Assembly: GCA_046563655.1 (NCBI GenBank)
Contig: CM102286.1
Location: 9,548,001-9,612,000 of the forward strand
DNA: 64,000 nucleotides
Reading direction: 5' to 3'
Source: Yuukianura sp. NJ FZ-2021
Lineage: Eukaryota
Shown here in pieces: positions 1 through 64,000 of the stretch. Position 1 is the first letter of the stretch. The number at the start of each line of letters is the position of its first letter. Both the position numbers and the translations under genes were made by a program. Below the pieces are notes generated by a model. The model searched no databases. It worked only from the letters and a program-made list of their open reading frames with translations, and was not told the DNA's origin.

Positions 1-3000
1 GACATTCTATGCTGGATTCCATTTTCTAAGGTAAAGACGTGTCTCCATACGCTCAAGTAAAATACTTGAAGCTCACGTCACACTTACTAAAGGGATGTTA
101 AAGCAGTGTGACAGGAAAAAAAGATGAGGTCACCAAGAAACCCAGCATTGAAAGTGGCTGTATATTCGAATTGACATTGAAGTTGATGTTCTTCGTACAC
201 GGGTTTGTGGGCGTCGAAAGACATTCTATGCTGGATTCCATTTTCTAAGGTTAAGACGTGTCTCCATACGCTCAAGTAAAATGCTTGGAGTTCACGTCAC
301 ACTTACTAAAGGGATGTTAAAGCAGTGTGACAAGTAAGAAAGGTGATTTCACCAAGAAACCCAGAATTGAAAGTGGCTGTATATTCCAATTGACATTGAA
401 GTTGATGTTCTTCGTACACGGGTTTGTGGGCGTCGAAAGACATTCTATGCTGGATTCCATTTTCTAAGGTTAAGACGTGTCTCCATACGCTCAAGTAAAA
501 TGCTTGAAGTTCACGTCACACTTACTAAAGGGATGTTAAAGCAGTGTGACAAGTAAAAAAAGATGATTTCACCAAGAACGCCGGCACTGAAAGTGGTTAT
601 ATATTCGAATTGACCTTGAAGTTGATATTCTTCGTACACGGATTCGTGGGCGTCGAAAGACATTCTATGCTGGATTCCATTTTCTAAGGTTAAGACGTGT
701 CTCCATACGCTCAAGTAAAATAGTAAAATGCTTGAAGTTCACGTCACACTTACTAAAGGGATGTTAAAGCAGTGTGACAAGTAAAAAAAGTTGATTTCAC
801 CAAGAACGCCGCCACTGAAAGTGGCTGTATATTCGAATTGACCTTGAAGTTGATATTCTTCGTACACGGGTTTGTGGGCGTCGAAAGACATTCTATGCTG
901 GATTCCATTTTCTAAGGTTAAGACGTGTCTCCATACGCTCAAGTAAAATAGTAAAATGCTTGAAGTTCACGTCACACTTACTAAAGGGATGTTAAAGCAG
1001 TGTGACAAGTAAAAAAGATGAGGTCACCAAGAACGCCGGCACTGAAAGTGGTTATATATTCGAATTGACCTTGAAGTTGATATTCTTCGTACACGGATTT
1101 GTGGGCGTCGAAAGACATTCTATGCTGGATTCCATTTTCTAAGGTTAAGACGTGTCTCCATACGCTCAAGTAAAATGCTTGAAGTTCACGTCACACTTAC
1201 TAAAGGGATGTTAAAGCAGTGTGACAAGTAAAAAAAGATGATTTCACCAAGAACGCCGGCACTGAAAGTGGTTATATATTCGAATTGACCTTGAAGTTGA
1301 TATTCTTCGTACACGGATTTGTGGGCGTCGAAAGACATTCTATGCTGGATTCCATTTTCTAAGGTTAAGACGTGTCTCCATACGCTCAAGTAAAATGCTT
1401 GGAGTTCACGTCACACTTACTAAAGGGATGTTAAAGCAGTGTGACAAGTAAAAAAAGATGATTTCACCAAGAACGCCGGCACTGAAAGTGGTTATATATT
1501 CGAATTGACCTTGAAGTTGATATTCTTCGTACACGGATTCGTGGGCGTCGAAAGACATTCTATGCTGGATTCCATTTTCTAAGGTTAAGACGTGTCTCCA
1601 TACGCTCAAGTAAAATAGTAAAATGCTTGAAGTTCACGTCACACTTACTAAAGGGATGTTAAAGCAGTGTGACAAGTAAAAAAAGATGATTTCACCAAGA
1701 ACGCCGGCACTGAAAGTGGTTATATATTCGAATTGACCTTGAAGTTGATATTCTTCGTACACGGATTCGTGGGCGTCGAAAGACATTCTATGCTGGATTC
1801 CATTTTCTAAGGTTAAGACGTGTCTCCATACGCTCAAGTAAAATAGTAAAATGCTTGAAGTTCACGTCACACTTACTAAAGGGATGTTAAAGCAGTGTGA
1901 CAAGTAAAAAAAGATGATTTCACGAAGAACGCCGGCACTGAAAGTGGTTATATATTCGAATTGACCTTGAAGTTGATATTCTTCGTACACGGATTCGTGG
2001 GCGTCGAAAGACATTCTATGCTGGATTCCATTTTCTAAGGTTAAGACGTGTCTCCATACGCTCAAGTAAAATAGTAAAATGCTTGAAGTTCACGTCACAC
2101 TTACTAAAGGGATGTTAAAGCAGTGTGACAAGTAAAAAAAGTTGATTTCACCAAGAACGCCGCCACTGAAAGTGGCTGTATATTCGAATTGACCTTGAAG
2201 TTGATATTCTTCGTACACGGATTTGTGGGCGTCGAAAGACATTCTATGCTGGATTCCATTTTCTAAGGTTAAGACGTGTCTCCATACGCTCAAGTAAAAT
2301 GCTTGGAGTTCACGTCACACTTACTAAAGGGATGTTAAAGCAGTGTGACAAGTAAGAAAGGTGATTTCACCAAGAACGCCGCCACTGAAAGTGGCTGTAT
2401 ATTCGAATTGACCTTGAAGTTGATATTCTTCGTACACGGATTTGTGGGCGTCGAAAGACATTCTATGCTGGATTCCATTTTCTAAGGTTAAGACGTGTCT
2501 CCATACGCTCAAGTAAAATAGTAAAATGCTTGAAGTTCACGTCACACTTACTAAAGGGATGTTAAAGCAGTGTGACAAGTAAAAAAAGATGATTTCACCA
2601 AGAACGCCGGCACTGAAAGTGGTTATATATTCGAATTGACCTTGAAGTTGATATTCTTCGTACACGGATTCGTGGGCGTCGAAAGACATTCTATGCTGGA
2701 TTCCATTTTCTAAGGTTAAGACGTGTCTCCATACGCTCAAGTAAAATGCTTGAAGTTCACGTCACACTTACTAAAGGGATGTTAAAGCAGTGTGACAAGT
2801 AAAAAAGTTGATTTCACCAAGAAACCCAGCATTGAAAGTGGCTGTATATTCCAATTGACATTGAAGTTGATGTTCTTCGTACACGGGTTTGTGGGCGTCG
2901 AAAGACATTCTATGCTGGATTCCATTTTCTAAGGTTAAGACGTGTCTCCATACGCTCAAGTAAAATGCTTGAAGTTCACGTCACACTTACTAAAGGGATG

Positions 3001-6000
3001 TTAAAGCAGTGTGACAAGTAAAAAAAGATGATTTCGCCAAGAAACCCAGCATTGAAAGTGGCTGTATATTCGCATTGACTTTGATGTTGATATTCTTCGT
3101 ACACGGATTTGTGGGCGTCGAAAGACATTCTATGCTGGATTCCATTTTCTAAGGTTAAGACGTGTCTCCATACGATCAAGTAAAATGCTTGGAGTTCACG
3201 TCACACTTACTAAAGGGATGTTAAAGCAGTGTGACAAGTAAGAAAGGTGATTTCACCAAGAACGCCGGCACTGAAAGTGGTTATATATTCGAATTGACCT
3301 TGAAGTTGATATTCTTCGTACACGGATTCGTGGGCGTCGAAAGACATTCTATGCTGGATTCCATTTTCTAAGGTTAAGACGTGTCTCCATACGCTCAAGT
3401 AAAATACTCGAAGCTCACGTCACACTTACTAAAGGGATGTTGAAGCAGTGTGACAAGTAAAAAAAGTTGATTTCACCAAGAACGCCGCCACTGAAAGTGG
3501 ATGTATATTCGAATTGACCTTGAAGTTGATATTCTTCGTACACGGATTTGTGGGCGTCGAAAGACATTCTATGCTGGATTCCATTTTCTAAGGTTAAGAC
3601 GTGTCTCCATACGCTCAAGTAAAATGCTTGGAGTTCACGTCACACTTACTAAAGGGATGTTAAAGCAGTGTGACAAGTAAGAAAGGTGATTTCACCAAGA
3701 ACGCCGGCACTGAAAGTGGTTATATATTCGAATTGACCTTGAAGTTGATATTCTTCGTACACGGATTCGTGGGCGTCGAAAGACATTCTATGCTGGATTC
3801 CATTTTCTAAGGTTAAGACGTGTCTCCATACGCTCAAGTAAAATAGTAAAATGCTTGAAGTTCACGTCACACTTACTAAAGGGATGTTAAAGCAGTGTGA
3901 CAAGTAAAAAAAGATGATTTCACCAAGAACGCCGGCACTGAAAGTGGCTGTATATTCCAATTGACATTGAAGTTGATGTTCTTCGTACACGGGTTAGTGG
4001 GCGTCGAAAGACATTCTATGCTGGATTCCATTTTCTAAGGTTAAGACGTGTCTCCATACGCTCAAGTAAAATGCTTGAAGTTCACGTCACACTTACTAAA
4101 GGGATGTTAAAGCAGTGTGACAAGAAAAAAAGATGATTTCACCAAGAAACCCAGAATTGAAAGTGGCTGTATATTCCAATTGACATTGAAGTTGATGTTC
4201 TTCGTACACGGGTTTGTGGGCGTCGAAAGACATTCTATGCTGGATTCCATTTTCTAAGGTTAAGACGTGTCTCCATACGCTCAAGTAAAATGCTTGAAGT
4301 TCACGTCACACTTACTAAAGGGATGTTAAAGCAGTGTGACAAGTAAAAAAAGATGATTTCGCCAAGAAACCCAGCATTGAAAGTGGCTGTATATTCGCAT
4401 TGACTTTGATGTTGATATTCTTCGTACACGGATTTGTGGGCGTCGAAAGACATTCTATGCTGGATTCCATTTTCTAAGGTTAAGACGTGTCTCCATACGA
4501 TCAAGTAAAATGCTTGGAGTTCACGTCACACTTACTAAAGGGATGTTAAAGCAGTGTGACAAGTAAGAAAGGTGATTTCACCAAGAACGCCGGCACTGAA
4601 AGTGGTTATATATTCGAATTGACCTTGAAGTTGATATTCTTCGTACACGGATTCGTGGGCGTCGAAAGACATTCTATGCTGGATTCCATTTTCTAAGGTT
4701 AAGACGTGTCTCCATACGCTCAAGTAAAATAGTAAAATGCTTGAAGTTCACGTCACACTTACTAAAGGGATGTTAAAGCAGTGTGACAAGTAAAAAAAGA
4801 TGATTTCACCTAGAACACCGCCACTGAAAGTGGCTGTATATTCCAATTGACATTGAAGTTGATGTTCTTCGTACACGGGTTTGTGGGCGTCGAAAGACAT
4901 TCTATGCTGGATTCCATTTTCTAAGGTTAAGACGTGTCTCCATACGCTCAAGTAAAATACTCGAAGCTCACGTCACACTTACTAAAGGGATGTTAAAGCA
5001 GTGTGACAAGTAAGAAAGGTGATTTCACCAAGAACGCCGCCACTGAAAGTGGCTGTATATTCGAATTGACCTTGAAGTTGATATTCTTCGTACACGGATT
5101 TGTGGGCGTCGAAAGACATTCTATGCTGGATTCCATTTTCTAAGGTTAAGACGTGTCTCCATACGCTCAAGTAAAATGCTTGGAGTTCACGTCACACTTA
5201 CTAAAGGGATGTTAAAGCAGTGTGACAAGTAAAAAAAGATGATTTCACCAAGAACGCCGGTACTGAAAGTGGTTATATATTCGAATTGACCTTGAAGTTG
5301 ATATTCTTCGTACACGGCTTCGTGGGCGTCGAAAGACATTCTATGCTGGATTCCATTTTCTAAGGTTAAGACGTGTCTCCATACGCTCAAGTAAAATGCT
5401 TGAAGTTCACGTCACACTTACTAAAGGGATGTTAAAGCAGTGTGACAAGAAAAAAGATGAGGTCACCAAGAAACCCAGCATTGAAAGTGGCTGTATATTC
5501 GAATTGACTTTGATGTTGATATTCTTCGTACACGGATTTGTGGGCGTCGAAAGACATTCTATGCTGGATTCCATTTTCTAAGGTTAAGACGTGTCTCCAT
5601 ACGATCAAGTAAAATGCTTGGAGTTCACGTCACACTTACTAAAGGGATGTTAAAGCAGTGTGACAAGTAAAAAAAGATGATTTCACCAAGAACGCCGGCA
5701 CCGAAAGTGGTTATGTATTCCAACTGACCTTGAAGTTGATATTCTTCGTACACGGATTCGTGGGCGTCGAAAGACATTCTATGCAGGATTCCATTTTCTA
5801 TGGTTAAGACGTGTCTCCATACGCTCAAGTAAAATGCTTGGAGTTCACGTCACACTTACTAAAGGGATGTTAAAGCAGTGTGACAAGAAAAAAGATGAGG
5901 TCACCAAGAAACCCAGCATTGAAAGTGGCTGTATATTCGCATTGACTTTGATGTTGATATTCTTCGTACACGGATTTGTGGGCGTCGAAAGACATTCTAT

Positions 6001-9000
6001 GCTGGATTCCATTTTCTAAGGTTAAGACGTGTCTCCATACGCTCAAGTAAAATGCTTGGAGTTCACGTCACACTTACTAAAGGGATGTTAAAGCAGTGTG
6101 ACAAGTAAAAAAAGTTGATTTCACCAAGAACACCGCCACTGAAAGTGGCTGTATATTCGAATTGACCTTGAAGTTGATATTCTTCGTACACGGCTTCGTG
6201 GGCGTCGAAAGACATTCTATGCTGGATTCCATTTTCTAAGGTTAAGACGTGTCTCCATACGCTCAAGTAAAATGCTTGAAGTTCACGTCACACTTACTAA
6301 AGGGATGTTAAAGCAGTGTGACAAGAAAAAAGATGAGGTCACCAAGAAACCCAGCATTGAAAGTGGCTGTATATTCGAATTGACTTTGATGTTGATATTC
6401 TTCGTACACGGATTTGTGGGCGTCGAAAGACATTCTATGCTGGATTCCATTTTCTAAGGTTAAGACGTGTCTCCATACGATCAAGTAAAATGCTTGGAGT
6501 TCACGTCACACTTACTAAAGGGATGTTAAAGCAGTGTGACAAGTAAGAAAGGTGATTTCACCAAGAACGCCGGCACTGAAAGTGGTTATATATTCGAATT
6601 GACCTTGAAGTTGATATTCTTCGTACACGGATTTGTGGGCGTCGAAAGACATTCTATGCTGGATTCCATTTTCTAAGGTTAAGACGTGTCTCCATACGCT
6701 CAAGTAAAATGCTTGGAGTTCACGTCACACTTACTAAAGGGATGTTAAAGCAGTGTGACAAGAAAAAAGATGAGGTCACCAAGAAACCCAGCATTGAAAG
6801 TGGCTGTATATTCGAATTGACTTTGATGTTGATATTCTTCGTACACGGATTTGTGGGCGTCGAAAGACATTCTATGCTGGATTCCATTTTCTAAGGTTAA
6901 GACGTGTCTCCATACGATCAAGTAAAATGCTTGGAGTTCACGTCACACTTACTAAAGGGATGTTAAAGCAGTGTGACAAGTAAGAAAGGTGATTTCACCA
7001 AGAACGCCGCCACTGAAAGTGGCTGTATATTCCAATTGACATTGAAGTTGATGTTCTTCGTACACGGGTTTGTGGGCGTCGAAAGACATTCTATGCTGGA
7101 TTCCATTTTCTAAGGTTAAGACGTGTCTCCATACGCTCAAGTAAAATGCTTGGAGTTCACGTCACACTTACTAAAGGGATGTTAAAGCAGTGTGACAAGT
7201 AAGAAAGGTGATTTCACCAAGAACGCCGGCACTGAAAGTGGTTATATATTCGAATTGACCTTGAAGTTGATATTCTTCGTACACGGATTCGTGGGCGTCG
7301 AAAGACATTCTATGCTGGATTCCATTTTCTAAGGTTAAGACGTGTCTCCATACGCTCAAGTAAAATGCTTGGAGTTCACGTCACACTTACTAAAGGGATG
7401 TTAAAGCAGTGTGACAAGAAAAAAGATGAGGTCACCAAGAAACCCAGCATTGAAAGTGGCTGTATATTCGAATTGACTTTGATGTTGATATTCTTCGTAC
7501 ACGGATTTGTGGGCGTCGAAAGACATTCTATGCTGGATTCCATTTTCTAAGGTTAAGACGTGTCTCCATACGATCAAGTAAAATGCTTGGAGTTCACGTC
7601 ACACTTACTAAAGGGATGTTAAAGCAGTGTGACAAGTAAGAAAGGTGATTTCACCAAGAACGCCGGCACTGAAAGTGGTTATATATTCGAATTGACCTTG
7701 AAGTTGATATTCTTCGTACACGGATTCGTGGGCGTCGAAAGACATTCTATGCTGGATTCCATTTTCTAAGGTTAAGACGTGTCTCCATACGCTCAAGTAA
7801 AATGCTTGGAGTTCACGTCACACTTACTAAAGGGATGTTAAAGCAGTGTGACAAGAAAAAAGATGAGGTCACCAAGAAACCCAGCATTGAAAGTGGCTGT
7901 ATATTCGCATTGACTTTGATGTTGATATTCTTCGTACACGGATTTGTGGGCGTCGAAAGACATTCTATGCTGGATTCCATTTTCTAAGGTTAAGACGTGT
8001 CTCCATACGCTCAAGTAAAATGCTTGGAGTTCACGTCACACTTACTAAAGGGATGTTAAAGCAGTGTGACAAGTAAAAAAAGTTGATTTCACCAAGAACA
8101 CCGCCACTGAAGGTGGCTGTATATTCGAATTGACCTTGAAGTTGATATTCTTCGTACACGGATTCGTGGGCGTCGAAAGACATTCTATGCTGGATTCCAT
8201 TTTCTATGGTTAAGACGTGTCTCCATACGCTCAAGTAAAATGCTTGAAGTTCACGTCACACTTACTAAAGGGATGTTAAAGCAGTGTGGCAAGTAAAAAA
8301 AGATGAGGTCACCAAGAAACCCAGCATTGAAAGTGGCTGTATATTCGCATTGACTTTGATGTTGATATTCTTCGTACACGGCTTCGTGGGCGTCGAAAGA
8401 CATTCTATACTGGATTCCATTTTCTAAGGTTAAGACGTGTCTCCATACGCTCAAGTAAAATGCTTGGAGTTCACGTCACACTTACTAAAGGGATGTTAAA
8501 GCAGTGTGACAAGAAAAAAGATGAGGTCACCAAGAAACCCAGCATTGAAAGTGGCTGTATATTCGAATTGACTTTGATGTTGATATTCTTCGTACACGGA
8601 TTTGTGGGCGTCGAAAGACATTCTATGCTGGATTCCATTTTCTAAGGTTAAGACGTGTCTCCATACGATCAAGTAAAATGCTTGGAGTTCACGTCACACT
8701 TACTAAAGGGATGTTAAAGCAGTGTGACAAGAAAAAAGATGAGGTCACCAAGAAACCCAGCATTGAAAGTGGCTGTATATTCGCATTGACTTTGATGTTG
8801 ATATTCTTCGTACACGGATTTGTGGGCGTCGAAAGACATTCTATGCTGGATTCCATTTTCTAAGGTTAAGACGTGTCTCCATACGCTCAAGTAAAATGCT
8901 TGAAGTTCACGTCACACTTACTAAAGGGATGTTAAAGCAGTGTGACAAGTAAAAAAAGATGATTTCACCTAGAACACCGCCACTGAAGGTGGCTGTATAT

Positions 9001-12000
9001 TCGAATTGACCTTGAAGTTGATATTCTTCGTACACGGATTCGTGGGCGTCGAAAGACATTCTATGCTGGATTCCATTTTCTATGGTTAAGACGTGTCTCC
9101 ATACGCTCAAGTAAAATGCTTGGAGTTCACGTCACACTTACTAAAGGGATGTTAAAGCAGTGTGACAAGAAAAAAGATGAGGTCACCAAGAAACCCAGCA
9201 TTGAAAGTGGCTGTATATTCGAATTGACTTTGATGTTGATATTCTTCGTACACGGATTTGTGGGCGTCGAAAGACATTCTATGCTGGATTCCATTTTCTA
9301 AGGTTAAGACGTGTCTCCATACGCTCAAGTAAAATACTTGAAGCTCACGTCACACTTACTAAAGGGATGTTAAAGCAGTGTGACAGGAAAAAAAGATGAG
9401 GTCACCAAGAAACCCAGCATTGAAAGTGGCTGTATATTCGAATTGACCTTGAAGTTGATATTCTTCGTACACGGGTTTGTGGGCGTCGAAAGACATTCTA
9501 TGCTGGATTCCATTTTCTAAGGTTAAGACGTGTCTCCATACGCTCAAGTAAAATGCTTGGAGTTCACGTCACACTTACTAAAGGGATGTTAAAGCAGTAT
9601 GACAAGAAAAAAAGATGAGGTCACCAAGAAACCCAGCATTGAAAGTGGCTGTATATTCGAATTGACTTTGATGTTGATATTCTTCGTACACGGATTTGTG
9701 GGCGTCGAAAGACATTCTATGCTGGATTCCATTTTCTAAGGTTAAGACGTGTCTCCATACGCTCAAGTAAAATGCTTGGAGTTCACGTCACACTTACTAA
9801 AGGGATGTTAAAGCAGTGTGACAAGAAAAAAGATGAGGTCACCAAGAAACCCAGCATTGAAAGTGGCTGTATATTCGAATTGACTTTGATGTTGATATTC
9901 TTTGTACACGGATTTGTGGGCGTCGAAAGACATTCTATGCTGGATTCCATTTTCTAAGGTTAAGACGTGTCTCCATACGCTCAAGTAAAATGCTTGGAGT
10001 TCACGTCACACTTACTAAAGGGATGTTAAAGCAGTGTGACAAGTAAAAAAAGTTGATTTCACCAAGAACGCCGCTACTGAAAGTGGCTGTATATTCGAAT
10101 TGACCTTGAAGTTGATATTCTTCGTACACGGGTTTGTGGGCGTCGAAAGACATTCTATGCTGGATTCCATTTTCTAAGGTTAAGACGTGTCTCCATACGC
10201 TCAAGTAAAATGCTTGGAGTTCACGTCACACTTACTAAAGGGATGTTAAAGCAGTGTGACAAGAAAAAAGATGAGGTCACCAAGAAACCCAGCATTGAAA
10301 GTGGCTGTATATTCGAATTGACTTTGATGTTGATATTCTTCGTACACGGATTTGTGGGCGTCGAAAGACATTCTATGCTGGATTCCATTTTCTAAGGTTA
10401 AGACGTGTCTCCATACGATCAAGTAAAATGCTTGGAGTTCACGTCACACTTACTAAAGGGATGTTAAAGCAGTGTGACAAGTAAGAAAGGTGATTTCACC
10501 AAGAACGCCGGCACTGAAAGTGGTTATATATTCGAATTGACCTTGAAGTTGATATTCTTCGTACACGGATTTGTGGGCGTCGAAAGACATTCTATGCTGG
10601 ATTCCATTTTCTAAGGTTAAGACGTGTCTCCATACGCTCAAGTAAAATGCTTGGAGTTCACGTCACACTTACTAAAGGGATGTTAAAGCAGTGTGACAAG
10701 AAAAAAAGATGAGGTCACCAAGAAACCCAGCATTGAAAGTGGCTGTATATTCGAATTGACTTTGATGTTGATATTCTTCGTACACGGATTTGTGGGCGTC
10801 GAAAGACATTCTATGCTGGATTCCATTTTCTAAGGTTAAGACGTGTCTCCATACGCTCAAGTAAAATGCTTGAAGTTCACGTCACACTTACTAAAGGGAT
10901 GTTAAAGCAGTGTGACAAGTAAAAAAAGATGATTTCACCTAGAACACCGCCACTGAAGGTGGCTGTATATTCGAATTGACCTTGAAGTTGATATTCTTCG
11001 TACACGGATTTGTGGGCGTCGAAAGACATTCTATGCTGGATTCCATTTTCTAAGGTTAAGACGTGTCTCCATACGCTCAAGTAAAATGCTTGGAGTTCAC
11101 GTCACACTTACTAAAGGGATGTTAAAGCAGTGTGACAAGTAAAAAAAGATGATTTCACCAAGAACGCCGGCACTGAAAGTGGTTATATATTCGAATTGAC
11201 CTTGAAGTTGATATTCTTCGTACACGGATTCGTGGGCGTCGAAAGACATTCTATGCTGGATTCCATTTTCTATGGTTAAGACGTGTCTCCATACGCTCAA
11301 GTAAAATGCTTGAAGTTCACGTCACACTTACTAAAGGGATGTTAAAGCAGTGTGACAAGAAAAAAAGATGAGGTCACCAAGAAACCCAGCATTGAAAGTG
11401 GCTGTATATTCGAATTGACCTTGAAGTTGATATTCTTCGTACACGGATTTGTGGGCGTCGAAAGACATTCTATGCTGGATTCCATTTTCTAAGGTTAAGA
11501 CGTGTCTCCATACGCTCAAGTAAAATGCTTGGAGTTCACGTCACACTTACTAAAGGGATGTTAAAGCAGTGTGACAAGTAAGAAAGGTGATTTCACCAAG
11601 AACGCCGCCACTGAAAGTGGATGTATATTCGAATTGACCTTGAAGTTGATATTCTTCGTACACGGATTTGTGGGCGTCGAAAGACATTCTATGCTGGATT
11701 CCATTTTCTAAGGTTAAGACGTGTCTCCATACGCTCAAGTAAAATGCTTGGAGTTCACGTCACACTTACTAAAGGGATGTTAAAGCAGTGTGACAAGTAA
11801 GAAAGGTGATTTCACCAAGAAACCCAGAATTGAAAGTGGCTGTATATTCCAATTGACATTGAAGTTGATGTTCTTCGTACACGGGTTTGTGGGCGTCGAA
11901 AGACATTCTATGCTGGATTCCATTTTCTAAGGTTAAGACGTGTCTCCATACGCTCAAGTAAAATGCTTGGAGTTCACGTCACACTTACTAAAGGGATGTT

Positions 12001-15000
12001 AAAGCAGTGTGACAAGTAAAAAAAGTTGATTTCACCAAGAACGCCGCTACTGAAAGTGGCTGTATATTCGAATTGACCTTGAAGTTGATATTCTTCGTAC
12101 ACGGGTTTGTGGGCGTCGAAAGACATTCTATGCTGGATTCCATTTTCTAAGGTTAAGACGTGTCTCCATACGCTCAAGTAAAATGCTTGGAGTTCACGTC
12201 ACACTTACTAAAGGGATGTTAAAGCAGTGTGACAAGTAAGAAAGGTGATTTCACCAAGAACGCCGGCACTGAAAGTGGTTATATATTCGAATTGACCTTG
12301 AAGTTGATATTCTTCGTACACGGATTTGTGGGCGTCGAAAGACATTCTATGCTGGATTCCATTTTCTATGGTTAAGACGTGTCTCCATACGCTCAAGTAA
12401 AATGCTTGAAGTTCACGTCACACTTACTAAAGGGATGTTAAAGCAGTGTGACAAGAAAAAAAGATGAGGTCACCAAGAAACCCAGCATTGAAAGTGGCTG
12501 TATATTCGCATTGACTTTGATGTTGATATTCTTTGTACACGGATTTGTGGGCGTCGAAAGACATTCTATGCTGGATTCCATTTTCTAAGGTTAAGACGTG
12601 TCTCCATACGCTCAAGTAAAATGCTTGAAGTTCACGTCACACTTACTAAAGGGATGTTAAAGCAGTGTGACAAGTAAAAAAAGTTGATTTCACCAAGAAC
12701 ACCGCCACTGAAAGTGGCTGTATATTCGAATTGACCTTGAAGTTGATATTCTTCGTACACGGCTTCGTGGGCGTCGAAAGACATTCTATGCTGGATTCCA
12801 TTTTCTAAGGTTAAGACGTGTCTCCATACGCTCAAGTAAAATGCTTGAAGTTCACGTCACACTTACTAAAGGGATGTTAAAGCAGTGTGACAAGTAAAAA
12901 AAGATGATTTCACCAAGAACGCCGGCACTGAAAGTGGTTATATATTCGAATTGACCTTGAAGTTGATATTCTTCGTACACGGATTCGTGGGCGTCGAAAG
13001 ACATTCTATGCTGGATTCCATTTTCTAAGGTTAAGACGTGTCTCCATACGCTCAAGTAAAATGCTTGAAGTTCACGTCACACTTACTAAAGGGATGTTAA
13101 AGCAGTGTGACAAGAAAAAAAGATGAGGTCACCAAGAAACCCAGCATTGAAAGTGGCTGTATGTTCGCATTGACTTTGATGTTGATATTCTTTGTACACG
13201 GATTTGTGGGCGTCGAAAGACATTCTATGCTGGATTCCATTTTCTATGGTTAAGACGTGTCTCCATACGCTCAAGTAAAATGCTTGAAGTTCACGTCACA
13301 CTTACTAAAGGGATGTTAAAGCAGTGTGACAAGTAAAAAAAGATGATTTCACCTAGAACACCGCCACTGAAGGTGGCTGTATATTCGAATTGACCTTGAA
13401 GTTGATATTCTTCGTACACGGCTTCGTGGGCGTCGAAAGACATTCTATGCTGGATTCCATTTTCTAAGGTTAAGACGTGTCTCCATACGCTCAAGTAAAA
13501 TGCTTGAAGTTCACGTCACACTTACTAAAGGGATGTTAAAGCAGTGTGACAAGTAAAAAAAGATGATTTCACCAAGAACGCCGGCACTGAAAGTGGTTAT
13601 ATATTCGAATTGACCTTGAAGTTGATATTCTTCGTACACGGATTCGTGGGCGTCGAAAGACATTCTATGCTGGATTCCATTTTCTATGGTTAAGACGTGT
13701 CTCCATACGCTCAAGTAAAATGCTTGAAGTTCACGTCACACTTACTAAAGGGATGTTAAAGCAGTGTGACAAGAAAAAAAGATGAGGTCACCAAGAAACC
13801 CAGCATTGAAAGTGGCTGTATGTTCGCATTGACTTTGATGTTGATATTCTTTGTACACGGATTTGTGGGCGTCGAAAGACATTCTATGCTGGATTCCATT
13901 TTCTATGGTTAAGACGTGTCTCCATACGCTCAAGTAAAATGCTTGAAGTTCACGTCACACTTACTAAAGGGATGTTAAAGCAGTGTGACAAGTAAAAAAA
14001 GATGATTTCACCTAGAACACCGCCACTGAAGGTGGCTGTATATTCGAATTGACCTTGAAGTTGATATTCTTCGTACACGGATTTGTGGGCGTCGAAAGAC
14101 ATTCTATGCTGGATTCCATTTTCTAAGGTTAAGACGTGTCTCCATACGCTCAAGTAAAATGCTTGAAGTTCACGTCACACTTACTAAAGGGATGTTAAAG
14201 CAGTGTGACAAGTAAAAAAAGATGATTTCGCCAAGAACGCCGGCACTGAAAGTGGTTATATATTCGAATTGACCTTGAAGTTGATATTCTTCGTACACGG
14301 ATTCGTGGGCGTCGAAAGACATTCTATGCTGGATTCCATTTTCTATGGTTAAGACGTGTCTCCATACGCTCAAGTAAAATGCTTGAAGTTCACGTCACAC
14401 TTACTAAAGGGATGTTAAAGCAGTGTGACAAGAAAAAAAGATGAGGTCACCAAGAAACCCAGCATTGAAAGTGGCTGTATGTTCGAATTGACTTTGATGT
14501 TGATATTCTTCGTACACGGATTTGTGGGCGTCGAAAGACATTCTATGCTGGATTCCATTTTCTAAGGTTAAGACGTGTCTCCATACGCTCAAGTAAAATG
14601 CTTGGAGTTCACGTCACACTTACTAAAGGGATGTTAAAGCAGTGTGACAAGTAAGAAAGGTGATTTCACCAAGAACGCCGCCACTGAAACTGGCTGTATA
14701 TTCGAATTGACCTTGAAGTTGATATTCTTTGTACACGGATTTGTGGGCGTCGATAGACATTCTATGCTGGATTCCATTTTCTAAGGTTAAGACGTGTCTC
14801 CATACGCTCAAGTAAAATACTTGAAGCTCACGTCACACTTACTAAAGGGATGTTAAAGCAGTGTGACAAGTAAAAAAAGATGATTTCACCAAGAACGCCG
14901 GCACTGAAAGTGGTTATATATTCGAATTGACCTTGAAGTTGATATTCTTCGTACACGGATTCGTGGGCGTCGAAAGACATTCTATGCTGGATTCCATTTT

Positions 15001-18000
15001 CTAAGGTTAAGACGTGTCTCCATACGCTCAAGTAAAATGCTTGAAGTTCACGTCACACTTACTAAAGGGATGTTAAAGCAGTGTGACAAGAAAAAAAGAT
15101 GAGGTCACCAAGAAACCCAGCATTGAAAGTGGCTGTATATTCGAATTGACCTTGAAGTTGATATTCTTCGTACACGGATTCGTGGGCGTCGAAAGACATT
15201 CTATGCTGGATTCCATTTTCTAAGGTTAAGACGTGTCTCCATACGCTCAAGTAAAATGCTTGAAGTTCACGTCACACTTACTAAAGGGATGTTAAAGCAG
15301 TGTGACAAGAAAAAAAGATGAGGTCACCAAGAAACCCAGCATTGAAAGTGGCTGTATGTTCGCATTGACTTTGATGTTGATATTCTTTGTACACGGATTT
15401 GTGGGCGTCGAAAGACATTCTATGCTGGATTCCATTTTCTATGGTTAAGACGTGTCTCCATACGCTCAAGTAAAATGCTTGAAGTTCACGTCACACTTAC
15501 TAAAGGGATGTTAAAGCAGTGTGACAAGTAAAAAAAGATGATTTCACCTAGAACACCGCCACTGAAGGTGGCTGTATATTCGAATTGACCTTGAAGTTGA
15601 TATTCTTCGTACACGGCTTCGTGGGCGTCGAAAGACATTCTATGCTGGATTCCATTTTCTAAGGTTAAGACGTGTCTCCATACGCTCAAGTAAAATGCTT
15701 GAAGTTCACGTCACACTTACTAAAGGGATGTTAAAGCAGTGTGACAAGTAAAAACGATGATTTCACCAAGAACGCCGGCACTGAAAGTGGTTATATATTC
15801 GAATTGACCTTGAAGTTGATATTCTTCGTACACGGATTCGTGGGCGTCGAAAGACATTCTATGCTGGATTCCATTTTCTATGGTTAAGACGTGTCTCCAT
15901 ACGCTCAAGTAAAATGCTTGAAGTTCACGTCACACTTACTAAAGGGATGTTAAAGCAGTGTGACAAGAAAAAAAGATGAGGTCACCAAGAAACCCAGCAT
16001 TGAAAGTGGCTGTATGTTCGCATTGACTTTGATGTTGATATTCTTTGTACACGGATTTGTGGGCGTCGAAAGACATTCTATGCTGGATTCCATTTTCTAT
16101 GGTTAAGACGTGTCTCCATACGCTCAAGTAAAATGCTTGAAGTTCACGTCACACTTACTAAAGGGATGTTAAAGCAGTGTGACAAGTAAAAAAAGATGAT
16201 TTCACCTAGAACACCGCCACTGAAGGTGGCTGTATATTCGAATTGACCTTGAAGTTGATATTCTTCGTACACGGATTCGTGGGCGTCGAAAGACATTCTA
16301 TGCTGGATTCCATTTTCTAAGGTTAAGACGTGTCTCCATACGCTCAAGTAAAATGCTTGAAGTTCACGTCACACTTACTAAAGGGATGTTAAAGCAGTGT
16401 GACAAGTAAAAACGATGATTTCACCAAGAACGCCGGCACTGAAAGTGGTTATATATTCGAATTGACCTTGAAGTTGATATTCTTCGTACACGGATTCGTG
16501 GGCGTCGAAAGACATTCTATGCTGGATTCCATTTTCTATGGTTAAGACGTGTCTCCATACGCTCAAGTAAAATGCTTGAAGTTCACGTCACACTTACTAA
16601 AGGGATGTTAAAGCAGTGTGACAAGTAAAAAAAGATGAAGTCACCAAGAAACCCAGCATTGAAAGTGGCTGTATATTCGCATTGACTTTGATGTTGATAT
16701 TCTTTGTACACGGATTTGTGGGCGTCGAAAGACATTCTATGCTGGATTCCATTTTCTATGGTTAAGACGTGTCTCCATACGCTCAAGTAAAATGCTTGAA
16801 GTTCACGTCACACTTACTAAAGGGATGTTAAAGCAGTGTGACAAGTAAAAAAAGTTGATTTCACCAAGAACGCCGCCACTGAAACTGGCTGTATATTCGA
16901 ATTGACCTTGAAGTTGATATTCTTTGTACACGGATTTGTGGGCGTCGATAGACATTCTATGCTGGATTCCATTTTCTAAGGTTAAGACGTGTCTCCATAC
17001 GCTCAAGTAAAATACTTGAAGCTCACGTCACACTTACTAAAGGGATGTTAAAGCAGTGTGACAAGTAAAAAAAGATGATTTCACCAAGAACGCCGGCACT
17101 GAAAGTGGTTATATATTCGAATTGACCTTGAAGTTGATATTCTTCGTACACGGATTCGTGGGCGTCGAAAGACATTCTATGCTGGATTCCATTTTCTATG
17201 GTTAAGACGTGTCTCCATACGCTCAAGTAAAATGCTTGAAGTTCACGTCACACTTACTAAAGGGATGTTAAAGCAGTGTGACAAGAAAAAAAGATGAGGT
17301 CACCAAGAAACCCAGCATTGAAAGTGGCTGTATATTCGAATTGACTTTGATGTTGATATTCTTTGTACACGGATTTGTGGGCGTCGAAAGACATTCTATG
17401 CTGGATTCCATTTTCTATGGTTAAGACGTGTCTCCATACGCTCAAGTAAAATGCTTGAAGTTCACGTCACACTTACTAAAGGGATGTTAAAGCAGTGTGA
17501 CAAGAAAAAAAGATGAGGTCACCAAGAAACCCAGCATTGAAAGTGGCTGTATATTCGAATTGACTTTGATGTTGATATTCTTTGTACACGGATTTGTGGG
17601 CGTCGAAAGACATTCTATGCTGGATTCCATTTTCTATGGTTAAGACGTGTCTCCATACGCTCAAGTAAAATGCTTGAAGTTCACGTCACACTTACTAAAG
17701 GGATGTTAAAGCAGTGTGACAAGTAAAAAAAGATGATTTCACCAAGAACACCGCCACTGAAGGTGGCTGTATATTCGAATTGACCTTGAAGTTGATATTC
17801 TTTGTACACGGATTTGTGGGCGTCGAAAGACATTCTATGCTGCATTCCATTTTCTAAGGGTAAGACGTTTCTCCATACGCTCAAGTAAAATGCTTGAAGT
17901 TCACGTCACACTTACTAAAGGGATGTTAAAGCAGTGTGACAAGTAAAAAAAGATGATTTCACCAAGAACGCCGGCACTGAAAGTGGTTATATATTCGAAT

Positions 18001-21000
18001 TGACCTTGAAGTTGATATTCTTCGTACACGGATTCGTGGGCGTCGAAAGACATTCTATGCTGGATTCCATTTTCTAAGGTTAAGACGTGTCTCCATACGC
18101 TCAAGTAAAATGCTTGAAGTTCACGTCACACTTACTAAAGGGATGTTAAAGCAGTGTGACAAGTAAAAAAAGATGATTTCGCCAAGAACGCCGGCACTGA
18201 AAGTGGTTATATATTCGAATTGACCTTGAAGTTGATATTCTTCGTACACGGATTCGTGGGCGTCGAAAGACATTCTATGCTGGATTCCATTTTCTATGGT
18301 TAAGACGTGTCTCCATACGCTCAAGTAAAATGCTTGAAGTTCACGTCACACTTACTAAAGGGATGTTAAAGCAGTGTGACAAGAAAAAAAGATGAGGTCA
18401 CCAAGAAACCCAGCATTGAAAGTGGCTGTATATTCGAATTGACTTTGATGTTGATATTCTTTGTACACGGATTTGTGGGCGTCGAAAGACATTCTATGCT
18501 GGATTCCATTTTCTATGGTTAAGACGTGTCTCCATACGCTCAAGTAAAATGCTTGAAGTTCACGTCACACTTACTAAAGGGATGTTAAAGCAGTGTGACA
18601 AGTAAAAAAAGATGATTTCACCAAGAACACCGCCACTGAAGGTGGCTGTATATTCGAATTGACCTTGAAGTTGATATTCTTCGTACACGGCTTCGTGGGC
18701 GTCGAAAGACATTCTATGCTGGATTCCATTTTCTAAGGTTAAGACGTGTCTCCATACGCTCAAGTAAAATGCTTGAAGTTCACGTCACACTTACTAAAGG
18801 GATGTTAAAGCAGTGTGACAAGTAAAAAAAGATGATTTCGCCAAGAACGCCGGCACTGAAAGTGGTTATATATTCGAATTGACCTTGAAGTTGATATTCT
18901 TCGTACACGGATTCGTGGGCTTCGAAAGACATTCTATGCTGGATTCCATTTTCTATGGTTAAGACGTGTCTCCATACGCTCAAGTAAAATGCTTGAAGTT
19001 CACGTCACACTTACTAAAGGGATGTTAAAGCAGTGTGACAAGTAAAAAAAGATGATTTCACCAAGAACGCCGGCACTGAAAGTGGTTATATATTCGAATT
19101 GACCTTGAAGTTGATATTCTTCGTACACGGATTCGTGGGCGTCGAAAGACATTCTATGCTGGATTCCATTTTCTATGGTTAAGACGTGTCTCCATACGCT
19201 CAAGTAAAATGCTTGAAGTTCACGTCACACTTACTAAAGGGATGTTAAAGCAGTGTGACAAGAAAAAAAGATGAGGTCACCAAGAAACCCAGCATTGAAA
19301 GTGGCTGTATGTTCGCATTGACTTTGATGTTGATATTCTTTGTACACGGATTTGTGGGCGTCGAAAGACATTCTATGCTGGATTCCATTTTCTATGGTTA
19401 AGACGTGTCTCCATACGCTCAAGTAAAATGCTTGAAGTTCACGTCACACTTACTAAAGGGATGTTAAAGCAGTGTGACAAGTAAAAAAAGATGATTTCAC
19501 CTAGAACACCGCCACTGAAGGTGGCTGTATATTCGAATTGACCTTGAAGTTGATATTCTTTGTACACGGATTTGTGGGCGTCGAAAGACATTCTATGCTG
19601 CATTCCATTTTCTAAGGCTAAGACGTTTCTCCATACCCTCAAGTAAAATGCTTGAAGTTCACGTCACACTTACTAAAGGGATGTTAAAGCAGTGTGACAA
19701 GTAAAAAAAATGATTTCACCAAGAACGCCGGCACTGAAAGTGGTTATATATTCGAATTGACCTTGAAGTTGATATTCTTCGTACACGGATTCGTGGGCGT
19801 CGAAAGACATTCTATGCTGGATTCCATTTTCTATGGTTAAGACGTGTCTCCATACGCTCAAGTAAAATGCTTGAAGTTCACGTCACACTTACTAAAGGGA
19901 TGTTAAAGCAGTGTGACAAGAAAAAAAGATGAGGTCACCAAGAAACCCAGCATTGAAAGTGGCTGTATGTTCGAATTGACCTTGAAGTTGATATTCTTCG
20001 TACACGGATTCGTGGGCGTCGAAAGACATTCTATGCTGGATTCCATTTTCTATGGTTAAGACGTGTCTCCATACGCTCAAGTAAAATGCTTGAAGTTCAC
20101 GTCACACTTACTAAAGGGATGTTAAAGCAGTGTGACAAGAAAAAAACATGAGGTCACCAAGAAACCCAGCATTGAAAGTGGCTGTATATTCGCATTGACT
20201 TTGATGTTGATATTCTTTGTACACGGATTTGTGGGCGTCGAAAGACATTCTATGCTGCATTCCATTTTCTAAGGCTAAGACGTGTCTCCATACCCTCAAG
20301 TAAAATGCTTGAAGTTCACGTCACACTTACTAAAGGGATGTTAAAGCAGTGTGGCAAGTAAAAAAAGATGATTTCACCAAGAACGCCGGCACTGAAAGTG
20401 GTTATATATTCGAATTGACCTTGAAGTTGATATTCTTCGTACACGGATTTGTGGGCGTCGAAAGACATTCTATGCTGGATTCCATTTTCTATGGTTAAGA
20501 CGTGTCTCCATACGCTCAAGTAAAATGCTTGAAGTTCACGTCACACTTACTAAAGGGATGTTAAAGCAGTGTGGCAAGTAAAAAAAGATGATTTCACCAA
20601 GAACGCCGGCACTGAAAGTGGTTATATATTCGAATTGACCTTGAAGTTGATATTCTTCGTACACGGATTCGTGGGCGTCGAAAGACATTCTATGCTGGAT
20701 TCCATTTTCTATGGTTAAGACGTGTCTCCATACGCTCAAGTAAAATGCTTGAAGTTCACGTCACACTTACTAAAGGGATGTTAAAGCAGTGTGACAAGTA
20801 AAAAAAGATGAGGTCACCAAGAAACCCAGCATTGAAAGTGGCTGTATATTCGCATTGACTTTGATGTTGATATTCTTTGTACACGGATTTGTGGGCGTCG
20901 AAAGACATTCTATGCTGGATTCCATTTTCTATGGTTAAGACGTGTCTCCATACGCTCAAGTAAAATGCTTGAAGTTCACGTCACACTTACTAAAGGGATG

Positions 21001-23474
21001 TTAAAGCAGTGTGACAAGAAAAAAAGATGAGGTCACCAAGAAACCCAGCATTGAAAGTGGCTGTATGTTCGCATTGACTTTGATGTTGATATTCTTTGTA
21101 CACGGATTTGTGGGCGTCGAAAGACATTCTATGCTGGATTCCATTTTCTATGGTTAAGACGTGTCTCCATACGCTCAAGTAAAATGCTTGAAGTTCACGT
21201 CACACTTACTAAAGGGATGTTAAAGCAGTGTGGCAAGTAAAAAAAGATGATTTCACCAAGAACGCCGGCACTGAAAGTGGTTATATATTCGAATTGACCT
21301 TGAAGTTGATATTCTTCGTACACGGATTCGTGGGCGTCGAAAAACATTCTATGCTGGATTCCATTTTCTATGGTTAAGACGTGTCTCCATTCGCTCAAGT
21401 AAAATGCTTGAAGTTCACGTCACACTTACTAAAGGGATGTTAAAGCAGTGTGACAAGAAAAAAAGATGAGGTCACCAAGAAACCCAGCATTGAAAGTGGC
21501 TGTATGTTCGCATTGACTTTGATGTTGATATTCTTTGTACACGGATTTGTGGGCGTCGAAAGACATTCTATGCTGGATTCCATTTTCTATGGTTAAGACG
21601 TGTCTCCATACGCTCAAGTAAAATGCTTGAAGTTCACGTCACACTTACTAAAGGGATGTTAAAGCAGTGTGACAAGTAAAAAAAGATGATTTCACCTAGA
21701 ACACCGCCACTGAAGGTGGCTGTATATTCGAATTGACCTTGAAGTTGATATTCTTTGTACACGGATTTGTGGGCGTCGAAAGACATTCTATGCTGCATTC
21801 CATTTTCTAAGGCTAAGACGTTTCTCCATACCCTCAAGTAAAATGCTTGAAGTTCACGTCACACTTACTAAAGGGATGTTAAAGCAGTGTGACAAGTAAA
21901 AAAAGATGATTTCACCAAGAACGCCGGCACTGAAAGTGGTTATATATTCGAATTGACCTTGAAGTTGATATTCTTCGTACACGGATTCGTGGGCGTCGAA
22001 AGGCATTCTATGCTGGATTCCATTTTCTATGGTCAAGACGTGTCTCCATACGCTCAAGTAAAATGCTTGAAGTTCACGTCACACTTACTAAAGGGATGTT
22101 AAAGCAGTGTGACAAGAAAAAAAGATGAGGTCACCAAGAAACCCAGCATTGAAAGTGGCTGTATGTTCGAATTGACCTTGAAGTTGATATTCTTCGTACA
22201 CGGCTTCGTGGGCGTCGAAAGACATTCTATGCTGGATTCCATTTTCTAAGGTTAAGACGTGTCTCCATACGCTCAAGTAAAATGCTTGAAGTTCACGTCA
22301 CACTTACTAAAGGGATGTTAAAGCAGTGTGACAAGTAAAAAAAGATGATTTCGCCAAGAACGCCGGCACTGAAAGTGGTTATATATTCGAATTGACCTTG
22401 AAGTTGATATTCTTCGTACACGGATTCGTGGGCGTCGAAAGACATTCTATGCTTGATTCCATTTTCTATGGTTAAGACGTGTCTCCATACGCTCAAGTAA
22501 AATGCTTGAAGTTCACGTCACACTTACTAAAGGGATGTTAAAGCAGTGTGACAAGAAAAAAACATGAGGTCACCAAGAAACCCAGCATTGAAAGTGGCTG
22601 TATATTCGCATTGACTTTGATGTTGATATTCTTTGTACACGGATTTGTGGGCGTCGAAAGACATTCTATGCTGCATTCCATTTTCTAAGGCTAAGACGTG
22701 TCTCCATACCCTCAAGTAAAATGCTTGAAGTTCACGTCACACTTACTAAAGGGATGTTAAAGCAGTGTGGCAAGTAAAAAAAGATGATTTCACCAAGAAC
22801 GCCGGCACTGAAAGTGGTTATATATTCGAATTGACCTTGAAGTTGATATTCTTCGTACACGGATTTGTGGGCGTCGAAAGACATTCTATGCTGGATTCCA
22901 TTTTCTATGGATAAGACGTGTCTCCATACGCTCAAGTAAAATGCTTGAAGTTCACGTCACACTTACTAAAGGGATGTTAAAGCAGTGTGACAAGTAAAAA
23001 AAGATGATTTCACCTAGAACACCGCCACTGAAGGTGGCTGTATATTCGAATTGACCTTGAAGTTGATATTCTTCGTACACGGCTTCGTGGGCGTCGAAAG
23101 ACATTCTATGCTGGATTCCATTTTCTAAGGTTAAGACGTGTCTCCATACGCTCAAGTAAAATGCTTGAAGTTCACGTCACACTTACTAAAGGGATGTTAA
23201 AGCAGTGTGACAAGAAAAAAAGATGAGGTCACCAAGAAACCCAGCATTGAAAGTGGCTGTATATTCGCATTGACTTTGAATTTGTTATTCTTTGTACACG
23301 GATTTGTGGGCGTCGAAAGACATTCTATGCTGCATTCCATTTTCTAAGGCTAAGACGTATCTCCTTACGCTCAAGTAAAATGCTTGAAGTTCACGTCACA
23401 CTTACGAAAGGGATGTTAAAGCAGTGTGACAAGTAAAAAAGATGATTTCACCAAGAACGCCGGCACTGAAAGTG
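1..23474. repeat. Satellite DNA array, about 106 tandem monomers of 218-220 bp (228 bp where an 8-bp duplication is present); continues beyond the left window edge
   Basis: A near-identical unit (AAGTAAAATGCTTGAAGTTCACGTCACACTTACTAAAGGGATG...GTCTCCATACGCTC) recurs every ~219 bp. Length variation sits in an A-run and in the AGTAAAAT duplication. The array ends mid-monomer at ...CACTGAAAGTG (23474), and the last two units are the most diverged. Confidence 0.97.
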
Positions 23475-23669
23475 ATGATGACCTTGATTTTATTGATACT
23501 ACTGTGAATGAGTGCAAAGTGAAACCATAAGTGAAACATTCACCAAGCCAGAGCCAATTCAACAATTTAAGTGAATCTGGAGTGGATTTTCATGGTTGAA
23601 ACCACATCGTGAGCATAATGCTCCAGAATTAGCTGTAAAAATATGTGAAATTTTTCTTGTGTCGAAAAA

Positions 23670-24081
23670 TTAATTTGCAGTCCGCGGAATAAATTCCACC
23701 TTCAAATTAATCCGAACTTTTTCCACATTCGAATCGGTAGTGGCGTCACTCCCGGGATTGGACGCAGATGAAAGTTGAGCAGCAAATGGCAAATGGCAAC
23801 TTTGGTTTCGACCAAAGTAAATCGCATACCGATACAATTTCTGGGTCCAGTGCCGAATGGTAAATACGTATATACATTTCTGGCTGCTTTGTTTTCAGCT
23901 GAAAAGCGTTCAGGAATAAACTCGCGGGGATTCGGATAGTACTTCTCCTCGTAGTGGATGCTGTCTATTGGAATCACCGCCATAATTCCTTTGGGAATTT
24001 TGAAATTGGCGCCAGGCATCTCATACTCCTCCGCACATTTACGCTCCAATCGTTGAGCTGGCGAATACATTCTCAGCATTT
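23670..24081 (-). pseudogene. Cytochrome P450 (clan 3, CYP6/9-like) last exon, pseudogene fragment
   Basis: Acceptor TTTTTTAG, then EMLR (ExxR), PERF and the heme motif PFGTGPRNCIG. Relative to the paralog at 33320-33727, a 16-nt deletion after KKFGL frameshifts the C-terminus (DLKVEFIPRTAN* lies in another frame, stop at 23670). No matching upstream exons on this strand nearby. Confidence 0.88.
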
Positions 24082-24168
24082 CTAAAAAATTATTCAAAGT
24101 AAGTGAATTTCCTAAATAAAGGTTAACCCAAAGTCAACGATTATGTCAGCTTGGAGCTAACCTTAAAC

Positions 24169-24968
24169 CGTAGCAGGTCATAACAGCCAAAGCAAAAAGA
24201 GCCGATCAAACAGAGCCAATTTCAAGAAGAGCCGATGCCAAAAGAGTTGATCCCATAAAAGTCGATTGCAAAAAGAGCCGATCTGAAAAAGAGCCGATGC
24301 CAGATGAGCCGAAGCAATAAGAGCCGATTGCAAAAAGGGCCAATCTGAAAAAGAGCCGATTTCAAAAACGGGATTTTGCGTGAAAATTTCTTTCTACACT
24401 CCTTAATTTCCGTGCGCTGAACTCGAATCTGTCATGAGATTTAGGCTGAATTTTCAAATAACAAAATGACTTTCAATTTCCCGCGCCAAAGGCGCGGTGT
24501 TAGGTTTGGTTAAATTGACAATAGGAATTACATTTGTAGATTAGGATAGGTTACTGAGCTTATGTACACTTTTCATACCTATTGTAGGTCAAAAAATATC
24601 AACAGTATTTTTTCAACATTTTGAAAAAGTAGTTTCCGCGGAATTTGTTTTTCATATTCGTGTTTAGCACCCTCAAATTTGTCTAGAAAATTTTTTTAAT
24701 GCAAATCCGAGTCTACCCTGCATTTTTTTCGTCGTTTTAATTCTAAATCATATCTTTCTAAAATTGGCTCTTTTTGAAATCGGCTCTTTTGTGATCGGCT
24801 CTTATTTCTTCGGTGCATTTGGCATCGGCTCTTTTTGAGATCAGCTCTTTTTGAAATCGGCTCTTGTGGCATCGGCTCTTTTGGCATTGGCTCTTTTTGA
24901 AATCGGCTCTTTTTGATCGGCTCTTATGGCATCGGCTCTTTTTGCTTCGGCTGTTATGACATGGAATC
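24169..24968. mobile_element. Non-autonomous foldback/MITE-like DNA transposon with inverted AAAAAGAGCCGAT sub-repeat arms
   Basis: Left arm GTCATAACAGCCAAAGCAAAAAGAGCCGAT... (from 24177) mirrors right arm ...ATCGGCTCTTTTTGCTTCGGCTGTTATGAC (to 24960). Internal hairpin CCGCGCC-AAA-GGCGCGG at 24481-24497. No TSD found. Confidence 0.8.
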
Positions 24969-25209
24969 GTAAGTTGGAATAGAAACTAAATACCATCACT
25001 AACCATTTCCGCCAGCGATTTGTTGCGGTTTTTTCAATTTTATATTTTTAATTGATTTTTGAATTTGGGGTAAAATTGTGTCTATGAGGGGTCACCTAAG
25101 TCACCAAGCATTAAAATTGAAAACGCGAAGAGTTTACAGTTGCTATGTTGATAATTGGGCGACTGTTTTGCCTCCATAATTGGTTATAACTCCACAATAT
25201 TTCATACAT

Positions 25210-25658
25210 CAATGGACTGCATTTGACCTCTGCTTTAGAATGACATGTCACTTGTTTGGGTATGATTTTGTGATCTCATGGTGATAGGTCAAGGGTCAAA
25301 GGTCACGGGTCAAGATGTGACCTAGCCTGTGGTCATCTTGATGATCTCCCGAAGAGAAGGACACTTCATTTGTCCAAATCGGTTCAGTAGTTTCGGAGGA
25401 GTAGCCGGAAAGACACACTTACACAGATAAACAGGGTCTCGATTTTGTATAAAGGTGAGTTCCATGAGATGGTCAAGGTCGTCATGTCAATTATCAACCT
25501 ACTCCATTTAGCCTCCCCTTTCTATTGATGTACTGCACGCCCAGTATGTCTCCTTCAATTTCGCATGACGTCACTGCGCTGGGTCAAGGGTCAAAGGTCA
25601 CAGGTCATTTATACATTACCCGACTGCATTCGACTTTCGAATGGCATGTCACTTATTA
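25210..25658 (-). mobile_element. Non-autonomous Helitron-like fragments
   Basis: The minus strand from 25455 reads CCTTTATACAAAATCGAGACCCTGTTTATCTGTGT...CTCCGAAACTACTGAACCGATTTGG, resembling the 5' core of arthropod non-autonomous Helitrons. GGGTCAAAGGTCA and ATGTCACTT motifs are repeated. Boundaries are approximate. Confidence 0.55.
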
Positions 25659-26476
25659 GGGGTTATTAGCCTAGAGAATGGAACGTAGATATCCTCCTTC
25701 TTTAACGTATGGAAACATGCCAAGACACCAGTCGATGCTGACAACCACTGTACAAAGCCTTTGGCGACGAAAAGTATGGCGGCAGGTTTAAATTTCGAGC
25801 GCCAATGCTATTCGTCAAGGATTTGGACGTCATAAAACTACTCCTGGTAAAAGATTTTGGACATTTTATGAATCGGAGAGACTTCATTGATACGGATCCC
25901 TTACTCTCGAGAGCCTTATTTTTTCTGCGTGGTTCAGAATGGAAAGAAGTCAAAACATTTCTGAGTCCTACTTTCACTTCCCGAAAAATCCGAAGAATGT
26001 TTCATCATTTCGAACGCTGCAGCCACTCGTTAAAGCAGTACATATTAAAGAACAGCCCAAAATGTTCGACCTCTGGCAGTGTGGAAAACGGGTATGAAGT
26101 CAATGTATTTGACGATACTAGACGTTTTGCGGTGGATGTTATTGGACCCACGGCGTTTGGCATGGAGACAGACGCTTTGAAGGAAAAGAATTCACACTTC
26201 TTCGAACAATGCAAAAAGACATCCATCACGATTCCGTCACGACTGCTAAAATTTGTCGTGTTCTCGTTTTACCCGCGGCTTGCAAACTTCTTCAAGGCAC
26301 AATTCTTGGAAGCACTATTGACGAAGTACATGGTAGGACTTCTGCGTACATCCATCTTAACACGAGAAAATACCAGTTCGGAAGGGAGAGACGATTTCCT
26401 TCAACTGCTAATCGAAGCTAAAGCCGAGGACAAATTTCGAGTTTACAACAGACTTGGCAGTTTCGCAAGCATTTAG
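25659..26476 (+). pseudogene. Cytochrome P450 N-terminal portion, pseudogene (paralog of 33950-34686)
   Basis: LFVKDLDVIKLLLVKDFGHFMNR, LRGSEWKEVKTFLSPTFTSRK (WxxxR region degenerate), DVIGPTAFG and DDFLQLLIEA are clan-3 P450 motifs. There is an in-frame TAG at 25686 and a frameshift near 25745. The start and membrane anchor are missing, and homology is lost after ~26430. Confidence 0.88.
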
Positions 26477-26689
26477 TTTTTTAAATGCTGGGTAAGATTA
26501 AGCTCTTTTTAACAAGAACTGCTGTTTTTTATAGCGAATTATGAAAGTATAAAAACTGGATTGTCGACATTGCACAATGTTCAGAACTGTTAGCTATGCT
26601 AAACGGAATAATTTTCTTCAAGTTTGACGCAGTAGCCGGTGCAATTGCGACCATGACATATATACTCGTGTATGTAATCGTGTAGTGGT

Positions 26690-27706
26690 GTCAACTCCTT
26701 CCGGGTCAAAGGTCAAGGTCAACCGGTTTCATCCCCGGTAACCCGGAAAATGACCTCTACAAAAGTTGTTCATCTCATTGAGACCAACAACTTTTGTGTG
26801 TAATGTGTGACCCCAGGTCACCTGCGTCCGGGTCAAAATGGATTTCAAAGGTCATTTGTAATGCAAGTGTGGGTAGAAAAACTCTGCTTGTGAGACAGGA
26901 AAGGCAATTGGCATGGGGCTTGGTTCTCTGCTTAGCAAAAAATCCATTACGCAGTTGACTAACACACTCAACTGTCACCTGTCACACTTCATCTGTCACT
27001 TCACCTGTCACGTGCCGGGTGTCACCTGTCACGCGCCGGATGTCACCTGTCACGGCTGTCACTTGCAGGGTGTCAGTTGTCACCTGTCACTCACGTGCCG
27101 GGTGTCACGTCTCACTTGCCGGGTGAGAGTTGTCAACTGTCACTCACGTGTCGGGTGTCACCTGTCACGTGCTGGGTGTCAGCTGTCACCTGTCACTTTC
27201 CGGGTGTCACCTGTCACATGCCGGGTGTCACCTGTCACTTTCCGGGTGTCACCTGTCACGTGCCGCGTGTCACCTGTCACACTCACGTGTCACTTGCCGC
27301 GTGTCACCTGTCACCCTCACATGTCACTTGCCGCGTGTCACCTGTCACACTCACGTGTCACTTGCCGGGTGTCACCTGTCACGTCTCACCTGTCAGCTGT
27401 CACGCCTCAGCTGTCACGCCTCAGCTGTCACGTCTCATATGTCAAGACCCCCTGGGGGGCGGGAAAGTGGGGGGAGCACACCCACACTCACCCTGGGGGG
27501 GGGCGGGAAAGTGGGGGGAACACACCCCCACGCCTCCTGGGGTGCGGAGCAAAAAAGCGGGAAAACACACCCCCACTCCCCCGACGGGGCGGGAAAGTTG
27601 GGGGAACACACCCCCGCTCACCTTTGGAGGGGGGGGGGCTTCAGTGTGATTTACAAAACTTCCCTATTCTTCGCTATTATCATTATGGGCGGTTTACAAC
27701 CGGTTT
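26690..27706 (+). mobile_element. Helentron-associated interspersed element (HINE/DINE-1-like), 5'-truncated copy with internal minisatellite
   Basis: 26691-26830 closely matches 27926-28075. The interior is GC-rich with poly-G/C tracts, and the 3' end reads TTCGCTATTA...CGGTTTACAACCGGTTT (short hairpin), matching 32788-32806. Confidence 0.6.
26970..27440. repeat. Degenerate minisatellite built from TGTCACCTGTCAC / GCCGGG units
   Basis: Dozens of TGTCAC-containing units. It produces only low-complexity ORFs in all three frames. Confidence 0.85.
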
Positions 27707-28636
27707 ATTAATAGCGAAAGCTATATAATAGCTTTCGCTATTAATAATACGATTCTATAATACGATATAATACGATATATAATAATACGATGTCTGTCTG
27801 TCTGTCTGTCTGGAAAATATGAGCACGATTATCTCGGTAACTACTGCACCAATTTTAACCGGGTTTCCACCAGTCACCATGATATGACCCGGAGATGACC
27901 ACTATTGAATATTATTCCCCTGGGGCAACTCCTTCCAGGTCAAAGGGCAAGGTCACACGGTTTCATCCCCGGTAACCCGGAAAACGACCTCTACAAAAGT
28001 TGTTCAGCTCGTCGAGAGTAACAACTTTTGTTTATATCACATGACCCAAAGTGACCTGCTTCCGGGTCAAAGGTCAACTTTTTTTTTATATTAACGTCCT
28101 CCTAGCTGGGAAGCGGGGAGGAACGCACCCCACAGCGCCGGGTGACCCACCATCACACCCCCGCGTGACCCACCCTCACACCCACGAGAGAGCCACACAC
28201 ACACCCCCGGGGAAACCTTCCCCACACCCCTCCCCGGGGAACCCACTCCTTCTCCCCTGGGTAACCCAGCCCCTCTTCCCCCGGGGAACCCACCACCCTT
28301 CTCCCGGGGAACACCCACCCCCGCTTCTCCGAGGGTAGGGGGGGGGGCGAGAAAATCGGGGGAACAACCCCCACGCATCCTGATTTGATTTGATTTGATT
28401 TATTGGCCGAATGGTATCCTGCAAGCAGGTAGTTACACCATGGCGTATTAGATTAATAATTATGTCAATATCATTATAGTTAAAATTAGGTGACGGTTGA
28501 TTTACTAATTAAAAGTTAATGGTTAAAAAGAGTTAGGTTGAGTAGTAGAGTAAATGAATAAGGGAACGCAATGAAAATGAAAAAATTATTGCTAACTTAT
28601 AGTCAAAACTTAAAGTAATTAAAATAGTTAAAATAG

Positions 28637-31558
28637 TTAAGAGGAAGAGTCGGAGGAACTCTGGTCAGTATCTTCATCAGGATTTGAATCCAAACTTGAT
28701 CGGAGTTGCTGATTTAAAAAGAAAGTAGTCAGAATTTTTCTAGTTCTTGGTCCCGGGTTTTTGACCGCTTCTCTGTGTTCTTCAGGTATGGAGTTCAGAA
28801 TTCTAGACACTGAGGAAACGAAAGATTTAGGGTGATTTGCGCGGTTGTGTACAATGTACACTCCTGATCTTGTCGAGGTTGTGTTTTCTGAATACTTAGC
28901 GATTTCAGTGGAGATGACTTTGAAGTAAGGAATGTTGTGCTGAATCATCGATGAATAGATGAGTAAGTGATCCAGTGCACTTAATTGGGTAGATAGAAGC
29001 CACTTTAGTTGGTGGATTAATGCGTCTACACATTCCCGTTTCTTCAGTTTAAAAATGAAGCGGACACATTTTCGAAATATTTTGCTTATATTATTAAATT
29101 GGTGACGCACTGATTTTGACCACAAGACAATTAGGTAACGTAGTATTGGGAAGATGTATGAAACGATCATTAGTCTTCTGTTGTGATGTGACAGGAGATG
29201 CTGAATTGGATAGAGCGACCACAGAATTCGGTTACATTTTTTTGTTATGTTGATTATGTGGTTTGACCAAGAAAGTGTATTGTCTAGTTCCAGTCCAAGG
29301 GTTTTGAATGAGTCAACGCTCAGAATTCTTGTGTCACCTATGTTGAGTTGAATTTTGCCAATTCGTTTCACTTGACTTGGTTTACCAATAACAAGTACTT
29401 TGGTTTTGTCCAGATTCAGACCCATATGATTTTCTGCAGTCCATCGATTTACTGAAGCAATTGTTTCCTCTGCGTTGACTATTAATTGTTCCAAATGTTC
29501 CAATCGACCTCCCAGTACGATATTGTTGTCGTCCGCAAAAAGCACTGGAGATCCATGTCTAATAGCGTATAGGAGATCATTGATCATAATAGAGAACAGG
29601 AAGGGACCTAATACAGAACCTTGTGGTACTGATAAATTTGTTTCTCTGGAGATTGAACTTTCACCGTTAGTTTTAACACTTTGAGATCTGCCATTCAAAT
29701 ATGACTCAAACCATGGAGATGCTACGTTGTACCAACGTAGTTTTTCACAAAGTATGCCCTTGTCAACTGTGTCGAAAGCTTTTCTTAAATCCAGAGAAAG
29801 CACTAAGCACACTTCGCCCCGATTTAGATGAGCATAAATAAGATCGGTCAGAGCGATTTGTGCCATCGTGGTAGAGTGATGGTTCCGAAACCCAAACTGT
29901 GCACTGTTTAATAAACTGTTTCGGTTGAAAAAGGATTTTAGTTGGTCGAGGGCAAATCTTTCGCACAATTTGGCAATCACTGGCTGAAGAGAGATTGGAC
30001 GTGTTTCACTTGGATGTAGTGGTTTTGGTGCTTTTGGTAACGGTATCACTGTTGAATGCTTAAGACATGTAGGAAAATGTCCAGTTTGCAATGACTCATT
30101 GATTATGTGTATTATTTGATGTTGAATATTCTGAGATCCAATGCTGTGATTCAAAATCCAATTCGATATTCCAAACTGATCCTTGCATTTATCAGTTTTG
30201 TTTTTGAGTTTCTTCCAAGTTTTGCCAAACAATGTAGAATTAATTTTGGAAAAACTGAACTCTTCACTGGGTGTATTAATGTGAATTGGTTTTGAAGGCA
30301 GAACAGTAGATATGTGCTGAGGTGTCGTGATTGAAGTGTAATATTTGTTAATTTCTTCAGCGGAAAAGGGAAATTTTTGATTTACATCTTTTGAGTTGGG
30401 ACGAATCTTGGAAATAGCTTTGAATGGTCCAATTTTCTTAATTTCAGTATTAAGTGAGTCTCTTCTGTCCTTAATGATGGCAGACTTGAGTGATTTCGTG
30501 ATTTGTTTGAGTTGAATGCGTTGAGTGATGGACAACGGTCCATTTCTTTGTAACTTCCTTTTTTCTGTAATCAGCATTTTTGTAGTATCAGAAAGTGAGA
30601 GTGGTAGTGATTTTGGCGTAAAGGACACTGTACGTAATTTGATTGTACTTTGGAAGTTTTCACTGATTTTTGACATGAAATCAAGGAAGAGAATGCCTAC
30701 ATCTTTTCCAAAATTGTCAAATGTTGTGTAGATTGACTTCAGTCCGTATTCTTCGAAGTCAAATGTTTTGTAGTCATGAAATTGGAATTTTGTTTTCTTG
30801 ACTTTGGGTTTCGACAGATTCACAGTTATAGTTGTAACACAATGATCAGAAATACCTGGGTCAAATACTTTGAGGTCAAGTGCCAGATCTGGGTTGTTAC
30901 AGAAAATTAAGTCTAGGATTGAGTCACCGCGTGTAGGCACTTTCACCAATTGTTTAAAAACTGAGTTGATCTGTTTCACCGCATGATTGCATTTTTGCGG
31001 GACGTAAGTAGAGTTAAGATTAAAATCACCTAGGACGAATGACGCTTTTTTCGTAGTATTCAGTTCATTAAACAATGACATAATAGTCTCAAGATCACAT
31101 TGAACAACACTTGGATTGTAGGAGGGGATTCTGTAGACGCTGCTGATGAGGACGGATTTATTATGGTTCAGTTGAATTTTTGCAGTAATTATTTCAACGT
31201 TTCTATTTTCAAGTAGATTGATGATTTTTTCACTAAAAGTAAGTGATGAACGAATTAGAATTCCGACTCCCCCTTTTCCTTGCCAATCTCGAACTTTATG
31301 AATAAAGTGATATCCGTCGATGGGTCTTGGAGGGTTATTTTCCTTTAAATGAGTTTCAGTTATACATAGAACGTCAAAGTTGTACAAGTCGAGTAGGATT
31401 TTTATTGCGTCTGCTTTAGAATTGTAGCCACAGACATTCAGTGCTGCTATACTTAGTCGATTCTTTAAAATACGAGGTGATTGGTTGATTTGATTTTTCA
31501 GAAGCTGAGGTTTGAGTCGGTGAGCACGGTCTGGAGAGGAACGGCGAGGTTCGGATAG
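28637..31558 (-). CDS. LINE ORF2: apurinic-like endonuclease plus reverse transcriptase (973 open codons, no ATG before the endonuclease)
   Basis: APE motifs LNVCG, DVLCITETHL, GGVGILI, YRIP, GDFN, PTR..SILDLIF and SDH. RT motifs RPISL, QFGFR, DLRKAFDTV, VPQGSVLGP, FADD and KTLGL. The frame is open from 31558, 57 codons upstream of the TTG used by the ORF track. Confidence 0.95.
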   Translation of the reverse strand, partial: LSEPRRSSPDRAHRLKPQLLKNQINQSPRILKNRLSIAALNVCGYNSKADAIKILLDLYNFDVLCITETHLKENNPPRPIDGYHFIHKVRDWQGKGGVGILIRSSLTFSEKIINLLENRNVEIITAKIQLNHNKSVLISSVYRIPSYNPSVVQCDLETIMSLFNELNTTKKASFVLGDFNLNSTYVPQKCNHAVKQINSVFKQLVKVPTRGDSILDLIFCNNPDLALDLKVFDPGISDHCVTTITVNLSKPKVKKTKFQFHDYKTFDFEEYGLKSIYTTFDNFGKDVGILFLDFMSKISENFQSTIKLRTVSFTPKSLPLSLSDTTKMLITEKRKLQRNGPLSITQRIQLKQITKSLKSAIIKDRRDSLNTEIKKIGPFKAISKIRPNSKDVNQKFPFSAEEINKYYTSITTPQHISTVLPSKPIHINTPSEEFSFSKINSTLFGKTWKKLKNKTDKCKDQFGISNWILNHSIGSQNIQHQIIHIINESLQTGHFPTCLKHSTVIPLPKAPKPLHPSETRPISLQPVIAKLCERFALDQLKSFFNRNSLLNSAQFGFRNHHSTTMAQIALTDLIYAHLNRGEVCLVLSLDLRKAFDTVDKGILCEKLRWYNVASPWFESYLNGRSQSVKTNGESSISRETNLSVPQGSVLGPFLFSIMINDLLYAIRHGSPVLFADDNNIVLGGRLEHLEQLIVNAEETIASVNRWTAENHMGLNLDKTKVLVIGKPSQVKRIGKIQLNIGDTRILSVDSFKTLGLELDNTLSWSNHIINITKKCNRILWSLYPIQHLLSHHNRRLMIVSYIFPILRYLIVLWSKSVRHQFNNISKIFRKCVRFIFKLKKRECVDALIHQLKWLLSTQLSALDHLLIYSSMIQHNIPYFKVISTEIAKYSENTTSTRSGVYIVHNRANHPKSFVSSVSRILNSIPEEHREAVKNPGPRTRKILTTFFLNQQLRSSLDSNPDEDTDQSSSDSSS

Positions 31559-32308
31559 TCAAATTGGAGAACGTAACGTAATGCTGCTACGTCCGAATCC
31601 GGAAGTTTGAGCAACAGAAGAGAATGATGGGGCTTGAGATGTAGCAGTAGTTGTTTGATTGTTACCAGCATTTTGAGTTCGGTATTTCATTGCAAGTTTT
31701 TTTCGAGCACTGAAAAGCAGATCTTGTGTGATTTTGATGCCTGGATGTGTAGTTTTGATTTTGTCACGATTCTTCCAGATCATGTTTCTAGCTTCAAGCG
31801 ATGTAAAGATAATTTTGACAGGTTTGTTTGGATTTTGAGGTGTTGATTTGCCAAGTCTAAATGCTTCAGAGACAAAACTCGAATTGGTAGTTTGGAGACA
31901 ATTGGAGAACATCGTTTCGAGTCCGGAGAGAAGTGATTCTGTAGTTTCGTTTGCATATCGTTGAAGTCCATGTAACACGAGGTTGGTTTTGTTAATGGCG
32001 ATTTGCAGCTTTTCAATTTCTGAGTCATGGGTTTGAACGTTTTGAATTATGTACTTCTGCTCATTTTCAGTTGCTTGAACTCTTCCTTTGATCGAGGTAA
32101 CTTCAGCTGTCAGTGACTGTAATTGCTGTGAAAGTTCAACATGATTGGTTTTGACTTGGTCACTGAGATCTTTGATTTGATCTTTGATTGCAGTCAGGAT
32201 TGAGGCAATGTCAGTGTCACTCATCTTCAGTGCTTTTTGAGTGTTGGTTTCAGAGTTAATAGCTTTGCGTTTTGTTCCTCTGGTATTGGGTTTCTCCAAA
32301 GAAGTCAT
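31559..32308 (-). CDS. LINE ORF1 protein (coiled coil plus RRM-like domain), 249 aa
   Basis: Heptad-rich N-terminal half, then NLVLHGL...AFRLGK...KPVKIIF...ITQDL, typical of CR1/L2/L1-type ORF1. It lies directly upstream of ORF2. Confidence 0.88.
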   Translation of the reverse strand: MTSLEKPNTRGTKRKAINSETNTQKALKMSDTDIASILTAIKDQIKDLSDQVKTNHVELSQQLQSLTAEVTSIKGRVQATENEQKYIIQNVQTHDSEIEKLQIAINKTNLVLHGLQRYANETTESLLSGLETMFSNCLQTTNSSFVSEAFRLGKSTPQNPNKPVKIIFTSLEARNMIWKNRDKIKTTHPGIKITQDLLFSARKKLAMKYRTQNAGNNQTTTATSQAPSFSSVAQTSGFGRSSITLRSPI

Positions 32309-33319
32309 CGGTTCATCATCAGGAGGTAAACTAGATAAATACCAGAACTGGTGCCAGTATCTTTTGGTTTCAATTTGGGTGATTATGACCTTCGGGTCAC
32401 TACATATACTAATGTAAGACGGAACTTACTTATAGTCGTTTGCACGTTGCCATGAGTTAAATCGTAGTCAGCTGTTTGTTGATGATGATGATTGATGAGA
32501 AACTGTAATTTGTGTCACCGAGAGGTGCCACAAATTACCTCCCACCTGGGGTGCGGAGGAAAAAAGTGGGGGAACTTACCCCCGGGCACACTCCCTGGGG
32601 TGCGGAGCGAAAAAGTGGGGAACACACCCCCACTTCCCCGGGGGAGGGGGGCGAAAAAGTGGGGGGACCCACCCCCACTCCCTCGGGGGAGGAGAAAAGG
32701 TGGGGGAAAGCCACCCCACTCCTTCATGGATTAGACGTTCAGTTAGCTTTAAAAAACAGCCTTATCGCTTGAGCTATTTCTTATGTGCGGGGTACAACCG
32801 GTTTATTCGACTAGGTTAGCTAGTTATAAGAATAAATAAAGTATTATAGGTTTAAAATATAGTAATAATTATGATATGAATACATTTTATTCTAAATCGG
32901 TGCTACTTTGGTTAGATAATAGGTTACGTAACTTAGAAAATTATGTCAAATTTCAAAATGAGTTAAAGAAACTGTTTTTAGAGAAACAACTGAAAATTTA
33001 GCGAAACATAGAGGAAGATTCAAAACATAATTTGATTATTAACTTAACTAGCGTAAGACCACTTCGATAGGTTCCAGTTAAGATTTAGTCAAAATATGTG
33101 AGTATAGAGTATAGACGATAAATAAATTCAAATTCTTTCTCCCGAATTAGTTGACCACTAACTTGCATTGTTAACAATTGAACAATGCTGAAATGATATA
33201 CTCAGTAGAATTAGCAAAAAAAAACAGCGTTTCCAGTGTGCTCATATTAAAGCACACTTAACTATTGAAATCTACACAGTCTCAAGCTTCGAAGTTAAAT
33301 GGTTTAAAAATGTAAGATT

Positions 33320-34686
33320 TTAGTCTGCAGTCCGTGGGATAAACTCTAACACCAAATCATCATGGACTCTTGTAAATCCAAACTTTTTCCACATTCGAAT
33401 GGGAAATAGCGTAAGTCCAGGAATCGGCCGGAGTTCGAAATTGAGTAGCAAGTGACAAAAATGGAAACCTTGTTTCTACCAATGCAAACCGCATTCCGAT
33501 ACAATTTCTGGGTCCAGTGCCGAATGGTAAATACGTAATTGAATTCCTGGCTGCGTTGTTTTCAGCTGAAAAAGGTTCAGGCATAAACTCGTGGGGATTC
33601 GGATAATACTTCTCGTCATAACGGATGGTATCCATTGGAATGCCTTGTGAATTTTAGAATTGGCGCCCGGCTTCTCATAATCTTCCACACATCTAAGCTC
33701 CAATCGCTGAACAGGTGCATACATTCTCTATTTCTCCATTTCTATATTCTATATTTCTCTATTTCTAAAAAAGATAAAAATATAATAAATTCATGTCAAT
33801 GAACTAACAAACAAAGCCATTTTAAGTAATGCGATGAAGTCGCGAATAGCGGAGTTAATTCATAGGTTTCGTAATTCAATTTGTGAAATGGCGAAAACAA
33901 TTTGACCAAAAGTGAAATAGACAGAGGTTGGACAATCTTCCGGTGAAAATCCCTTCGGTGCAGTTACTTTCTAGTGCCAAAATTGACGTGCGCAGAAGTC
34001 CTACCATGTACTGCGTCAATGGAGGTTCCAGAAACTGCGCTTTGAAGAAGTTCCCAATTTGTGGGTAACATGACAACACTACGATTTTTAGGAGTCGCGC
34101 CGTATTGGTGATGGAAATCTTTTTGCATTGTTCAAAAAAGTACGATTTTTTTTCTCTCAAACCATCATTCTCCATTCCAAGGGCCGTAGCTCCAATCACA
34201 TCCACTGCGTAACCGAAGCTTTTTTTTTGTGGGTTTTGAGAATGTAATTTCTCAACGACTCACTGTACCGAAGATGTTTCATCATTTCGAAATGTTCGGA
34301 CGTCTTTCCATTCCGAACCACGCAGAAAAAATAAGGCTTTGGAAAGTAGAGGATCAGTGCCAATAAATTCTCTCCTATTCATAAAGTGTCCAAAATCTTT
34401 TATCAGGAGTTGTTTTATGACGTCCAAATCCTTGACGAATAGCATTCTCCGAATTCAAACCTGCCGCCACACTTTTCGTCGCCAAGGGCTTTGCACAAGT
34501 CGTCATCAGCATCAACTGGTGTTTTGCACCTTTCCAGACGTCGATGAAAGAGGATACATAGGTGGTTCCGTTTTCAAGGTTGATGACCCCGCGTTCCTTA
34601 CAGTAATTGGCATGCCGGTTCAAGTACTGCTGCAAAACGAGTAATAAGACCGGAACTAAAATAACCAGTACGAGAAAAATGAACAT
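33320..34686 (-). pseudogene. Cytochrome P450 (clan 3) pseudogene
   Basis: ATG and hydrophobic anchor at 34686, LFVKDLDVIKQLLIKDFGHF, DVIGATALG, PFGTGPRNCIG, ending LEFIPRTAD* at 33320. It has multiple frameshifts and deletions, and the central I-helix region is absent between ~33950 and 33765. Confidence 0.9.
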
Positions 34687-34858
34687 TTCTACTGTTCCTT
34701 AAAAGTTTCCAACAAAAACAAATAGAACCATTGGCTTCGGGCGATAAATGAGAAACACTTTCAATGGGTCCAAAAGCCAAACTTATGTCAGGCAATTGAC
34801 TAAATGGAGAAATAGCATGTAAGCGCAGAAGCGTATTTGATTTCCAGTGTTTATTATA

Positions 34859-35082
34859 CAGTGAGGCCCAGCTAAAAGAGTACACCCCTATTTTGTTTCC
34901 ATAGAGACGAGTTGAAACTTATGTAAACATGAGGGGAAAGTTAACTCAAAATTTGAAACTTTACCTAAACTGCTATGATGGAATTTTTGCAAATTGCACT
35001 ATTTCACTCGTTTTCCCTCCATAGTTTCGAAATTAAACAAATTACTGATTTCTGGGTGTACTGTTTTAGCTGGGCCTCACTG
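34859..35082. mobile_element. Tc1/mariner-type MITE (224 bp)
   Basis: TIRs CAGTGAGGCCCAGCTAAAAGAGTACACC and GGTGTACTGTTTTAGCTGGGCCTCACTG, flanked by TA on both sides. Confidence 0.88.
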
Positions 35083-35519
35083 TATAAATACCATTGCTCC
35101 ATGACTAAAACTTCTCCAAAAATGACAGACAAAAGCAACATTCCAGTTAACATGTACGGAAGAGATGTAATTTCGATAACTCCAAGAAAAAAATAAGAGC
35201 CTAATTTCGAACTCAAGAAAACTGACTTTCCGAATTAACACAACAACAAAATAAGAGGATGAGGACAGACTATGGTATTCCGTATATCTATTGGGTCGTA
35301 ATTCCAACTAGATATTACCAATGAGACGTTATCCCAATTATTGAAACAAGACTCTAAATTCAATACACAATTCTCACGGAGGAGCAAAGAAAAATACGTC
35401 TGCTCTGATCAATGTCTGGATGAACTCTTTTTTTATTTTACTTAAACTGGACCTTACTTAGACAGAAAAAGACTTATTCTAGAAGTACTAACAGATGAGT
35501 AAGCTGACTGATAGGTGTA

Positions 35520-36280
35520 CGGACGGATGAGGGAACTGACTGGAGGATACTGACTGAGGAGGGTATTCTGGCGGATGAGGTCTGTAGGAGGTGCTCCGGA
35601 GGTTACTTGGGTTGGATAACTGCCGTAGGTCTGCTGAATAAGTTGTGACGGACGAAGTCTGCCGAAGGAGGTCCGGGAAATAGTTGAGTTAAGTACTTGC
35701 CGGAGGTCTGTTGGAAGTGCTGACGGACGACGTCTGTCGGAGGGGCTCCGTGAAATACTTGAGTTAAGTATCTGGCCGAGTGGGCTGACAGACTTGTGGC
35801 AGACCAAGTCTGTCGGAGCAAGTCTGCCAAATAGTTGTCTTGAGTATCTGGTCGAGGTCGGCCGACAGACTTGTGACCGACCAAGTCTGTCGGAGCAAGT
35901 CTGGCAAAAACTGGAGTTGAGTTTCTGGACGAGGTCGTCTGACAGACTTGTGACCAACCAAGTGTGTCGGAGCAAGTCTGGCAAAAACTGGAGTTGTGGT
36001 TCTGGACGAGGTGTCTTACAGACCAAGTCTGTCGGAGCAAGTCTGTCAATTACTGGAGTTGAGATTTTGTACGACGTTGGCTGACAGACTTGTGACCGAC
36101 CAAGTCTGTAGGAGCAAGTCTGTCAAATACTGGAGATGAGTTTCTGGCCGACAGACTTCTGACAGACCAACTCTGTCGGAGGACTTGAAACACCTAAGTT
36201 GATGAAGTGGCCGAGGTCCGCAGAGAGAGCTGTAAGTCGGTGACAGACTTCTGGGAATAGGTTAGGTTAGGCTAGGATGT
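35520..36280. repeat. Degenerate tandem repeat (~60-65 bp units, CAGACTTGTGACCGACCAAGTCTGTCGGAGCAAGTCTG core), probably internal to a non-autonomous element
   Basis: The core recurs at ~35790, 35866, 35943, 36020 (partial), 36085 and 36152. It contains short internal inverted repeats (CAGACTTG/CAAGTCTG). Confidence 0.75.
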
Positions 36281-36710
36281 GAAACTTATAACTATGGGAA
36301 GGAATCTGAAATCTCACTGAGGAAAGGGACAAAATATGTATTCATAACCTATGCTATAACTGAGAAAAAACTAGTCTATACTACTAACTACGGGCACTTC
36401 CACAGGGGGAAGGCTGACGGTCACTCTAATTTAAATTAAAGAGGACATCGTCATTACAGGAGAGATGTAAGAGAATCCCTGCCAAATAACATATCTGCAT
36501 CGTGTGGAATCAGTAAACCTTGCATGAGCCTTGAATAATTATCTTATAAAAAAAATAGACTCCAGTGTCTGGCTGTGAATAATTCCATACAAAATCCGGT
36601 CTCAACCAAGAGTATAAACGTAGCGAAAGATGGCTCTGCACTAGCAAACGGCGGCTGTCCACGCCGCCGGCAGACTATGACGTAAACAGATTGGTTCCAT
36701 GCCATTGTTT

Positions 36711-37189
36711 TGATTGATTGATTTATTGGCCGAATGGTATCCTGCAAGCAGGTAGTTACACCATGGCGTATTAGGTTACTAATTATGTCAATATGATTAT
36801 AGTTAAAATTAGGTGACAGTTGATTTACTAATTAAAAGTTAATGGTTACAAAGAGTTAAGTAGAGTAGTAGAGTAAATGAATAAGAGAACGCAATGAAAG
36901 TGAAAAAATTGTTGCTAACTTATAGTCAAAACTTAAAGTAATAAATAAAATAGTTAAAATAGTTAAGAAGAAGAGTCTGAGGAACTCTGGTCAGTATCTT
37001 CATCAGGATTTGAATCCAAACTTGATCGCAGTTGCTGATTTAAAAAGAAAGTAGTCAGAATTTTTCTAGTTCTTGGTCCCGGGTTTTTGACCGCTTCTCT
37101 GTGTTCTTCAGGTATGGAGTTCAGAATTCTAGACACTGAGGAAACGAAAGATTTAGGGTGATATGCGCGGTTGTGTACAATGTACACTC
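36711..37189 (-). mobile_element. 5'-truncated copy (3' ~480 bp) of the LINE at 28381-32540
   Basis: Near-identical to 28385-28863, including the ORF2 C-terminus (YIVHNRA...SSSDSSS*) and 3' UTR. The tail here is (TCAA)n. Confidence 0.95.
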
Positions 37190-37270
37190 AATTGTTTGTT
37201 GTTGTGTACAATTGTTTCAAATAAATTTTTAGAAACAATTTTTTTTGAAGCAATTTACCTTTAGAATCAA

Positions 37271-38204
37271 CAAGCTTAGTTGCGCAAAGCTTGCTGGGGC
37301 TCCGCCCCATACCCGTTCAATCGTACTGATCACTGTTTAAGGTGTATCAGTAATGATAACTCAAATCTTAAACGACATTTTAACTCTATTTTTCAAAATA
37401 CGAATATACCTTACCTTAAACATACATGTCAACTTTTTCCAATTCTTTTTTCCAATTCGAATACTTCTCAAAGGTACACCCCTACTCAATTAATAACATT
37501 CGAATGTTGATAGTATTAACGTTAACCTCTTAGGTATGCTTTAGGTAATTAAATCCAATACTCGATAAAATTTTCCCAAGAGTTACTGCCGCCTCTGGCG
37601 TACATCAAAATGTTGCCACGCATGGTGGGATCACGTTTTGGTGGGTTTCATTGGGGCGTTCATGTGAAATTCAAAAATAGAAGCAGTTGAAGTAACCGCC
37701 GCCTCCGGCCTGCATCAAAATGTTATCCAAAAGTGGAATTTCAGCTGTATTTTTCAAAGTTCCAATTCCTCAAAAACTCAGTGTAAAAGTGAATTTTTCA
37801 AACTTTTGCCACGTCAAAAAGTTAGAGAACAGGTGAATTTTTCAAGAGACCAACATTTCCAGACGGTATAGTACGCGTGAATTTTTCCCCAGTCAAATAC
37901 ATACAAAAGTGGAATTTCAGCAGTATTTTTCAAAGTTCAAAATTCCTAACCGATACTTTCATAGATGTACGATTTTTTGAAAGAAAGGTCTTGGTTATTC
38001 TTATTACTTTTTTAAGGTTGTGACATCCGGTACAGTGTATTCGAAAACATAGAAAAAGTTTTTTCTTTGGATTGTGTTTTTGTGTCAAAAATTTTCAGTG
38101 TAAACAAATTCTCTCGTAACTATGCGGGCACCGAATTCCAAATCAACAAACGATCTGTTACTATGCATTCGCGGAATCACAAGAGCTCATTAGTATATAA
38201 TAGA
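37271..38204 (-). mobile_element. Non-autonomous Helitron (~930 bp)
   Basis: The minus strand starts A|TCTATTATATACTAATG and ends with hairpin GGGGC-GGA-GCCCC ... CTTG|T. Removing it restores a host sub-repeat (GAATCAA+TTGGTCATTTGAA, cf. GAAACAATTGACCATTTGAA at 38261), i.e. an A|T insertion without TSD. Confidence 0.68.
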
Positions 38205-38785
38205 TTGGTCATTTGAAACAATTTTTTAGAAACAATTCTGTTTGAAACAATTTACGTTTTGAAACAATTGACCATTTGAAAGAATTTGATTTGAAACAAT
38301 TCATTTGAAGGAATTCGATTTGAAGCAATTCATTTGAAACAATTGCGTGCTTCCAAAATATTACCCTTAACACGGAAGGAGTCACCAGGATCCACGATCA
38401 CACTTCGAGCATTAAAATTTGAATTAGCGTAATCTACCCTTAACCAGAAGAAAAACTTGGTTTCATTTGGAGATCACACTTCAAAAATTGGTTAGATCAG
38501 GAAAACCTTTTGTTTAGCCCTTAACCTAACCAGTTTTTCATCGTGAGACGTCACGCGCGGTGTTTGAAAATTTGCAATGTAAACAAACAGCAGCTGCTTA
38601 CATACACAATAAAGTTCAAATCTCATCACCTTAGTTCTAACGAATCACTGATCAATTCAATTAAGTATGAATACCACTCGGTGGCTTAATTGCGGTTGTG
38701 ACTCAACTAGCATAGTACTAGTTGGCCGGAACTCGCAATGTAGCCGTCGTTTTTTAATTCACGGCCGTCTATTTAGACGAGTCAA

Positions 38786-38945
38786 GTGACGACATGAGGT
38801 GGGATGATACATTAAGTACCGAGCTCATGAATTGAGCCGAATAGTGATAACATGAGTCGGGATGATACATTAGGTAACGACTAGACTCCGAATGGAACCG
38901 AATAGTGATGACAAGAGTTGAGATCGTACGTTAAGTACCTCATGG
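38786..38945. repeat. Three degenerate ~59-bp tandem units
   Basis: AGTGAxxACATGAGxxGGGATGATACATTAAGTAC-like unit at ~38786, 38844 and 38904. Confidence 0.65.
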
Positions 38946-39299
38946 GTTCAGAATGGAGACGGGCCAACAGCCCTTTTGGTGGATTAATGTAAACGTTACA
39001 CGAAAATCTGGAAAACGGCATCGGTCGTGACTCAAAAGTATGGTCGTAACTCGATAGAGATAGGATGTGGTATGGAGCTTCACGTCATTACCGAGATAAA
39101 ACTTCTCAGACTGGTTTTTAGTTTAGTTTTAGTTTGGAAATCTGGTTAGAAAAGGGAGGTGTGATCTGCAAACTCCTAAATCGGTAATACGTTTGAGGCC
39201 GATCACACCCTCACCAGAGTTTTTCAGGTTATCTCAATATTATCTCACGATCAAGGATAATCTGAAAAAAACAGTTTAGCGGTTTTGATGTGATCGTCC

Positions 39300-40358
39300 T
39301 TTTTTCCTAACCCGGCATTAAATCCGCTAATCCCCCTGTGTGATCGTGGCTCCAGGGGTTACGTGCTGTACACAAAAGTTGTTGGTCTCGAGGAAATGAG
39401 CAACTTCTGTAGAGGTCGTTTTCAGTGTTAAGGCATTGACACATGAACTTATTTTTTGGCAAGAAACTAAGTCCATTCAAATGGAGAATTGTAACGGCTT
39501 TCGAAAATAATCGGTGTAGGTACATAAGGGCAAGATTCTTGTCATCAAAATTGGTGAGGGAGTTGGGTGTGAAGGGCGTGAGCACCTCGAACTTGAAAAA
39601 GAGGAAGCTGGACCAGTCACAGGACAAAAATGTTCGTGCTGCACCAAAAGATTCCTCAGGGAAATCTTTTGGTTCCTGCACCACACAAATTGGCAAATTG
39701 CACGACAATTGTCGCACCAATTTTTCTACCTACGAAACACAACCAATATGCGACTACCAATGTGCGTGGCAGCAATATTTTTGCACTTTTATTATTCATG
39801 TGGGTTAGGAATAAAAACAGCTCACCTTGGCCAATGCCCCGGAAGGAGTTAGGCATACCCGAATGTTGACTATCCTCGATAGAAGACATCCCGGAGTCAC
39901 TAGGTGTTCAACCAAGGTTTCTATAGCAACCAAATCGTTTAAGAGGTTAGGCAATAGGTTCCGTTTTCCTAAAATGTCGCTACAAACAATTTTTTCCCCG
40001 GATTTTTCCCTGAAGTTGTTTATCGCATTTTTTGTGCAAAAATTTAAAAGTTTGCACCGGAACATATGTTCGAAATAAAAAAAAAAGAAAAGTTCAGTGG
40101 AAAAAATTTCCAGGGAAACGAGAGTTGCCGATGTGCGTTTTAATTTTTGAAATTTTGGTGACGAAAAAATAAAAGGCGACTGCCTAACCTGTTGAAGAAA
40201 AAAATATTTTCTTGTTTACCTTGGTGTTTAAGGGTACAGCCATAGATCCCGGAGATGTTGATTCGTTTTAGCTTTTTCGCTTTTGACTGACGACCGGCCG
40301 ATCACAGACATATAGACAGACAAAGTCAAACCATAAAGCAGTTTTCGCTACTTAATAA
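39300..40358 (-). mobile_element. HINE/Helentron-like element related to 27705-32808
   Basis: The minus strand begins TTATTAAGTAGCGAAAA (cf. TTATTAATAGCGAAAG at 27705), followed by a TGTC microsatellite. It shares AAAACGACCTCTACAxAAGTTGxTCA with 27981-28010. Confidence 0.55.
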
Positions 40359-40721
40359 CCCATGAGAGTACCGAGGTGTCTTTAAGATGATACGAGACAT
40401 CGCGCCACCTGGCGAGGGCGCTGATAGTTCGAGGATATCGTAGGTAACCAGATTGACGGACTACCTGCAACTGCAATAAGAAATAATATCAGAACTGTTA
40501 CGTACCATTCAAAATAATAATTCGTTGGTTGGTGGGAACACACACCGTCGTTAATCTTACCTCAACAGAGTTCCAATTTTGCTCTAAACTAATGAGGTCT
40601 AATGGTGCCATCTATCACCTCTTCAACCGTGCCGGAATTAAGCCATTTATTGAGATTGACATGCCCATTCCCTCTACCGCCCGTGCGCAGAAGCACGCCA
40701 TTAGTTCAAAATTGAATTGAT

Positions 40722-41268
40722 TGTGAGGACTGGGGGAGGGATAAAAGGGGAAACAAAGGACAAGCCAGAAAAAATAAAGGAACCGAGTGGGACTCGAACC
40801 CACACCTCTTCAATCCGGGAAGATGCTCTCTAACAATTGAGCTACCGGTTCGATCTGGCTTGTCAAGGGAAGGGAACTGGTGTGTGTGATGGGAGTGAGA
40901 CACGAGCCACTTCGTACACTCTCCATCCTGGCGATTGGCAGTGGGGACTTGCTGTCCAATCGCCACACCACCCCGCCCCCGAAGTCCTCCGACGGTTCGG
41001 AACAACCGTCTTTCGGCACCATATGTGAGGACTGGGGGAGGGATAAAAGGGGAAACAAAGGACAAGCCAGAAAAAATAAAGGAACCGAGTGGGACTCGAA
41101 CCCACACCTCTTCAATCCGGGAAGATGCTCTCTACCAATTGAGCTACCGCTTCGATCTGGCTTGTCAAGGGAAGGGAACTGGTGTATGTGATGGGAGTGA
41201 GACACGAGCCACTTCGTACACTCTCCATCCTTGCGATTGGCAGTGGGGACTTGCTGTCCAATCGCCAC
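40722..41268 (-). repeat. Tandem 302-bp unit (1.8 copies) containing a tRNA-derived sequence (SINE-like / pseudo-tRNA)
   Basis: Minus strand 40851-40780 and 41153-41082 read GAAcCGGTAGCTCAATTGxTAGAG (A box)...GGTTCGAGTCCC (B box) ACTCGGTTC, then a T-run. The anticodon arm is non-canonical. Confidence 0.8.
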
Positions 41269-41567
41269 ATGATCATGACCTTAAATGGTTCACAAACATT
41301 TGTTTCAATACGTACTTTGTTTTCAACCAATTTAGTTTTACTACATTGTGTTTCCCCATAGTTTATGCATACGAATGTCACTGCGCCTACACACAAAACC
41401 GACATTCGAACGACAGAGCGGCTGAGAGGATTTTAAATTACAGGTTAGATAGAATATTCTAGACTGTTCCGTATGTATCAGTGTGACGTACTAATGGAGT
41501 AGAAAACCATATCCCAATCGTTAATTTAACAAAGCACCGAGCGACAACAAAGGTTGTGTGCAATTAG

Positions 41568-42249
41568 CAGACCTGCCAAAAATATTTTCTAAAAACCTAA
41601 GGAATATTTATTGAAATATTGACTCAAAACTGCTGAAATATTGACGCAAATATTGACGAACTTTTAGATAATTTATTGAAGAAAAGAGGGAAATTATGTA
41701 GTCTAATACTATTCTTTGAAGAAAAACAGTTTTTACTACACACCGCAGTTCATTTAGCACACATAGTTCCATATCCTCAATTTTTATAAGTTCCATCGTC
41801 TTACAAAAATGTTAATTTGTGTATGAGAGTGTAATCCTGGGTACGTTTTTTGTGTTTATATGCTATACTAAATACGTTTTCCAAAAACACTTTAAAAATA
41901 CATAATGCAATTTGAATTGCATTAAGTAATTTTGAAGTTGAATTTAAGCAGGAGTAAATACCCTACAAAAGTCCCATTGTGAGTTGTCTCTGAATGCGGC
42001 CTACACACAGTACCTTGTTTTGCGCCGAAAAATGAAAAAAAAAATCATGTCACATCGGTGTTAAATTTTCATTTAAAGTCAATATGTGCCAGATTCCTAC
42101 TTTCCATTCAAATTTTTAACTAAAATTTCAAAAAAGCCGCAAAAATTGATATAAATATTGACTTAAACTTAAATATTTGGTATTTACCAAAAACCCTCAA
42201 ATATTGAAGATATTTAAAATATTGATAAGAAATATTTCTGGCAGGTCTG
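41568..42249. mobile_element. MITE with 8-bp TSD (hAT or P superfamily), 682 bp
   Basis: TIRs CAGACCTGCCAxAAATATTT and AAATATTTCTGGCAGGTCTG. TSD GCAATTAG at 41560-41567 and 42250-42257. Confidence 0.9.
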
Positions 42250-42606
42250 GCAATTAGTAAGAATTTCGTTTACTTCAACCCTTGTATTGTAGATATGTTA
42301 GGTACGGTGTTGTTCTGTTTTGTGTTGGTAAACGGCAGGGAGGAATGGGCATGCGTCAGACAAAGTGCGAGAGAGGGGGAGGCACACGGAAGCAATGAGA
42401 AAGCATTGAGTTCTCACTGCACCGAAGCAGGCCATAATCTAAGCAAGAAAAATCTAAGCACGCCATAATCTAAGCAAGCCAAAATCTAAGCATGATTTTA
42501 CAGTGGATTTGGATTAGGTTTTAATGGTTAGGTTAGTCAGGTTAGGCTCTAATTCACGTTAAGTTAGGTTTGGTCACGATAATTTCCTTGCTAAATACGT
42601 AATTTA

Positions 42607-43181
42607 ATACTGAGCTTCTACGATAACGAAAATCCAGAATACAACTGGGCTCTACAGTTTCGAAATGGACTTGATGAATTTAAAATTCAGTTTAAGTGGC
42701 CTCATCCAGCAACATTCCGTGACGAAATTCCGGATTTAGTTTGGGATCATCTCTACACAGTCGACAGTCATAAAATCATAACCTCCGCTGACCACTTCCC
42801 TTTCCACAGAAACATGGCTGTCTCTACGTCCACACCGGCACCATATTTGTTGCTCCCAATTCCAATAGGCTGGAAAAGACTCCTGTCCTTTCGCAAATCC
42901 GCTTGAACAACACATTTTTGCGAATTGGCAAAAACTCCTGCAGAGTCTTGAAGGAAGTGACATGCAGAATATGCAATCAAGCAGAACCAGATAATGCAAC
43001 TCATATTATCACCAGATGCCCAATAGTTAGTCTTCAAGCATTTCGAACTTTGACACAGAATCAAGAATTCAATTCACTTCTTCAGAACCCTTCAATTGAA
43101 TTTTTGAAACAGCTTATCCCAGCATCAGCATATAGCATCCGAGGAAAATCTTTCTTCCTGTCAGTCTCAGAGAACACTTAG
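42607..43181 (+). pseudogene. C-terminal end of a non-LTR RT ORF (CCHC zinc knuckle), one frameshift
   Basis: ...YNWALQFR...APYLLLPIPIGWKRLLS, a frameshift at ~42890, then QIRLNNTFLRIG...CRICNQAEPDNATHIITRCP (C-x2-C-x9-H-x4-C)...ENT*. Confidence 0.72.
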
Positions 43182-43249
43182 ACAGCCACAGACAGGAAAC
43201 GACATCGTTCAAAAGCTAAATCCAATAAACTGAAATTCCAACGTGAGCA

Positions 43250-43777
43250 ACGGACCTAAAAATTTTGTTCATTTTACTAATCTGCCTCCGTCAAGTCCAC
43301 CCCGGATCCGTCGCAACGCTCGCCAAGGCCTCTGCACCAGCAATTGGACAAGCCATCGCCAATTTTCTAATCAAAGTCCGCGGAATTTACGGAAATGGAA
43401 ACGACTTTGCAACCAGAAACGGATTCAACTACCCGGATATATACAACAATCACCTCATGATGTCTACTATAAACGCGGCATACAACAACAAACAACTGGA
43501 AGAAGAGGAAGAACAAACAAAAATACTTCGAGAAGACATGGCGGAAGAAAAGATTCACTTTTTTGTCATTTCCGGATTTATGCTCACCCTCATCATATGC
43601 GCCCTCTTTGCAACTCTAATCACGTTCCGGAAGTGCTCCAGCGCCAACACCAACCGAGCCACAGAGGAAGCCATAGAAGAGTACGAACGCGGCCTCACAC
43701 TCAGAGCAATTAGGAACAGGCTTTCCGACGACAGAGGAACCCAGGCCAATCGTGACCGCGTTGAAAACATTGTATAA
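43250..43777 (+). CDS. Putative small type-I membrane protein (175 aa; signal peptide plus one TM helix) inside the LINE, downstream of RT; start codon is ACG (mutated or non-AUG)
   Basis: Open frame (M)DLKILFILLICLRQVHPG-SVATLAK...EEK-IHFFVISGFMLTLIICALFATLITF-RKC...ENIV*. ACG at 43250 is in the context GCA-ACG-G, right after an in-frame TGA. Confidence 0.6.
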   Translation, partial: TDLKILFILLICLRQVHPGSVATLAKASAPAIGQAIANFLIKVRGIYGNGNDFATRNGFNYPDIYNNHLMMSTINAAYNNKQLEEEEEQTKILREDMAEEKIHFFVISGFMLTLIICALFATLITFRKCSSANTNRATEEAIEEYERGLTLRAIRNRLSDDRGTQANRDRVENIV

Positions 43778-44199
43778 GTACCTCCGACACTTCATTCCAA
43801 AAAAAAAAAATAATCACTTTCTCTTTAAAGTTTCAAACACTTTCCCTGACACTTAAAGAATAATACACTTTCGCCCATCACACCTCGCCCCCCACCCCCT
43901 TTCAAATCTACTCATAAAAAAATTGAACTCCAGTAATTTACTTTACTTCTACTTTTATGACATTGGGAATCCATGGGCTGCGTCCCTAGGGAATCCCGTT
44001 AAAGAAAAATAAATAAATAAAAAAAAATACGTAATTTAGCGTTCTTAGATTTTTGGTTGCTTAGATTTTGGTTTCCTTAGACTTTTGTTGCTTAGATTAT
44101 GGCACGGACTCTCACTGCACACAGACACACAGAGTGTGGGACATCCGGACTGTATTGGAGATCTCTTCTTATGTAGTAGATGTGTAAAATCCTAATAAT

Positions 44200-45348
44200 C
44201 TGGAAGGAGATTCAATAGAAATGGAGCTTTTAAGCCCAAAGTCCTTAGCCGGTCAAAGTCGAGTCCCTAGACTGGCCGAAGTCCGAAATTCAATCGAAAC
44301 TCGGGACTCGACTTTGGCGGGCTTACGCCAAAGTCAAGTCTAAGCCCTTTTTGAGAGTTCACCCGGACGTTCGGATCCGCCTTGCAATTTTTTTTAGCTT
44401 TGTTTTTTAATCTTTTTTTCATATATTAATTAATACTGCAATTATTAATTATATTATATCCTATATACATATATTATTACACTTAACATTAGTTATATTA
44501 ATTTACGTTAACAGTAACAGTTTAGTGGTGTATGCAATAACATATGATAATTACTATATGAAATGATTTATCGGGCATATATCATGCCTTCATCATGTAT
44601 GTGAAGATATGCACGATGTATCATGCATATGTCAGGTATATATCATGTATAGGGAGATATGGACAGTATATCATGCATATATCAGGTATGTATCATGTAT
44701 ATGGAGATATGGACAGTATATCATGCATATATCAGGCATATATCATGTATACAGATATATGTCATGGATGCATACTTATATTATATACATAATACACATA
44801 ATATAATGCATTATATGCATAATAACAACATGTATACTTATATTACTTGCATATATGGCTAATATCATATGCATATATAATATAAGAAGTATTTATATCG
44901 TAATATAAATATGCCTGTTTATATTATATGCATATACGCACAATATCCCTATGTATACTTATTTTATATGCATATATGCATTATGTCAATGTTTATGCTT
45001 TTACCCACATGAATTTAGAAGTGCTAAAATATTATAATTAATGCCGGTTTTTATTTAGAAAATTAAAAAAGTAAGTACAAAAGTACGAAAGAACATGCTT
45101 AGACAATGCTAGGCCTACTCTTGAGTAAGCCTGGGAATGTCTTAGACTCTGACCAATTAGAAAGTCTATTGAATTCACGGATTCAATTGACTTGCATTTT
45201 TCTGGACTCTGCCTGGGCTTTGCCTATGCTTTGTCTCAGTTATTGGCTAAGTCTAAGGCTTGGTCTTAGACTTTGCCTTCTATTGACCGTACTTTGGGCT
45301 TGACTTTGGAAATGACCAGACTTAGAAACTCTATTGCATCTCCCCCCC
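44200..45348. mobile_element. Degenerate TIR element with AT-rich internal tandem repeats
   Basis: GGAGATTCAATAGA (~44206) and TCTATTGCATCTCC (~45330) are inverted. CCAAAGTC/GACTTTGG sub-repeats occur in opposite orientations, with an internal ~48-bp TATCATGCATATATCAGG repeat at 44577-44760. No TSD seen. Confidence 0.5.
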
Positions 45349-45524
45349 TGCGTCTTTAAGTTGGCATTTCGAAAATAGCTTTTCCTACATACGGAAAACA
45401 AGCTTGAGTATTGTCTTATGCAGAAACACCATACGTGTCTGTTTAACTTCTCATTTCAAAATAAGCGTTTCGGTTTGGTTGCTTTATATCTGCACTGTCC
45501 TAAAGCTTCGAAAGCCGGTTGGAT

Positions 45525-45624
45525 NNNNNNNNNNNNNNNNNNNNNNNNNNNNNNNNNNNNNNNNNNNNNNNNNNNNNNNNNNNNNNNNNNNNNNNNNNNN
45601 NNNNNNNNNNNNNNNNNNNNNNNN
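45525..45624. other. Assembly gap (100 N)
   Basis: A run of 100 N, the usual placeholder for a gap of unknown size. Confidence 0.99.
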
Positions 45625-45667
45625 TTTCTTTACAACGAAAAGGCCAACGTCAAATGCATATAAGTAC

Positions 45668-46195
45668 GGGTCCATGCCATTACATCGAAAAAAAGACATC
45701 GGAGAAAAAGACATCGAAAAGAAACACATCGAAAGTAGAAACACATCGAAAATATAAACACATCGAAACAAAAGACATCGAAAAGAAAGACATCGAAAAT
45801 GCAAACACATCGAAACAAAAGACATCGAAAACTAACATCAGTCAGCCAAACCTACGCACGCAATCACTATTGCGTGCTTTACCAAACCTAACGCCGCGCC
45901 TTCGGCGCGGAAATTCCAACGAAATTTGTGCGCTCAGTTTTAGTCTAAAAATGAAAACTTTAGGTTTGGCGTTAGGTTTGGTATAGCACGCAATAGTGAC
46001 GGCGTGCGTAGGCTTGCCTGACTGAGGGTAGTTTTCGATGTCTTTTGTTTCGATGTGTTTGCATTTTCGATGTCTTTTATTTCGATGTCTTTTGTTTCGA
46101 TGTGTTTATATTTTCGATGTGTTTGTATTTTCGATGTGTTTCTTTTCGATGTCTTTTCCTTCGATGTCTTTTTTTCGATGTAATGGCGTGCTTCG
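45668..46195. mobile_element. Foldback/MITE-like element with ACATCGAAA sub-repeat arms (528 bp)
   Basis: Long inverted arms (CATCGAAA)n and (TTTCGATG)n. Termini GGGTCCATGCC...GCGTGCTTCG. TSD ATAAGTAC at 45660-45667 and 46196-46203. Internal hairpin CCGCGCC-TTC-GGCGCGG. Confidence 0.9.
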
Positions 46196-49100
46196 ATAAG
46201 TACTGCTTTCAATGTTTAAAGGTCATCCATGGATTTATTTCCACACCACCAAAACAATATCTTTAACAGTTTATACGAGTGGCATATTTCCGTCTGACCT
46301 TTCAACTTAACAAGTCTCTGATCCGCAATCTCAAATCCGGATCAGTAGCATTGACGCATGGTATTGACAATGACAACAACTAATCTCATGCTTTATTTAT
46401 ATGTCTGACAAGATCCGACTGATCTAAATGCGACCACAACTTACAAAGTATCATAGCCAGAAAAGCTTTACACCACAATTCCCCATTTTAGGTTTTATGA
46501 TTGGACCTGTGAAGTTAAATTTTTCCACATTGAGTTTATGTGAATTTTAAAATTACATTCACCACACCGTTTAAGCAACGGATCTAGACAACACTAGCCT
46601 TAATTCAACCCTGCTAACCATTCAATAAGTACAAAAATATCAGAAACGGATGAAAACCGCCTTTATTGAGACGATTAATTGAAGACGAATTCAGTCATTC
46701 GCAGTATTTCCACGTCAAGTACTAAATTTTACAGTTCCAGACAATTGTTATCGTTGTTATTTTTTAAAAATAAAATTCTGATATACGTTATACTAGAATA
46801 TGAAAGAAAAACAACTATTGAATGTGTTGCTTGGCTCAACGCGTAAGCTATAGGCGTCACTTCCCATCGTTTCCTTCACTCGTTTCCCTTTGAAAGGAGA
46901 GGTGAACTGGTGAACTCTATTATTAATTGTATTTAAATGGACGGAAATAATTCGACAGCACAACTCGCACCATTGACTGACACGGCACGATATTAACCTA
47001 CACAATAGGCGAATCTCAAAGTTTTTGGCATGAGAAAGGAAGTCGTGTCATTTAATGTTGCGTTCTCAGATCATTCAATGTACACTTCCATGAACAATGT
47101 ACGCAGGATTCCCATAAGAGGAAGTTCTAAAAGTCTATTCAACCCGTACATAAAATTTTTTAAAAAAATTCTACAGTCATGTTCGGAATAGATACACGAT
47201 GGAAATACCAGTCTCGTTTCGGAGAAAAAATCAATTTATAAAAATACAATATAGATGACAAAATGTATGTTGAATAACTTGGTTGCTGGAACTAGAATGC
47301 TGGAACGATCTTTTAGCCTATGTTATATTGCTATTAGTGCTTACAAAAGCAGAACAAATCCAAGAAAAAAACTTTTCAAATTAAAGTTCGACCAAGTTGT
47401 TATCCATAAACTTACACACGAAAAACCAATCCATAGCGAGACGTGCATAATGCTGATTATGAAAATGTTTTCAGCAAAAGTAATACTGGGCGTGTTCGAA
47501 AACATACAAAGTAAAAGCTAGAGTAGAAGCAGACAAAAGAGAAGCGAGGGCGCCACTGCTGCACCACTCAAAACTTTTTGTAAAACATTTTTTTAAATGG
47601 CTCCATGAATTCTGTTTACAAGAATTGTCGCAGTGCGTTGCATTCAGTCTAACGCCTGGTGAAAATAAAATGGCGGGCTATCCGATTTTGATTTTTAAGA
47701 AAGAATGCTCGCTCCCTGACAGATGACAGAACTCAATTCGAAAACTCATTACGGAATTGATCGAGATGCGGTAGGCGGTGACTCACATAAAGTTTGAAAT
47801 TAACAATATTTCATTTCTTAAATTAGAAATTGACACAAAAAGCGTTTCAAAGAAAGTCTTATATCGCATGATTCACAATTCAATAAAAAATTAGAATAAA
47901 TGACTAGAGAAAAATTTCAATTCTCTTTTACTCTCTTCGCTTTAACGTGCGAAGCTTTTATTCACAAAATTCCAAGAAAAAAAAACGCATTCTCCGTCGA
48001 GCTATAAAGGTGCCTGTTTAGTTAAGTTACTGCTGAATTATTCCTAATAGCAGGGGCTGTTGATTGTGACGACTATCATCATTAAAATAACCAATGCGGG
48101 TGAAATGGAGCCAGCATCATTGAGAACAATGGAGAGACGTGAATTAGGGTGCCTCTGCTATAGCTTTTGTTAACTGATAGTTTTTGTTAAATTTCCAGTT
48201 GGTTGCTCGCTTAAAACCATTCTGTCTGCCAAAACGTCCTCAACCATTACCATTGCCCAGAAAGTTCCAGAACCAACGATAGTGCTATGAGCAACCACTG
48301 GAGAAAATAGCAGTCACACATCTGTAACCAGCACAAGTGCGCGGGAAAACACAAAAGCGAAAAAAAGCCATCAAACAAGGAAATCGTATTGCATGGGACA
48401 ATGCTCAGTTGACTCAACAGAGCAAAATGCTGGTAAATAAAAATTAAATTCCCTTTCAAACTGGAGAATGAAACAGAAAATTAATTTTCAAAATCCACAT
48501 TTTTCCACATAATGAGTCGAAAGTACGGAGCTGTTTGCCTCTTTCGTGAAAACGAAAACTTGAAAACAAAAACTTTGAATAACGGCTGCGCACGATTTTC
48601 TATAAACAAAGGATTCTCGTTCCTCAGCAGCCAGCCACGCCTTAAAACAATGTAGCTCACATGCTACACAAGGGATGTTAAAGGGCTCAAATGAAATACC
48701 AAAGAGCCCTTTAAAAGTACAGGAGTTTGTAATACTACCACAGGGCGTGAGACCGGCTTTTCAGAAAACGAATTCTTGAAAAACGAGATCGATGCAACAA
48801 TGCTATTCATTTCAAGCCTAACGCAGACGGTCCAGCAAAATACTACACAAATAGCTCCAATCTACCGATTAAAGTTACCAAATTCATAATATTTTAGTAC
48901 ATAATTCATAACTAGCAAAGATGGATCCTAAGCCAAAGGATTGACACTGCTTTTCGATGGAGGTATGGGTCACTTAATCACTACTGACAAAAAAGTTGAA
49001 CAATAGTACAAAAAAGTCGCCAGTTTACAAAAAATATTGTGGGAAGATCAACATCAAAGTTGTTAGTGATAGCAGTTGAAGCTTCTGAAAAAATCTTGAG

Positions 49101-52100
49101 TGGCTTTCATATCCTCTGATCTGACGAGTTCTCTGCCATTCCAGTAATGGCAGTTCAGAAAGATCAAACCAAAAACAAGTTTCTTCACCGAATATTTTCA
49201 ATTTTCAGTTTTATTGCATCCCCTTCACCGAAAAAAAAATTAATGGACACGATTTTATTCTTTTCCACTATCGGTAGAAAAAAAACATCAATCATGCCTT
49301 TCTCCACTGCCTACCCATATCAAAATCAAATCCTAATGAGTTTTCCTATATACAAAAATTAACTTTAATATCAATACCGGTTTCGGTTTTTGTAATTACT
49401 ACACCTTGCCAATTTTGACACGTATGAAAAATTATTAAAGAAAATGGGATCTCAATTTAGTCTAGAATAAGGGATGTGTTTAACTTTGTAATAAACAATT
49501 AATCCGTGAATTAAAAAAAATACAATGAGCTTAACACTTGACTAGATTCTGCACGCCCGCCTCTTTTCAATCTCCCATCGTGTCGTGAATTATAAACTGC
49601 CACTTCGAAAAGTGTAAGTTGATCGAGTCCATTCTCCATTCAAGACAGGATTTGCTAAGGGGAAGAACGTGATACGCAAGCAGTGTTTTTTTTAGCAATT
49701 CAGCACATCCAAGCAGCTTCACCACTATCAACCAACATAGCAATCATGAGCAGACTGGTTAGTTTAGTTCTTTTGGCTCTGGCTCAACTTCCAAAAGGAA
49801 CAAGTTCAGGGTCGGTCGATTCATTCTCTTGAGACCCACTACAACAATACTTCACAAGAAAATTTCCATTTCGGATTCAGAAATCCTACAAACCGCTTAC
49901 GGCGGCGTGTCTTCGCATCGCATGCTTTAACAACTATCCACTTTTGCAGTGTTCAAATTGCTTCAAATCTCCAGTTCCAAATCTAAAACAACATTTTACC
50001 CAAGGGAACCCACGAACCAAGTCCAAAAAACATGAAAAAAAAGTTTTAAATTGCCAAAAAACTTGCACAAAACCCCCCAAAAAATTTTTTTTTAAAAAAA
50101 AAGAAATAAGAACCACAGGACGCCACAGAGCGCAGAAAACTCGCCAGACGAGAACGACATATATTAGGATGCAAGGTTATTACGATGTGGATGTGCATAG
50201 TTTAAACTACAGGATTTTCGCATCTCGACGAAACACGACTGAAAAATGTTCTTCATCTTAGAATTGTATTGTTGAAGCTGTGGGAAGTGGGATGGATGCA
50301 CTAAAAAAGAATAATGTAACGTCCGTAAAACAGGCAAGAAGAGCCTTCTTAAGAGGATGTAAGAATTGTGAATTGCACTTTTTATATTATTATTGCAATT
50401 GCAATCCTCCTTAACTACCAGGTCCCGAGCCCTGCCTGCTCAAATAATGGGAGGAAGAACGTGGATTCCAAAGGCCCAAAGACTGAAACCACTTCAGGAC
50501 GAGATGAAATTTCGCCTCTTGGCTCCTTAGATTGCATCTTCGTTCAAAATCTCATCTTCAAAAGGCATCTCTCCTTCAATTCATCCGCTTTTTCTCCCAT
50601 GATCATCCGCCCTGGAGCCCTTTCTCATCTTCAGTCCCAGTGCATGCAAGGCAGTCTAGAGCCTTCGTCCTTTCAAAAACGACTTTTTGTACTCTGAGGT
50701 ATTTACATTTTTTTTATTCTAAAGACGTCTCAAGGGGTCACCGACCATCACGAACATTCTCCAATCCCTACGAACTCCCTATACTCCCGTCTAGCATAAA
50801 CTAGATTTAAATCCCACGCTTAGGACACTCCGGGACATGCCTATTTTTAAATCACCAAAATGAAGGACGGCCAATCCTCGCAACTCTACAAGACACGATT
50901 GCCATAAGGGAAGGCGCGATGATGATACAAAGAATTTGCAACGCCATGCTAAACTGCACCAGTCATTAGTATTACCACAACCACAAAAATTTTTTAGCCC
51001 TTTCTATATATTCAAAGGAAATTAGACAAGACGGTGGCAATAAAACGGAACGGCATAATCATTAGACTGTTCGTCTCTCCCGTAAATTTTTTACAACTTA
51101 TCGCAATTTAATTCGAGAACTGCTTATTACATACTACAGATGTGGAGTTCCAGTAGCCATTTAGAATGAGTTGTGTCAATAATTGAGTGCTTTCAACTTT
51201 TGTTTCCACTTGTGAAACGTTCGGCTGAACAATTAGCATCGTTGAGACAAACAAGTCAATTACTACGAATACATTTTGCCACATAGAATTTAATGTTTCT
51301 ACCTTGTTTACCCATGCACTTCCAAAAAATTCTGCTGAGACATCATAGTCGAAATTAGGAAAATATTGACTAGGGAGGAGCTAAGTTTAAATTAAAATAT
51401 CAACCGACACTGATGCTAAAAATGTTAAGATAATTTGCCTGTCGCTCAGTCCGTAGCTGTTGCCATAAATTTTAAAGAAATATTTGATCTCGCGAATTTC
51501 TAATGCAAGCTTTTTCACAATGGTGACGAAGATGTTGTCGAAAAAAGCGGGAAAAGAAAACCATGGTCTGCTTGGGCGGAACCCGTTTTTGTTCAAATAA
51601 AAAAATTCAAAATTGGTTTGTGAAATCTTAAAAAATTAAATAGGATACAGAAATTCCACGTTCTAATTTCACACTTCCGAACTCTTTTTCGCTCTCCCGA
51701 GTTTTTTAGTAGAAAAAGAAGTAGAAAGTTGAAAAAACTACTTTCAAAGTCTGGACTAAAAACAATTGTGACCACACGCCAAAAATTCATCAAGCCGCGC
51801 GCAAAGAATATGGTGGAAACGGAAACAACAAAGTGGAAACACGTGATTTTTTCCCCAAAATCACAGCTCAAAATCAAAATCGTGAATTTTGTCAAACTTT
51901 GAAATTCAATATTGACAATAATCTATTCATTGTAATGCTAGGCATTCTTTTCGTCTTCAAAATATTTTTGTCCTAAAATTTTAGCATATCGAAGTAATTT
52001 GCACTTTGCAATTGGAAATTGAAGACTTCTTAAAGTTGTTGCCTGCTTAACCTAAAATCGCTAAATCTTTCTAAGAATTTTTTCTTTCAAATTCGAAGAT

Positions 52101-52287
52101 CAACCTGATAAATGCTCCTATTTAAAACATTTTATTTCCGTCTGTCCTAATGCAACCACGAATTGCAAATCCCTACCACGACGAACCTGAAAGTACCGAC
52201 GCTAAGAACTTGCCTGTGCTAGTGGTGCTAAGAGCTAATTAGGCTGGTTTCAACAGGTACCCCAACATCAGTTAACGAGCTACGAGC

Positions 52288-53138
52288 CAGAGGTGGTAGC
52301 CTGCAGGTAAACCTGCGCAGGTTGCAGGCCAACCTGCAGCCCGTGCAGGCGGGCTCAACCTGCGGTGGATTTTTGCAGGCTGCAGGCGTGCAGGTTTTTA
52401 TTTGGAAATGTTGCAGGCGGGCGGGTTCAGCCTGCAATGCTCTGCAGGCGCCTGCATTTGGCCTGCAGGCTGCGGGTTGTGATTTTTTGAGCGTTTTATT
52501 CTCAGAAACTTCAAGAAAAGATAGAAACGAATAGAAAAATTACTTTGGAATGTTGTAGAATTAAAGTCAATGAAACTATGCAAACTTTTTGCTGCACATT
52601 AGTTGCACTATAGGGCTTTTAAACAATAAATAATGAATCCGGAGGCAGAAGAAATATGGTTAAGTAAAGTTGGCGTTACATTTGCACGTGCAGACAACGC
52701 AAGATTTGACAGTATAACTTTTGCGGATTTTTTTATGTGCAAGGATCAAGAAGTATTAAAAGTTAAACAAACCAAAAGTAAGGTAGCAGTGTCGTAGAAC
52801 AATTTATCACTAGGAATTTTTCTCGCTACGTGTTTGGATAGGACAACCGACAGATAATCGAGGGTGATTGAGTAATTGCCATTATATGCAAACGAATCTA
52901 CGCAGTAGTTGTAAGTGTATATTAAAATTTTCTCAGATTACAGTTCGTATAAAAAAATTGCAGGCTGACTGCAGGCAGCCTGCGCAGGCTGCAGGCTGGC
53001 CTGCCAAAGAGCCTTGCAGGTGCAGGCGTGCAGGCTGCCGATTTTCGACAATTTTGCAGGCTGCAGGCGTGCAGGCTAAAAATTCCTGCAGTGCAGGCGG
53101 GGCAGGTTGGGGAAAATAGTTGCAGGCTACCACCTCTG
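52288..53138. mobile_element. hAT-type MITE (851 bp), copy 1
   Basis: TIRs CAGAGGTGGTAGCCTGCA and TGCAGGCTACCACCTCTG. 8-bp TSD CTACGAGC. Subterminal TGCAGG repeats. Confidence 0.93.
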
Positions 53139-53725
53139 CTACGAGCACAGGTTTTTAGCTGACTGCCCATTAGAAGAAGCAATTACGCCTGAATAAAAGT
53201 ACTGGAAATGAACACTAAAACTCCATTTCGGAGGAAAGGCAACGGTCCGTTGATGACTGTTTGTGGGCTCATGCGTTTACAAACGAAAAAGTTCTACAAA
53301 CGGAAACAACAAAAATAGTATACGCACCGTCAACATTTACAAAATTCAACGGACCAAACTCGTCTTCAAGAAAAGATTCAAAGCAAGATGATAGTAGTTC
53401 ATGCTGAAGCGTAACCGGAAGTTCGCATGGAAAACTCCGAACTTGAGATGCACACCAAGCAATAGTACTCACACTCCACCTTAACAATTAAAACCCTATG
53501 CTCCAAAAAATCATCTCGAGAATTCAAAATGTATTTTAAGGTTCCAATTATACTTGAGCTATTAATTACTCCTAAATATGAAAACTGATAGGGACTCAAT
53601 GTTTGCAGGTATTTTCAAGGTGACGACGCAGTTAAACGAACCCATTCCAAACTATTTAGAGTCAACAAAATTTCCACAAAATTTCAATACGCGCCAAAAA
53701 TGGAAAATATTTAAAAGAGACTTAC

Positions 53726-55453
53726 GTTTTAGCATTTCGTTAATGCTTTCTGGAACATAATGACAGCCAGCGAAGAACTCTTTCCTGAGGTCAAAAAACG
53801 AATTATAGTATTCGGGTAGATTGATTTCTTTGGCTGAAGTTTCGGGATGCAGACACTGTCGAAGAGGTAACTGGCCATCCGCAACTAGAACAAACACATC
53901 TTCGCGCCCAACAAATATCCTGATAAATTCATCAATCTGCAAAAAAAAAAAAATAATAATAATGACAAAATTATGTTAGCTAACTAAAAATACAAAATTT
54001 AAGATCTGCACTCCACGCATCTCACTATTAGAAAATATTTATTCCTAGTTTGGAGCAACGGACCTGTCCAATGACTTCGTCCAGTATTTTTGCATTTTTC
54101 ACTTGTTCTTCGGACAATTTAAAGTCAACTTTACATTCTTCGGACAAGAGATTTTCATTAATATCGGACGTGTGGGGTTGAACTACGAATGATTTTGTTT
54201 CCACCACCTAAAACAAAAAACAAAATACATTCATCAGCATTTCGCCTTCACTTCCAGTGCAGAGTTTGGGGGTAAACGGAGACTAAAATATTCCGGAGTG
54301 ACTAATGACTAACTGCGACTGCGAAGTGTCGAAACTAATTTACAATTTTTAAGTATTACCAAGGGCTATGAACTCTCTCCATCATTTCGACTGTATGCAC
54401 TCTCAGTCGCAATTGGCAAAACGTTTTTGTTGGTATTACTATTATGGAAATTGCTTTCGTTTAGCTTAAAACAAAAATGGATGGGGGATGGAATATTTCG
54501 CTTGCTGAATTCTTGGAAGATACAATGGCGTTACGTTGCAAAGAGCCCAGTAATCGTGCATCCACCAAAGAAAAATGATGCCCGGTGGGGACGAGTTAAC
54601 TTATTTTTTAGGTCTCTAATGCAAACCTGTTTCTCCTTTCGGCGGCCATAGTCCATACATAACTGTGGTCTTTCTAAGATTTGAAAAACGAACGAATGAG
54701 CATTCATTCTGTTTATATGAAACTTGTACATGAATGGCTTCAATGGCAAGAAAAAGTTTTTAGTAGACTATATTTTGTGAGGATCGGACGTAGGATATCA
54801 ATGATGAAAATTCATTTCATTTCATCAATATAAAATTTTGTTTTCAGTCATACTAACGGAAGTTAGTAATTTAGTTACGATTAATCCAAGTTTGGAAGAC
54901 TTCGAAAACAGAAAGCTTTGAATTCAAAAATCACGAAAAAAACATAACCAAAGAAAATTTTTAACATGAATTTAAGTCACGACTAAAGCTGTCGATGGAA
55001 TATTTTGCAATGCCAAATTTTGCAATGCCAAATTTTACATTCAATTACAAATAGTTTTTTTAATTTTGAAGAATCAAAATGGGCGGAATGTTTTTTCGTG
55101 CAGGAAGTAGATTAGTTTGCGCATGGTTCCGAAGAATTTAAGGTACGAGTGTGACGGATTTGCAAAACCCGCATTTTGCAAAAACAGGAACATGACGCTT
55201 GGTCGAATTAAAGTGAAATTAAATTAAAAAGTAATCAATAACGTACCTCGTTAGTGGAGACTTTAAGAATAGATAGCACCAGGAGAACGATTTCTTCTTC
55301 ATCACAACCCAAGTTGGGACCATTCTGACCAGCAGTAGCAATAAATAGAACGCCCAAATGAGACACTGGATTACTAGGCGGTAGCGGTGAACTTGGAATG
55401 TCTCCAGAGGCCTCATCCTTGATTTCAACGATTAAGTTGTACTCTGGATCCAT
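53726..55453 (-). CDS. fus: RNA-binding protein fusilli / ESRP, first three coding exons (DEDD-exonuclease-like N-terminal domain): 55453-55247, 54207-54064, 53936-53726
   Basis: The spliced frame reads MDPEY...VLFIATAGQNGPNLGCDEEEIVLL...|VVETKSFVVQP...LSEEC...|...LVADGQLPLRQCLHPE..KEINLPEYYNSFFDLRKEF, matching ESRP/fusilli N-terminal motifs. GT-AG junctions are in consistent phase. The RRM exons were not found in the window. Confidence 0.88.
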
Positions 55454-57960
55454 CTTGCAGTTTAGACCAAATATCAATCAGATAATATCAAAATTTGGAT
55501 GTGGTGGGAATCAAACTTAAACGAATTGACTTAAACTGGTGTTTGATTTCGGCTTTCTCTTTCCCTAACAACAATTTGAGAAATTGATCGGTTGACTCTG
55601 CTAGAAGTCTGACTTTCCAACTTTACTACCAAAAAACCAGTTATTATTTAATCGCTAACGTTAGTTTTGCTGATTAATTTGATAACCGAAATGATCTACT
55701 TCGGACTCAACTAAAAACAATCACCCAATCCCGTAACCCCCTCCAACCCTTAAAATAGTTAAAAGCCGGACCAAAAATTCCCTACACCTTAAGCCGACAC
55801 CGATTGATGAAGTTCTGACTTGGAGGAGTTTTCCAACTATCTCATCAAGATCATCAACATTCAGAATCCTTACGAACTCTTCTTCCTAATGGATAAACAC
55901 ACCTGTAGAGAAAATCCCACAGGTAAATACCTCATCTCTAGCACTACCAGCCCCACAGATCCAACCAACCCCTACAAAAAGACAAAAGTATAAACCAAAT
56001 CCACCTCTTAAGCCTAATGAGGGGTTCCCAAGTGCAACGTAGTAAGTGGATCCGAGACACAATAGAATCCTTAACTTACCTGTTCTATAGTAGTACCTCT
56101 ATCCCTTTCCGTAGACTTCCATTTACGTGACTCCCAAATGATGCAGTCGTACTCCGTGACGTAGGGATTGGAGCCAAGTCTACCAGCAACACTGCCTACA
56201 AAACGAGGGTAAAAGTTTAAACTTGAAGACGTTGTTTGGCTTAAGCCTTTTCTATGTGATTTGAAGTTGACGGATTAAGCAGTGAAAGTGAACAGGTAGT
56301 ACGAATCAGACTATTGAATAAGAAGTTCAGGTAAAACCGTAAGAATACCTTCGCTGACAAAGCCATGATGCTCATTTTCACTCCAGTTCCACCACCATGT
56401 TGAAAAGTAGCACTTATGAGATGACATTTTACTGATTATTTTGGAGCTGAAACCGGAACATCGTCCAATACCATTCCAGAGCAAAGTGTTTTAGTAATAC
56501 CTTGCCTAGGAGAAATGAAAATGCAAATACGAATTACAAACTGGTTCGGTAGACTAACTTGATATGATCATTTAGTACTTACCCAAATGCTGAAACTGAA
56601 TCGCACAGTTATACTTCCAAATGAAAGTAAACCGTGATGAATTAAATTCCGACTTCGCTAAAGATAAATGTAATGTCGAAAATCGAATACACGAATCCCA
56701 AATCTATGCAGCAGTACATTGCACTTTAGTTTTTCTTTTTAGTACTTTAGAATTCCAGAAATTCGACGTTCCAGTACACTATTCGCAGAGATTCCTCACG
56801 AAAAAACAAAGAGGAATTTGTTGTTGGTAAACACATGAGATTCACTTCTTCCTTTGAGAGATGGCGCTGCCTCTATTGGTCCCAAAAATTTAAACAATTT
56901 TGTAAACACGAAAGACGAAATCATGGTTAAGCCAAATGTTAGAAACGTTAGCTTCTAACGTTGGGAACGTTGTTCGAAACAGATTTAAAGAAACGCGCGT
57001 TTTTTTTTAGTTCAAATCTTGATACATAGAAATTGACTGAGAATTTTGCAAAGTGAGAGCGGAAATTAATTAAGTGAAAACAAAAGAAAAAGGAAGAAGT
57101 CGACAAACAATCACTTTCTCACTTGACTTGTCGTTGATTTTAACTGTTTCCAAGTTAAATTCAGTCAAACGTTGGATCTGACGTTGAAGAGATATTGGGC
57201 AATTCTGAAGCCCAAACGGATAATTAGTTTTTACAATTTTTAGTTTTAATCTTAAGCGTTGCTAGTAAATAGTGATTTCCTGCTCAAAATCAGTTTGAAC
57301 AACGGCATTACGAACTTCACTTTTTTCCAGTTTCTGACACTTTTCTAACAAAACTAATGTTTCTTAACGTTATTTTCGGAAAATTCCGTTTTTTTCTTTT
57401 GCGAACCCGAAGTTTTCAAAGTGCACACATTCTTTCAAAATGAAATGAGTATGAAAGTGACACTTTAATATCAAAATTGGATAATACTGCATCCACTACA
57501 GTATTAGTAAAACGTTTTGGGGTCAAGTAGATCAGTTGTTACTCCTTTTCGTAGGTTAGATAGCTCATTTTATGTTCTAAATTTTATACTTTCAGCTTCC
57601 TTCTGGCCGGCAGCAATAAATAATAAAACATTGTTAAGATTCGATTGTTGATTGAATTTATTATATTTGAGTTGACGAATGCCCTCGTTAAGTGGAAGAA
57701 TGACCACTTAACACGTGGTATAGTATTATTTAGTTGAATCCGGATTTCGGAAAACATTGAAATTAGAAATTATTAATTCAACGCTTTTTTGGGAAGTTGA
57801 AAGTTGCAACTGCAATAATTGTAGAATCAGGTACTTTTCGTCGTATGTTTAAATAAGGTCGAAAATATTATGGTGGAAGTATTTTGACTTTCTTCGTAAG
57901 AGATTAAGCTGTTTGTATAGTCGCTTCTTTTCGATCCGAAAGTAAACATCAGAAGAGTAC

Positions 57961-59012
57961 TTAATAATTACAACTGCAAGAACATTTTGGAGCAGGTCCC
58001 CCACTGTTTCCAAATACTTGAACTGGAACAGATCCTGGCTGGCCATATCCGTGTCCAGGAGGCGGTGCTTGATAGTTACCCGGATTATTCGGTCCAGGCT
58101 GCGACTGGTAGTAACCAGGATTATTCGGTCCAGGACCAGGCTGTTGATAGTAACCAGGGTCTTTAGGCTGGTTTGGATTTGGCAAGTCAGTGTCTCCCGG
58201 TCCAAGTCCTCGGTAAACGTTTCCTCCCTTGTCATGTGACTGACAATGTTTTGGAAACGATGCTCCGTTGGCAACGTTACCACTAAACTCGTTGTCACAT
58301 CCAGTCACATAAAGACCTACACAGGTAAAACGCAGCGTGAAAACGTAAGTTTCATGATATTCATGATATTTCATGATATTCCGAGTTTGTTCATTTATGA
58401 ATTACCGTGATTACAAACGTTCCCGTTTAACTTATTCCCGGATCCTTCTATGTTGACTTCCCCATTGGCAACATTTCCATCCAAAACATTACAGCATGAA
58501 TCCTTCGGAACAATGATAGCTGGAGTTTGAATGTTTACAGAATTCGCTCGTAGTGTATTTTTAGACTTTTCAAGGATTATGCCCAGATCAGCTTCAGAAA
58601 TGACGCATGCCTTGACCGTATTTCCTTCCCCTCTGACTACAATTGCTTGACCTGTCTTTTGCAGAACGACTCCTTCTACGAAATTGTCGTTTCCTTCAAT
58701 CACGAGCCCTTGTGTTGGACCCTTGATCCAAAACCCGCCAATTTTCCAATTTGACCCCCGAACAGTCAGACCGACTCCATCACTTTCTATGGTCGAGTTG
58801 TAGTCCCCGGTAAGTTTAGCACCGTTGGCAGAAGCCACAAAGTCACCTCGGTATACCATCGGAAGCATTTGGATTGTGTCGCCCTGTGAAGCCTGAGCCA
58901 GGGCTCCTTGCAGCTCACTGGATGATGCTGGTTTGATCACGCGTTGCCCATTGGTAGTCGTAATGGCAACAATTAAGCACACAAATAACAATTTCGCAGT
59001 CTTCTTTTCCAT
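57961..59012 (-). CDS. Secreted right-handed parallel beta-helix (pectin-lyase-like fold) protein with a Pro/Gly/Asn/Tyr-rich tail; exons 59012-58406 and 58316-57961 (320 aa)
   Basis: Signal peptide, SSSELQGALAQASQGDTIQM..VYRG start motif and repeated xIxxxGxxNxxxG/N coils. A phase-1, 89-nt GT-AG intron joins the two track ORFs in frame. C-terminal CSCSC. Confidence 0.78.
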
Positions 59013-60604
59013 GCCTAAATCGCGAAACTAAAGGCTTAAAGTTTTGAGTCGCTTTGTATTCCAGTCGGAGTTAGAGTGACTATGTAAAAATTTCTCCGTG
59101 GAACTTGTCTTTTATTAAGTTTTGCCATTTTTTGCCGTTTGAAGTTATTATTTATGTTCCGGATGCTATTAGCATTTTAAAAATCATTTCTTAGGCAAAC
59201 AAAGGGATGTTGATCATAAGATATACACTTAAAACTGCTTAAAATTAAGCTTAAGCGCATAAAACAACTTTAATGGAGATGACGATGATAAATTCTTGAA
59301 AGAAAGGTCAAGTTAGTCACGTCCTCGTCTGCAAATCTTTTGACGGAAGCAATTAACCGTCAAATTTTTTGGGCAAACTGCCAGAACGGGCTACTAAAAC
59401 TTAATTCCTTACTTGAATAAGTTTCCTAAAGAAAAACAAAATATTATCGTGAATATTTTTTTTCAGATATATACACAACGCGTGTTATGATTCATAACTT
59501 ATGAAAGCTTGATTGCATAAACAATTCAAAATCAGAAGGTCACAGTTTCAGAATTACTTTGTCTTTACGTTTAAAATTTCTACGACTGTCGGCGTGTTAC
59601 TGGTAATCTTACAAAAATAAGCATCGCTAATTACTCGCGTTGACTAAAACCCCACGTTGTTACAGGTTTATAACGTTACATCAAGCAAATTAACCCTTTC
59701 TTTATTTCCAGCCATTTACGACATGAACCCACCGACGACGAGAATCGGATCGGAATTCGGAAGTGAGTTAAATAATTTTGTTTGAGTTGTTAACTTTATT
59801 GAAGCGTCATTTTGTTTAGAATCACGGGGCACTACTGCCATCTCTCGCGGAACTCGAGCATTTCCTCTCTCAACTTTGAAACAAAAATTTTACTGTAAAA
59901 GCTCTAATATGAACCTAAGAATCGAATAATCATCATTTTATCTGTTCCTCTCATGTTAGATAAATAAAACAATTATATCTGCATATCATTGTTAGTATAC
60001 CACCACATCACAAAATGCTTGAAATTTTCAATCAGTACGATGTGGAGTTAAAAGATGATGTATACCTGCGTAAGATTTTAAGCAAAAGCATTTTTAATTT
60101 AAAAAGCAATAAATCAAGAAAGTACACTCACTGCAAACGTCTCGTAATACAAGCACATATCAAGTTTAATAAAAACTGTACATGCTCCAGTTGAATTCCT
60201 TTTAAAGAACGAAAAAAGATCAGAGAGAATTTCAAAAGCTGAGTTAACGTTTACATTCAAAAAGAAATAAAAAGCATAATTATTAGTTCTAAAATTTCAA
60301 AAATTTAATGTAATAAACCATTTACGTCGCCAGTCAGTAACAAATACTAAGATTACAAAATTACGTCTGCATGGAATAATACACACCCACACACTTCAGA
60401 ATACTTACGGTACCAACAATAATACTTCGAGGTTAACTTATTTTTGGTTAATTTTCTTTCTCCAAAAGGTCAAATTTACTTGTGAAATAAAATAATTTCA
60501 ACAATTTGATTCATAACCGATTGAAAAATGGGCAATAATACTTAAGTGTGTGAAAAAACAAATAAAAAGAATAATTCCTGCTGGGATCGAAGCCGTGTCC
60601 TAGG

Positions 60605-60610
60605 TATAAG
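60605..60610 (+). promoter_or_regulatory. TATA-like element about 30 bp upstream of the 7SL RNA
   Basis: TATAAG at -32 to -27 from the inferred 7SL start. Confidence 0.4.
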
Positions 60611-60636
60611 TTTGTCTATTTTCCCCGCTTCTGTTG

Positions 60637-60941
60637 GCTGGGAGTGGTGGCGTGCTCCTGTAATCCAGTGTCTGGGAGGCCGGAGTGAGTGGATGGCTTG
60701 AGCTGGGGGGCTCTGGGTGGGAGGTTGGTGACGTTGACTGGGCGTCCCATCTAAGCCTGGCATCAATATGGGTGTGTGGGAGGAGTCTCATGCATCCAGG
60801 TTTGCTAAGGAAAGGCGAACCGGGCCAGGGGGGAAACTCAGCAGCCAAAAGCCTTCGTGTCGGGCAGTAGGGGGATTGCGTCTGGGAGTTCCGCCCCTCA
60901 CCCAGCCTCGGCAATACAGTCGGACCTCAATCCAATTTTTT
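60637..60941 (+). ncRNA. 7SL: 7SL (signal recognition particle) RNA gene
   Basis: 5' Alu domain GCTGGGAGTGGTGGCGTGCTCCTGTAATCCAG. Central GGCATCAATATGG...CTAAGGA...GAACCGG, and helix 8 CCAGG-GGG-GAAA-CTC-AGCAG. About 300 nt, ending in a T6 terminator. Confidence 0.92.
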
Positions 60942-61181
60942 CAACAAAATTCATTCACTTTTCAAAAAAAGAAATTGAATTGTCATTTTTTTTATTGAAT
61001 GTGAATCCAAACTATTGCTTCCTTTATTTTCTGTTTTCCCAAGAGGATTCTTCAACTTTATTTTGTTCTTAATATTGAGAGTAAAATCATTGAGGTTTTA
61101 ATTTTTAAAAATTCCCGGTATTCATTTTAATTTCCGCCAATGCAGAAACTCTCCTTAAGTAAACAATCCACAATACCCTAC

Positions 61182-61996
61182 CAGAGGTGGTAGCCTGCAG
61201 GTAAACCTGCGCAGGTTGCAGGCCAACCTGCAGCCCGTGCAGGCGGGCTCAACCTGCGGTGGATTTTTGCAGGCTGCATTCAGCCTGCAATGCACTGCAG
61301 GCGCCTGCATTTAGCCTGCAGGCTGCGGGTTGTGATTTTTGAGCGTTTTATTCTCAGAAACTTCAAGAAAAGATAGAAACGAATAGAAAAATTACTTTGG
61401 AATGTTGAAGAATTAAAGTCAATTGAACTATGCAAACTTTTGCTGCACATTAGTTGCACTATAGGGCTTTTAAACAATAAATAATGAATCCGGAGGCAGA
61501 AGAAATATGGTTAAGTAACGTTGGCGTTACACTTGCACGTGTAGACAACGCAAGATTTGACAGTATAACTTTTGCGGATTTTTTTATATGCAAGGATCAA
61601 GAATTTTTAAAAGTTAAACAAACCAAAAGTTAAAAGTAAGGTAGCAGTGTCGTAAAACAGTTTATTACTAGGAATTTTTCTCCCGACGTGTTTGGAAAGG
61701 ACAACCGACAGATAATCGAGGGTGATTGAGTAATTGCCATTATACGCAAACGAATCTACGCAGTAGTTGTAAGTGTATATTAAAATTTTCGCAGATTACA
61801 GTTCGTATAAAAAAATTGCAGGCTAACTGCAGGCAGCCTGCGCAGGCTGCAGGCTGGCCTGCCAAAGAGCCTTGCAGGTGCAGGCGTGCAGGCTGCCGAT
61901 TTTCGACAATTTTGCAGGCTGCAGGCGTGCAGGCTAAAAATTCCTGCAGTGCAGGCGGGGCAGGTTGGGGAAAATAGTTGCAGGCTACCACCTCTG
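61182..61996. mobile_element. hAT-type MITE (815 bp), copy 2
   Basis: Same TIRs and interior as 52288-53138, with an internal ~40-bp deletion. 8-bp TSD TACCCTAC. Confidence 0.93.
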
Positions 61997-62035
61997 TACC
62001 CTACCCCTCACAAAAATTAGTTTTTACTGCATTTC

Positions 62036-64000
62036 TTATTGAATGTTCTTGGTGATCCATGCGAGGAAGTCAGTCACACGGGAATAACTATAAAAATGTA
62101 TTAAAAATTAATTAATTGCATATAATTAAATACATTATTTTCCAACTTACACTCCGGGGAACCTTCCACATCCGATGCCCCATGAGACAATTCCGATTTG
62201 TTCAAAATAATTTCCAGATTTGTGTGACATTAGTGGACCGCCAGAGTCTCCGCGACAAGCGTCGCGACTGTACGACCCAGCGCACATCTAAAATTCAAAA
62301 AAGAAAGTCAGGCATCATCTTTTTGTTGAAATTTTTCAAAATTTTGAAAGTTCACACCATGTGCTCAGTGATTCCACCGGGAGCCTGGTGACCATACTTC
62401 TGTCTGCATTTTTCGTTTGTCCAAATGTCAATTTTGACTTCACGTAATGTTGAAGGTTGTCCTCCATGTTCACTTATGCTTCCCCATCCTGAAGAAATTC
62501 AAAAATATTTGAAAGTTCTGGTTTTAAAAACGCGAAATTTTCAAAATTTCGATCTCTTCTCACCTGCTACAACTGCTTCCTCGTTTGCAAAACGATTCTA
62601 TCCTTTTGTAAGACAAATTGGTGCAATGTAATTTGAAAATGTAACTGGGCTGTCTAGTTTCATTACAGCCACATCATTGTGCTAAAAAAGTAAAAAAAAA
62701 ATCAAAGATACATCATATTCATAACAACAAATTTCAATTTTTAATTGTCTTACGAGCGTTTGATGACTAAAGTATCGATGTCTGACGAGTCTTGCAACTT
62801 TTTTGACGACTGTCGTTTGTGAAAGTTGATGAATGTTGTGTGCTCCTAGGAGGACGCGAACCCTCGCAACATCATGAGCCTGCATGTGACTAACACAGTG
62901 CTAAATTAACAAAATGCGGAAATAATTAGTTAATTGATTAAATACAATTAATTGACACCTTTTAATCAAGTAAATTTGAATACTACACTTACTGCTGCAG
63001 TCAGAACATGCTGACTGTCAATTAACGACCCACCACAAAATCTGCAATAAAATTGTGCAAAAACTCAATTTAACAAAAAATACCTTACAAAAATCATGCT
63101 TTTCCAAAAATTTCAAAAGTTCAAAATTTTAGAACACAAAAAATTCAGAATTTGTAACTCACTGCTTGTGCCCGTTCATTAACGCCACCTAAAAATAAAA
63201 CATATAATTGTAACCTCGTTTATAAGTAAAATATTTAGGTTTGTGCCATCGCATCGGTTAGAAGACAGAAACTATTATGTAAACGGCGTTTTCCTTCAAC
63301 AACGTTTAAAACGAAAGGTGCTGATGCAAAATTACGTGTTTGTTTGCTGTTGATGTAATACGTTTTATATGCAATGAAATGAAAAACATACAATCCATGG
63401 ATATTTGCCAGCAACAGCCTCCGTTCCACCGACAATTTTGGAAATGCCGCAACTGGATCCAACGAGTGGTCGAGCCGTTGTTGTTTTGAGTTGTCCTGGA
63501 CTAATTGTCGGAGGGCGGTGACCGAACGGCCTCAACTGTTGTGGAAAGTACCGAACCGTCGTTGTGTACCGAGTCGACGGAACCGTTGTTGTGTACCGTG
63601 TCGACGGAACCGTTGTTGTGTACCGTGTCGACGGAACCGTTGTTGTGTACCGTGTCGACGGAACCGTTGTTGTGTACCGTGTCGACGGAACCGTTGTTGT
63701 GTACCGTGTCCATGCTACGGCTGTGGTCGTCGTCGTTGAAGTTGTCGTCGTCGTTGTTGGAGGTGGGCGAGGTTGACACTGGTTTCGGCTGTTGTTTCGA
63801 ATCCTCCTTTGGACAGCAAATCAGCTTCCTTCGAAACTCAGCGTCTATAACATTTTAAAAAACGAACACTAGTTTCACAACTAAAGCTTCATCAGAATTT
63901 AGCGTCAAAATTTTGGAAGAAGTGGTTACCGGCTTTAAACAGGAACTGATTTGCAATTTCCTCGGGAGCGTCACATGGACCGCTGACCTGTGACCTCAAA
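62036..64000 (-). pseudogene. CLIP-domain trypsin-like serine protease, disrupted as assembled (exons >64000-63930, 63844-63392, 63188-63163, 63041-62993, 62900-62754, 62681-62564, 62488-62358, 62287-62151, 62087-62036)
   Basis: ICCP (clip end), Thr-rich linker, [44 protein letters not shown] and YSRVTDFLAWI. All introns are GT-AG and in phase. There is an in-frame TAG at 62600-62598 and a frameshift between ~63820 and 63760. Confidence 0.85.
63553..63710. repeat. 27-bp coding tandem repeat (~5.5 copies) encoding TRYTTTVPS in the protease linker
   Basis: GTTGTTGTGTACCGTGTCGACGGAACC is repeated nearly perfectly, in frame with IVGG on the minus strand. Confidence 0.92.

Follow-up and report, generated by a model that had tools for sequence, protein, structure and literature searches.

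Results

A single insertion holds an RT tail, ORF3 and an A-rich tail

We examined a 64-kb stretch of DNA (the window) in which a preliminary description had recognised a single insertion with a 14-bp target-site duplication (TSD) and an A-rich tail. A script check found the 14-mer AAATACGTAATTTA exactly twice in the 64-kb window, as a left TSD copy of 14 bases at positions 42593–42606 and a right TSD copy of the same length at 44025–44038. These exact duplications enclose positions 42607–44024, such that the tail of an RT ORF, a further open frame (ORF3) and the A-rich tail are bracketed together by one TSD pair. No direct repeats flanking the element were found within the window, and hence no LTRs. 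The exact 14-base duplication, the A-rich tail, an RT ORF cut on its 5′ side and the lack of LTRs are hallmarks of target-primed reverse transcription, and the insertion is one retrotransposed unit, as had been claimed. The element would have entered its site, a high-copy inverted-repeat element, by target-primed reverse transcription. At a threshold of at least 80% identity it was at or near single copy in the sequencing runs holding the locus. The listing of sequencing runs contained no RNA data set with it. No second copy of the element was found in the window, and the other LINE in the window (28637–32425, minus strand) was without an ORF3 homologue.

The 5′ portion of the insertion is the remnant of a truncated RT ORF on the plus strand that spans two frames (42595–42906 and 42792–43181), with a frameshift within 42792–42906. 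The element's share of the first frame (42607–42906) was placed between the RT core and the Cys-His knuckle on the basis of the open frame and a weak, co-linear BLASTP match to residues 307–384 of the RT tail from a related locus, L002 (E = 0.002 in a two-sequence database). The second frame (42792–43181) contains a C-X2-C-X9-H-X4-C knuckle at 42963–43019 and terminates with a TAG codon at 43179–43181, which agrees with the CCHC C-terminus of a LINE RT ORF and the stop at 43181 that had been reported for this copy. BLASTP matched the second frame to the RT tails of L002 (E = 8e-7) and of another related locus, L003 (E = 4e-5), again in a two-sequence database. An hhalign comparison of the window RT tail with these two tails returned a probability of 66.7% and an E value of 5.3e-5 over 52 columns, tblastn returned an E value of 0.003, and the Pfam zf-RVT match to the RT C-terminus was sub-threshold. 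Homology of the window RT tail to the tails of L002 and L003 is weak, although the alignment is co-linear. The window copy itself is dead. It cannot work, for it lacks the 5′ part, carries a frameshift in RT and has ACG at the start position of ORF3, three defects named in the preliminary description and all seen here.

A 68-nt spacer on the plus strand (43182–43249) separates the RT stop from ORF3 and contains AATAAA at 43224–43229 and TGA at 43244–43246, the latter closing the ORF3 frame upstream. ORF3 (43250–43777, plus strand) comprises 175 codons plus a stop, at the position and of the length previously claimed, and its annotation draws on 25 homologues, hydropathy and structural models. 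ACG at 43250 occupies the Met position, and no in-frame ATG was found upstream of residue 70. The predicted product begins with a signal-peptide-like segment (43250–43306, plus strand, as are all of the following), continues with a conserved ectodomain (43307–43558) and a TM segment (F104–F126; 43559–43627) assigned from hydropathy and the positive-inside rule, and ends with a cytosolic tail (43628–43774). The hydrophobic start, Ala/Gly-rich segment, acidic stretch, hydrophobic run I102–F126, RKC and charged tail attributed to this frame earlier are all present as described. The plus strand of 43250–43777 is T-poor (20.5% T), and an open frame of at least 176 codons appeared in 6 of 5000 mononucleotide shuffles of 43182–44024. 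An overlapping frame (43234–43713) that is open for 159 codons was considered and rejected as a by-product of composition; it is not consistently open in relatives.

ORF3 is followed on the plus strand by a 3′ UTR (43778–43964), a predicted and apparently conserved 3′ hairpin containing CCATGGGC (43965–43997) and an A-rich tail of the (A)nT type (43998–44024). The tail was read directly, and a similar one follows the hairpin of a further related locus, L001. The same hairpin shape was predicted in each of the three loci whose sequence extends to the 3′ end, namely the window, L001 and L004, with folding z-scores of only −0.95 to −2.26, and consists of an outer stem, an A bulge, an inner stem (UGGG/CCYR) and a loop of 6–7 nt. 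The window, L001 and L004 each contain a single copy of the 8-mer CCATGGGC, at corresponding positions. In the alignment, which at this point comprises three sequences only, paired bases differ between copies on either side of the stem (A-U, C-G, U-G). Rfam gave no match for L001–L004. The last 79 nt of the window element (43918–43996) were also found, at higher depth, on further Logan contigs whose flanking sequences differ; different elements therefore seem to share the tail module.

ORF3 belongs to an unnamed protein family

An exhaustive phmmer search of 1.84 billion representatives with the ORF3 product identified 25 matches at E ≤ 1e-3, six of which were at E ≤ 1e-10; the best match (E = 2.4e-23) spanned residues 7–161 of 175. 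The alignment contained all 25 as co-linear small proteins, and on this basis ORF3 represents a real protein family of at least 25 clusters at 50% identity. Common to the members, whose products are 140–180 aa long, are an N-terminus resembling a signal peptide, about 85 aa of conserved ectodomain, a single TM segment and a basic tail. The preliminary description had anticipated an ATG in the consensus, and Met does occupy the position of the window's ACG in 24 of the 25 homologues. The conserved ectodomain is Cys-free and consists of a hydrophobic/Ala-Gly start, a helix, a Gly/aromatic loop (FG.G..F....G.Y..VYN) and a long heptad helix whose core includes the polar residues N75, Q82 and Q89. 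Conservation within ORF3 is highest in this ectodomain rather than in the tail. Net charge on the C-terminal side of the TM segment was positive in all 29 proteins compared and that on the N-terminal side was zero or negative in 28, while ectodomain sequons were present in two and Cys in three of the 29. An RxxR site was found in the ectodomain of none of the 25 homologues.

The homologues come from metagenome, Logan and ENA contigs of 0.7–5.8 kb and, in one case (P0020), from NCBI; one identical protein of the family is present on 14 contigs. No functional name was found among the 20 of 25 representatives that were looked up, and ORF3 is not an annotated host gene within that set. The family seems to escape genome annotation, most likely owing to its location in repeats. 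No Pfam entry scored above cut-off for ORF3 or for the 13 homologues scanned, the ESM Atlas yielded no usable match, and scans of viral_contigs and genome_contigs contained no ORF3 relative. A word-index protein search found nothing with ORF3 alone and two already-known members with the family profile. Fused or longer RT-ORF3 proteins were absent among 8000 scored candidates, which is weak evidence. Sequence and fold searches found no similarity to env, FAST or other fusogens. ORF3 represents an unnamed family to which no known family, fold or paper was matched.

Pairwise comparison of five ORF3 sequences gave the codon-position identity order 2 > 1 > 3 in 10 of 10 pairs. In addition, variant contigs from the runs holding the locus differed from the window ORF3 at seven sites, of which five were synonymous and the others were S>T and I>L, an excess over the expected 22.7% synonymous (binomial P = 0.008). 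These nucleotide comparisons indicate that ORF3 is under purifying selection, in line with the coding constraint that the preliminary description had put forward for checking. ACG is present in both near-identical versions, and a start defect in the source element is therefore possible.

AlphaFold2 modelled ORF3 with a mean pLDDT of 79.6 and one helix over residues 61–174 that runs on into the TM segment. When three copies of residues 19–130 were modelled together, the trimer reached an ipSAE of 0.33 compared with 0.00 for the best control, with contact agreement of at least 59% and partner pLDDT of at least 53 across runs. The contacts were spaced 3–4 residues apart from residue 72 to 129. 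In calibration, 21 of 30 solved homo-pairs and 0 of 23 single chains attained the ipSAE mark of 0.32; this calibration used microbial proteins in two copies rather than three, which places a trimer outside its design, and the tool made no use of an alignment. Thus, a parallel trimer of ORF3 passes marginally (0.33 versus 0.32). Taken from these models, the ORF3 product probably forms a parallel coiled-coil oligomer. Foldseek searches of BFVD and the PDB returned nothing at E ≤ 0.001, a single long helix being a poor query.

ORF3 lies downstream of an RT ORF in diverged elements

DNA was read around ORF3 in four relatives (L001–L004), all from one metagenome, so that the breadth of the linkage described here is that metagenome plus the window. 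In L002, a frame of 487 codons runs open to the edge of the contig and matches RVT_1 (1.1e-17) as well as solved R2 RTs (4.1e-11) and L1 ORF2p (3.5e-6); ORF3 lies on the same strand about 325 nt downstream. L003 is arranged in the same way, its RT tail of 223 codons being followed by ORF3. An intact non-LTR RT frame therefore lies directly upstream of ORF3 in two of the four fetched loci. The RT tails of L002 and L003 are 39% identical over 233 aa, with no stops, and their ORF3s are 47% identical; the two genes have therefore been kept adjacent through long divergence. The C-X2-C-X9-H-X4-C motif is found about 55–60 residues before the stop in all three RT tails (window, L002 and L003). The spacers of L002 and L003 are about 310–325 nt, AT-rich and not conserved, compared with 68 nt in the window. 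No conserved motif was found between these two spacers, nor was a tail or hairpin found between the RT stop and ORF3 in either locus. On these sequences, linkage of RT and ORF3 is established in three diverged elements.

The preliminary description had raised the question of whether ORF3 is always downstream of the same RT. This held for L002 and L003, whereas no RT frame was found upstream of ORF3 in L001 or L004. The 5′ part, and with it any endonuclease or ORF1, is absent from all five loci, and no target duplication was definable for L001 or L004. Because L001 and L004 lack RT and their 5′ ends are undefined, ORF3 and the tail could also move separately. By eye, AG-ending pyrimidine tracts were noted 10–40 nt before the ATG in L001–L004, which may be chance in AT-rich DNA.

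Discussion

We consider it likely that 42607–44024 is a dead, 5′-truncated LINE copy from a lineage that carries ORF3 between its RT ORF and a 3′ hairpin with an A-rich tail. The preliminary description had proposed a LINE family with a dedicated ORF3 membrane protein, and this proposal is supported by the RT frame upstream of ORF3 in two of the four loci, the hairpin shared by the other two and the coding pattern of ORF3. Family members that lack the segment, random stops and a single-copy host gene had been named as observations that would speak against it; none of these was encountered.

It could be argued instead that ORF3, the 3′ UTR, the hairpin and the tail form a non-autonomous coding retroposon, or a repeatedly captured cassette, that has adopted the 3′ recognition module of the LINE and moves in trans; the junctions of RT and ORF3 would in that case be chimeras or nested insertions rather than parts of one element. 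L001 and L004 have ORF3 and the shared hairpin with the RT frame absent upstream, the 43918–43996 segment occurs on contigs with unlike flanks, and spacers of 68 nt and about 310–325 nt are not conserved, all of which would fit a separately moving unit. However, loci with ORF3 only are exactly as expected from ordinary LINE 5′ truncation. Moreover, L002 and L003 are without a tail or hairpin separating the RT stop from ORF3 and retain the same order, strand and spacer size despite 39% RT and 47% ORF3 identity, while the single TSD pair of the window encloses both the RT tail and ORF3. We regard such a retroposon or cassette as improbable.

L1 3′ transductions and chimeric retrocopies are one-off events that leave extra, non-LINE-looking sequence between ORF2 and the tail, inside one TSD pair. 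A LINE 3′ transduction, or an RT template switch onto a host mRNA, would similarly make ORF3 part of a chimeric retrocopy of a cellular membrane-protein gene. The ACG in place of ATG, the AATAAA in the 68-nt spacer, the low copy number in the runs holding the element and the lack of a second copy in the window are in keeping with such an event, which we nonetheless judge very unlikely. The RT-then-ORF3 order is also present in two other, very divergent elements, the same hairpin lies 3′ of ORF3 in L001 and L004, no named cellular gene was among the 20 homologue clusters looked up, and longer or fused forms were not found. Whereas L1 transductions are one-off, the arrangement described here recurs among elements with 20–47% protein identity. 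Since all five loci with readable DNA have a LINE context (RT upstream in two, the hairpin in two, and the window), a one-off 3′ transduction is unlikely, and the captured or transduced host gene that the preliminary description held as its alternative was not borne out. A non-coding frame that stayed open by chance in a 3′ UTR with little T can practically be dismissed. Although 20.5% T on the plus strand and a second frame open for 159 codons (43234–43713) might suggest as much, this idea is refuted by 25 homologues with E values down to 2.4e-23; in addition, codon-position identity is of the coding type, the observed length was matched in only 6 of 5000 shuffles and the alternative frame is not consistently open among relatives.

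With the LINE copy and its resident ORF3 as the preferred reading, the closest parallel for the 3′ end is found in the stringent-type LINEs UnaL2 (eel) and ZfL2 (zebrafish). In these elements a 3′ hairpin is recognised by the element's own RT (PMC1636434, PMC4176376). As is predicted for the window element, the hairpin stands directly before the repeat or A-rich tail; a tail module that seems to be present on other elements of the genome as well, 5′ truncation and target duplications are further resemblances. By analogy, the window hairpin may be recognised by RT. Stringent-type LINEs are described with ORF1 and ORF2 only and are not known to have a membrane-protein gene between ORF2 and the hairpin, whereas the window lineage has ORF3. 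No report of a LINE with a downstream membrane-protein ORF was found in the literature searched, which lay mostly outside subscription journals and Repbase Reports.

Class I-type Env proteins have an SU/TM precursor with a furin-type cleavage site, a disulfide-bonded glycosylated ectodomain and two heptad regions. ORF3 differs in these defining features, having no RxxR site (0 of 25), an ectodomain of only about 85 aa with essentially no Cys or sequons, and no sequence, Pfam or fold match. The FAST proteins of reoviruses are single-pass proteins of about 100–200 aa in which a basic stretch follows the TM segment, and come from an agent without its own envelope; they have no cleaved signal peptide and their ectodomains are very small and often acylated. 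ORF3 resembles them in being small, single-pass, basic after the TM segment and encoded by an agent without an envelope, and differs in its signal-peptide-like start, its conserved 85-aa helical ectodomain and the lack of a fold match in BFVD. In location, ORF3 is comparable to the env gene (ORF3) of errantiviruses and Ty3-gypsy elements, which lies downstream of pol/RT in the sections of PMC5408684, PMC5718144 and PMC13524379 that concern it. Errantivirus Env, in the same sections, has a signal peptide, a helical stalk in its ectodomain and a C-terminal TM anchor followed by a short tail, as does ORF3, but it is several hundred aa long and belongs to an LTR element, whereas ORF3 is 140–180 aa and belongs to a non-LTR element. 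A passage in PMC5718144 cautions against reading env into the mere presence of a downstream ORF3. A LINE accessory protein thought to link retrotransposition to membranes or lipids, the esterase-type ORF1 of CR1, L2 and RTEX elements, is treated in part of PMC5408684. That protein, a soluble enzyme of the SGNH type with a coiled coil, is encoded upstream of RT, in contrast to ORF3, which is downstream, has a TM segment and shows no similarity to it.

How might ORF3 act? We infer that it would be made from the element's own RNA, through reinitiation or by way of a spliced or sub-genomic transcript, and that its product would enter the ER as a type I membrane protein. Such a protein would have a cleavable-looking signal peptide, an ectodomain, a TM helix continuous with the stalk and a basic cytosolic tail, and may act at a stage of the element's cycle that is bound to a membrane. 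Conservation is strongest in the ectodomain rather than the tail, and for this reason we tentatively favour an exoplasmic role, in which ORF3 could be a small oligomeric membrane-remodelling, fusogen-like or vesicle-release factor that helps the RNP to spread from cell to cell, for instance out of the soma into the germ line. A somewhat less probable alternative is a role within the cell, where ORF3 might anchor the RNP at the ER or nuclear envelope or counteract a host factor. Env- or fusogen-like action is a hypothesis, and its most specific form, a minimal envelope analogue in which a trimeric coiled-coil type I protein engages another membrane through the Gly/aromatic tip or the hydrophobic N-terminus, appears unlikely.

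LINEs are generally regarded as strictly intracellular elements of one or two ORFs that make no membrane proteins and pass through no membrane-bound stage. The route by which some of them get from somatic cells into the germ line, or from one species to another, has still to be explained. Vesicle-borne transfer of human L1 is reported in PMC6691892, where the element encodes no membrane protein. The present lineage appears to have kept a secretory-pathway, single-pass, probably oligomeric membrane protein beside its RT through deep divergence, and such retention would therefore point to a membrane step in the LINE life cycle. ORF3 is small and easily expressed, which makes it testable whether a non-LTR element acts at, or moves across, membranes. 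If ORF3 were an envelope analogue, a vesicle-borne LINE RNP could fuse into neighbouring cells, passing from soma to germ line or between individuals, and retroelement infectivity would have an origin separate from the capture of env by LTR elements.

Structure of the LINE insertion

Two exact copies of a 14-base target duplication, AAATACGTAATTTA (42593–42606 and 44025–44038), enclose the interval 42607–44024 and are the only occurrences of this 14-mer in the 64-kb window. On the plus strand the C-terminal region of the RT ORF lies in two open frames, 42595–42906 and 42792–43181, the second of which contains the Cys-His motif C-X2-C-X9-H-X4-C (42963–43019) and ends with a TAG stop codon (43179–43181). 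Because the RT tail is split over these overlapping frames, a frameshift must lie within 42792–42906. A 68-nt spacer, read from the sequence, separates the RT stop from ORF3 (43250–43777, plus strand), a 175-codon frame that starts immediately past a TGA. Its first codon is ACG, and the earliest in-frame ATG is not before residue 70. An A-rich tail (43998–44024) lies 3′ of the ORF3 3′ UTR. The preliminary description was accurate on each of these points: the 14-bp duplication with an A-rich tail, the frameshifted, CCHC-bearing RT C terminus, and the ACG-initiated 175-codon frame 68 nt past the RT stop. An open frame as long as ORF3 occurred in 6 of 5000 shuffles of 43182–44024, and the window contained no second copy of the element. 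Another plus-strand frame (43234–43713; 159 codons, rich in Arg, Ser and Pro) overlaps ORF3 in a different phase. As it is not consistently open in relatives, this frame probably results from the low T content of the strand.

In three sequencing runs containing the locus, which were compared through Logan contigs, the element body lay on one or two contigs, near-identical and about as deep as the unique flanks; therefore the family is low-copy at an identity of at least 80% in this organism. The sequencing runs listed for the locus included no RNA run. A contig from one run (X1) differed from the window by five substitutions over 42831–43551 and a 5-base indel at 42881, within the zone of RT frame overlap, and from its sequence would be either allelic or a second copy of very recent origin. 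The 79 nt before the tail (43918–43996), which include a hairpin, were also found in the three runs at higher depth on further contigs, where the sequence on both sides was unlike that of the window. LINE–SINE pairs have a common 3′ module, and by analogy this segment would fit a module common to other elements; the additional contigs may represent a SINE partner or a different subfamily of LINE with the same 3′ module.

The LINE copy is nested in a high-copy inverted-repeat element (foldback- or MITE-like) whose arms (42425–42492 and 44044–44098) are 16-bp tandem repeats with a Logan depth in the thousands, versus approximately 130 for the insertion. The insertion-site region is bridged in other copies of the inverted repeat, for example by a join of 42411 to 44110. 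Elsewhere in the window, the minus strand carries a LINE from a different family that appears to be full length (28637–32425). Its ORF1-like frame (288 codons) is immediately followed by an ORF2 of 973 codons with Exo_endo_phos and RVT_1 domains; this LINE has no Cys-His knuckle at its end and no ORF3 homologue downstream. A 302-bp unit is present in 1.8 copies with 98% identity (40722–41269, minus strand), each copy carrying a tRNA-Ser(GGA) gene (40779–40851 and 41081–41153). Also present are a low-complexity repeat that is open in three plus-strand frames (26877–27728; CHLS/RVSPVT-like repeats) and an assembly gap of 100 N (about 45520–45620).

ORF3 belongs to a conserved protein family

A word-index protein search with ORF3 gave no match. 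An exhaustive phmmer search of 1.84 billion cluster representatives identified 25 proteins at E ≤ 1e-3. Six of them reached E ≤ 1e-10, none reached 1e-30, and the top match was 37% identical across residues 7–161. The homologues (93–180 aa) align end to end with the window frame and have a common layout: a hydrophobic N terminus precedes a conserved block in which F39, G48, Y61, Y65, L69, N75 and Q89 vary little or not at all, and this block is followed by an acidic heptad stretch, a single hydrophobic segment and a basic tail. All but one of the 25 begin with Met, the exception being a fragment, and the window ACG aligns with this residue; the ATG consensus start that had been sought is present in the family. 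Neither ORF3 nor the 13 homologues scanned matched a Pfam family at cut-off, and none of 20 representatives that were looked up (from JGI/IMG, ENA and Logan, plus one from NCBI, on contigs of 0.7–5.8 kb) had a functional name. One identical family protein was found on 14 contigs. ORF3 is a member of a real gene family.

In the 29 proteins with a length of 100 aa or more, the 15 residues following the TM segment were net positive in every case and the charge preceding it was zero or negative in 28, which is the pattern of a type I (N-out) protein. Within the same set, ectodomain sequons (one each) were present in two proteins and Cys residues (one each) in three. An RxxR site was found in 0 of 25 ectodomains.

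Identity by codon position followed the order 2 > 1 > 3 in all ten pairs of the five ORF3 DNA sequences. Seven ORF3 differences were listed from variant Logan contigs of runs with the locus, of which five were synonymous and the others were S>T and I>L. Given that 22.7% of all single changes are synonymous, the probability of at least five in seven is 0.008, a value that covers both alleles and paralogues, either of which the variant contigs may be. Both results bear out coding constraint, for which the preliminary description had suggested a test.

ORF3 lies in a LINE context at five loci

Locus finding relied on a four-member alignment (A3); 168 stretches fitted the patterns and four were confirmed (L001–L004), all from one metagenome. 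In L002, ORF3 is preceded on its own strand by a 487-codon frame that is open to the 5′ end of the contig and matches RVT_1 (1.1e-17), as well as solved R2 RTs and L1 ORF2p. L003 has the same layout with an RT tail of 223 codons. Over 233 aa without a stop, the two RT tails share 39% identity, and the corresponding ORF3 sequences share 47%. Since dead DNA would not keep two frames open at this distance, RT and ORF3 were maintained side by side. Both tails contain C-X2-C-X9-H-X4-C about 55–60 residues before the stop, and the window RT tail matches them weakly and in register (BLASTP E values of 8e-7 and 4e-5 in a two-sequence database; hhalign probability 66.7%, E 5.3e-5, 52 columns).

L001 and L004 have no RT frame upstream of ORF3. 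Downstream, they have in common with the window a hairpin containing CCATGGGC, an 8-mer that occurs once in each of the three, at an equivalent position. All three have the same predicted shape, and paired positions vary on both sides among the copies (A-U, C-G, U-G), this covariation resting on three sequences. The A-rich tail directly follows the hairpin in the window and L001, and the L004 contig extends no further than the hairpin. The distance from the ORF3 stop to the hairpin is 187 nt in the window, about 255 nt in L004 and 116 nt in L001. The L002 and L003 contigs end 109 and 141 nt past the ORF3 stop, nearer than the hairpin starts in the window and L004, and so probably end short of it. 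Thus RT lies upstream in three of the five loci and the common 3′ end is present in three, the window having both inside one target duplication; therefore the context is that of a LINE in all five. None is a full-length copy. The L004 ORF3 (4150–4310) ends early and its conserved cytosolic-tail motif resumes in another frame, indicating a frameshift or an assembly error; a broken ORF3 is typical of decaying copies. In L001, the region 3′ of the ORF3 copy (1500–5300) contains several exon-like frames with many hydrophobic segments and a recurring '...KWL.KL.W' end, without a Pfam match at E ≤ 0.01; from its sequence this region resembles a host gene for a multi-pass membrane protein, or two such genes in tandem.

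Whether ORF3 always follows the same RT had been raised in the preliminary description. An RT frame is directly upstream in L002 and L003, and none is upstream in L001 and L004. Copies with ORF3 only are the outcome expected of ordinary 5′ truncation; as they lack RT and their 5′ ends are undefined, we retain as an improbable alternative that ORF3 is a separately mobile cassette borrowing the LINE tail. A one-off 3′ transduction, already considered at the outset, or a chimeric retrocopy is contradicted by recurrence of the arrangement in diverged elements, and we regard it as very improbable. The reading of ORF3 as a chance open frame has a negligible probability and was rejected, being refuted by the 25 phmmer homologues (best E, 2.4e-23).

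Predicted structure and role of the ORF3 product

AlphaFold2, supplied with the alignment of ORF3 and its homologues (A1), gave a model with a mean pLDDT of 79.6 and a pTM of 0.35, in which residues 18–47 and 50–56 are helical and an unbroken helix (61–174) passes through the TM segment. Foldseek found no match to this model in BFVD or PDB. Three copies of residues 19–130, modeled without A1, gave a median ipSAE of 0.33 in three runs versus 0.00 for the best of three controls, with contact agreement of at least 59% and partner pLDDT of at least 53. In a calibration on microbial proteins, done with two copies as against three here, 21 of 30 solved homo-pairs reached the ipSAE mark and none of the 23 single chains did; the predicted trimer thus passes marginally. 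Contacts run from residue 72 to 129, 3–4 residues apart and in register, the pattern of a parallel coiled coil predicted to run on into the membrane. In the model, its seam includes the conserved polar residues N75, Q82 and Q89.

No description of a LINE with a downstream membrane-protein gene was found in the literature, Repbase Reports and most subscription journals being outside the scope of the search. As cautioned in PMC5718144, a downstream ORF3 is not necessarily env. No homology was found to link the ORF3 product to env or FAST proteins. In PMC5408684, only LTR and Penelope-like elements are shown with captured ORF3 genes and small TM ORFs, and the membrane-linked esterase of LINEs is shown only as ORF1.

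The window element is a dead LINE copy; in its lineage, a third gene is retained between the RT ORF and the hairpin and tail at the 3′ end. From sequence features, we infer that this gene encodes a type I membrane protein with a single TM pass that is probably oligomeric and would be made from the RNA of the element and act at a membrane. Conservation is highest in the ectodomain, which includes a Gly/aromatic loop (FG.G..F....G.Y..VYN), and lower in the tail; this favors a role on the exoplasmic side. Membrane remodeling, fusion or release is a possible, still tentative, role there, and would be somewhat more likely than an intracellular tether or antagonist.
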